A program made the position numbers and the translations under genes. A stretch of 53,487 nt of DNA, counting the filler, from Squatina squatina (lineage: Eukaryota): NCBI GenBank assembly GCA_031763465.1. It is 2 parts of 2 records of this genome, joined end to end, with 100 filler letters (N's around TTAATTAATTAA, not from the genome) between each part and the next. Parts side by side here need not be neighbours in the genome. Positions count along the whole stretch, not along the records: positions 1 to 21,615 come from JARFOE010000232.1; 1 more part is not named here. One strand, 5' to 3'. Below the pieces are notes generated by a model, which made no database searches, was not told where the DNA came from, and was given only the letters and a program-made list of their open reading frames with translations. This document shows positions 1 to 53,487 of this stretch, piece after piece. The first letter of the stretch is position 1. Each line of letters starts with the position of its first letter.

Positions 1-115
1 AGAGAATAAAGGAAAGAACCGGGCATTTACATAGCGCCTGTCACGGCCTCAGCGCTTCCCAGCCGATGAAGTGCTTTTTTTGAAGTGCAGTCACTGTGGT
101 GTAATGGAGGAAAGG
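1..115 (-). mobile_element. DeuSINE/SacSINE1-like SINE 3' tail fragment
   Basis: gcatttacatagcgcc...gaagtgcagtcactgt matches the tail of the longer copy at 1238-1590. Confidence 0.6.
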
Positions 116-904
116 CTCGAGTTCCATCGCCAGTTACTAATTAAATACTAATTAACTACCAATCGCTAATAATAATATTAATTCCGTATTAAAGCAATTG
201 AACCAAAGGCTCATGGAATCTAACAGAAGGATTTCTGATATTCAGCTAGATTTTTGCCCGCAGACTCTCTCTAACCCATTAACATATCAAAACTCGGAAT
301 AAAAATATTGCAAGCATGAGAATGGGGTAAGAGCAGGGCTGTGGTTTTGAGGATTCCTGACAAGGAAAGCGGCGAGCTGTGGATGGAGCTGGGCTCCAAT
401 GCGACCAATGAGGTGTGAATAGGCTGGTAGTGGACACTGAGAACTGCCCTCAATGTTCCATTCTGTCCGGGAGTGGAATTGGTGCAGCACAGGCGCAGAG
501 AGAATCTCAGCTTCCGTTTCACACGTGCTCCTTCCTCTGCTATACCCTTCCATTCATTCGACTTTTTCGAACCAGAAAACCTTCGCCAGCTGTGTCTCGT
601 TTGCTTCCCCCTCGTTCTATTTTTTCAGTTTGGGGAACGTGCCCATGTGTCCCTATTCCTCAGTGCTTATTAACTGCCCGGACTGAGCACACACACACAA
701 TCAATCCCCAGTAACAGCAGGGTCGGTTTAATTGAATTTGGGACTTAGGATAATTTGATGATAAGGATCCCACACAGGATGTTGCAGGTCAGTGGAGTAA
801 GACAGTTACTCTTTTTGGAGTAAATCAAATTAAAAGACAGATAATTGCAAGTTGTGGTTGCGTTGCCAGTGCAGATTGTTCCTTGTTTTTTGTCCCTGGC
901 AAGT

Positions 905-1072
905 AAGTGTACGCATGTGCGCCGGGCCGCTGATTGACAGCCGGCTGTCGCCCTCCCCGGAGCGCGAGCCGCCGTTGCCCTGGCAGCTGGGAGCGGCGAG
1001 TCTGCGCACAAGCCCGGCATCACTTGGATACAATTCATTCTCAAATCCGAGACACTACAGACCGGGGGCAAC
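905..1072 (+). promoter_or_regulatory. CpG-rich proximal promoter/5' UTR of RGS9 with PBX-MEIS/PREP decamer (931-940) and NRF1-like site (911-920)
   Basis: Local CpG enrichment directly upstream of the ATG; TGATTGACAG exact at 931-940; ACGCATGTGC resembles GCGCATGCGC. Confidence 0.55.
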
Positions 1073-1135
1073 ATGACTATCCGGAACTTCACTCAGGGGC
1101 AGCAATACCGGCCACGAATGGCTTTCCTGCGTAAG
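1073..1135 (+). CDS. RGS9: RGS9 coding exon 1 (MTIRNFTQGQQYRPRMAFLRK)
   Basis: Close to the human RGS9 N-terminus MTIRHQGQQYRPRMAFLQK; ends at AAG|GTAAG donor; too short for the ORF track. Confidence 0.95.
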
Positions 1136-1237
1136 GTAAGAGAGAAAAATATAAAATACCACTAGAGTGAGAGAAATGAGATAGGAAGAATAGAACTTAA
1201 TCTTTCTATGTTGACTTATCACCAATGATGCCCCTAA

Positions 1238-1590
1238 AGAAGAAGAAAGAAAGATTTGCATTTATATAGTGCCTTCCATGACCATCGGACATCTCAAAGT
1301 GCTTTAGAGCCAATGCAGTACTTCTGGAGTGCAGTCACTGTTGTAATGTGGGAAATGCAGCTGCAAGCTCCCACAAACAGCAATGTGATAATGACCAGAT
1401 AATCTGTTTTGTTATGTTGATTGAGGGATAATATTGGCCAGGACACTGGGGTTAACTCCCCTGTTCTTCTTTGAAATAGTGCCATGGGATCTTTTATGTC
1501 CTCCTGAGAGAACAAACTCAGTTTAACGTCTCATCCGAAAGATGGCACCTCCGATAGTGCCACACTCCCTCAGCACAGCATTAAAGTGTC
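1238..1590 (-). mobile_element. DeuSINE (SacSINE1/AmnSINE1-like) Deu domain and tail
   Basis: Reverse strand reads TGCTGAGGGAGTG..GGAGGTGCCATCTTTCGGATGAGACGTTAAAC..AAAAGATCCCATGGCACTATTTC..TATATAAATGCAAATCTTTC. Confidence 0.85.
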
Positions 1591-1954
1591 TTAATAATGA
1601 ATAGTCAGCATGGATTTTAAAAGGGAAAGTCTTGCTTGACCAACTTCATTGAATTTTTTGAAGAGGCAACAGAGAGAGTAGAAAATGGTAATGCAGTAGA
1701 TGTAATTTATCTAGATTTTCAAAAAAACTTCAATAAGGTACCACATAATAGACTTATGAACAAGGTCAGAGAGTGTGGAGTCAGGGGACAAGTAGCAGAA
1801 TGGATAGATAGCTGGCTTCAAGACAGAAAGCAGAGAGTAGGGGTAAAAGGTAGTTTATTCACAGTGGCAGAAGGTGAGTAGTGGTGTTCCACAAGGATCA
1901 GTGCTGGGACCACTGTTGTTCACAATTTATATTAACGATTTAGACTTTGGAATC
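1591..1954 (+). mobile_element. CR1 LINE reverse transcriptase fragment, runs into gap
   Basis: DVIYLDFQKNFNKVPH...[22 protein letters not shown] with a frameshift. Confidence 0.9.
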
Positions 1955-2652
1955 NNNNNNNNNNNNNNNNNNNNNNNNNNNNNNNNNNNNNNNNNNNNNN
2001 NNNNNNNNNNNNNNNNNNNNNNNNNNNNNNNNNNNNNNNNNNNNNNNNNNNNNNNNNNNNNNNNNNNNNNNNNNNNNNNNNNNNNNNNNNNNNNNNNNNN
2101 NNNNNNNNNNNNNNNNNNNNNNNNNNNNNNNNNNNNNNNNNNNNNNNNNNNNNNNNNNNNNNNNNNNNNNNNNNNNNNNNNNNNNNNNNNNNNNNNNNNN
2201 NNNNNNNNNNNNNNNNNNNNNNNNNNNNNNNNNNNNNNNNNNNNNNNNNNNNNNNNNNNNNNNNNNNNNNNNNNNNNNNNNNNNNNNNNNNNNNNNNNNN
2301 NNNNNNNNNNNNNNNNNNNNNNNNNNNNNNNNNNNNNNNNNNNNNNNNNNNNNNNNNNNNNNNNNNNNNNNNNNNNNNNNNNNNNNNNNNNNNNNNNNNN
2401 NNNNNNNNNNNNNNNNNNNNNNNNNNNNNNNNNNNNNNNNNNNNNNNNNNNNNNNNNNNNNNNNNNNNNNNNNNNNNNNNNNNNNNNNNNNNNNNNNNNN
2501 NNNNNNNNNNNNNNNNNNNNNNNNNNNNNNNNNNNNNNNNNNNNNNNNNNNNNNNNNNNNNNNNNNNNNNNNNNNNNNNNNNNNNNNNNNNNNNNNNNNN
2601 NNNNNNNNNNNNNNNNNNNNNNNNNNNNNNNNNNNNNNNNNNNNNNNNNNNN

Positions 2653-2900
2653 TCTCCAGTCCTCTGGCACACATCCACTCTCAACAGAACTCTGAAAAAT
2701 AATTCCGAGGGCGTCCACTATTTTATGCCCTATTTCCCTCAAGATTGTGGAATGTATCCCATCAGTTTCAGGTACTTTGTCCTCCTTGAGCTTAATTAAT
2801 TTCTCTAGTAATATGTTTTTATTTATCATATCTCTCTCCCTGCTTTCAACCAATTCAGGATTTACCTCCTCTCCAGTATCCTTCTCTTTTGCAAAACACT
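2653..2900 (-). mobile_element. CR1 LINE ORF2 fragment
   Basis: KLIKLKEDKVPETDGIHSTILRE...IFQSSVESGCVPEDWR. Confidence 0.85.
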
Positions 2901-2974
2901 GAAGTGAAGTATTTGTTAAGTATTCCTGCCAATTTCCACTTAACCTTTTAAAAAAAGACTTGCATTTCATATCT

Positions 2975-3325
2975 TAATTGAGGGGTATAAAATAGCAAGT
3001 GACCGAGACAGTGTGAATAGGAAGGACCTATTTCCGTAAGCAGAGATGTCAATAACCAGAGGCATAGATTTAAAGAAAGAAAAAAGACTTGCATTTATAT
3101 AGCACCTTTTACGGTGGTGGGAATCTGGAATCTGGAAGGGGTGGTAGAGACAGAAACCCTCATCGCATTTAAAAAGTACCTGGATATGTACTTGAAGTGC
3201 CGTAACCTGCAGGGCTGTGGACCAAGAGCTGGAAAGTGGGATTAGGCTGGATAGCTCTTTTACAGCCGGCACAGACACGATGGGCCAAGTAGCCTCCTTT
3301 TGTGCCCTGAATTCCTATGATTCTA
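2975..3325 (+). mobile_element. CR1 3' end with interposed SINE-tail snippets
   Basis: CR1 C-terminal/3' UTR motifs ending in ttcctatgattctatg; aaagacttgcattt SINE tail pieces near 2955 and 3085. Confidence 0.75.
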
Positions 3326-3659
3326 TGAGCACAGCCTGTCCCTGATGTTATGGAAGAGGAGAATGAAGGAGAAGAAGAGGCACCATCACTTGATTTGGCA
3401 CTCCCAGGCACCAGCTCAGAAAATGCCACTGGGCAGACTTTAGAGGGTAGTATAGAGGTGGGATCTGCACGAGGTGAGTCAACGGGCATGTGTGTGCTGC
3501 AGCCAGGCCGGGGGAAAGGGTAGCTCAGGTGCCAGCTCCCTAGAGGGAGAGTTCGCACACAAGTTCTGCTGCACAAGACTCATATGATGACTCAGAAGAA
3601 GGGTGCTGGGCATGCACATAGAAATGCTGGGTGCAATGGCAAGCCTGCCAGCGAGACTC
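3326..3659 (+). mobile_element. Probable Harbinger Myb/SANT-gene downstream fragment
   Basis: Acidic EEENEGEEEAPSLDL...LGMHIEMLGAMASLP segment recalled from this shark repeat family; contains stop/frameshift. Confidence 0.4.
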
Positions 3660-4139
3660 NNNNNNNNNNNNNNNNNNNNNNNNNNNNNNNNNNNNNNNNN
3701 NNNNNNNNNNNNNNNNNNNNNNNNNNNNNNNNNNNNNNNNNNNNNNNNNNNNNNNNNNNCAATTAAAGAGCCGGTGCTGGTGGTGATGAATTTGGACCCC
3801 CAGGAGTTTCTCTGCAGTACCGACTGAGGAGCAGTGAGATACAAAACTTAGCTGCTACAGCGCCACCACTGGTGGGACAGTGTGCTTATGGCATGACTGT
3901 TTACATAGGCATTTCCCATTATAAATGTGGATGTAGAAATTTATAATGTGAAAAATCGACACAAAACGTGACAACAGGAAAAGCACATGTAAGATTTTTA
4001 ATATAGGTATATTTCATACACATTTGGCTATGCATTCAAACAGAAATAATAATGGCCTCTTCTGTTTCCCTCTCACAATAACTTGTGTTTATTGTATCAC
4101 ACCACACATTAATGCTATGATTGTTACCCCTTCCTTCAG

Positions 4140-4253
4140 GATTGTAAAATACTGTGAGCAGTATTTTACCCATGACCCAATAATGTCCGGATGCCTCCCC
4201 AGCAATCCTTGGCTCACTGATGACACAACGTTCTGGGAACTCAACACTCCGAT
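4140..4253 (+). CDS. RGS9: RGS9 internal exon, end of GGL domain ([37 protein letters not shown])
   Basis: [13 protein letters not shown]7-RGS signature; ttccttcag acceptor, gtaagt donor, phase 2-2. Confidence 0.95.
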
Positions 4254-4447
4254 GTAAGTGCTCAGGCTGCAATTCCACCTTTTAAAAAGGTATTGGAACA
4301 TGAGGGTTCCTTTTTTTTCATCTTGCACAATGGCAGTATAACTCATTTCCCTGTTAAAAGGGTTGTGCTTCCAGTGCAGAGGTGACGTTCTCCCCGTGCT
4401 GTCTAATTACTGATCTGGTTTTGTTTTCGCTCTGCGGACGGTTGCAG

Positions 4448-4563
4448 GGTGGACACCCCAACGAAGCTGCGAGTCGAGCGCTGGACCTTCAGCTTCACTG
4501 AGCTGATGAGGGATCCCAGAGGCCGCCAGGATTTCGAGCTCTTCCTCAAGAAGGAATTCAGTG
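4448..4563 (+). CDS. RGS9: RGS9 internal exon, start of RGS box ([38 protein letters not shown])
   Basis: Splices in frame to the previous exon (AT|G); gcag acceptor, gtatgt donor. Confidence 0.95.
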
Positions 4564-4589
4564 GTATGTGTGGGCACGGGTTGTAAGGA

Positions 4590-5350
4590 CCAACTCGGAT
4601 ATAGTAATGCCTCTGGGGATGAGGGATTGAGATCCTGGCAATGTCCAGTTCGATGGCAGATATTGGAATAATGTCTGGCTCCCCTCCACCAGTGCACTGC
4701 TGCTCCCGTCTGTTCCTCACTAGCTTCAACTACATAAAATAGGCAAAGTGTAGTAAGCCAAAGACTATACATATATATAGCCACTGCATGTCATGCCCAA
4801 GAAGCTGTGCCCTTTGTTGCAAGACTACAACTAATGATGCATGCATGTAGAACAAATCAAAGTTACATGATGCTGAGATAGCCTCTCCAATCACCAGACT
4901 TTTATCACACTTGCACATTGAAGAAAAAAGGCACACTTACTTTGACTGCATGACTTAGGTTGTTGAACTTTTGACAACTCTGATGCCCTGTGCACACAAC
5001 TGCATCTGAGGCGGACACCTCCGCAGCTACTTCCCTCCATAAGGCCCTGTGCATTTGTACACTTCCCCTTCAGCCCGCTTTTGCAAAATGTTGTGTGGCC
5101 CTCCTCTCTACTGAGAAAACCAGAGTCTCCAGCGCAGCATCTGTGAACTTTGGGGCTCTGGCCCCTCTTCCTCCCACTGCCGTGGCTGCAGCACAAATAG
5201 CTTGACAACCTTCCAAGGTCTCCACAAATACCTCCTCTATGACAACTTCAATGAACGACTGACCTGAGTTCACTGAGTTCAAACATTGCCTTTAAGGCTG
5301 AGGTGGGCTGGTAAGTGATTGAGCCTCATGAGCTAATTCAGTGAATTGGT
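4590..5350 (-). mobile_element. Degenerate PIF/Harbinger element carrying a spliced Myb/SANT gene
   Basis: RAPKFTDAALETLV..ERR, LWREVAAEVSA..CQKFNNL, gtaagt donor, then KLVRNRREQQCTGGG; frameshifted. Confidence 0.7.
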
Positions 5351-5699
5351 CCTGTGGAATCTTTTTTTTTGAAAAAGAACAATTAAGCAGGACAGTCCTG
5401 TGGAATCTCTTTTTGAAAAAAGAACAATTAAGCAAAACAAATAACAAATTTAACTAAAAACGACATCAATTTAAAGTCCTGTGGAATCTATCTTGCCCAC
5501 TTAGCACTGCACCNNNNNNNNNNNNNNNNNNNNNNNNNNNNNNNNNNNNNNNNNNNNNNNNNNNNNNNNNNNNNNNNNNNNNNNNNNNNNNNNNNNNNNN
5601 NNNNNNNNNNNNNATGATACGTGGCAAAATAATGTCCATAATGGTTAGTGGCAGTAACAGACACTGGAAATTCTGATATAAAAGCTCTGAAAAAGTCAA

Positions 5700-6125
5700 C
5701 ATACAAACAATGATGGACAGGAACAGATGCACTGGTCCATCCAGCCTGTCCCGCACAACCACAAATCCTTGTGTCTCACAATATATACACTCCGCACCCC
5801 ACCACCTGATCTTCTGGGAGAGGCAACAAAGCATAAAAACCCAGGCCAATTAGTGGGGGAAAAAATCTGGAAAATTCCTCTCGCCCTCCTCAGGTGATCG
5901 AGACTAATCCAAGAGACCACTCAGGCCACAATGAATGTGTAAGAGGTGATCCGCACCCCGCCAACCAGAAGCAGGTCCAGTTCTTGCTCGAAGGAATTCA
6001 GTGAGTCAGCAGTCACCACTCGAGTCGGCAGCCTGTTCCCCAGGTCTGCTATTCTCTGGGAAAAGAACCCTCTCCTGATATCTAACCTAGATCTGGCCTG
6101 ACATAACTTGAGATTAGTCTTGGGA
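5700..6125 (-). mobile_element. CR1 3' end
   Basis: SRLDIRRGFFSQRIADLGNRLP...SLNSFEQELD followed by CR1-type 3' UTR. Confidence 0.8.
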
Positions 6126-7122
6126 GCGTGGCCATGACTGCAGCCGTACATTTTCCATATTTTAAAGACTAAATTGCACAAACTGGAGCTCCTGTGAAAG
6201 TGTGAACAAAGGATTTTCAGAATGACTTGGCTGCAGATTCTATTTCATGTTCATTTAATGAAAAATAAAGTAGTGTCAATCATTGCACATCTGCTTTGTG
6301 TGTTTCTGTTGCGTCTGTTTGTTGTTTCCATCCTGTACCAAGCTCTGGATTATCCTGGATTTTATGTTCTGTGCTGCATTGTAAAATTCCACATATGTTT
6401 CCTCATTTTCATTATGTCCTTCACACATTATTGTTCAAAATCCTTTCTGTGCCTCCGATGCTCAATCATTGTTGAACTCCATCTGATGCCTGTTTGAATC
6501 TTTATTTGAAAGGGATAGAAAGTGTAANNNNNNNNNNNNNNNNNNNNNNNNNNNNNNNNNNNNNNNNNNNNNNNNNNNNNNNNNNNNNNNNNNNNNNNNN
6601 NNNNNNNNNNNNNNNNNNNNNNNNNNNNNNNNNNNNNNNNNNNNNNNNNNNNNNNNNNNNNNNNNNNNNNNNNNNNNNNNNNNNNNNNNNNNNNNNNNNN
6701 NNNNNNNNNNNNNNNNNNNNNNNNNNNNNNNNNNNNNNNNNNNNNNNNNNNNNNNNNNNNNNNNNNNNNNNNNNNNNNNNNNNNNNNNNNNNNNNNNNNN
6801 NNNNNNNNNNNNNNNNNNNNNNNNNNNNNNNNNNNNNNNNNNNNNNNNNNNNNNNNNNNNNNNNNNNNNNNNNNNNNNNNNNNNNNNNNNNNNNNNNNNN
6901 NNNNNNNNNNNNNNNNNNNNNNNNNNNNNNNNNNNNNNNNNNNNNNNNNNNNNNNNNNNNNNNNNNNNNNNNNNNNNNNNNNNNNNNNNNNNNNNNNNNN
7001 NNNNNNNNNNNNNNNNNNNNNNNNNNNNNNNNNNNNNNNNNNNNNNNNNNNNNNNNNNNNNNNNNNNNNNNNNNNNNNNNNNNNNNNNNNNNNNNNNNNN
7101 NNNNNNNNNNNNNNNNNNNNNN

Positions 7123-7780
7123 ATTGAAAATAGTTGAGGCCCCAGCACTGATCCCTGTGGCACTCCACTAGTTACAAATTGCCATCCTGAAAATGACCCC
7201 TTTATCCTGACTCTCTGTTTTCTGTTAGTTAACCCTCTATTCATATTACCCCCAACACTGTGAGCTCTTATCTTATGCAGTAACATTTTACATGGCACCT
7301 TATCGAATGCCTTTTGGAAATCCAAATACACATCTACTAGTTCCCCTTTATCCACCCTGCTCCAGACTTCCTCAAAGAACTCTAATAAATTTGCCAAATA
7401 CAATTTCCCTTTCATAAAACCATGTTGACTCTGCTTGATTGTATTATGATTTTCGAAATGTCCNNNNNNNNNNTTCTAGCATTTTGCCAATAACAGATGT
7501 TAGGCTAACTGGTCTATAGTTACCTGCTTTATGTCTCCCTCCTTTTTTGAATAAGGGCGTTACATTTGCGGTTTTCCAATCCACTGGGACTTTTCCAGAG
7601 TCGAGAGAATTTTGGAAGATTACAACCAATGCAACCACTATCTCTGTAGCCACTTCTTTAAGACCCTAGGATGCAGGCCATCAGGTCCAGGGGCCTTGTC
7701 AGCCTTTAGACCCATAAGTTTGCCCAGTACTTTTTCTCTAATGATAGTGATTGTTTGAAGTTCCTCCCTCCCTTTTGCTA
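7123..7780 (-). mobile_element. CR1 LINE RT fragment
   Basis: WKTANVTPLFKKGG..NYRPVSLTSV; YLDFQKAFDKVP; [11 protein letters not shown]. Confidence 0.92.
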
Positions 7781-7914
7781 GAAGTTAAACATATTACTAG
7801 ATGTCTGGTGATAATCTAGTTTGGCTGTGACAGCCCTCATAATTGAATAGCCGAGCTGTGAAACTGTGTAATTCTGTTCCAGGGTTAATGGTTGAGGCAG
7901 AAACAATGTCAACA

Positions 7915-8070
7915 TTCAAGATTAGACGAGATAAGTGGATAAAGGAATAGGAGGATGAAGGATATGGCAATGGGGTGCGTAAATGGGATTAGGACTATTT
8001 GCTCGTATGGAGGGAAACAGCATACAAACTGGTTGAGCTGAATGGCCTCTCTCTGTGTTGTAACTTCTAT
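7915..8070 (+). mobile_element. CR1 3' tail fragment
   Basis: aacattcaagattaga...ctgaatggcctctctctgtgttgtaacttctat. Confidence 0.65.
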
Positions 8071-8771
8071 ATTTTGATGACATTCACTGTCCCGACTCAC
8101 ACAATGAGAAATAAATAATAATAGAACCAAAAAATGTATTTCAGAAGTGTTCATGTGAAACCAAGCTAAAAGACTGAACAAAGCACTCCTTGACCAAAAA
8201 AGTGGAAGAGTTAAAGCAAACCATCAAAGATGGCCACTTTTCCTAAATACATCAACACTATATGGGTTGCTAACAAATGCCTGAAATGAATACTGGATTT
8301 AATGTCAACTCAAAAAAAATCACGTAGCACTTGGAGAGTAGCTTTTAACCAGAACTGGCAGCATTTCTGCTGCTGCAAAGTAATTGTATCCACCAACGAA
8401 CAAGACAGATGTCATCTGATAATAAGTACATCCAATGAATCAATTGTGACAAGTGGCAAATAACTTACTGAGTCTCGACAGTGCTGAAACAAAGTCCTCA
8501 GCAATGTGTTGAGATCTTGTTCCTTGCCAGATGTAGGGAGCAATGGAGAAAAAAAAAGTGAATTGATCTGAATAATATGGAACTACTTTCACAAGAAGTT
8601 CAAGGTACACACACACAAAAACCATGACTAATACAAAATGATGCTTCTACTGATATAGCATTGTACGGTCAAAACTGTTGTGTACGCAAAGACAAACACC
8701 CCATAAACAGCAATGGAATGAATGATTCTGGTGGTGTTCTTATGTTCTAAATATTTTTTCTTTTTTTATAG

Positions 8772-9271
8772 ATATGTAGGTTTACTGCACCTGTTCCCCA
8801 CCTGACGGTGTACACAGGCTCATGTATCCCACCTTGTTCCCCAAGCCCATCCTTATCCAATCCTGCCGACGGTGACCTGCCCTTCTACTCCCCCAGATAC
8901 ATTCCACTACCAAACAGTGCCATCTGCCCCTCACCGATCAGCGTAGCCATAGACAGCACCCCAGGACTGGAAAGGAAATGGGAGCAAAATAATCTTGTTT
9001 CGAATCAATTTTCCTCAGTTGCTGAAAGCACAGAGTTGTCTATTGGGTCCGAATCGAGCACCTGCAACCAGGTACCAGCGCCCACGGAAACCAAACCTTC
9101 TCAGAAATCCAAAATGGCTCTGTCCTTCAGCAGGTTTTTGAAACGGGGATGTACAAGTTCACCAGTCTTCGCAACTTTGTCTCGCAAGTGCATCTCATTG
9201 AAAAATGGAAAGATCCAACCCTTAAATGGTGAAGAGAAACAGCTACAGCAAAAGCCAAGAAGAGTGTCCAA
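8772..9271 (+). CDS. RGS9: RGS9 long-isoform (RGS9-2) proline-rich C-terminal exon
   Basis: ICRFTAPVPHLTVYTG..ICPSPI..MALSFSRFLKRGC..SPVFA..RRVS; tatag acceptor, AA|gtaagc donor. Confidence 0.92.
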
Positions 9272-9354
9272 GTAAGCAACCTCTTCTCTTTTCTACCACT
9301 GCTTTTTCAATTTATTTTAGACGTCAATTAATAAGTTAATGCCTTGAAGAGTTT

Positions 9355-9572
9355 TGGGAACAACAGTAGGCCAGTTAGTCCCTCAAGTCTGTTCCACCAT
9401 TCAATTAGATCATGGCTGATGTACATCAACCCTCTTTGCTCCATATCCCTCGATACCCTTACCTAGCAAAAATCTATGGCGTGGAGTCTTGAGAGCTTCA
9501 GTTGTACCACAATCTTATTGGGGGTGAGAGTTCCATATTTCTGCACACTTTGTGTGAAGAGCATATCTGCAT
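9355..9572 (-). mobile_element. CR1 3' tail fragment
   Basis: ccaccattcaattagatcatggctgat...ccatatccct...aaaaatctat typical of shark CR1 ends. Confidence 0.65.
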
Positions 9573-9907
9573 NNNNNNNNNNNNNNNNNNNNNNNNNNNN
9601 NNNNNNNNNNNNNNNNNNNNNNNNNNNNNNNNNNNNNNNNNNNNNNNNNNNNNNNNNNNNNNNNNNNNNNNNGGGCTGCCCATTCGCAGCCCACAGTCTC
9701 ATGCTAATGAGGCCCAACTACCATGTTGGTTCGTGTCTCGCTCTGATCGACCCAACATCCGCCATCGCCCAGCAAACCAAAAAGAAAAAAAAAAAATCGG
9801 CCACATAAAGTTCAAATCCCATTTCAATAAGATGTCTGTAAAATGGACATGATTTGCAAAATACGACAAACACTACAAGTGTCTGTTCTACCCAACTGAA
9901 ATTTCAC

Positions 9908-10123
9908 CTGGGCATACTTGCCACTGCAGATCACTCCATTCCACCTGGGCACACTAAGGCAGCCTGGATGTCGAACCAGGTAGTTGTCAGCCCTCGCTAC
10001 AAACGTGTCTGGAAATCCAGTCACTGAGCCATCCAGGTCATGGAAGATAGAAGTCCTGTCACCATCAAGGCCATTCATTCCAAACCACTGTCCTGGTTTG
10101 CCAAAAAATACCTCGAGATTAAC
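9908..10123 (-). CDS. Internal exon of a CEMIP2/TMEM2-like (CEMIP family hyaluronidase) gene
   Basis: VNLEVFFGKPGQWF..DGDRTSIFHDLDGSVTG..DNYLVRHPGC..WNGVICSGKYAQ; 216 nt, phase 0-0, cag acceptor and gtgaaa donor. Confidence 0.9.
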
Positions 10124-10261
10124 CTGCATGGAAAGAAACCAGGAAAGAATTATAGTGTGGACTGATAAACAGCCCCACACACAAACACAACTGATGCCTC
10201 CGAGTCTAATCTATTTCCCCTGTTTGCTCCCCACTCCCCTTTAATACTCCTGCTTTTCAGA

Positions 10262-11145
10262 AATAGTGAAGTGATGAATTTGAGAAAGAAGAATGAGGAG
10301 AGGCAATATAAACTATATGGTACAATTTTAACAGGGGGTGCAAGAATTATAGAGTCCTGGGAATTCCTGGGACAAGTAGGACAAGTAGATAAGGCAGTTA
10401 AAAGAGCATATGGGATCCTTGGCTTTATAAATAGAAAGCGAGAGTACAAACACAAGAAGTTATGGTAAACCTTTATAAATCACTGGATAGGTCTCAGCTA
10501 GAGTATTGTGTCAAATGCTGGGCAGCAGTGTTCCCTATAAGGGGCGCGGTCGCCCAGCTGTTTGCCAGTCCTGTGCGGCCCGGGACCGGCTCTTTCAATG
10601 TTAATGCGTGAAACTGTGAATGGGCCGTGCAGTTCCTTAAAGGGGCTGCGCACCCAAAAACAATTAGGGGGGCACCACACTTTAGGAAGTATGTCAATGC
10701 CTTAGAGAGGGTATAGAAGAGATTTACCAGAAATGGTACCAGTGCTGTGGAGAGACTAGAGAAGCTGGGATTCTTCACATTAGCGCAGAGAAGGAGAAGG
10801 GGAGATTTAACAGAGCTGTTGAAAATTCTGAGGGGTTTGGATGGAGTGGATAGGGAGAAACGGTTTCCACTGGCAGGAGGGTCAGTAACCAGAGGACACA
10901 GATTTAGGGTAAGTGGCAAAAGAACCAGAGGGGAAATGAGAATTCTTTTGCACGGTGAGTTTTTGTGATCTGCCTGAAAGGGTGGTGGAAGCAAATTCGA
11001 TAGTAACTTTTGAAAGGGATTGGATATATACTTGGAGAGGAAATGACAGGCATATGGGGAAAGTACAGGGGCGTGGGAGTAAATGGATTGCTATTTCAAA
11101 GAGCTGGTACAGACACGATGGGCTGAATGATCTCTCTCTGTAGTG
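10262..11145 (+). mobile_element. CR1 3' region interrupted by a MITE
   Basis: AVKRAYGILGFINR..; ERLEKLGFFTLAQRRRRGDL..TRGHRFRV; CR1 3' UTR. Confidence 0.9.
10526..10670. mobile_element. hAT-like MITE inserted in CR1, right end truncated
   Basis: Begins CAGTGTTCCCTATAAG (hAT-type terminus) and splits the CR1 motif ctggg|caccacactttagg. Confidence 0.5.
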
Positions 11146-12385
11146 CACATTNNNNNNNNNNNNNNNNNNNNNNNNNNNNNNNNNNNNNNNNNNNNNNNNN
11201 NNNNNNNNNNNNNNNNNNNNNNNNNNNNNNNNNNNNNNNNNNNNNNNNNNNAAAAGACAGGTGATTGTGGCAGGTAAGACTGATATTTACTGTGATTTGG
11301 GAAATACACAGCCCAAAATGCTCTTGGTGGCTATAAATTGAGCAACGTTGGTGTTAGGAATCAAATCGAGTACTAGAACCTGGATTTTGTGGACAATGGG
11401 GGTAAATTTTCTTGAGGTTTCTCCTGCTCCCTGGGGTTCCTACTGAAGTTGCAGCAGCGAACAGTAGACCCAAGGAATTCATTCTCTCTCCCCACTTTTG
11501 CTGCATGCCCAGAATATTCCTAAACATCATTTTTCTATTTTGCTAATCACCAGCCAGAGTTTTCAAGCCGTTCAGTATTGCGCTGTCTTGTGTTTATTGA
11601 CAACTTCTAAAGAAGATTTAGTATGGGAGCAGAAAATTGAATAATTAGTTGTAGCAGGGCATGGGGGAGATTTTCCATTTCCTGGCAACTGTGGAATACT
11701 CAGTCCACAAGTGCAATGAAGAGAAAGAAGGGCCGGAGACTTGTTACATCAGGTCACCGTCCCCAATGCGCTATGGCAAGATTTTGCACCGTCGTTTGAT
11801 GTGCTGTGATAGGTAGGCCTAGTATAACCATTCAAACAAAGTGGGAGCGACATTCCCAGCTTCCCATCTCCGTTACCTGTTTGTCCAACTCTTGGGTGTC
11901 CAAGGAAAGAAGGTGTTGGGACTCGCACCAAGACCCCCCATAGACTGGAAGGACTGCAGTGGCAGCGTGGGCAGCCCAAAGACTTTACAGATAAATCCAT
12001 TTGTTCTTTTTAAACTCCTGCCATCCAGACGATCTTCGGACACAATCCCAGCAGCCACGAGTACAGCTGCAGACCTTTCAGCTGCTCAAATATTCCTCAA
12101 AAAGTGAGGAATTTTAGCCTCCTATTTGGCCACTTACCTTTTCAGTGGCTGCATTCCTTTAAATTTCAACTAGTATGATATTGTGGTACCCTATTAGGCT
12201 AGCTCCTTGCACAAGGTCAAAGCTGCACAAGCAGCAATGAATAATTATACAAATAGACTGACACTACAGTGTTGGCTAACTTTGCACTAGCCATGTTACC
12301 TTGGGCCACAAAACTGGCCCTTATAATACTTGGCAGTGAGACACTTATGTCCAATGGTCTCATATTTGTTTTTCTTTTATAACAG

Positions 12386-12682
12386 TACCAGTATCCAATC
12401 CAACTCTAAAGTCAACACCCACTGATGATAATGTGGTGAAAGATGGTGTTTTATCTCTTTCGTGTGCTGTGTTGAAAGGATCTTGTCCAATAACTTACAA
12501 GTTTTACAAAGAAGCATCAGGAACACCTTTACATCAAATGATGTTAAATGCTACTGAAGCCGTCCATCGCATTAACTCAGTTAACAACGAACACAGTGGA
12601 AAGTATTTCTGTGAGGCATCAAATACTGCAAATCAAAAAACTCGAACAAAAAAGAGTCAGTCTGTGACTATAACTGTAAAAG
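12386..12682 (+). CDS. PECAM1: Ig C2-type domain exon resembling PECAM1 domain 6
   Basis: LSCAVLKGSCPITYKFYKE..QMMLNATEA..GKYFCEASNTAN resembles human LQCAVNEGSGPITYKFYRE..QMTSNATQA..YYCTAFNRAN; phase 1-1 with canonical splice sites; POLG2 synteny. Confidence 0.7.
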
Positions 12683-13249
12683 GTAAGGTCAATGTATCTG
12701 TTTTCTTCCAGTGGATTCTTCTGAATGAAACTATATCCGGAATCCTTTTGCAGTAACTGTTACCGATTTAATTTTTAAAAACTAAATCTTGTCCAATTGC
12801 TGTATACAGATATTATTGGTGAGCTGATAGTGGAAAAGCAGTGTTACTGTTGACAGTAACTGGTGATTACTCATGGGCAATAGAGAGTAATACCAATACC
12901 CACATCATTTTCTTCCTGTTCCCAAGTACTTTGGGGAAGGAGGAAAACCTCAACACAGTGCAGTAAGGGAGCAACTTTTACCACAATACAGGTTTACTTT
13001 TTCTGTGCCAGATGCTACTGGCATCTCCAACAAAGTTAAAAGATGCTGGAGTACCCTGTCCTCTCTAAATACAGTATGTTTTGGCCTAGAGTCTTGCTTT
13101 CAGTGGGACGACTAGAGCTACATGGTGTAATGTTTGAAAAAAAGACTCCCATGCACTCCCTTCAAATGCAATTTTATTATAAAAGAGGGAATTGGCTAGT
13201 CAGTGCAAAGCAGTGACAGGTGAGAAATGTCTACTTGGTAAATATTTAT

Positions 13250-13460
13250 GGACTGGAATTTCCTGGATTGCACTTACACAGAAATTATGCTGGTTTCTAT
13301 GGAATTATTTAATTGAACATCAGAGAGTTTCGGCAGACATATCTGCAGGAATGACGATGTTTCAGCGTAAAACCGACGTAAGTCAGTTGCACGTGAATTT
13401 TCTAAGAAAAACACTGTTGTGCCATAGTAATGCCAAAACTTTCTAGGAAATTCTGGGCCT
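13250..13460. mobile_element. MITE-like element with imperfect terminal inverted repeats
   Basis: ggactggaatttcctgga ... tctaggaaattctgggcc. Confidence 0.45.
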
Positions 13461-14576
13461 ATGTATTTACATTTAGGCATCCCCATAGCTAGGGCAAAAT
13501 ATTAATTAAGTAATAACCCTAATTCTGATAGATATTATCAGCAGTGATGGAGAAAATCAAAACTGTGTGAATTCACAATGAAGTAACAGTAACTGTTGGG
13601 ACATTTACTGCATGGATTGTGCAATTTTTTACAATCTGATGTTGGAATATCCATTTTGGTTTTCAATGATAATTCAATATTCAAAGGAATTCACATTTGC
13701 AGAGGGTTTTGAATTCTGTTGATTTATGCATGAATACTGTGTGTATGTACATAAGTTACTAATATTCAGTTTAAAAACTCTGAACTGCACAGTTTCCAAA
13801 CTCTTGTAATTCTAACGCCACACATTGTGTTTGTTCATTAATTCTCTAACCTATATAAGTATTAATAGAAATCTCATCAATATTCAAAAGAGTACCTCTC
13901 ATCATTCTGTTGATATTTTGAATGGTATTGGACATCCCACTACCTTTAGCTCCCTTCCCCACAATATCTTCAAANNNNNNNNNNCCTGACTTCCTATCGT
14001 GTTCCTGATAGAACAATGAGCGATGCACTGCCAGATAAGGGTGAACTGTGTAAGAATAATTTTCCTTTAAATTAATTTGTATTCATCAAATGAGTTATAG
14101 CATTCCCAGAGAAGGTAATTACTTGTCACCTTTGCTTCCACATGCATCAGATGTAGCGCAGGTCAATTGCACGATAAAACTTCCTCTTCCCTGTCTCAAC
14201 TTTTTAATCCAGAGTTCTGAACAGCAGTTTGACTGCAATAGTGTGGCATATCATTTTCTAAAGAATCCATCCTGCCAAACCAGAGCCAATTGGTGTCAAT
14301 CTATATGCAAGGGTTTGCTGTGGACTCAGGCTTACTGAAAATTAGACTGAGCCAGCTCAAAGTCACTTCATTTGGAAGGGTAGGTTTTTGTCTTTACGCA
14401 AGGTTGGATCAGAGAGCCTTTGCAGAACCCTTTGAAATTAATGGAAGAAAAATGTAACCAGTTCTGTTACTGGCGTNNNNNNNNNNNNNNNNNNNNNNNN
14501 NNNNNNNNNNNNNNNNNNNNNNNNNNNNNNNNNNNNNNNNNNNNNNNNNNNNNNNNNNNNNNNNNNNNNNNNNNNN

Positions 14577-15940
14577 GTAGTAATTCAGAGGGGAGTGCAA
14601 TGAGTGAGAAATGGAGCACAAGAGAACAGAAGCAGCTGACAGTAGGAGAGCAGCAGGAATGTACTTCCCAGCAGAACCAACTCATGGCACAACTTAGTTG
14701 ATGAACCTGGAGATCAGGCTTCACAGGCCCAGCTTTCAAAAACAAAGATGCATTCTGGGCATAATGTCTTGGTGCAAGCACTGAAGATCTAACAAGCAGT
14801 ATGCTGCAGATGGTAGTTGGCATGAAGAGGTCCATTAAGCATGTGTGCAATCTTAGTTGTTTAGCAACACTCCACTCAGGAGCATATAGCAACTCCAAGC
14901 ATTTCTGCAGCACAGCTCCCCGTGCTAGACCCACAATCCCAGTTGATGATTCTTTCGGTGCACAGATTACCTTCAATGAAACCTGAGGATTCAGGTTGAA
15001 CAGACTATCTCATCCAGCTTAATGATCTAGATAGAACTATGAAGCATGTATTCACTCATTTTACTGGTGTCACAAGTTCCACTCTCAATGTTCAGTGGAA
15101 ATAGTAAGGAGATCTGAATAGTAGAGACATGGTTGGAATGGGAGTAAATGATGGCGCTATCTCTCACAATAGCAATGCCAGCACCTCCCCCACTCGGCCC
15201 CTCCAGTGGCTCCATAAGTTTAAGAAAGCACAAGGTGCCATGCAACCTACATAATGTCAAAGATGCCATAGCTTGCATCTAGTCCATCTCAGGGCTCCGC
15301 ACCCAGGAGGCAAGGGATAACCCAAATCGCAAGAGGCTGTTATGGATACATGTCAGCCAGCTGCTTCAAGTAATTCTGCCTCTCAGACAGCACCTAGTCG
15401 AAGCATCAGGATAGGTTTAAGAAGTTATACACCACACATGTTACCAAAGGAAAGCACCACAGAAGCAAATACAAGACACTAACGCATGGTACTGGCATGC
15501 ATTACAGATTAAGGAATGGTTTCTGCTCATGTTATGTGTACAGAAATTGTTCTTCCAAAGGTTTATGACCATATTTCATAAAATGGATGAAATACGAGAC
15601 ATCTGATTTGCCTGGAAGATTTAATGTTCAGTTGATGAAGACATATTTATGGAGGCAACGGTAAGAGGTATACACAGTTGTTAATGCAGTGGACACACTG
15701 CAAAGCTAAGAGAAGCTCTCCTGTATGACAGATTGCTGAATTGCTCTTGCAGCCAGAATATGGTTCTGTTCCACAGTATCTTCAAGCTCTTCATACTTCT
15801 TTTGGTTGTCCTCATGCTGTGCCTGGGCACTTCCTTCTCCAGAGGCTCCATGATGATGACTCTTTGCAGGGTGAAGTTGTGTTGCATGGAATACACTACC
15901 AGGATTCCTGTAGCCTTAAAGGGACACACACCTACATCTT
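14577..15940. mobile_element. Highly degenerate Harbinger-like transposon remnant
   Basis: Minus-strand ILVVYSMQHNFTLQR (about 15865-15915) resembles the Harbinger transposase C-terminal motif IVVVCCMLHN..LQR; extent approximate. Confidence 0.35.
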
Positions 15941-16278
15941 AGAAGAATAAGTATAAATGTCATGATTTTCCTGTCCTTATAAAACTGTGATCCACTGACT
16001 TACTGTGAGCAGTGCCATAAGAGAGAAGTAAGTTTTTAAAACTTTTTCCCTTCAGCAACCTCCCAGGAGATCAACTAATATTGTAAAATGTGATTTCTTA
16101 TATTTTCACCACATTTATTTTAATTGTCTCATGTTTTTATGCCATTGGCAAACAATATTGCACAATTGGTCCCTGCCGAGTTATCCGGTGATTAAGCTAC
16201 ACGTGATGTTTGGATTTACTTTGCTGGTTAACAGAGCCATATCTTCTATATATCATAGCATACTTCTTCTCATTTCAG

Positions 16279-16560
16279 TTCCTGTATCCACACCACTGTT
16301 TTATCCTCTGTTGAACTCTACCGAGGTGAAACTAGGAGAAACTGTGACACTGCACTGCATAACAAGCACAGGAACTCTTCCAATCACTTACACACTGTAT
16401 CGGAATCAATCAAGTCTCCAATCAGCCTCTACAACCCAGGCAGTACCAGCAGTTTTTAACGTAACAGTAGAGACAATGGAGCATTCTGGTGATTACAGAT
16501 GTAAAGCTGAAAATCAAATTTCTGCATCTCGCAGTAACGGAATATCATTTCATATTTTAA
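16279..16560 (+). CDS. Ig domain exon, allergin-1 (MILR1)/PECAM/FcRL-like
   Basis: PVSTP..VTLHC..GTLPITYTLYR..PAVFNVT..SGDYRCKAEN..SFHIL; phase 1-1; convergent with POLG2 as human MILR1 is. Confidence 0.85.
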
Positions 16561-16996
16561 GTACGTATATTCTTAAATGCACACTGCGCCTTCATAGTAC
16601 TATGCATTCTCAGTTACATGTGTAAATGAGTTATCAGGTAACTGTTTCAAATCGCTCCATGTACAATAAATGGCTTAGAAATGCAGTGACTGCTGTTATA
16701 CAGGCATAAAGTAGCAGTCATTTTTCTCATAGCAAGATAGTCAGTTGACATGCTTTTGGTTGAGTCTATCGTTGATGGGTTTTGATGCAGGATGTATAAA
16801 TGGGGTTTTGAACTGAGACCCGTGACCATTGGAGTTCCTTAAAAGGTTGCTTTGGGGGAACATCTATGCGTGGTTGTATTTTATGTATACCCTCAANNNN
16901 NNNNNNNNNNNNNNNNNNNNNNNNNNNNNNNNNNNNNNNNNNNNNNNNNNNNNNNNNNNNNNNNNNNNNNNNNNNNNNNNNNNNNNNNNNNNNNNN

Positions 16997-17170
16997 ACAA
17001 CAAGATTGCTAATCAGTCCTTTCTCATTACACAGAACCCAGTCTAAGATGGCCTGATCTCTAGTTGGTTCCTCGACATATTGGTCCAGAAAACCATCCCG
17101 TATACACTCTAGGAATTCCTCCTCCACAGTATTGTTACTAATTTGATTAGCCCAATCTATATGCAGATTA
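16997..17170 (-). mobile_element. CR1 endonuclease fragment
   Basis: FNLHIDWANQ..EEEFLECIRDGFLDQYVEEPTRDQAILDWVLCNE. Confidence 0.9.
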
Positions 17171-18114
17171 AATTCAAAATTCAATGTTAAACTTCCAAGA
17201 TGGGATATACAGTGAGGCAAAAAAGATGGTCATTATCAACACCCAACACGTCCTAAGGTTCTTTCTAGTTCACAGATGTTTTCAGTTATTTTACTTTTTT
17301 AGGGAAAGTTTTGTTCATTTTGCATAATAAGTAAAACATTTACATTAAAATTAGAGTAGTTGTTATGTACAAGCAGGACTAAATGTGGAATGCCTGGAAC
17401 ATTCTTTGTATCTTCATCAATACACTAGCCTTGGAGCTGTAGTGCTCCAAATATCTGTCAATGCTACTCAACAGCCAGCTGTTATGAGGCGTGCTAGAAC
17501 AGCCCAGGGTGACTTTCCTCAAATTTGCCTTTGCCAAATATTTTGCTCATAATGACATTGCCTCTTTGGTTCAGCAAGGCAAGAATTAGCTGATTACCTG
17601 CTACACAGAAGTTTACAGTGTTATCATTTGTATCAACCTTCCAAATCAGTTGAGCACAGTTTCTCTATTCCTGATATGCCTGAGGTATAGAACAGTATAG
17701 GAGTGGGAGGCTCCATTTTGGGAGAAAAAATAAAATGGTCATATCTAGAATGGTGTGAGCAACAGACTCGCCCAGAGCCTTCTAGCAACATTGCTCCAAA
17801 CCTGCCACACAAAAGAATATGCACAGTGGCTGTATTCTGCATTAACAAAATGCTCCAATCCAGGGAACCTACCTATTGGATATCTCTTGAGTTCAAACAT
17901 CAGTCAAGGATCTAAAATTTCACCTCTGGGGTTACTGGGCTGATATGGTCTGACACAATTATTTCCAGTTTTGGCTCTTGCACAGTCTTGTTGTTAGTCA
18001 GTCACTAAACTAAAAGAAAATTATGATGATCTAGCAAAGTGATTTAACTACTAAATTATCACATTACAAAGCATTCAAAAAACACTCTCTGAACCAGCAT
18101 ATTTCTTGTACCAG

Positions 18115-18192
18115 GTCATATACTTGCAGGAGCCGATTCAGAACAGGATCACGAGGGGGACTACACCAACATCATGGCATCAAATGGAAATG
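18115..18192 (+). CDS. Putative cytoplasmic-tail exon of the Ig receptor (HILAGADSEQDHEGDYTNIMASNGN)
   Basis: GC-richer island in AT-rich DNA; phase 1-1; ccag acceptor (in-frame alternative at 18130), g|gtaata donor; Tyr motif. Confidence 0.45.
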
Positions 18193-18402
18193 GTAATATC
18201 ATACCATTACTGTCAACTGCTTGACTTGATTTTTTAATTTAATTTAATTTATAAACATATTGTAGTGTACTTAGTTTGATATATTCTTGGCATACTTCTT
18301 GGTATACTAAAACTATCTCATCAGAGTTAATCCCAAACCCATCTTCAAACAGTGTTTTACTGTTTTGTGAGAACTTCAGCAATTGTAATACTGTTTCTAT
18401 AG

Positions 18403-18419
18403 ATCACCCAACAACTTGA
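18403..18419 (+). CDS. Putative terminal coding exon (DHPTT-stop)
   Basis: tttctatag acceptor in phase with the previous exon, TGA at 18417-18419. Confidence 0.3.
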
Positions 18420-19900
18420 AAAATTCATATCAATACAATCTAAAGATTAAGTATTTCCAATCAAGAGAGCCTGAGGCGCAGACACGAACCAGGGACAGAG
18501 CAGGTGGAAAGCCAGGGTCAGTGTTCTGTCAACTTCTGTGCACTGCTTACAATGGGGCTAAATTGGAGGCAGAATATGCTTCACTGTTCTGTGCTACAAG
18601 CCTCATAAATGTATGCATTTGGATGTGTTGTCTCTTTGACTCCAAAACTTCCAATACAATACATCATTGCAGTGCACCATATAAAGTTGGAACTTAAAGG
18701 TTTACACCATGACAACTTTTTTTTTCCTCTTGTGATGGTCTGCATAATTAGTCACCTTCCCTTTTATTTTGAGTGGAGNNNNNNNNNNNNNNNNNNNNNN
18801 NNNNNNNNNNNNNNNNNNNNNNNNNNNNNNNNNNNNNNNNNNNNNNNNNNNNNNNNNNNNNNNNNNNNNNNNNNNNNNTTATTTTTACAACTTCACCTGT
18901 GCCAAAATATGAATAGACCAACATGTTCTCTAATCATCCATAAAGCTCATTCCCAAGATTTCTGCAATTTATTTGCAAGATGTTTCTAAAACATCGCAAG
19001 AATGCTGAATTTTATTTATTTGACAGACCCAAGTAAATGTACTTACAGCATTGATGAGCACTGAATCAATCAATTTCAGATCAGGAACTTAAATTCAACA
19101 TTCATCTGTAATATAGTAAATTTGATATGTATGCCACACACTCCTTAATTATGCATCACATTCTGAGACTTAGTCACGCCTGTAGCTATACACTTCTAAG
19201 ACTAGATGCAGGTACAGAATTTGAACACCCCATTCCTGTACCTATACCATCACCAAGAGAAATGGCTTTGCCCTGACTTTCATTGGACAAAGCCAAAGGA
19301 GATCCTTGAGTGTAACAATAATATTGGCAGATCTGATTGAAATTCTAATGTTATAAATTCTAATTCAAGACTCAACTCATTGCAATCATTTTTATCAGGG
19401 CTTGGTCATTGGATTGCTTATCAATACCCTCCAACTTGTTTGGGTTCTTTGAAATTTAGTATGAAAATTTACTGTTAATCTGCTGGTATACTGAATTCAA
19501 GTATCAATGTACTGCACCATGGTGCGCTGAATTCAAGCATCAACATGCTGTAGCATGAAGGAATGAGACATGGGTTTACACGTGGTTCGCACAGGACAGG
19601 TAAAAGAAAACTGGAGTCAATTTACACTATAAAAACTCGCCTCTCAGCAGCCAGCACAGGTTGACTGGCAATGAATCTCAAATATGAGGTTGTAAAAAAA
19701 AAAGCAGCTACTGAAAAGGCTACTTGTATGTGTAAACAAGTATCAGAGTGCAGTTAATGACCAAAAAGGTCATTAATATTCTCACCACTGAAAGCCAGAT
19801 TGCTTCAGTCCAGCTAATCAATGTTATTTTAAGTGTCATTAACTGAGTGCAAATATTTTTACATACATACACACTCCCAGGAAATGCATAACCATTTTTC

Positions 19901-20057
19901 TCAAGATTCCTGTATGAACTTGGTGAGAAAGTCTCTCACTTCTGAGATGTGAGTCATTTCTTTCATAGTTGTATCTCGGTTCCTGAGCTGTACTAAGCCA
20001 TTCTCCAGCGTGGTGTCACTGATAACGACTGTGAAGATCACACCCATCTCATCATAC
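19901..20057 (-). CDS. POLG2: POLG2 last coding exon (YDEMGVIFTVVISDTTLENGLVQLRNRDTTMKEMTHISEVRDFLTKFIQES-stop)
   Basis: YDEM..TTLENGL..LR.RDTTMKEM.HIS matches the POLG2 C-terminus; ggcag acceptor. Confidence 0.95.
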
Positions 20058-20078
20058 CTGCCAAAAGAGAAAATCAAG

Positions 20079-20254
20079 TAGAAATATAGAAAATAGGAGG
20101 AGTCGGCCATTCTGCCCTTCGAGCCTGCTCCGCTATTCAATATGATTGTGACCGATCCTCTATCTCAGCTCCATATCCCTTGATGCCTTCAGTATCTAGA
20201 AATCTATCTATCTCCTTCTTGAATATATTCAATGATTTGGCCTCCACAGCCTTC
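20079..20254 (-). mobile_element. CR1 3' tail in POLG2 intron
   Basis: tagaaatatagaaaataggaggagtcggccattc..ccgctattcaatatgat, same family as 36488-37232. Confidence 0.85.
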
Positions 20255-20682
20255 NNNNNNNNNNNNNNNNNNNNNNNNNNNNNNNNNNNNNNNNNNNNNN
20301 NNNNNNNNNNNNNNNNNNNNNNNNNNNNNNNNNNNNNNNNNNNNNNNNNNNNNNATTACAAAAATACTTAATTGACTGAGCAATTTAAATTCCATTTTAT
20401 ATAAACCATTTTATAGTACATGTGGCCCACAGGCTGTTGACGGACCATTAGAACATTCAGGTTCCAAAAGCACACCTAGCATAAGGTCCTCAAAGATGAA
20501 AGCTTTAGTGTTGAACATGAAACTGTGGGATGGCTTCAAACATAATTATAAAATTCAGATACCCCAACAGATGTTCAGTGCCATGTGACTGATAGCAGCT
20601 TGGTTTGAACAAAACAAAGTAATTCAATTAAAATCAGTGGCATATTTTCATGGTTTTTGGAGTTCTTCACAAAAATACACAC

Positions 20683-20763
20683 CTGACGCAACTCAACTGT
20701 AGGTCCCTTGCCCATGTTCAAACCCACTTTAATCGGAGCTAGAAATGGATGGAGCTTTAGCAC
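20683..20763 (-). CDS. POLG2: POLG2 internal exon ([27 protein letters not shown])
   Basis: Matches human [27 protein letters not shown]; 81 nt with canonical splice sites. Confidence 0.95.
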
Positions 20764-21469
20764 CTAAAAATGCAGCAGACACATCAATGTTAATTTCAGC
20801 TATTTTTGAAGCAAAGGTTAAACAGACTAAAAGATTGCTCAATGGCAGCATTAAATTAGCTTACTAAATAGCACTAGTACAATTAGTGGCAATGGAAAAT
20901 AAACAGCCCAATTTACAAGGGAAACAATTCAAAACTAACTCATACGCACTGCTAAAGAAAACTCTACTGCTGACTTATTTTTGAAAATTGCCTTCAATGC
21001 ACCCCTGTTTTTGTAAGATTCAGTCATACTTTTGCTAAATTTAGCTGCAACAAATGCTTCCGGACTACTGATTCCTGTCATCTAGCAGTTTTGTGGTTGT
21101 ACTATCAAGTCTATAGTATAACTGAAAACGAAGAAAATACACACATAAGCTATGATATATGCTGTATTGTCTAATTGTTATAACTTAACCTTGCAGAGAA
21201 GGTAGCTGATTCAGGGTGAGATAGTTATTCACATTTTTCATTTTTTCCCCCCCAGGGTATGTATACACACATACAGTTGGCAAATACAATATTAAAGCAA
21301 GAATAACATTAAAATCTAGCTTCAGGTCAGAAACATGATGGCTGTGGGGGAGTGGCTACACAGCAGCAACGGTATCAGGTAGCATGACCAGTAAGTGCAG
21401 ACTGAAAACGTGCAGTGGAATGGGGGAATGGAAACTACGCTGGCAGCCCGGAACAACTCCTGTAAGGTC

Positions 21470-21615
21470 AGAATACAAACAAAAATTGCTGGAAAAACTC
21501 AGCAGGTCGATGACCCGAAACTTGACTCAGTTTTTCTCTCCACAGATGCTGCCTGACTTGGAGTTTTTCCAGCAATTTTTGATTGTATTCTAGATTCCAG
21601 CATCCGCAGTATTTC
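21470..21615. mobile_element. Penelope-like terminal fragment with inverted repeat
   Basis: 31-bp arms 21470-21500 and 21561-21591 (1 mismatch); ctccacagatgctgcctgac..ttccagca motif shared with 40899-41367. Confidence 0.75.
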
Positions 21616-21715
21616 NNNNNNNNNNNNNNNNNNNNNNNNNNNNNNNNNNNNNNNNNNNNTTAATTAATTAANNNNNNNNNNNNNNNNNNNNNNNNNNNNN
21701 NNNNNNNNNNNNNNN
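21616..21715. other. Artificial joining linker (N44-TTAATTAATTAA-N44)
   Basis: Six-frame-stop palindrome centred in an exactly 100-nt spacer; synteny switches across it. Confidence 0.9.
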
Positions 21716-22070
21716 CCCGAGCTCCAAATCCCTTGATTCTCCTAGAGACCAAAAATCTTATCTAGCACAGCCTTGTATATACTCAATGATTCAGCATCCA
21801 CAGCCCTTTGGGGTAGAGAATTCCAAAGATTCGCAACCCTCTGAGTGAAGAAGTCCTCCTAAATCAGTTTTAAATGGCTGACCCCTTATCCTGAGATTGT
21901 GCCTTCTAGTTCTGGACTCTCCAGCTAGGGAAAATAACCTCTCTGCATCTATCCTGTCCGTCCCCCTCAGAATCTTGTATGCTTCTCATATCATCTCCTT
22001 CTAAGCTCCAGAGAGTATAGGCTCAATCTCTTCTCGTAGGACAACCCTCTCATCCTAGGGATCAGTCAAT
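21716..22070 (-). mobile_element. CR1 3' fragment
   Basis: tccacagccctttggggtagagaattccaaagattc..ttctggactctccagc.. Confidence 0.85.
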
Positions 22071-22436
22071 CCTCATAGTTTTAACGGTAAATCACAATGT
22101 ACTTGTTGTGATGCAGTTTCTTTTTCAGGCAGTTTTGCAGCTGAAGTAGTTGAGTGCTGACTGCTAACTATAAGATTGCAGATTTTGAGTCTTAGGATCA
22201 TAATATCTGAGGTGAAGAAATTTTGTCTGTTTTCAGTCGTGCTGTTAAATGGAGTGCATTGGNNNNNNNNNNGCATTGGCAATGTGGAGGGAAAGGTCTG
22301 AAGTTTGATTCAGACCACCTTCTGCCACCCAATATGGAGAGCAGTCTTCCCTGACCAGAAACTGCTTTTAGCTGGACTTGACTTTGGAACATGCTGTAAA
22401 GGATTAAAAAGTAACAATCATATAATTTTTCTTTAG

Positions 22437-22587
22437 GGCTCCAAATCTCCATCACCGAGGCCAAATGTACCAGTTCGCTTTTTCATTCTGAAGAGCAGCA
22501 ACCTTCGTAATCTTGAGATTTCTCAACAAAAGGGAATCTGGTCCACTACACCCAGCAATGAACGAAAACTAAACCGTGCATTTTGGG
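22437..22587 (+). CDS. YTHDC2: YTHDC2 exon, start of YTH domain, truncated by gap (GSKSPSPRPNVPVRFFILKSSNLRNLEISQQKGIWSTTPSNERKLNRAFW)
   Basis: Near-identical to the human YTHDC2 YTH N-terminal half; ctttag acceptor; missed by the ORF track. Confidence 0.95.
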
Positions 22588-22838
22588 NNNNNNNNNNNNN
22601 NNNNNNNNNNNNNNNNNNNNNNNNNNNNNNNNNNNNNNNNNNNNNNNNNNNNNNNNNNNNNNNNNNNNNNNNNNNNNNNNNNNNNNNCAAGGAACAAGAG
22701 AAAATTAGTCAACTGAAACATTCTAAGGCATCACTCAATTGCGAGCTAAAGAATGAGTCAGATCACCTAAAGAGAGGAATAAACTATACATTTTAAAAAC
22801 AATTTTTCTGTAATTAAAAATTGCTCTGATTTCTTTAG

Positions 22839-23021
22839 GGTTTTGCCAGAATGATCTCTGAGATAGGACGGGAGAGAAGCCAGGAGTGGGGTTCTGCTGG
22901 GCTCGGCGGCGTCTTCCGAGTGGAATGGATAAGAAAGGAAAGTCTTCCTTTCCAATATGCCCACCATCTACTCAACCCATGGAATGATAATAAGAAAGTC
23001 CAGATAAGCAGAGATGGACAG
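22839..23021 (+). CDS. YTHDC2: YTHDC2 exon, YTH domain (GFARMISEIGRERSQEWGSAGLGGVFRVEWIRKESLPFQYAHHLLNPWNDNKKVQISRDGQ)
   Basis: NPWNDNKKVQISRDGQ signature; 183 nt, phase 0-0, canonical sites. Confidence 0.96.
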
Positions 23022-24762
23022 GTAGGATCTAACATTCAGTATATGTACAGTATGTGCTTTCGTGCAAGATATTTTTCTTGCAGAAGATGCTGTACTTCTG
23101 TATCAGTTTAATTTTGTGCATTTGGATGAATTATTTTGATCTCTCAGAAATACTCACCAAAATGTTTTTTAAATTGCATATGAGTCTTGTCAGTTCTGTA
23201 TGGAGGGCGAATGGTTTAATTTGACCAGTTATTTGAACCTGAAGTCTACACATGAATGCTTTAAGAACTGGGCTAGTTGTCGTTACTTAGCTGTTCGTGC
23301 GTCCATTTTTAGAGCACCTCAATGCTGTAAAATGATGGAGGGTGATATGGAATACCTTCCCAAGTGAAGTCATATCCACAACACACAAGCGTAGGCAAAA
23401 GACATTGGTGTATGTAGGAATGGTGTCAAAGCCCATTGTGCGATGCACATTAATGGCTACATGTAATTTACACCCATTTGTTAACTGTTACGAGTCTGGT
23501 CTGCTACTCTGATGTACTTTTTCTGTTGTTAACCCTTGGTTTAACAGTATCTGGTATGATGCTGCTGGGCAAATTTCCAGATTGCCAATACTTCGGCTAC
23601 ATTTTCCTCAGACATTGCTGAAGTTATCCTTGAAACGTTTCCTCTGATCTGTGCNNNNNNNNNNNNNNNNNNNNNNNNNNNNNNNNNNNNNNNNNNNNNN
23701 NNNNNNNNNNNNNNNNNNNNNNNNNNNNNNNNNNNNNNNNNNNNNNNNNNNNNNGTTATTAGCTCGAAAGTACAAGAGCATTGTTAGTTAAAATGGTGGC
23801 CAAATTGAAACCTGTATAGCTGTTAAATAGATTGAGTTTAATCTTTGAAGATTTAAGCTTTGCACAGGAAGAAACTTGCTGTTCAGTGTATTAATTGTCT
23901 CAAAAGCTTTGGTAAACTTACAAGAAATTGTAAAAATGGCAGTAGTGTTGATACATTATGTTGTCTGAAGTTTATTGTTGGTCATAATGCAATTTAGTTT
24001 AATGGTTATTAGCCTCATTTTAAACCTAAGTTCGCAAATGTATCTGGTGGACTGAACTACTCAGCACTTTGAGGCATGTCGTCAAAATTTGAATACAAAC
24101 TAGTAATCTATTTATTATGCTGCATACAATGCAATGTATTTTTTGGCGGGGAATGAATGAGATGGTTTTTCACATTAACATTAATGGAAGCATGTTTCAT
24201 TGCTATGTGGCAAATGTATGCAAGTCAAACCTTTTCATTAAAATATTTCTTATAATGGACTGATTTTATGATCTCATCTAAAGTTCCATTATAATCAATA
24301 GAAGTGCTCAAGCCATAACAAAGCTCTCATGAGGAACCAAAGTCTACATTCGTTTGATTGTAGACAGACAACCTTTCCAAGAAAGAGTGAACTGTTTCGA
24401 TATGATGTACTAACTAGTAGTTCATCACTTGTCTAATCATCATTGTGGGTGAAAATTCTATACTTGACTCTTGATACTAGAATTTGAGTCTAAGCAATGC
24501 AGAAGGCAGCCTGGTGATGCAGTGGGTTGATTTACTAATGCACTTCACCATTGACTTGTAGAATGTAACTTTGCATCAAGAAATGCAACAGCGAGTTCTT
24601 GACTTCATTAGTTGCTGCTGAATGGAGGTAGCAGATACATCCACACAGGGAAGGAATGAATCNNNNNNNNNNNNNNNNNNNNNNNNNNNNNNNNNNNNNN
24701 NNNNNNNNNNNNNNNNNNNNNNNNNNNNNNNNNNNNNNNNNNNNNNNNNNNNNNNNNNNNNN

Positions 24763-25282
24763 TCCTGGTTCTTTTGCCCAACACCTTCAGTCTGTGCCCT
24801 CTGATTATCAACCTTTCAGCATTGGAAACAGTTTCTCCTTTATTTACTCTATCTAAACCCTTCGTGACTTTAAACACCTCTATCAAATCTCTTTGTAGCC
24901 TTCTCTCTTCTAAGACAACCCCAACTTCTGCAGAGAATCCACGTATTTGTAATCCCTCATCCCTGGAACCGTTCTAGTAAATTTCTTTATCTTCTCCAAA
25001 GCCTGTACGTTTTTCTTAACGTGTGTTGCTCAGAATTGGACACAATACTCCAGCTGGGGCTGAACTAGTGTCTTATATCGATTTAGAATAATTTCCTGGC
25101 TTTTGTACTCTGTCTCTATTTATAAATCCCAGGATTCCATATGCTTTATTAACTGCTTTGTCAACCTGTCCTGCAGCCTTCAAAGATTTGTGCACAAAAC
25201 ACCCTTGGGTGTTTCTGTTCTTGCACCCTCTTTAAAATTGTACCATTGAGCTTGTATTATCTCGTCTCATTTACCTCACATT
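24763..25282 (-). mobile_element. CR1 3' fragment
   Basis: IEVFKVTKGLDRVN..RGHRLKVLGKRTR; gaattggacacaatactccagct motif. Confidence 0.85.
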
Positions 25283-26262
25283 NNNNNNNNNNNNNNNNNN
25301 NNNNNNNNNNNNNNNNNNNNNNNNNNNNNNNNNNNNNNNNNNNNNNNNNNNNNNNNNNNNNNNNNNNNNNNNNNNNNNNNNNCATGAGAGACTAAATAGA
25401 GACGATGGACCTGACCTCAGTTTTATTTGCTTGATTATAATGGGACGGCATTATTGAGCAAGCCTTCCTTCCTCAATTAAGAGATCTCTATTGGGGTCAG
25501 GTGACATTACTCATATGAATGAGTCACTTGTAATCTTTAAATAAAGACGCAAGTTTTTATTATTCAAAGCACATGAGTATAAGACAGGTTTGTTAATCTG
25601 AACTGTGTCTGAGTATCTTGTGCTTTTTAGCAATTTTATGCAGTTTGTTAATATAATAGCACCTTAGAAACTATTGGAAAGATCTGTTTATATCTTAGGA
25701 ATAGAAAAAAAGATTTTTGTGAAGTGGATAAATTCTTTAGTGAACAACTGCTGTTGTAAAACATTCAGCCTTCCAGCATTTTCCTTGTACTTCATTATTG
25801 GTCTTGAAAAATGAATTTCATTTTCTGAATAAAATTGTTTTGGAAATTGTTATTTGCCAGAATACTTGAATAAAATTAAAGCAGAATAATAATTAGACTG
25901 CAATGAATGAATTTAAAAAATCAAACCTTTTCAAGCAGCATTTGATAAATTCTGTATTGACAAATTAACAGGGCCTCCATAAAACATGACTACAATTCCA
26001 AGGTAAACACTAAATTGGCCTCCTTAGCACCTCCCGTTAGCGCCTCCAGGGGGTTTTGCACTGGCACTAAGACTGGCCGCCTCGGTCCCCAGCGCCCCGC
26101 ATGACATTATCCTGTGCGCAGCACCCCATTAGCGCCCCAGATCAGAAATTCCCTCTTGTCCCNNNNNNNNNNNNNNNNNNNNNNNNNNNNNNNNNNNNNN
26201 NNNNNNNNNNNNNNNNNNNNNNNNNNNNNNNNNNNNNNNNNNNNNNNNNNNNNNNNNNNNNN

Positions 26263-26540
26263 GCAAAGGGCTCAGCCATACCCCTGCCAAGAATGGACAT
26301 CACCATCTCCTCCAAAGGGGTGAGGTGAAGCTAGGAATGGGAGGTGTACCTCGTATTTGGTTGAGATTGTTGGTAGGTGAGTGATGGTGTACGGCAGGGT
26401 GGGGGAGGGGGAGGTGGTTTGTGCAGTGAGCAGTAAGTGAGGCTAGTGGTGCAGTTGTTAGGAGGTGGCTTTTGGAAGATGCATTCACTAACCTTGACCA
26501 CTGGCCTGAGGTCATCAAGCTTCTTTGGGCACTGGAGCAT
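26263..26540 (-). mobile_element. Harbinger Myb/SANT-gene fragment
   Basis: MLQCPKKLDDLRPVVK followed by a gttagt donor; intron similar to 28700-28830. Confidence 0.6.
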
Positions 26541-26972
26541 TTCCATATATGAAAACTGAAATGTGTATTGCTTTTGATGGTCAACACCTTATGTTTTTAT
26601 GTTCTCAATGCTGTTATTTCCAAACATTCTCATTCGTTCAGCTCATTAATGCCAGGTTGGACCTGACTTTAACTATCCTCTTTTGGGATTGTTCCTCAGC
26701 TGTATAATTTTACAAATGTTTCCCATAATTGGCCTTTCACAAGAGTTTTTCATGCCTTTTTGCTAAGGTTCATTACTCATTTTCCGGAGCGATAATAATC
26801 CTCAGAGAAGCCTGGAAGCACCAAGCATTGACGAAAAGTCCATTATATTATCGACGGCTTTTTAGAAATGTCTACTTTTGTAACAGATGTGTTACAGCAT
26901 CATTTGATTAAAGACTAATACAGCGCCTTTCCATATACGAAAACTGAAATGTATACCGCTTTTGATTGTCAA
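26540..26972 (+). repeat. 45-bp dispersed direct repeat (26540-26584 and 26928-26972)
   Basis: tttccatatatgaaaactgaaatgtgtattgcttttgatggtcaa versus second copy, 40/45 identical. Confidence 0.85.
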
Positions 26973-27504
26973 GGGAAACCTGACTAATGGATCTTCTGTC
27001 TTCCAAATGGACATGAGTCATCTGCACAAATTCACAATTGATTTCAAAGTAATCATGCTGTCTAGAATTAAGAGTACAGGAAGGCCATGTGACAGTACTT
27101 TTGTTAATTCAAGTTAAAGCATAGCTTTAAAAAGAAGCACATCATAAAAGGTAATTAAGATAAGAATAAAATTAACCCTAACGCTGCTGACAAGTTTGGG
27201 GACATTCCAATATGCCCGGGTCAACTGGTTTTGTGTGTTTTCAGCTAATGCAAAGCGACATGTAAATAATACAAATAATATCAACAATGGTTTTATTATA
27301 AAGGGGTTAATTTNNNNNNNNNNACCTAAGTCGCGGGTGTGAAACTGAAAAGATCAGACCAGTCGTTCGTTTTAAATGCTGCCTGATTTTACTTTCCATT
27401 AGCCTGGTTCCCCAGCTGGGCCCTACTTTTGGTGATCCAGTGTCCTGTGTGTACTAGATTCATTCTGGCATTCAGGTAGCTGCATAGACAGGCAGATCAA
27501 GTGT

Positions 27505-27655
27505 TGGCATAAAATAAGCGATATCGATTCAACCGCCAGTTATACATCTCACCTGATTTTCATGTCCATTGACTTTAATAGAAATAAATTTTGGGTGAGA
27601 TGTATAATGGGGGCTGAATTGATAGCACCCAATATATATTATCACCCAAGTCCAA
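27505..27655. mobile_element. Palindromic MITE-like element
   Basis: Perfect 14-bp arms ttatacatctcacc (27540-27553) and ggtgagatgtataa (27594-27607), extending imperfectly outward. Confidence 0.65.
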
Positions 27656-28249
27656 ATGACTCCACTGAGTGTAATTTATTTGAGATATTCCATCTTATCT
27701 ATATTAAAAAACAATCTAGATTATACAATTAGACAATCTTCAGAAAAAGAACCCTTGCGGAACACTGAAAATTATGATCAAGGGTCACTCTCGAAATGTC
27801 AACCTATCATTTTTCTTTCAGATGCTAACTAATCTACTGTGTATTTCTAGCTGTTTAATGAAAAAATTGTGATTTAACATTCTTTAGTTTATGGAACAAT
27901 TTGAGCTTGTTGGGGCTGGAAATCTGTGAGATCGTATGTGCATGAGTGCTTGGACGTACCCAACGGAAATCTTCACCACTGGGCCTACTGGTCTTTCCAG
28001 AATCAGGGAGAGGCTCCCTACCTGAAACCCAATGAGAGGCATAGGGAGCAACTCTAAAAACATAAAAACATTGTACTTGCCTCGAATCTTCANNNNNNNN
28101 NNNNNNNNNNNNNNNNNNNNNNNNNNNNNNNNNNNNNNNNNNNNNNNNNNNNNNNNNNNNNNNNNNNNNNNNNNNNNNNNNNNNNNNNNNNNGGCAACGG
28201 CAACAAAGCACTTCCAGCAACAAGTCACCGATTTCTGAGAACAAAATGG

Positions 28250-29375
28250 CTACTGCTCACAGCTGGTTAAATAGCGCTCAAAATTACGTCCATTCCAGGT
28301 GTCACCGCCCAAAAAACAGGGCGCTGCCACCGCCAAGTTAACGATTCAAAAACGGAGATCAATTCAATGTCGGGGGTGTGAGAGGAAGGATTAGGTAGGA
28401 GGATACTGTCATCTTCGGTGGTTACCGCCCCACCACTGGCCACAGCTCGGCATGGGCCATTCCAATAACGGTCAGCACCGTGTCCTCCATGAGGGTAGGA
28501 CATGCAGGCTCACCTGTCCTCCTCCAGTTAGCTCCTGCTGCCTCTGGTTGTGCGCCATGCTGGAAGAGAGAGGGAAGTGTGTCAGTGAGTGTAATGCAAT
28601 CTGTTCAGGTCATGGTTGAATAGCAAGCTGTGAGATGTGTGAATGAGGCTTGCAGCAGTGCCAAGTGTGTGAAGGTGAGGTGATGCATAAAAATGTTAGG
28701 TATGAGTCCTGATTGATAAAGATTGTTGGTAAGTGAGCGATGTGGGTGTGGTGAATTGAGCAGTGGTTGAGGCTAGTGGTGCAGTTGGTAGGATATGCAT
28801 TTACTGACCTGGACCACTCGTATGAGGTCATTGAACTTTTTGCAGCACTGGATCCAGGTCCTTGGGGCTTGACTCCTGGCACTGACCTGCATGGCTATCT
28901 GCTCCTGCTGCCTTTTTACCATGTGTCTGGAGGGCCTCCTACCCCACTGCAGATAAAAGACAATTCTCCTCCTTTCCTCCTCCTCCACCAAGACTTCCAG
29001 TGTAGCATCCTCAATACCTTGGAGCCTGCGCTCTCCCTTGTTGTGGCATTCCTCACTGTTTCCTAGGACAGCTTCACTTCCTGCACGATTCCTAGCCCCA
29101 CTTCTCCAGCCACAGTGCATCTCCCCTTTAAGAGGTGCAGTCTGGTGTTAAGTAGTGCAGATTAGCTTTAAGTGGTGCTAGCCTCGCACAATCTTGGGCC
29201 ACCTGCTGATGCTTTCAGACACTCAACAGCGGATTTAGTGTTGGTTGCATGCAGCAATCATGTAAATTAACAGGTACATGAAGTCGGCGTGCTGCCTGCA
29301 TCGGAAGCAACAGGCGCGGGTCAATTGCGCATCATGATCCACGTAACCGTTTTCAGGGGTTACCGAATTTAGCCA
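28250..29375 (-). mobile_element. PIF/Harbinger element with spliced Myb/SANT gene, degenerate
   Basis: DATLEVLVEEEERRR..F..RRPSRH..VSARSQAPRTWIQCCKKFNDLIRVVQ, intron, then MAHNQRQQELTGGG. Confidence 0.75.
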
Positions 29376-31214
29376 CCACTATGTTATGTTCTACTTATTT
29401 ATGGTACATAGTGTAGTTTGCAATTTAACCTCAGAGTTCTCTAGAATAAACAAATCTACTTTCCTTAATTGTCAATTTATGTTTTATCATTCAGTCATTA
29501 CCATGGAAACCAGTACAGGGCTCTTTATGTAATGACTCCAGTTAGCGTGTGGGTGGCAGACTGAGGCAACAGAATGCTTTCAGCTCTCAGAGGTCACTGT
29601 AGAATAAGAATTTACAATGTTAAAAGCACAGTTACATATCCACTTCCACCAAAGGTGAAGGGGAGTAGAATATACATCTCTACTCTCACCTTGTTTGTTA
29701 AAAGTACGGACGATGTTTAAGGAAATTAAGTGCTCTAACCCAGTCACTGGACTGTCATTCCATGTTAGATTAAGTACAATATGAGATGATATTTATCTGA
29801 CAGGAGATACTGGCTCACCAGCTGATGAGGCTCAGATGTTATTAATTGTAGACTAATCATATTCACCAGCAGCATCTTCCATCATTTTCATTAACACCAT
29901 TCCTCTCAACTCAAGCTATATTGATCCCATATGGTGTTGTCAGAAGATGCTATTTATCAACGCCTGAAAAACGTTGCCATCAGGCCAACACTTGCTGGTA
30001 AATAACTACAATAACTACAATCTGAAGTTTGTGATCAAGGGTTATAAATGTGTTGTAAAATATTTCTGCTAATTAAAATGTTTTTTTTTCCTCAAAAGGA
30101 CATTTTTGGAAACTTTTGCTGTCTGACAGGTTGATTGAAGCATTTCTTTTCACATTCTTCTTTTGGATCCCTGTCTCTCGGTCCCAGTTACCTGTTTGAA
30201 CTATTAACGGGGGAAATGGATTCACCAGAACTATGGAGTCTACTGGAGCAATGGTGAGATGTCCACTTTTTACAGCCATCAGCAGAAGGCATAAGCACCT
30301 GGCCTGGGTAAAATTCCCATCCCCAATCAGCATGCTCCTGAATAACACCTTTCATCGTAAGTCCCAGATTAAACACAGGTCTGAATTAATCAGGTAGAAA
30401 TCGGTTCAGCCCACTTTCAGGCCCAAATTTGGCTGCAAGTGCGTGGTGGAAGCCAAAGGCCCGAGCCTCATCCGAAATTGGGCCTCAGGCCTCATTTTAA
30501 TTATATAGGCGAGTTGTCAGGACCGCTCGCACCTTCAGAGGCAGCTCGCCCAGAGTTGGAGATTACCTTTGGGCCTGCTGCCTCAGTAGTGCTCAGGTAA
30601 TTTTTCGAGGTGGTGCGAGGAAAAAAAACAACAGAAGTGGAACGATCTCAGGCCAGCAATGGCCCTCGGGACTGCTGTAGAGCTGGGAGTAGGCCTGTTG
30701 ACCAATACCGATTCGCCCTTAAGCAGGCGTTAGGCTTCTCATTAGCATATGCATGGAGCCCAGGGTCTGTTTTCAGGTGGCTGCCCGGGACGCTTGAAAA
30801 ATGTCCGAACGATGTATTTCAGGCCTCCTTCGGGTGCAGCCCAGCAAAATTGGTAATTTTTGCCCCCATTCTCTCCCTGGAAAATGAGCACGACAAAGGC
30901 AAGTTCTTACCCCAGTGCTTTTTTGTAGGCCTCAGTAACTAGAGCTGGATGTAGCTGCAGTCAAAGCAGAGCACTATGTGTTTGGCCACAACTCCCTCTG
31001 ATTTTTATTCTAGCTTTGGCTATTTTGTTGATTGCTGCTCTGGACACGTAGAGCATTGAATCTAACTACGACTGCTAGGTCTCTTTTCACTGCATTCCTA
31101 GCCACTTCAGCACCATTCAAGGAGTGTGCATGTGTTGCTTATTTTTCATTCCCATGTGCAGCACTTTACACTTGTCTGCATTCAATTTCATCTGCTACTG
31201 TTCTGTCCATGTAC

Positions 31215-32870
31215 TGAAGTAGTCAGTCCCAACACCAAGCCCTTATGCGCCCAACTCAGTACTCCACCACCACTCACCCCACCCGAGCATACCTCCTAAC
31301 ACTCATTTTCTGCCCTTCAGCCAGTTTTTAATCCATTCCCAGAGTATGCCCCAAAGTTTTGACAGCTTTAAGTTTGATTAATAGGGTTTTTCGTGTGTAA
31401 CGTTGTCAAATGTCTTTTGGAAGTCTACGTACACTAAGGCTTTCTACAGATCACTTGGGATGTCACTTCCTCAAAGAAGCCAAGGAGACTGGTCAGACGA
31501 CAGGATCTTTCCCTTTGAATCCTTGTTGGCTACATTATTATTCTACAGTTTTCTCCTGACAATTAATTCCATTACTTTATATAGAATGGAAGTGGGACGA
31601 ATTGATCTGTAATTTCCCTGTATCAGTTTTCTCAACCTTTCTGAAAACAAGCACCAAACTGGCCAATTTCAATCCACTGGTACCCCTGCCCCTCCAAATA
31701 ACTCTGATAGTCACTCACAAATTTTCTCCTGGTCCCTCTCAGAGTTGTGCATAAATACTGCCCATTTCCGATGTTTTGAGCTCTTAATCGCCTGTCTAGG
31801 ACTTCCATCTTGTTTATATCAATTTCATTGAGTTTACTTTAGTTATCTCGATTTTCTCTTGTGAATACTTGGAGGAATGTTTACTACCTTAGAATCATTG
31901 ACTCTTACAGCACAGAAGGGAGCTATCTGGTCCGTCGTACCTAGGCTGACTCTTTGAAAGAGCTGTCCAATTTAGTCCCACACCCCAGCTTTCTCCNNNN
32001 NNNNNNNNNNNNNNNNNNNNNNNNNNNNNNNNNNNNNNNNNNNNNNNNNNNNNNNNNNNNNNNNNNNNNNNNNNNNNNNNNNNNNNNNNNNNNNNNTGCT
32101 TTTCAATTCTATTCCTCTAGAAAGGATTGCCAGTGTTTGTATTTTTATGACCTTGTTAACCTATGTTGCTTCATTTAATGATTTGTGAATCTGTACCCCA
32201 GATCCCTTTCCTCCTTCATCCCATTTAGACTCTTATGTTCCAAGGAGTATATGGCTTCCTTATTCCTCCTATCAAAATGTAAAACCTCACACTTAGCTAT
32301 ATTGAAATTAATTTGCCATTTACACACCCATTCTGCAGGTTTGTTAAGTACTTATATTGTGTCACAGTCTTTCTCACTACTCACGATGCCCCCCAATTTG
32401 GAGTCATCTGCAAATTTTGAAATTGTACTTGATCCCTAAATCCAAATTATTTATGTAAATGGCGTACAACAGTGGTCCCAGCACCGATCCCAGTGGAACA
32501 CCATTTCCCACCATCCTCCAGTCTGAATAAGTACCTTTAACCCCTATGCTCTGTTTTCTGTTTTATAGCCAACTTGCTATCTATTTTCTACTTGTCCCCT
32601 GACTCTGCCTGCTCTGACCTTAGTCATGAGTCTACTATGTGGTACCTTTTGAAAATCCAAATATATTACATCTACCACATTGCCCTTATCTACTCTTTCT
32701 GTTACTACTTAAAAAAATTCAGAAAGGTAGGTCACCCTTTTGAAATCCATGTTGACTATTCTATATTATATTTTGGTTTCTAGACATTTTTCTATTACAT
32801 CATTGAGTAAAGATTCCATTATCTTTCCTAACACTGACATTAAGCAAACTGGTCTATAGTTCCCAGGGAT
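31215..32870 (-). mobile_element. Cluster of degenerate CR1 fragments
   Basis: gagtcatctgcaaattt (KFADDS), ggtcccagcaccgatcccagtggaacacca (GVPLGSVLGP), ctggtctatagttccc (NYRP) on the minus strand. Confidence 0.8.
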
Positions 32871-33486
32871 AGCAAGCTGGCTACAAGACAGAGAGCAGGG
32901 TTGTTCACCATCTGCAGAAGCACAGAGCTTGGAGCAAGAGCTGAGTGAATCGCAGTCAGAGTGGAGGTTGAGAATTTGGTCACAGTAGGAATTCGGTGGA
33001 GAGGAGGAAGGCAGTTTCTCATGCCCAACTCAAAAAGAATTGGAGCAACAGAACCTGAGGAATCAAAGATAAGTATCTAGGTTAAGTATCTAGATATCTA
33101 ATATTTAGGTTCTTTGTGTTTACTGATCTGTGGTTCTTGTTAAGCTTGAGTAAATAATTGGTCTTTGGTTAGTTCGCTTTGAGGAGCGAATGGAAAAATA
33201 ACAGTGTAGTTTAATACATTAAAACAGTTTAGACCTAGTTAAAAACAATTATATAAATAATCACCTTATATCTATGGAATTTTTTTAAAGTTTCTAATTA
33301 GAATGGAGGAACAGCTGTGACCCATAGTTTGCAATTCCTGCACCATGTGGAAACTTTTGGATGTTTCATTTTTTCCCCAGAGACCCACGCGTGCAGGAAG
33401 TAACTCCAGCTGCTCGAGCTCAAGCTAAGGGTTTCTGAGTTTGAGGGGCAGTTGGATTCACTGCAGGGCATATGGATGGCTCAATT
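32871..33486 (+). mobile_element. CR1-type 5' UTR and ORF1 start
   Basis: VCNSCTMW..HACRK zinc-binding-like motif near 33325-33400, with stops. Confidence 0.5.
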
Positions 33487-34437
33487 NNNNNNNNNNNNNN
33501 NNNNNNNNNNNNNNNNNNNNNNNNNNNNNNNNNNNNNNNNNNNNNNNNNNNNNNNNNNNNNNNNNNNNNNNNNNNNNNNNNNNNNNACCAATTAGGAGAA
33601 GTGCCCACCTCGTTCCATGTGGTCGCACACCAGCATTGCAAAAGGATGTTGGATTGAAAGGGGGTTGAGAGAGTTATGTGGAAGCAATCTGTTTGATTTA
33701 TAGGAGTAGGAGGAGGCCATTCAGTCCCTCGAGCTTGCTCCACCATTCAGTTAGATGGTGGCTGATCATTCAACATTAGATGAATGTTAGATGATAAGTG
33801 ATCTGTCTTCTATTATTTCTTCACTGTTACTGTGAGATTTTTCACTCAAGACCCTTAGAATGAGATTTTCACAAGTTGTTTGAATGCTGGATAATGTCAT
33901 CAGCTTTCGACTGGATGTTTCAATGATGTGCAGTAGATGAAAGAAACGGAATCTGAATTGTAAAATTGTATTTGGCCTGATATACAAAATGAATAGAGGT
34001 TTAAAGCTTGTGGTGGGTGTTAAAGTAACTAAAAGAACAGAGGATAAATTAAGCATGTATATATTCTTACTTCAAAGGGTTCTTTATTTACCAGTCATCT
34101 AAAGATTCCAAAACAGAGGTTGCAGCCTTCGTTGTAATCCAGATAAAGCTTTGTGATACTGGCCTTATTTTTCTGTGCGTACATCTGAAAACCTAGAGCA
34201 GTTTACAAAATACAGATATGCAAACTTTCTGCATGTAAATCTCTAAAAATCTTTACTTTAACTTCAGTGTCGGTGAATCACACTGCAATAACTGGCTGGT
34301 AAACAATTATACAAATCACTGATGGTTCAGGATTACCATCCAGCACTGTGCGATATTCCCGTTCAATGGAACACCTCAGTAATATATTCATTGCTGACAT
34401 CAGCTGAATAGCTGCTTGGCAACAGTCATGTCTCCAG

Positions 34438-35323
34438 AAGGCTGTAATGGGGCAATCAAAAAATAGATTTTGGCCTCCAGTTAAGGAGACATGTAATGTG
34501 ATTTTGCATTCTGATTAATGAAGGGAGTAGCTTACATTGGAAGTATAGTGAAATTATAAACAGGTTTATGTTTATGCTTAGAAGACCATGTTTAAGATAA
34601 CAATTATCTCCATATATCCAAAAGTATATATTTCATATACAAAATCTGAGCCAATAATAAGTTACTATCCCTGGATATAATATCTAATTATAATAATACT
34701 ATATTTAATACTATGATTATAATAATACTATAATGGAGAAGAATGGCCTAACTACTTTCTTAGTATATAGAAAGCAACAAATCTAAACCACTATCTGTAA
34801 TTTGATTGACAGACTCCAGTGGAGATAAAATAATTTGGCACACTGCTTCCAATGGCTGCATTGTAAGCAATGAACTTTTAATAAGAACTTGAAACATTCC
34901 AAAATCTCTAAGAAGCAACAGTTATTGTGAATAAATTATAAGTGGTTCAAAATTATACTCATAAAGGTCTAACTTCAATATTGTTGTGCCCATTTTATGT
35001 GCCTAAAATGAACGCAAGATTAGCCAATTTAGTAGGGCAGAGACCATGCCTGAACTGCATAGGCATTCAGGCCACTGCTAAATTGGGTGGGCCTCTTCNN
35101 NNNNNNNNTTTTTAGATGAACCTGGTGGCCGCCTGAAATAAGTGTAGGCCTAGATATGAAATGAGGCTCTTGTGCTCATTTCTAACCTGGATTCGTAAAT
35201 TGGTTTACACTAGTCGGACACTGGTATTTCTGGGTCTTGAGCAGCCTAGCCAGCAGTCAATAAAGGCTGTAATGAGGCAATCAAAAATTAGATTCTGGCT
35301 TCCAGTTACGGAGAGATGTAATG
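34438..35323 (+). repeat. 61-bp dispersed direct repeat (34438-34498 and 35263-35323)
   Basis: aaggctgtaatggggcaatcaaaaaatagattttggcctccagttaaggagacatgtaatg versus second copy, 55/61 identical. Confidence 0.85.
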
Positions 35324-36487
35324 CTCAGCGAAAGTTAAGATTAGCCCTTATGAGCTCTAATGAAGGATACAAACCAAAAATCTTATAACCTGTCTTNNNN
35401 NNNNNNNNNNNNNNNNNNNNNNNNNNNNNNNNNNNNNNNNNNNNNNNNNNNNNNNNNNNNNNNNNNNNNNNNNNNNNNNNNNNNNNNNNNNNNNNNACTG
35501 GAAAGCAGAACCTTGCTCATTGATGCCAGGTGCATTGCAACTAACGTACAACTGAGGTGTCAATCAGAATACACCAGAAATAATGCTGCTGAATAGTTTG
35601 TTAAGCATCCGAACAGGCATGTAACCAGTATATGTAAATTAATGTGCAGATTTGAGAGTTCAAGGAGTAAACAAAGAAAATGCAAAAAAAGCTCCCTTCA
35701 CTCTTGAGGCAAACAGGTTATTGTGGAAGGTGTAAGGGAATGATGAAATGCTCTCTCGGGTGTGGAGGTGCAACCCTCAAATAAACAAGGAATCAAATGT
35801 CAGAGGAGGAGGCCACACAGAAGGGCGTGCGATGGCTCCCATGCACTGCACATGGAAGGATATGCAGAGAAGGTCTCCAATCTGGCAAAAAAAAGTTCTC
35901 CAATTTGGGGAAAAAAAAGTCTCCAATTTGGACCAAAGGTATTCAATGATGATGGCTGTCAATGATCTCACACTATATGTTGCCATGTATGGATTGTCAA
36001 AGAATTTGCTGATCTCAGACATGTTTCCCTGAATAGTTTCATAGAGCCTGCTGTTAGTCTGAATTTAGTTAGTAATGTGATGGAGGTATACCTCAAAATA
36101 GAAGCAATGAGGATATTTCAGAAGTATTAGAATAGGCCAGAAAAGAGAAACATGGAAACTTGCCAATAAGAAAGATTGATTTAATGTAACGCCTAGAGGT
36201 CAATACAAAAGTGGTCAATTTGCTCTTCAAGATTCAGTTGTGTGGCATACATGCTGTGCAGCAGCTCTACATTCTCTCTACAAATCTTAATGCTCTATTT
36301 TTTTGCCGAAGAAGACAGCCTTCAACAAGTGACAATGAGTGAGGACTATTGGTAGGTCTCCATAAATAAAACTGCCAATAGCTTCGCAATCATTATACTC
36401 CATTTGTCCATATTTATTCCAATAATCTCCATTCCTAACCAGATATTTATACAGCTCTTTTTGATCTAGTTAATCAACTACTTTTGT

Positions 36488-37232
36488 TAGAAACATAGAA
36501 AATAGCGGCAGGAGTAGGCCATTCGGCCTGCTCCGCCATTCAATATGATCATGGCTGATCATCTAATTCAGTAACCTGTTCCCGCTTTCTCCCCAGATCC
36601 CTTGATCCCTTTAGCATTAAGAAATATATCTTTCTCCTTCTTGAATATATTTAATGACTTGGCCTCAACTGCCTTCTGTGGTAGAGAATTCCACAGGTTC
36701 ACCACCCTTTGAATGAAGAAATTTCTCCTCATCTTGGTTCTAAATGGCATACCCCGAATCCTGAGACGGTGACCCCTGGTTCTGGACTCCCCAGCCATTG
36801 GGAACATCCTCCCTGCATCTAGTCTGTCTAGTCCTGTTAGAATTTTGTATGTTTCTATGAGATCCCCTCTCATTCTTCTAAACTCTAGTGAATATAGGCG
36901 TAATCGACCCAATCTCTCCTCATACGTCAGTCCTGCCATCCCAGGAATCAGTTTGGTGAACCTTTGTTGCACTCCCTCCATGGCAAGAACATCCTTCCTC
37001 AGATAAGGAGACGAAAACTGCACGCAAACTCCAGATGTGGTCTCACCAATGCCCTGTATAACTGCAGTAAGACATCCTTGCTCCTGCACTCAAATCCTCT
37101 TGCAATGAGGGCCAACATACCATTCACCTTCCTAACTGGTTGCTGCACCTGAATGCTTGCTTTCAGCGACTGGTGTACAAGGACTCCCAGGTCTCGTTGC
37201 ACCTCCCCCTTTCCCAATCTGTCACCATTCAG
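36488..37232 (-). mobile_element. 5'-truncated, relatively young CR1 LINE
   Basis: QRDLGVLVH..LYRALVRPHLE..SPYLRKDVLAMEGVQQRFTKLIPGM..RRMRGDLIETYKI..LWNSLPQ; tttctatgtttcta tail. Confidence 0.95.
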
Positions 37233-38149
37233 TTCACCAGTATTGGGTAGGTAATTCACTTTCTGACACGTGTAGTACACAACATATTGCTATACTTTTA
37301 TTAGTCTGCTTAACAAATTAGTTTTTTTAACATTTGGGAATATGGAAAAAATATAGGATTGCAAAAGACTGCAGTATGTTTGAACGGTCCCAAAAATCCA
37401 ATCCCTCTCAATCACCCATTCTCACAAATAATTATTCAATTCTGCAATAAAATTATAACTGGTGTTGCTCCATTTTAGCTGGGAAACATGCTAAAAGGTA
37501 ATTATTTTTAATATTTCAGACAAAGCATCACAATCACTACATGTTTTTCATGCATAGGAAGTAGTTATTGCATAAAAGCATATTATAGAGAGGTACAGTA
37601 CAAACAGTTACAGAATTCAGTAATTGCTCTCCATAACCTTCCCATTTAAGCAGGTCTTTTTTTTAATCTAACAGTTCAAAGCCAGGATCATGCCATGCTG
37701 CTTCCTCAGTTTAGTTTACATTGTAAACTCAAAACTAAACCAGATCTACTTTCAATTTTTCTTTATGTACCACATATATCCACATATACAGAGATATTCC
37801 ACTTGCTAAGTGTTTGATATCAACATTCAGAAACAATAAATTAGGAATTTAATTGCAACACATAAATTAAACTGATGAGTAAACCTCAGATGTGTTACTT
37901 TGTGAATTCTGAAGAGTATGAGCCCTTTGTTTGTTCTGGTTTGACAATGTACATGTACAACAGATTTAGGAGAAAAAGTTACAGGAGCACCAACTTCATA
38001 GAGTCTACACAACTGCGGTCAAGGCTTGCATGGCCTCATTTGATTGGAGCATTGATATATCATGAAGCTGGACACTCTATCCATGGAATGCCCTGCGACA
38101 TCAACCCACTCATGTGTGAGGTGCACTCCTCCATTCTTCTGCACCTCAG

Positions 38150-38325
38150 CCCCAGGACATTGCTGCAGGAGTCCTTCAGTGCAGTATCCTTCAGCTGCTT
38201 CATCAATGTCCTTCCCTCCATCATCAGGTCAGAAAGAGGGATGTTCGCTGATGATTGCACAGTATTCAGTTCCATTTGTAACTCCTTAGATAATGAAGCA
38301 GTCCATGCCCGCATGCACAAGATCA
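38150..38325 (+). mobile_element. LINE RT fragment (CR1/L2 group)
   Basis: FSCFINVLPSIIRSERGMFADDCTVFSSI. Confidence 0.75.
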
Positions 38326-38474
38326 GGCCTTCAAAGCACACTGATCATGATTTTAAAAATTCAGTCATGGGATGNNNNNNNNNNNNNNNNNNNNNNNNNN
38401 NNNNNNNNNNNNNNNNNNNNNNNNNNNNNNNNNNNNNNNNNNNNNNNNNNNNNNNNNNNNNNNNNNNNNNNNNN

Positions 38475-38955
38475 ACAGTATCACCAATACCAGCATCATC
38501 ACTCCCGGCAGCCCAGCCCCGCCAGCAATCGCAGGGAAAGCAATCCCTTCACCGAAATAGCCATGAGCAGCTGCAGGTACAACGGCGGCGTGATGCGGCC
38601 GCTCAGCAACTTGAGTTCGTCCAGGAGGAACCTCCACGAACTGGATTCGGAATCACAGCCTCTTCAACCCATCTTCACCACTGTCGCCCCGGAGATCGTG
38701 GTTTCCAAGCCGGAACAAAACAATTCCACAACGGTCGTCTCTTATGGGGGGAGCGGTAGTGCTGGGGGAGGAGGAAACGGTGGGAATAACAAATCGAGCA
38801 AAAAGAAAAACAATAACATTGGCTACAAGCTGGGACATAGAAGAGCTTTGTTTGAGAAAAGAAAACGATTGAGCGACTATGCCTTGATCTTTGGTATGTT
38901 TGGGATTGTAGTGATGGTCATTGAGACTGAACTTGCGTGGGGGGCTTATGGGAAG
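38475..38955 (+). CDS. KCNN2: KCNN2 (SK2) first coding exon; short-form ATG at 38563, open upstream SK2-L extension truncated by gap
   Basis: [68 protein letters not shown]; AAG|gtaag donor. Confidence 0.97.
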
Positions 38956-40779
38956 GTAAGCAAATATACAGTAACTGGCGATTTGGGGCGTCTTTTTGGT
39001 CTCAGAATTGTACAATGCAGTCGCTTTGTGTAGTGCATGTACTTTGTGGTTTCACTTTAGCAGCAATGAACAATTTGATTTTACCCATTTATTGTAAAAG
39101 TTAATCTTTTTAACTTTACATTATGGCATGCGCACTTCTATTATGAATATAACTGTTTCATACTTTTGTTTTTAAGTTTATCCCCCAATGCATTTCAAGG
39201 TTTGCCATGTGTATACTGGTGTCGTCTACTGCCAGATGTAACCCTGATACTTTATTCACTTTTAACTGAAAATCTTTGACGTTATTTCCTTTTTTTAACA
39301 TTGGGATTTTATTGTTTGTAGTGGTATAAATTTGTCGCATTGTGGCTAAATTGTCAGCCACAAGAATGATGTGCCTGGGTATGACTCAAAAATGGAAAGC
39401 CACAGGGAGCTGTTGGGCTGACCAAAGACTAAGTTGGTTACTATTAACTGGGGTGGTTACTGTTAACTGGAATGGTCCGTGACTGGCCTGCTGCTTGTGG
39501 ATTGGATGGAGACACTGGTCTGATGATGGTGCACCACATACAATGAGTGGGTGGCTGGATTCTATCCACCATAACCAGCCCCAGGCTACTGAAAACATGA
39601 AATTGCTGGTGTACTAATAAGTGATTTTGTTAAAGATTGTGATCTGGCCCTTGGACCCTGCAATGTAAAACCGATGCATTGTCCTCCATTCTGAATGGGG
39701 AATTCCCACAAACACTAATAAGCGATTCCAACCTCACTCGCACCCCCCCCCCCCCCAGCTTTGACCTGATTTCAGGTTTTGTGTTCCAAAAGGAGTATCC
39801 ATTTTTTGTTTCCCTTGGAGGAAGCATTTAAACAAAGAAAATTATCCACTCTAGGTCAATGCCACAGAGGACTTGCTGTTCCACTTCTCTTTCAGGCATT
39901 CATGGTCATTCTTGGTTTTATCGACGTGCTGCTCCCGCAGATGAGGAAAGATCGAGTCTTATCTCGATGCGCCAGAGTGTGGCACAGTTACTGCCATAAT
40001 GCTTCTCCTTTTCCAGCTGGCCTGATAACTGGACAAGTGCCTCCGTCTTTGCTCCATCCCGCCTACTTCTTTTTGCATGAGTCACCCTGTTATCATTTAA
40101 GTTGAATGGTCAGTCAGTTCCTTCCTTAACTCTCACAGTTTTGAGATTTTCTGATTTTTTTTTTTGTGTGTGTGGGCGGATGGTTGCTTGGCTCCATGTT
40201 ACAGCATTTAATCTGTGTTTGGGCATGACCCTATCCTAGCTTATAATAGCTCCAACAATCTGAAGGCAAACAAGCTTTAGACCTTCTGGAAGTTTCTCTG
40301 CCATCATTTTTTCATAAAAGTCATTTGACGGATAAATAAATGTCGGTAGTATTTTGGTGAGGGACCTCAGTTAACCATCTATTGGGATCTTTCCTGAGTT
40401 AGAGACTTGATGCCACAGGGGTCTAAGGGGATAATGACAAGACTGATGTATTTTTCCATGTAAATACACCAGACCTCATTTCTCAGTCACTGTCCCCGTA
40501 TAGTGTGTCTCTTAGACGTCTGGGGAATTTTCACTGGTGATCTGAGCCCCTACTTTTCAGATATCACTATTTCTTGTTAATCATCTAATAAAGCCTTTTA
40601 CTTTTTTTTTTCCAATGTGTAAATGCTAGGGTTAACCAGGTTCCAATCTGGCACAGGAGGGGTCAGCTGAATGGCCTCCTTCTGTCATATAGTTCCATTG
40701 ATTCCATCTGCTTTTCCCAAGACTCTGGCTAAATGCTTGGTGTGCTGCTAAGCTGCATACACCATGTGTAATGTCCCTT

Positions 40780-41480
40780 GGGAATGGAAACCTGCTGTCC
40801 TTACCCAATCTGGCCTATATGCGACTCCAGTCCCAACCCAACGTGGTTTACTCTTAACTGCCATCTGAAGTGGTCTAGCAAGCCACTCAATTGTATCATA
40901 AATAAAAACAGAAAAAGCTGGAAATATTCAGCAGGTCAGGTGGGCAGCATCTGTGGAGAGAGAAACAGTTAATGTTTCAGGTCGATGACCCTTCGCCAGG
41001 ACTGGAAAAAGTAAGAAATGTAACAAGGTTTTAAGGAAATGCAGGGGCCGGGAAAGGGGAGCTTCCGATATGTCTTTTGCCTTAACCGAGGATTCCCCTC
41101 TACCGTGGTTGACATGGCCTTTGCTCTCGCCCCTTCTCCTCCCTCCCAGAACCATGATTGGGTTCCCCTTGTCCTCCCCTTTCACCCCACCAGTCTCCAT
41201 GTTCAACGGATCATCCTTCGCCATTTCTGCCACCTCCAGTGTGATCCCACTACCAAATGCATCTTTCCCTCCACTCCCCTTTCAGCATTCTGAAGGGACC
41301 ACTCCCTCCGTGACACCCTGGACCTGTTCTTATTTCAGATTCCAGCATCAGCAGTATTTTGCTTTTGACTCAGTTGTATCAAACTACTCGAAGGCCCACC
41401 ACCACGTTCAAAGGGCAACTAGGGATAGGGAATAAATGCTGGCCTTGCTAGCGCTGCTAACATGCCGAGAATGAACAAAA
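40780..41480 (+). mobile_element. SINE/LINE 3' tail split by the Penelope insertion
   Basis: ctggcctatatgcgactccag..ctagcaagccactc resumes as gggcaactagggatagggaataaatgctggccttgc. Confidence 0.6.
40899..41367 (+). mobile_element. Internally deleted Penelope-like element with inverted 5' terminal repeat and target-site duplication
   Basis: LNRGFPSTVVD..VPLVLPFHPTSLHVQRIILRHF..IFPS.PLSAF; flanks actcaattgtatca (40885-40898) and actcagttgtatca (41368-41381). Confidence 0.8.
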
Positions 41481-43233
41481 CCTCCCAGATGCCATCCCCA
41501 TTTAATGGATATTGGATTTGGGGAGGCACAGTTAGCTTCAGTGCCTTTAGGCCAGGGAAGAGGAAAAAAGATCATTTGGGGCTGTCACCTGGAGAACACC
41601 ACCCATGGCACTGTACTCCAGTCACAAATCAGTGCCTTCAGGGAAGGAAAGAAATGTGATGATTGACATGAGAAGCTACTTGCGGCAATTGAGGGCTCAA
41701 CGTTCACTTAAGTCTGAACAGTAACTCCGACAGTGCGAGGATCAGCCAGGTAGTCCATCACATTGTATTAATGCTAACCTTGTGCTTTAGTATCTGTCCA
41801 GTAGCCTTTATTAATGCAGGAGCAGTCAGGTATGTAACATTTAAACTGAGTTTGTGCAAGTCTTGTCACAGCGTCGTTGCCATATCCTGCAGTAAATGGG
41901 AATGCATTTAATTTTCCATGTGCTAATTTATGGGTGCCATTATGAGCTCAGTTGTAATTATGATGTTTTTAATTTCCTCTCTCTCTAGCCCTATGCCAGT
42001 ATCCAATTTTACTGTGAAGTGACTCTAGGGCAGTGTCAAGCCATAAATATGCACTTAAGCTGCTGATTCACATCAGCCCTGGGCCCATCACAGCAGGAGA
42101 GGAGACTTTCATCCAGCTGGGCTTTGTCCTAAAAGCAAAAAGACTGCCTCTCTGCCCATAGGAGAGAGGAAGCCTTCATCCTCTGTCTGGGCTGGATTTG
42201 AACCCAGATTAATTTTCTAAGCTTGTCCTCCATAACCTATTCCAGTCTACGAGTGACTGAAAAATCCCTTCTTCAGGTTGGTCAACTAGAAAGTTTAGAA
42301 AAAGTAAAGAACCTCCAATGCCGAAAATGTGTAAGAGGTTTGTTCGTATTTGAAAGGGAAAAGTCAGGTCATTGCTTTGGCTGGAGACATTGTAGTTCCA
42401 ATAAAATCTTTCCATGAAACATTAACACAAATTTTCTCCTCTTCCACTTGCTCAATTGTCCTGTGCCATGTTCTATTTCCAGCCTGTTCCTCGGCCTCTA
42501 CCAATCCTGCTGTGCAATCAGTGGTCAGGAGGGCACATCTTCGGGTGACACACCCCCTCTGATTACTTATAGCCCCCTGTGGGAGCGTGCCTGCACTCCC
42601 CGCCCCACACTGAAACCTCTCCCACAAAGCCAAAAAGGACCTCAGCACGTTGAGGGTGGCCCCGAGGTGGCAAACCCATTCAGTTTGTTAAATGTCAGCC
42701 CGAAATCAAACCAATCCTTTTGGCAGGGGTCGGGGTGAGATTTATACANNNNNNNNNNNNNNNNNNNNNNNNNNNNNNNNNNNNNNNNNNNNNNNNNNNN
42801 NNNNNNNNNNNNNNNNNNNNNNNNNNNNNNNNNNNNNNNNNNNNNNNNTATTCTATAACAATAATTTGGTTGGATTGCATTTGAGAATTATTGATGGCCC
42901 AGTTATATTGACTGCTTTTGTTTCATGTCTGAATCTTTTTAATACTGAAAACCCACCGGAGGTAACTTGGAGTTTGTTCGATAGCGTAAAACGGACGATA
43001 TTGATTCAGCAGTCCCTTATATCTCCCTCCCGATTTTTCATTTCTATTGAAGCCATTGAAGTTTTTCCTGCCCCATCAATTGAAAAATGAACTAATGCTT
43101 CAGAAATATCTGAGTCTCACCAAGATATCTTATTGTCTATACTGCTGTTTGAAGCTGCTTTTAATGAGTGATATGCCGATTTCTGCACCTGAAGTGAATA
43201 CTGATCCTCTGTGAAAATTGGCCAGCGTAATAA

Positions 43234-43674
<441 letters not shown>

Positions 43675-44074
43675 TAAGCAGTTACTGTGCATTTGCTTTT
43701 CCAATGTTTAAACCTAAGAGAGAATTATGTTTTAGTTCCAGATCATGAATGATATTTTAGCAATCCAGACTTTCCGTGCCGAACAATAAATGTTACTGGT
43801 CTCTTATAATGGGTAGATTATTACTGTTGTGATCTTAATGATGATGTTTCTACAGAATTTGTTTTTGGATTGTTCAATAGCTTCTTTTTCCATTTTAAGG
43901 AAAGAATCTGAGAAATATCAACAAGATAATGTTGTGCATTTATATCATAGTTACATGCAAAATATTTTCAGACATGCAAGAGTACATGTTTAATTCATCT
44001 GATTTATCATTCCTGCTGCAGTGCATTAAGTAGATTCTGTGTAATTACACTGTACCTGTGAAACTAAATAGAAT

Positions 44075-44706
44075 CAATAACTTACATTTCTACAGCACTC
44101 CTCACCCACAGAAAGATAGTACAGAATACTTTACAGGATGGATGACAAAAATGGACACCAAGCAGGAATGAAAGAGGGAACTGGGAGGTTAAGGAGTGAG
44201 GATGAAAATAAGGCCACAGAGCAGGGTTTTAGGAGATTTCTGAAAGCAAGAATAGAGGGAGCATGGCATTGGTGTTTAGGGAGGAAGTTCCAGAGGGCAG
44301 ATGCATAATGGCTGAAAATGAGTGTCCAGCATGATAGGATAGAGGCAATGAGGAGTAACTTGGTGTCAGAGGGAGGGAGGGTTTGCTTGGTGACATATGA
44401 TTGGAGGGGATCACTGAGGAGAATGGAGAAAGATCATGAAAGGATTTAAAGGTGAAGATGAAGATCTTAAAATCAATTTTCTGGGACACAGATGACCAAA
44501 GGAGCCTGGTAAGGACGGGTAATGAAAAGGCAGGACTTTGTGTAAGTGAGGATGTAGGCCACAGCATTCCAAATAAGCTGCAGACCGGAGAGAGTGGAGG
44601 TTGGCAAGGAGAATGTTGAAAAGTTAGACCTCAAGACGACCAGTGGGGACGAGACAGGATCAAGGAAAAAAGCAGTGTGGGGTAATAGATGGGATGTTTG
44701 GTTCTA
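44075..44706 (-). mobile_element. L2 LINE 3' fragment
   Basis: PVLTRLLW..VSQKIDFKIFIFTFKSFHDLSP, the L2 ORF2 C-terminal motif. Confidence 0.7.
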
Positions 44707-45501
44707 NNNNNNNNNNNNNNNNNNNNNNNNNNNNNNNNNNNNNNNNNNNNNNNNNNNNNNNNNNNNNNNNNNNNNNNNNNNNNNNNNNNNNNNNNNNNNN
44801 NNNNNNTGTTTTTGTCATTATGAGAAATATAAGAATAAAATATTATTCCCATTTTCTGTATCATACCTTAATATGCGCTAACATCCTATTATTATCTGCT
44901 ATGTGTATTAGCTTAGTGGCTTTATCTGGTGAATCAGGCACATAAATGTTAACAGTTTAATTGTAATACCTTCCTAATTGTTAATTTTATTTCCTTTAAT
45001 TAAATTTATTTCACAGTCAGTTTGAAATTTGCTTTCAGTAATCCAAGAGTGAATGGAAAAAGAACAAGTGATCTTTATATGCTCTTCCTCAAAGGCTCTA
45101 GATTTGTAATACCATAGTAATGTTAATGTTTCCTATATCTTCAGCCTCTGAGTGAGTCTTGATTAAAATTCTGTATTTATTCTGTAATTTTTGTTGCTAT
45201 ATTGTTCTGAGTTACAGGGTAAATTTGCTAACTCCTGAACCCAGGTAATGGTTTGCCTGAGTTCATATTATCACCAGTCAGAGACCAGATTTTACCAGAT
45301 TTATCTAATCACAAATGTGTAATGTAACTGGGGTATAATATTCATCATTACAGTTCAAAAATATTTTTACAAATATATACATGGAGGAAGGATTTCTGTA
45401 TTTTGCACAGTACAGAGAAGGCTCAGTCCTAAGAAAATATAGAAACAACTGAAATGTGCTCTTTTATTACAGTAGGAATCAATTGTGTAATGCTATTCTA
45501 A

Positions 45502-45732
<231 letters not shown>

Positions 45733-46673
45733 TGAGAAGGGCAGGCAGAGCACACACCTGCTTCAGACGGGAGGCCACTTGGTAATATGCAAATCGAGGT
45801 CCTATGACGTACATAGGATCCCGGTTGCAATTTTGAGATACAAATGGATGAGCGCGTGTGGTGCACCGCCCACACTCAGCAGCCTAGCCAGTTGTTCTGT
45901 GGAATGCTCATTAAACAGGGCTCCTGGGCTCACAGAAGAACTCTGACCTGTTGCTGGCCCATGCAAGGCCTTCCCCCGGGATCAAACCCCCACCCTAATT
46001 GTTGGCCGCCTTCACTTTGGAGCTGGTGGATTTCCCAACTGCAAGCTGCCTCTGAGCGCCACGGCAACATGCAAATGAGGGCCCCACGGTGGCAACAAAA
46101 GGCAGACCACAGGTCCACTCCAGCCACTGACTGCCCATTGTGTGCCGAAACCAACAATGGCCTCTCTGTTTTTGAGAAGTCCAAAATGTTACTCTCAGAA
46201 AACATTCAACCAATGAATAACTTACACGATGGGGCTCCACTGCACACTCACAGCACCTTCCGGGCTGGCAATAAGCAGCAAGCACCAAGCATCAGTCAGG
46301 AGAAGGCAAATGTATGATTTTTTTGGGAACAGTTTTAAGGCAACACAAAATATTCCCTTTGCCTAATCATTCCTTTTATAGGGATCAGTGTACTGGATCC
46401 CTGGGTTCAATCTCATTCATACTGATGTCATGACAGTCTGCTCTCCATTCAGAGAGATTGACACCCAGGAGAGAGAAATATCATGTCATTACTATTGGCG
46501 GTCTTCAAACCCACCCAAAGTTCAAAGGACAAATGTTGCCCAGACGCCAACCAAATGCCCTTTAATACAACAGNNNNNNNNNNNNNNNNNNNNNNNNNNN
46601 NNNNNNNNNNNNNNNNNNNNNNNNNNNNNNNNNNNNNNNNNNNNNNNNNNNNNNNNNNNNNNNNNNNNNNNNN

Positions 46674-47300
46674 TGTGCAGGGGGGCGCTAACAGGGCATA
46701 AACAACTTGTCACACAGGCACGGTGCCACGAGCGACTCCCGTGAGATTCCGCTGGAGCTTAGGGGCAGCAGTAATCAGTAGCGCCCGGCTCCTGCCACTA
46801 GCACTCCGGACCGCTGATGACGATGTCATCGCTGTGTGCAGCAAGCCATTTTCGCGACGGAAAATTCAGCAACACCCCGTGAAGCTTCTGAAGGTGATGC
46901 CCACGACAGTTTCACAGGGCGCATACTGAGCTGTACACCACTCGAGGGGCAAAAATTAAAGGGGAGATGTGGCGGGGAAAAAAAATGGACGACTTACTGG
47001 TCGCCGCCTTCTTGTTAGTAGATCGCGGAGTCCGTGCCGTGATCTTGCATCCCGGCACTCCGCTTGTGTGCCAGGCTGCTGTCATGGCACCCCGCTCCCC
47101 ATTGTGGAGCTCGCAGCCTGCCCTCTCCTGCGCATAGTACACCGGTCCCACCCCCGAGAGGAAGCAGACTCCTCGACATTGGGCTCCACTTCCCCTCGGG
47201 GGCAGCAATCCTAATTTCGTAGCCGCGGACGAACGCAGGAAGTCCAGCCTTGTCTTGGTTACCGCCCCCAAATGGGATGTTACCAAATTGCGGCCCCTAT
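46674..47300. mobile_element. CpG-rich non-autonomous DNA transposon end (Harbinger-like)
   Basis: gggggcgctaac/tagcgccc motifs shared with 26005-26160; abrupt GC shift. Confidence 0.45.
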
Positions 47301-48300
47301 GATCCTATGAAATAGAGGGAAAGAAAGATTGGATTAAAAGCGAGAGAAAAAAAACAAACTTTACAAATCTCCAGCAACAATTAAAACCTGAAGGAATGAG
47401 ACTCCACAATTGTAATAGTTAATTAACACTTAGCACATCATTGTAAAGGTACTTAGACTGAAATGGACAAGACTTAACTTTCTGTGGTGAGTTTAGTTCA
47501 CATCTATCACTCAAATACAGCAACTTTACACCAGTCAATGCATGTCAATGGCGAGGCAGACTGCGAGACACCATTTTCACAAAGCTAATGGCAGAGTGGC
47601 GCAACTCAGACAGCAATGGTATGATTTCAGCGCATAACTGTGCATCTACCCTTGCCTGAAGTTGCTGTATCATTTGCACATAAATAACGGTTAGTGCCAT
47701 TAAACTCACCGTTATTTTCACAGCAAATTCTGCCCAATATAAATGGCACGGGGTTAGTAACTGTTACATCATAAGTGTCACCCAATGAATGTGAAATGCT
47801 TTATCAGGAACAGTTTAGCTTCAGCTTTATATTGTTGTAGTATGCCTTGTGTCTTGTAAAAATGTTGATTTTCTTTTTGAATATTTAAACTTTCTGTCTC
47901 CAATTAGCTTGGAGAAGCTCAGTAACTATGGAGCAATTTGTAACCTTTCTTACAGAACCCTTATATTGGGAAGGATGATATAACCCTCAAACTATAATTA
48001 CCTATACTCTCATGGCACAGCTGGGTTCCAGAATTTTATTGAAGGCACTTTGTTAAATTTCATGTGCCACAGCAAAGTTTCAATTCATAATGACAAACGA
48101 ATTGTAATTTAGAAATGTTTGTAATTGCTTTTGGTATCATTACAGNNNNNNNNNNTATTGCCCATGAAGCCTTAGTGTTGGATCTTGTCATAAACCACAG
48201 ATTCAGATGCTAATCTGTGATAGAAGAATGATATTAGGCTCATTTGTTTCATAGCTTCTTGTGTATTTTTAAAACATGCTCTGTACTCAAATGTGCATAG

Positions 48301-48456
<156 letters not shown>

Positions 48457-48500
48457 TGAGTATCGCTCCTATCTATGCCGATTATTTTTGCAAACAACAG

Positions 48501-48618
48501 GGTAAAATTCCTATCATCACTAATTTTAGTGACAAAGAAATAAGAGTGTCAAATGGCCTTCCATCACTTATACTTAAATCAACTTTTCAAGAAAATTAGT
48601 GATGACAGGACTTTTACC
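48501..48618. repeat. Intronic inverted repeat/MITE with 27-bp arms
   Basis: 48501-48527 versus 48592-48618, 25/27 complementary. Confidence 0.8.
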
Positions 48619-49505
48619 TGCAATTGTTTGTATCATCAGTTCTTAGAGTGCATGTACATTTTTTAAAAAAAAGCTTTTTTTGTCTTTCAAACATCTTGCT
48701 AGAATTTTTAATTATAAATGTCTAGTTAATTTGTTCGCACTGCTTCCTGTATATAAATCTGACTTGTTTTTATTATACATACTGTTGATATTGCATACTT
48801 AAATATAGAGGCTAATCCTGTGCTTGTGCACTCCCATAGGTGGGGGGGGGGGCATATTCACGGGGAGCACAGTTAGGAGAACTGTGTGTTATAGCTCTGT
48901 CTTCAACCTGTGCCTCCTTTCCAGCAAAGATCACAGAATTACCCCATAAGTTTCAGAGAAAAAAATTGAAACATTTCTATCCACCTTCCTTTTTATGCAA
49001 CACAGTAGTAATTAATACTTTTCAATATTTTTGCTAACTTGTGAGAAATGATGCATGTGTCTTTTAGTTTGTTGTATTGGGTTGTCTTTATGTTAGGCCC
49101 CGTGTTTAACCCTTTGAATCACATGGTAACATTATTGCAAAGCTTCCAAAAATAATACAAGATTATATTTCTTTATGTTTCTACCACTGTACCATTGTGA
49201 TGTAAATATGTGTTGGTATCTTGAACCTTTTGTTAGAATTGTGTCCCAAATATTCAAAATTGCATTATTTCAGAATACTCATTTTGGAAACTTGTTTGAT
49301 GGAACAGATTTGTTTCAGGAAAACCTTTTATTTTTCAAAGGGTTAAATTAAATGAAAGGTGTTTGCTTGTACCCCAGTCTGTACTAATATGTGTGAAATT
49401 ATTGTGTCAAATTGATATTATTTTATTCTTTGTTTTATGTTGTACCTTATTTTACATTTACTTTCTTTTTGTTTTTCTTTTTTTATTTCTACAAAATGAA
49501 ACTAG

Positions 49506-49514
49506 AGCTCGAAA
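49506..49514 (+). CDS. KCNN2: KCNN2 9-nt alternative micro-exon inserting ARK
   Basis: Long U-rich tract, ctag|AGCTCGAAA|gtaagt; phase 2-2 gives ..IHQ-ARK-LRSVK.. Confidence 0.88.
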
Positions 49515-50056
49515 GTAAGTTGTATGTGTTGTATTCCAAAGATTTTTGAANNNNNNNNNNNNNNNNNNNNNNNNNNNNNNNNNNNNNNNNNNNNNNNNNN
49601 NNNNNNNNNNNNNNNNNNNNNNNNNNNNNNNNNNNNNNNNNNNNNNNNNNAAGTGGGCATCAAGCTCTCTGATGGAAACTATGCTGAACTTTGGCGATAG
49701 CCTGAGACTGATCTTCTTCCATCCTATGTCTATTGGTCATGATACTTAGGCTTTTAATGAATGCCTAAGCTTTGGTCTGACATCTGTAAAGTCTTTTTTA
49801 TTATTATTTTATTCATCTGAAGCTATGGCTAATATAATGTAAAATGCTTACATTTCTCTCTGCTACCAACTTTTTTCACGTCAAGGAAGCATGCTTCTCA
49901 TTTACCAGACAGATGAGTGGTTTTGAACTTTTAAAAGTAAGAAAATCATTGTTCATGCAGGTGTTTTGCTCAGGTGAATTTTACTGCATGTTTTTTTTTA
50001 AGTTAACATTGAAAGATGAAATGAAACTGACCAACTAAAATGAATGTTGCATTCAG

Positions 50057-50126
50057 GTTACGAAGTGTAAAAATGGAACAAAGGAAATTAAATGATCAGG
50101 CAAATACTTTGGTGGACCTTGCTAAG
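50057..50126 (+). CDS. KCNN2: KCNN2 exon ([23 protein letters not shown])
   Basis: SK2 CaMBD C-terminal half; 70 nt; canonical sites. Confidence 0.97.
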
Positions 50127-51051
50127 GTTAGTAGGATTCATTGTAAATTTGCTAAAATTGTTTTAAATTTTGCACTTTGAAATTCTTTTAAAATTGGTAG
50201 GCTGCTGTTCTGATCATTAATTCTAATTCCTTCCCTAACCACCTCAGAGTTATTTATGTGATTCTAACATTGTTGTTCTTTAATGTATGCAGACATCATA
50301 AAAATGTTCCTTGTTTATTTATTATCCATAATGTACAATAGATAAACTAGATAATCCAACTGGGGAAACCGTTGGAATGATTTGTATTTCCCTTTGATTT
50401 CCCCCCTCTCATACTCTACGTACGTATTTCACTCTGTCTTGTCTCATTCCTTTTTCCCAGTCACAGGAATCAGTCTTGTAAATAAATGGGCACAAATTAC
50501 TACAGATGCTTCGTTAAAGGAAATGTTACCACAAAAATACTTTATTTCAACTGCCTCATTCCACAATTGAGGAATATTGTTGGACAGTTACTGTGCAGGG
50601 CCTNNNNNNNNNNNNNNNNNNNNNNNNNNNNNNNNNNNNNNNNNNNNNNNNNNNNNNNNNNNNNNNNNNNNNNNNNNNNNNNNNNNNNNNNNNNNNNNNN
50701 NNNAAGAATAAGTCTTTTCTTCAAGACTGGGATTTTGGCTTTGAGAAAAATAATATCCACAGTTGTGATTGATATATAGAAAGATAATACCGAGAGTTGT
50801 TACTGTCAGATCGGTCATTCATTGATTATTGTATGACTGGTTATATTGACAACCTCCAAAATCATTTGTATTATGATTTGTTGTTAAATTGACAATGTTG
50901 ATTTTTCATGTGTCATTCATTGTATTGGCAGATCATTTAGAATAGTCCTGACTTTAATGATTGCTGTTAACTTGGGACAAAAACAAATTGTTTCTGGAAA
51001 ATACTCAGCAAATACTAAAACTACCAACTCTGTTCTTTCCCTTCATTTTAG

Positions 51052-51339
51052 ACACAAAACATTATGTATGACATGATCTCAGACCTGAATGAAAGGAGTG
51101 AAGATCTTGAGAAAAGGATTGTAACATTGGAAAATAAATTAGAGACATTAATAGGGAGTATCCAAGCTCTACCTGGACTGATTAGTCAGACAATCAGCCA
51201 GCAACAGAGGGAATTCCTTGAAGCTCAGATACAACACCATGACAAACAAATTACCTACAGTGCTGAGCGGTCACGGTCATCAACCAGAAGGAGAAGGTCC
51301 TCCTCCACAGCTCCACCAACATCATCGGAAAGTAGCTAG
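51052..51339 (+). CDS. KCNN2: KCNN2 last coding exon ([23 protein letters not shown]...[17 protein letters not shown]-stop)
   Basis: SK2-specific C-terminus; ttttag acceptor; TAG stop. Confidence 0.98.
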
Positions 51340-51630
51340 AAGTGAACATTATAACCACAAGAACAAACTTTTTTTTGCCATCATATGGTTGATATTTTAG
51401 CTTTTATTGTAAAGCCCTAACAATACTAAACAGTGTTATCCGGGTTCTGATGTCAGAATCCAGGGAACCTGAAAAAATATTTTAGGCCAAAAGGAGTGAG
51501 TGCTCTCCTTCAGATGCACAGTGAATGCACCTAACCTGCTACATAGATTGTTTCTTCTGTACAATTCACTTGACTTTTTACTCACACACTTCAACTGACT
51601 TTACTAATATATGATATAATAAAAAGAACC
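51340..51630 (+). promoter_or_regulatory. KCNN2 3' UTR with poly(A) signal AATAAA at 51618-51623
   Basis: AATAAA followed by U/GU-rich sequence; blocks recalled as similar to the mammalian KCNN2 UTR. Confidence 0.65.
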
Positions 51631-53487
51631 TTTCTGGATATTTCTGTTTGGTCAGTTTAAGCCCTTCTCTTCATGGGCACAGCTGCAGCAGAACTCAGGT
51701 GCTATCTCGCTCTCCAGCAATATGACATCTGCGGTGCCCTGGCTGCAGTGTACTCATGCCCGGTGTATCAGCATGTGCAGGTCTAATCTATCTAAGATAA
51801 GTGCAGTGTCAGTGTCTGTGTGTGTACAGATCTGTATGGGTAGAGCTAAGAAATACCAAGGNNNNNNNNNNNNNNNNNNNNNNNNNNNNNNNNNNNNNNN
51901 NNNNNNNNNNNNNNNNNNNNNNNNNNNNNNNNNNNNNNNNNNNNNNNNNNNNNNNNNNNNNAATTTAAAATTCATGTATCACAGCACCAGTATGAAGTAA
52001 TGGGATGGGGTCCTCATAAACATCCAGTGTTCGCAAACTTGGGAAAAGGGCCTCAAGAGATCTTTATTCTGTTTAAGTCTTAAAAGGGGCATTGTCATCT
52101 GAAAAGTTGTCTACTAAGAAGAATTTCTCATAAGGCAATTATCCACCTGATCTGTTGGTTAAATAAAAATTATCCCAAAAAAACATACTGCAAACATTAA
52201 TACAACATAAACCCTCTTCAGTCAATGGACAGCATTAGAGTTGAATTTTTAAAGCAGGCCAAAGCTACCCAGAACCCTCTATAAATTGATAACCTCCTCT
52301 GAGATGCGACCACTTCATACCTCTATAGTCCAAAAAAGTTTGTTAATAAACACCTATATTGTGGGATGACTGTGGTCAATGCAAGTGATGGTCGGTGGCC
52401 AGTCAGAAGTGCCACTTTGACTAAAAATCGATACTGGTCCAAATGTGCCTCTGCAGGACCAGATGGTGGGCAAGGGCAGAGTTTTTTTTTATCCTGCCGG
52501 AAATAATATCATGAAAATGAGCCACGGCTGGAAGATGAGGGGGGAGAAAATTGCAAAAGAACAAAATAATAAATATGAACCTTTCCCAATTCTGTGTGCC
52601 GAGATAGCGCATTTTTTTTTTGAATGCTTAAAATGAAATTTAACACCTGTACTCTCTGAAAACAAACCAGTGCACAAAGTGTGAAGTGACTACTAGTGAA
52701 GATGATTTGTATTGTGTCTTCATTAATAAATATATGGGTCTCTGACTGAGGAAAGGTCATGGCTGCAATTACACATGCTGAAGTAAAGGCTCAATATGTC
52801 ATGCCTAATTGAATACGTTTTAATGCTCCATCATGAATATTTTATAGTAAGTCTTAAGAAAGTTTGATGTATAACACATGGGAAATGTCAACCCCCTTTT
52901 GAAAGCCAGCAAGCTTTAATAAACAAGTTAGACTTATCATCTGATCTCTGTAATTTAACCGCACTGGGTTAATTGCAGTGCTTGCCACTGTAATAGCAAC
53001 ACAAGGGGCTGTAACCGCTAAGGGAGCAGAGCCTTTAGGAAAAGTAGCACTCAAGAAGACAGGAACAGAAATTTATGAATTTGTAGTCACTATAGTAAAA
53101 AATAAAATGTTAATGAATTTAAATGTTTATTAGCTTCCAGCCAGCGAATGCAAGCATCGTCTGTTCAGCTCATAACAGGCTTTAAGCAGGAAAGCTTATT
53201 TGCTGTTTGGATCAATTACAAAAGAAACAGTTAATTTAAATAATTTTTACAATTGTACTACTGTAGTATAACTATTTTCAAGTTTACAACTTACTACTGT
53301 CGTGTGTTTCATAAAGCGTAGTAGATTTTATTGTTGTAGGTTAGTAAAATTTGTCAACGTAGTAACAGCTAGGAGTGGGCCACTTCAAGATATAAATGAA
53401 GTATTATTACTGTTCCTACGCATTGAATCAGCATGAAGAGTATTTTTTCTGACAGAGCCAGACGGCAGGATTTTAGCAAGAAGCTAT

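What the first reader, a model, noticed from the sequence alone, without database searches (positions are those of the whole stretch)
9908..10123. CEMIP/TMEM2-family gene in an unexpected neighbourhood: candidate third paralogue
Seen: a clean in-frame exon of the CEMIP family lies between RGS9 and the PECAM1/POLG2 block. It mixes CEMIP2-like (FFGKPG, SIFHD.DGSVTG, DNYL) and CEMIP-like (TS, LVRHP, VP.W.G) residues as I recall them. Known: human CEMIP2 is on 9q21, CEMIP is on 15q25, and neither neighbours RGS9/POLG2 on 17q. Inference: a separate, little-studied hyaluronidase-like paralogue retained in sharks and lost in mammals.
Basis: partly seen in the sequence, partly recalled or inferred. 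Interest (0 to 1): 0.7.

Follow-up and report, generated by a model that had tools for sequence, protein, structure and literature searches.

The report
Misplaced exon of third CEMIP gene
This shark exon belongs to a real but little-studied third relative of the hyaluronan-degrading proteins TMEM2 and CEMIP, found from sharks to birds and not found in mammals; the rest of the gene sits next to CEMIP, and the exon's odd position here is most likely an assembly error.

Summary
The exon is real (9908-10123, minus strand, AG/GT, phase 0) and the third paralogue is real. It falls in a 'CEMIP2-like' clade (100/99) that is sister to CEMIP2/TMEM2 (100/100; grouping with CEMIP rejected, AU p=7e-6). Members occur in sharks, rays, chimaera, bichir, sturgeon, gar, eels, coelacanth, lungfish, amphibians, reptiles and birds; no mammal was among 120 listed of 200 hits. 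The RGS9/POLG2 neighbourhood is most likely a scaffolding error: the exon sits alone on a 1,479-base contig between two 100-N gaps, it is the only copy found, and it fills an empty slot of a gene on scaffold C7 in the order ARNT-type, ABHD17, this gene, CEMIP, MESD. RNA-type contigs of two related species splice it to the next C7 exon. True CEMIP2 lies on C234 behind another ABHD17, so the gene is likely the genome-duplication twin of TMEM2. It keeps R265/D273/D286 and adds a clade-specific helical stalk domain. NCBI labels it automatically; 10 paper searches found no study of it. This scan already reported the gene from a chimaera and a skate.

The parts
9908..10123 (-). 216-nt coding exon (72 aa, phase 0/0) of the CEMIP2-like gene; corresponds to human TMEM2 residues about 924-995, just before the Pfam CEMIP_X region
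   Evidence: covered end to end by spliced RNA-type contigs of two related species; 14 of 21 and 9 of 14 listed differences in them are at third codon positions
10124..10145 (-). splice acceptor: pyrimidine tract + AG
   Evidence: RNA-type contigs leave the window exactly at 10123
9896..9907 (-). splice donor GT; in related species the transcript continues into the exon found at G000:C7:97853
9673..11151 (.). 1,479-base contig carrying the exon, bounded by 100-N gaps (9573-9672, 11152-11251); = G000:C232:718279-719757; the likely misplaced unit
10258..11145 (.). high-copy interspersed repeat fragments (about 70-86% alike to many genomic places) in the intron part of the contig; a plausible cause of the misplacement (inferred)
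   Evidence: 59 further matches listed, from 40 of 11,606 candidates scored
4434..4562 (+). RGS9 exon (scaffold neighbour, not a true neighbour of the gene)
8772..9275 (+). open frame resembling the last exon of long RGS9 (name recalled; Pfam and Atlas gave no name)
12340..12756 (+). Ig-domain exon of a PECAM1/MILR1/FCRL-type gene (exact name not established)
16032..16625 (+). second Ig-domain exon (Pfam Ig_3, Ig_C17orf99)
19904..20056 (-). POLG2 C-terminal exon (scaffold neighbour)

Best explanation
The exon is one internal exon of a third vertebrate CEMIP-family gene, the sister of TMEM2/CEMIP2, whose other exons lie between ABHD17 and CEMIP on scaffold C7; the exon's contig was most likely placed beside RGS9/POLG2 by a scaffolding error, and the protein likely acts as an extracellular hyaluronan-degrading protein like TMEM2. 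Origin (inferred): a TMEM2-type and a CEMIP-type gene stood in tandem behind ABHD17 before the early vertebrate genome duplications; one copy of the block kept ABHD17-CEMIP2, another kept ABHD17-CEMIP2L-CEMIP; mammals and most teleosts later lost CEMIP2L. Working (inferred): a hydrophobic segment brings it into the secretory path; G8, the beta-helix and lectin-like (ILEI/GG) domain 1 with R265/D273/D286 bind and cut hyaluronan as proposed for TMEM2; unlike TMEM2 it has a 175-200 aa stalk with a helical domain and, in cartilaginous fish, a basic site that a furin-type protease would cut, which would release it from the cell.
For: Shown. Clade: the exon groups with 23 CEMIP2-like proteins at 100/99; full-length tree of 51 proteins has three clades at SH-aLRT 99-100; with amphioxus, Lingula and Owenia as outgroup CEMIP2L+CEMIP2 is 100/100 and hagfish CEMIP joins CEMIP 100/100; CEMIP2L+CEMIP is rejected, p-AU 7.4e-6; CEMIP2L lacks CEMIP's WxxW insert, as CEMIP2 does. 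Locus: of 17 pieces of this gene found, 8 lie in order on C7:92,535-105,539(+), 8 on 7 unplaced contigs, 1 (this exon) on C232; C7 order is ARNT-type bHLH-PAS, ABHD17, CEMIP2L, CEMIP (115,678-141,418 +), MESD; CEMIP2 is on C234 behind another ABHD17. Splice link: in 2 of 4 RNA-type runs a 2.3-2.5 kb contig covers exactly 9908-10123 and its loose end is the start of the C7:97853 exon, 27 and 26 of 30 bases alike by eye. Other species: the longest record has the same length for CEMIP2L and CEMIP in 5 of 6 species where both are given; an eel gene model fuses CEMIP2L (1-1373) to CEMIP (1374-2665) head to tail. Same error elsewhere: a CEMIP2 exon sits alone on C162, off its C234 locus. Residues: R265, D273, D286 equivalents kept in 31 of 31 CEMIP2L rows that have the region (their role from PMC10206443, passages). 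Stalk domain in 49 of 118 CEMIP2L rows (36 of 39 with a long N-terminus), 0 of 30 CEMIP2, 0 of 120 CEMIP, 0 of 164 others.
Against: No read or contig of this individual was available to show the contig's true physical neighbours. The record-length test is indirect (values are per protein cluster) and fails for Anguilla (37.2 vs 66.1 Mb; a teleost duplicate may explain it). Enzyme activity is untested, and even for human TMEM2 it is disputed (against: PMC10206443, PMC10276149; for: PMC10474455). Shark CEMIP2L has Tyr at position 248 and Ser/Cys/Arg/Ala at 303, not the His/Ala pair reported as needed in mouse TMEM2, though 303 varies in all three clades. The basic site is in 10 of 10 cartilaginous fish, sturgeon and 4 of 5 frogs but absent in gar and most reptiles and birds checked. 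No cyclostome TMEM2-type sequence was in the tree, so the dating to a genome duplication rests on synteny and gnathostome-wide spread. Loss in mammals rests on hit lists cut at 120 of 200.
Confidence: 0.85

Rival explanations
1. The placement is real: a copy of this one exon with intron flanks was captured (for example with a retroelement) next to RGS9, and the native copy at the CEMIP2L locus is collapsed or missing from the draft.
For: The contig carries high-copy repeats; a collapsed near-identical duplicate would look single-copy; an earlier unchecked note on this genome reads another stray exon as a real stowaway (e1-9217033).
Against: Only one copy found; gaps on both sides, so no sequence joins it to its neighbours; splice sites and frame intact; contigs here have a median length of about 1 kb and are joined mostly by 100-N gaps, and a CEMIP2 exon is astray in the same way.
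Confidence: 0.06
2. One reading: the whole third paralogue lives beside RGS9/POLG2 (17q-type block).
For: Scaffold order in the window.
Against: No other exon within C232:600-820 kb; 8 exons in order on C7 next to CEMIP; splice link to C7; same-record evidence with CEMIP in 5 of 6 species.
Confidence: 0.02
3. The gene is real but the protein is a catalytically inactive hyaluronan-binding scaffold or regulator, as proposed for human TMEM2.
For: His248/Ala303 rule (PMC10276149, passages) is not met in sharks; the 8C6I study could assign no active site and saw no activity (PMC10206443); short or gappy gene models in three songbirds and apparent loss in mammals suggest dispensability.
Against: R265/D273/D286 invariant; His248 present in gar, sturgeon, frogs, chicken and one lizard; purified human and mouse TMEM2 ectodomain reported active (PMC10474455, abstract); shark CEMIP2 itself has Pro/Ser at these sites, so the rule does not carry across vertebrates.
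Confidence: 0.3
4. CEMIP2L arose by a local tandem duplication of its neighbour CEMIP.
For: Head-to-tail adjacency.
Against: Sister to CEMIP2 at 100/100; AU test rejects; 55-58% identity to CEMIP2 against 47-48% to CEMIP in the same species; no WxxW insert.
Confidence: 0.02

Closest known systems
CEMIP2 / TMEM2 (cell surface hyaluronidase; PDB 8C6I)
   Same: Sister clade; same domain order G8, ILEI/GG-1, CEMIP beta-helix, CEMIP_X, ILEI/GG-2; aligns over 8C6I residues 29-1296; R265/D273/D286 kept; in sharks a hydrophobic segment at about residue 80-100 as in TMEM2; both lie behind an ABHD17 gene.
   Different: Separate locus next to CEMIP; 55-58% identity; about 175-200 aa between the hydrophobic segment and G8 instead of about 10, holding a helical domain with two conserved Cys and, in cartilaginous fish, a basic site; position 275 mostly Gly, 248 Tyr/His; not found in mammals.
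CEMIP / KIAA1199 / HYBID
   Same: Same core domains; immediate downstream neighbour in the same orientation; both rise strongly in the chicken shell gland at 15 h if LOC415478 is this gene (PMC6347800, passages; identity inferred from the label).
   Different: 47-48% identity; CEMIP has a WxxW (PF13330) insert and G8 at about residue 36; older split, hagfish CEMIP groups with it.
NCBI automatic labels 'cell surface hyaluronidase-like', '(inactive) cell surface hyaluronidase CEMIP2-like', 'transmembrane protein 2-like'
   Same: These records are this gene (clade test).
   Different: The labels do not mark it as a distinct orthology group; some records are named plain 'TMEM2' or 'CEMIP2' (e.g. 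Melanerpes, Caretta, Excalfactoria).

Membership tests
CEMIP/TMEM2 family | G8 + two ILEI/GG lectin-like domains + CEMIP beta-helix + CEMIP_X | tested here: met
   on orthologues from Heptranchias, gar and Xenopus; matching exons found in this genome
CEMIP/TMEM2 family | R265, D273, D286 (TMEM2 numbering) in lectin-like domain 1 | tested here: met
   31 of 31 rows with the region; numbering from the 8C6I alignment; tested on orthologues, not on this genome's own exon
CEMIP/TMEM2 family | hyaluronan degradation | not testable with these tools
   no assay; disputed even for human TMEM2
CEMIP2/TMEM2 orthologues | falls inside the CEMIP2 clade | tested here: not met
   this genome's own CEMIP2 version of the exon is on C788294
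CEMIP2/TMEM2 orthologues | membrane segment about 10 residues before G8 | tested here: not met
   distance about 175-200 aa in CEMIP2L against 10-11 in CEMIP2
CEMIP orthologues | falls inside the CEMIP clade; WxxW insert | tested here: not met
CEMIP2-like third clade | groups with the 'CEMIP2-like' proteins of jawed vertebrates | tested here: met
   100/99
CEMIP2-like third clade | locus between ABHD17 and CEMIP, MESD beyond | tested here: met
   for the gene on C7; this exon's contig itself is scaffolded elsewhere
CEMIP2-like third clade | clade-specific helical stalk domain | tested here: met
   single exon C7:92535-93038, one copy in the genome
CEMIP2-like third clade | absent from mammals | tested here: inconclusive
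   no mammal among 120 listed of 200 hits or among the cluster members listed; mammalian genomes not searched
Ohnologue pair from early vertebrate genome duplication | paralogous neighbours on two chromosomes and duplication before the shark/bony fish split | tested here: met
   ABHD17-CEMIP2 on C234, ABHD17-CEMIP2L on C7; both clades hold sharks and bony vertebrates; only one neighbouring pair tested
Known folds for the stalk domain | structural match in PDB or Pfam family | tested here: inconclusive
   Foldseek best E 2.7, VIA best Z 6.6, rmsd 2.2, 62 aligned, Pfam none, Atlas none

The most novel reading that the evidence does not exclude
Non-mammalian jawed vertebrates have a third, regulated hyaluronidase: TMEM2's lost twin, made as a latent membrane-anchored or secreted precursor whose unclassified two-Cys helical stalk acts as a pro-domain or oligomer module and is set free by a furin-type cut, co-regulated with its neighbour CEMIP (for example in the chicken shell gland), and lost separately in mammals, most teleosts and perhaps songbirds.
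Probability: 0.25. Interest if true: 0.7.

Novelty: new member of a known kind. Interest (0 to 1): 0.45.

Why it matters
The literature read here treats CEMIP and TMEM2 as the two members of this family (PMC11275217, passages). A third, conserved member in chicken, Xenopus, axolotl and sharks changes how hyaluronan turnover in those model animals is read (redundancy, mislabelled 'TMEM2' records), gives the paralogon history of the family, and offers a natural variant series for the open question of whether and how TMEM2 cuts hyaluronan.

Tried and rejected
Pfam finds nothing in the 72-aa exon alone. tblastn of four shark orthologues over C232:600-820 kb found only this exon. No RNA holder was listed on record for the stretch; two raw RNA runs of a related species (24% and 31% read) and one RNA-type contig set had no cover on the exon, and 2 of 4 runs in the second lay had none: no evidence on expression either way. 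A DNA run of a related species covered the exon on a 1,240-base contig that did not bridge either gap, so adjacency could not be tested by reads. Stalk domain: no Pfam family, no Atlas hit, no Foldseek match, only generic helical matches in VIA; this shows neither a new fold nor a known one. Atlas did not name the 8772-9275 frame. No tandem repeats at 9000-12000. P0113 (Coilia), first taken as CEMIP2L, is true CEMIP2 and was relabelled. P0017 and P0047 were left out of the stalk profile as misaligned gene models. In one search the C128484 exon shows as CEMIP2 only because the query P0008 lacks it; one search gives it 83% to CEMIP2L. The His248/Ala303 rule was rejected as a predictor across vertebrates. 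Ten paper searches found no paper that describes a third paralogue; subscription journals are mostly not held and no supplements were read. Yamamoto 2017 was not held.

Full report
OBSERVATION. The window is a pack of two stretches; the finding lies in the first (1-21615 = G000:C232:708607-730221). Positions 9908-10123 read on the minus strand give 72 codons with no stop, a pyrimidine tract + AG before and GT after, phase 0 on both sides. The peptide matches human TMEM2 (PDB 8C6I) at E=1e-29. The scaffold neighbours are an RGS9 exon, two Ig-domain exons (best PDB hit of the first is FCRL5; the name PECAM1 is not established), POLG2 and, past the stretch's end, a DEAD-box exon. The exon sits on a 1,479-base contig with 100-N gaps on both sides, more than half of it high-copy repeat. 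The genome is a shark draft of 1.15 million contigs; in the stretches fetched the median contig is 0.8-1.5 kb.

A THIRD PARALOGUE. The genome holds three versions of this exon: ours, one at 60% and one at 54%. Used as queries, the second finds CEMIP2 records, the third CEMIP records, and ours records labelled 'CEMIP2-like' or 'cell surface hyaluronidase-like' at 86-96% in sharks, rays and chimaera and 72-82% in bichir, sturgeon, gar, bowfin, eels and tarpon, coelacanth, lungfish, amphibians, turtles, lizards, crocodilians and birds (120 of 200 hits listed, no mammal among them; the one clupeocephalan fish listed, Coilia, is true CEMIP2). A tree of 51 full-length proteins gives three clades at SH-aLRT 99-100 (quick method). 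In an exon-only tree ours lies in the third clade at 100/99 and with sharks and rays at 99/95 (72 columns, CEMIP2 itself not resolved as one clade there). With amphioxus, Lingula and Owenia (named) the third clade is sister to CEMIP2 at 100/100 and hagfish CEMIP joins CEMIP at 100/100 (long outgroup branches flagged). Holding the third clade with CEMIP is rejected (p-AU 7.4e-6). It also lacks CEMIP's WxxW insert. The 'mixed residues' are simply this clade's normal sequence.

THE NEIGHBOURHOOD. No other exon of the gene lies in C232:600,001-820,000. A genome search with a shark orthologue (stricter first look, so a floor) and sorting by best match give 17 pieces: 8 in order on C7:92,535-105,539(+), 8 on 7 unplaced contigs, and ours. 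On C7 the order is ARNT-type bHLH-PAS, ABHD17 (89-93% to records named ABHD17C), this gene, CEMIP (115,678-141,418, same strand), MESD on the other strand, then frames that I recall as IL16 (no call names them). That is the human 15q25 order as I recall it, with one extra gene. True CEMIP2 lies on C234 behind another ABHD17 gene on the same strand. Two of four RNA-type contig sets of related species cover exactly 9908-10123; their loose ends continue into the first bases of the exon at C7:97853 on one side and the preceding coding exon on the other; differences fall mostly on third codon positions (14 of 21, 9 of 14). In other species the longest record has the same length for this gene and CEMIP in 5 of 6 cases (Hypanus, Chiloscyllium, Leucoraja, Elgaria, Pogona; not Anguilla), and differs from CEMIP2's in the six species where searches give both; an eel gene model fuses it head to tail with CEMIP. 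A CEMIP2 exon is likewise alone on a third scaffold. I conclude that the contig is most likely mis-scaffolded, probably through its repeat (inferred); no reads of this individual were at hand, so a real stray copy is not fully excluded.

HOW IT LIKELY WORKS. Shown on orthologues: G8, lectin-like (ILEI/GG) domain 1, beta-helix, CEMIP_X and a second lectin-like domain, aligning over nearly the whole 8C6I chain. [quoted passage not shown] His248/Ala303, reported as needed in mouse TMEM2 (PMC10276149 and PMC12423501, passages), are Tyr or His and variable, but 303 varies in all three clades. Activity of TMEM2 is disputed (PMC10474455, abstract and opening text, reports intrinsic activity). New to this clade: about 175-200 residues between the hydrophobic segment and G8, against about 10 in CEMIP2. 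One exon (C7:92,535-93,038) encodes a domain with two conserved Cys, predicted helical (residues 49-163, block pLDDT mostly 80-95; whole model 72, pTM 0.61), present in 36 of 39 long-N-terminus members and in none of 30 CEMIP2, 120 CEMIP and 164 other proteins held, single copy in this genome, with no Pfam, Atlas or clear fold match. A [KR]R-x-x-R site lies between the hydrophobic segment and this domain in 10 of 10 cartilaginous fish (also in this genome), sturgeon and 4 of 5 frogs, but not in gar or most amniotes checked. Inferred: the protein enters the secretory path, is likely shed by a furin-type cut or secreted, and cuts or binds extracellular hyaluronan like TMEM2 (about 65% active, 30% inactive regulator). 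The stalk's role is unknown; a pro-domain or oligomer module is my guess.

ORIGIN (inferred). CEMIP-type and TMEM2-type genes split before hagfish and jawed vertebrates parted and stood in tandem behind ABHD17; a genome duplication gave ABHD17-CEMIP2 and ABHD17-CEMIP2L-CEMIP; mammals and most teleosts appear to have lost CEMIP2L. Only one neighbour pair was tested and no cyclostome TMEM2-type gene was in the tree.

WHAT IS KNOWN. The gene is in automatic annotation under '-like' names and sometimes as plain TMEM2/CEMIP2. Ten searches (listings seen) found no paper on it as a third member; a 2024 review names two genes (PMC11275217, passages). It appears only in expression tables: chicken 'transmembrane protein 2-like' LOC415478 rises log2 +6.1 beside CEMIP +7.6 in the shell gland at 15 h versus 5 h (PMC6347800, passages), changes with age in the uterus (PMC10398974, passage); Xenopus LOC100491930 is in a list of Six1/Eya1-induced genes (PMC5035141, passage); a tortoise 'cell surface hyaluronidase-like' rises in infection (PMC7449761, passages). 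That these labels are this gene is inferred, not checked. Supplements were not read and could hold synteny tables that list it. After I had fixed my reading, the scan's index showed two earlier reports of the same gene from a chimaera and a skate and notes of other stray exons in this assembly; these are unchecked notes, not support.

VERDICT. Observation partly confirmed; third paralogue supported; unusual neighbourhood most likely an artefact. New member of a known kind; interest 0.45.

Noticed in passing
G000:C162:4404435-4404602 (L049): A single CEMIP2 exon (79% to shark CEMIP2 aa 480-533) lies on a short gap-bounded contig far from the CEMIP2 locus on C234: a second likely misplaced exon of this family in the assembly.
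   Followed up: partly
proteins P0420-P0427, P0334, P0343: In three songbirds (Aphelocoma, Zosterops, Hirundo) the CEMIP2L models are only 320-440 aa with gaps or low identity, while suboscines and other birds have full-length ones: possible decay of the gene in oscines.
   Followed up: partly
proteins P0465, P0467, P0468: Turtles carry separate 231-284 aa 'uncharacterized' models made only of the hydrophobic segment and the helical stalk domain: split annotation or a short secreted isoform.
   Followed up: partly
protein P0523: A 2,665-aa eel (Synaphobranchus) gene model is CEMIP2L fused to CEMIP, most likely a merged prediction of the tandem pair.
   Followed up: yes
cluster of P0022: The sturgeon CEMIP2L cluster also lists teleost ABHD17C proteins, which suggests a fused ABHD17C-CEMIP2L model among unread members; the ABHD17C C-termini had no BLAST match to CEMIP2L.
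   Followed up: partly
alignment: The His248/Ala303 pair reported as needed for mouse TMEM2 is Pro/Ser in shark and coelacanth CEMIP2 and variable in CEMIP; shark and ray CEMIP have Asn at the D273 position.
   Followed up: partly
window 12340-12756 and 16032-16625 (+): Ig-domain exons between RGS9 and POLG2 match FCRL5 and Pfam Ig_C17orf99 best; which PECAM1/MILR1/FCRL-type gene they belong to is open.
   Followed up: no
window 21716-53487: The second stretch of the pack (C233) holds exons of a small-conductance calcium-activated potassium channel gene (Pfam SK_channel; frames at about 38653, 43234 and 51052); unrelated to the finding.
   Followed up: no
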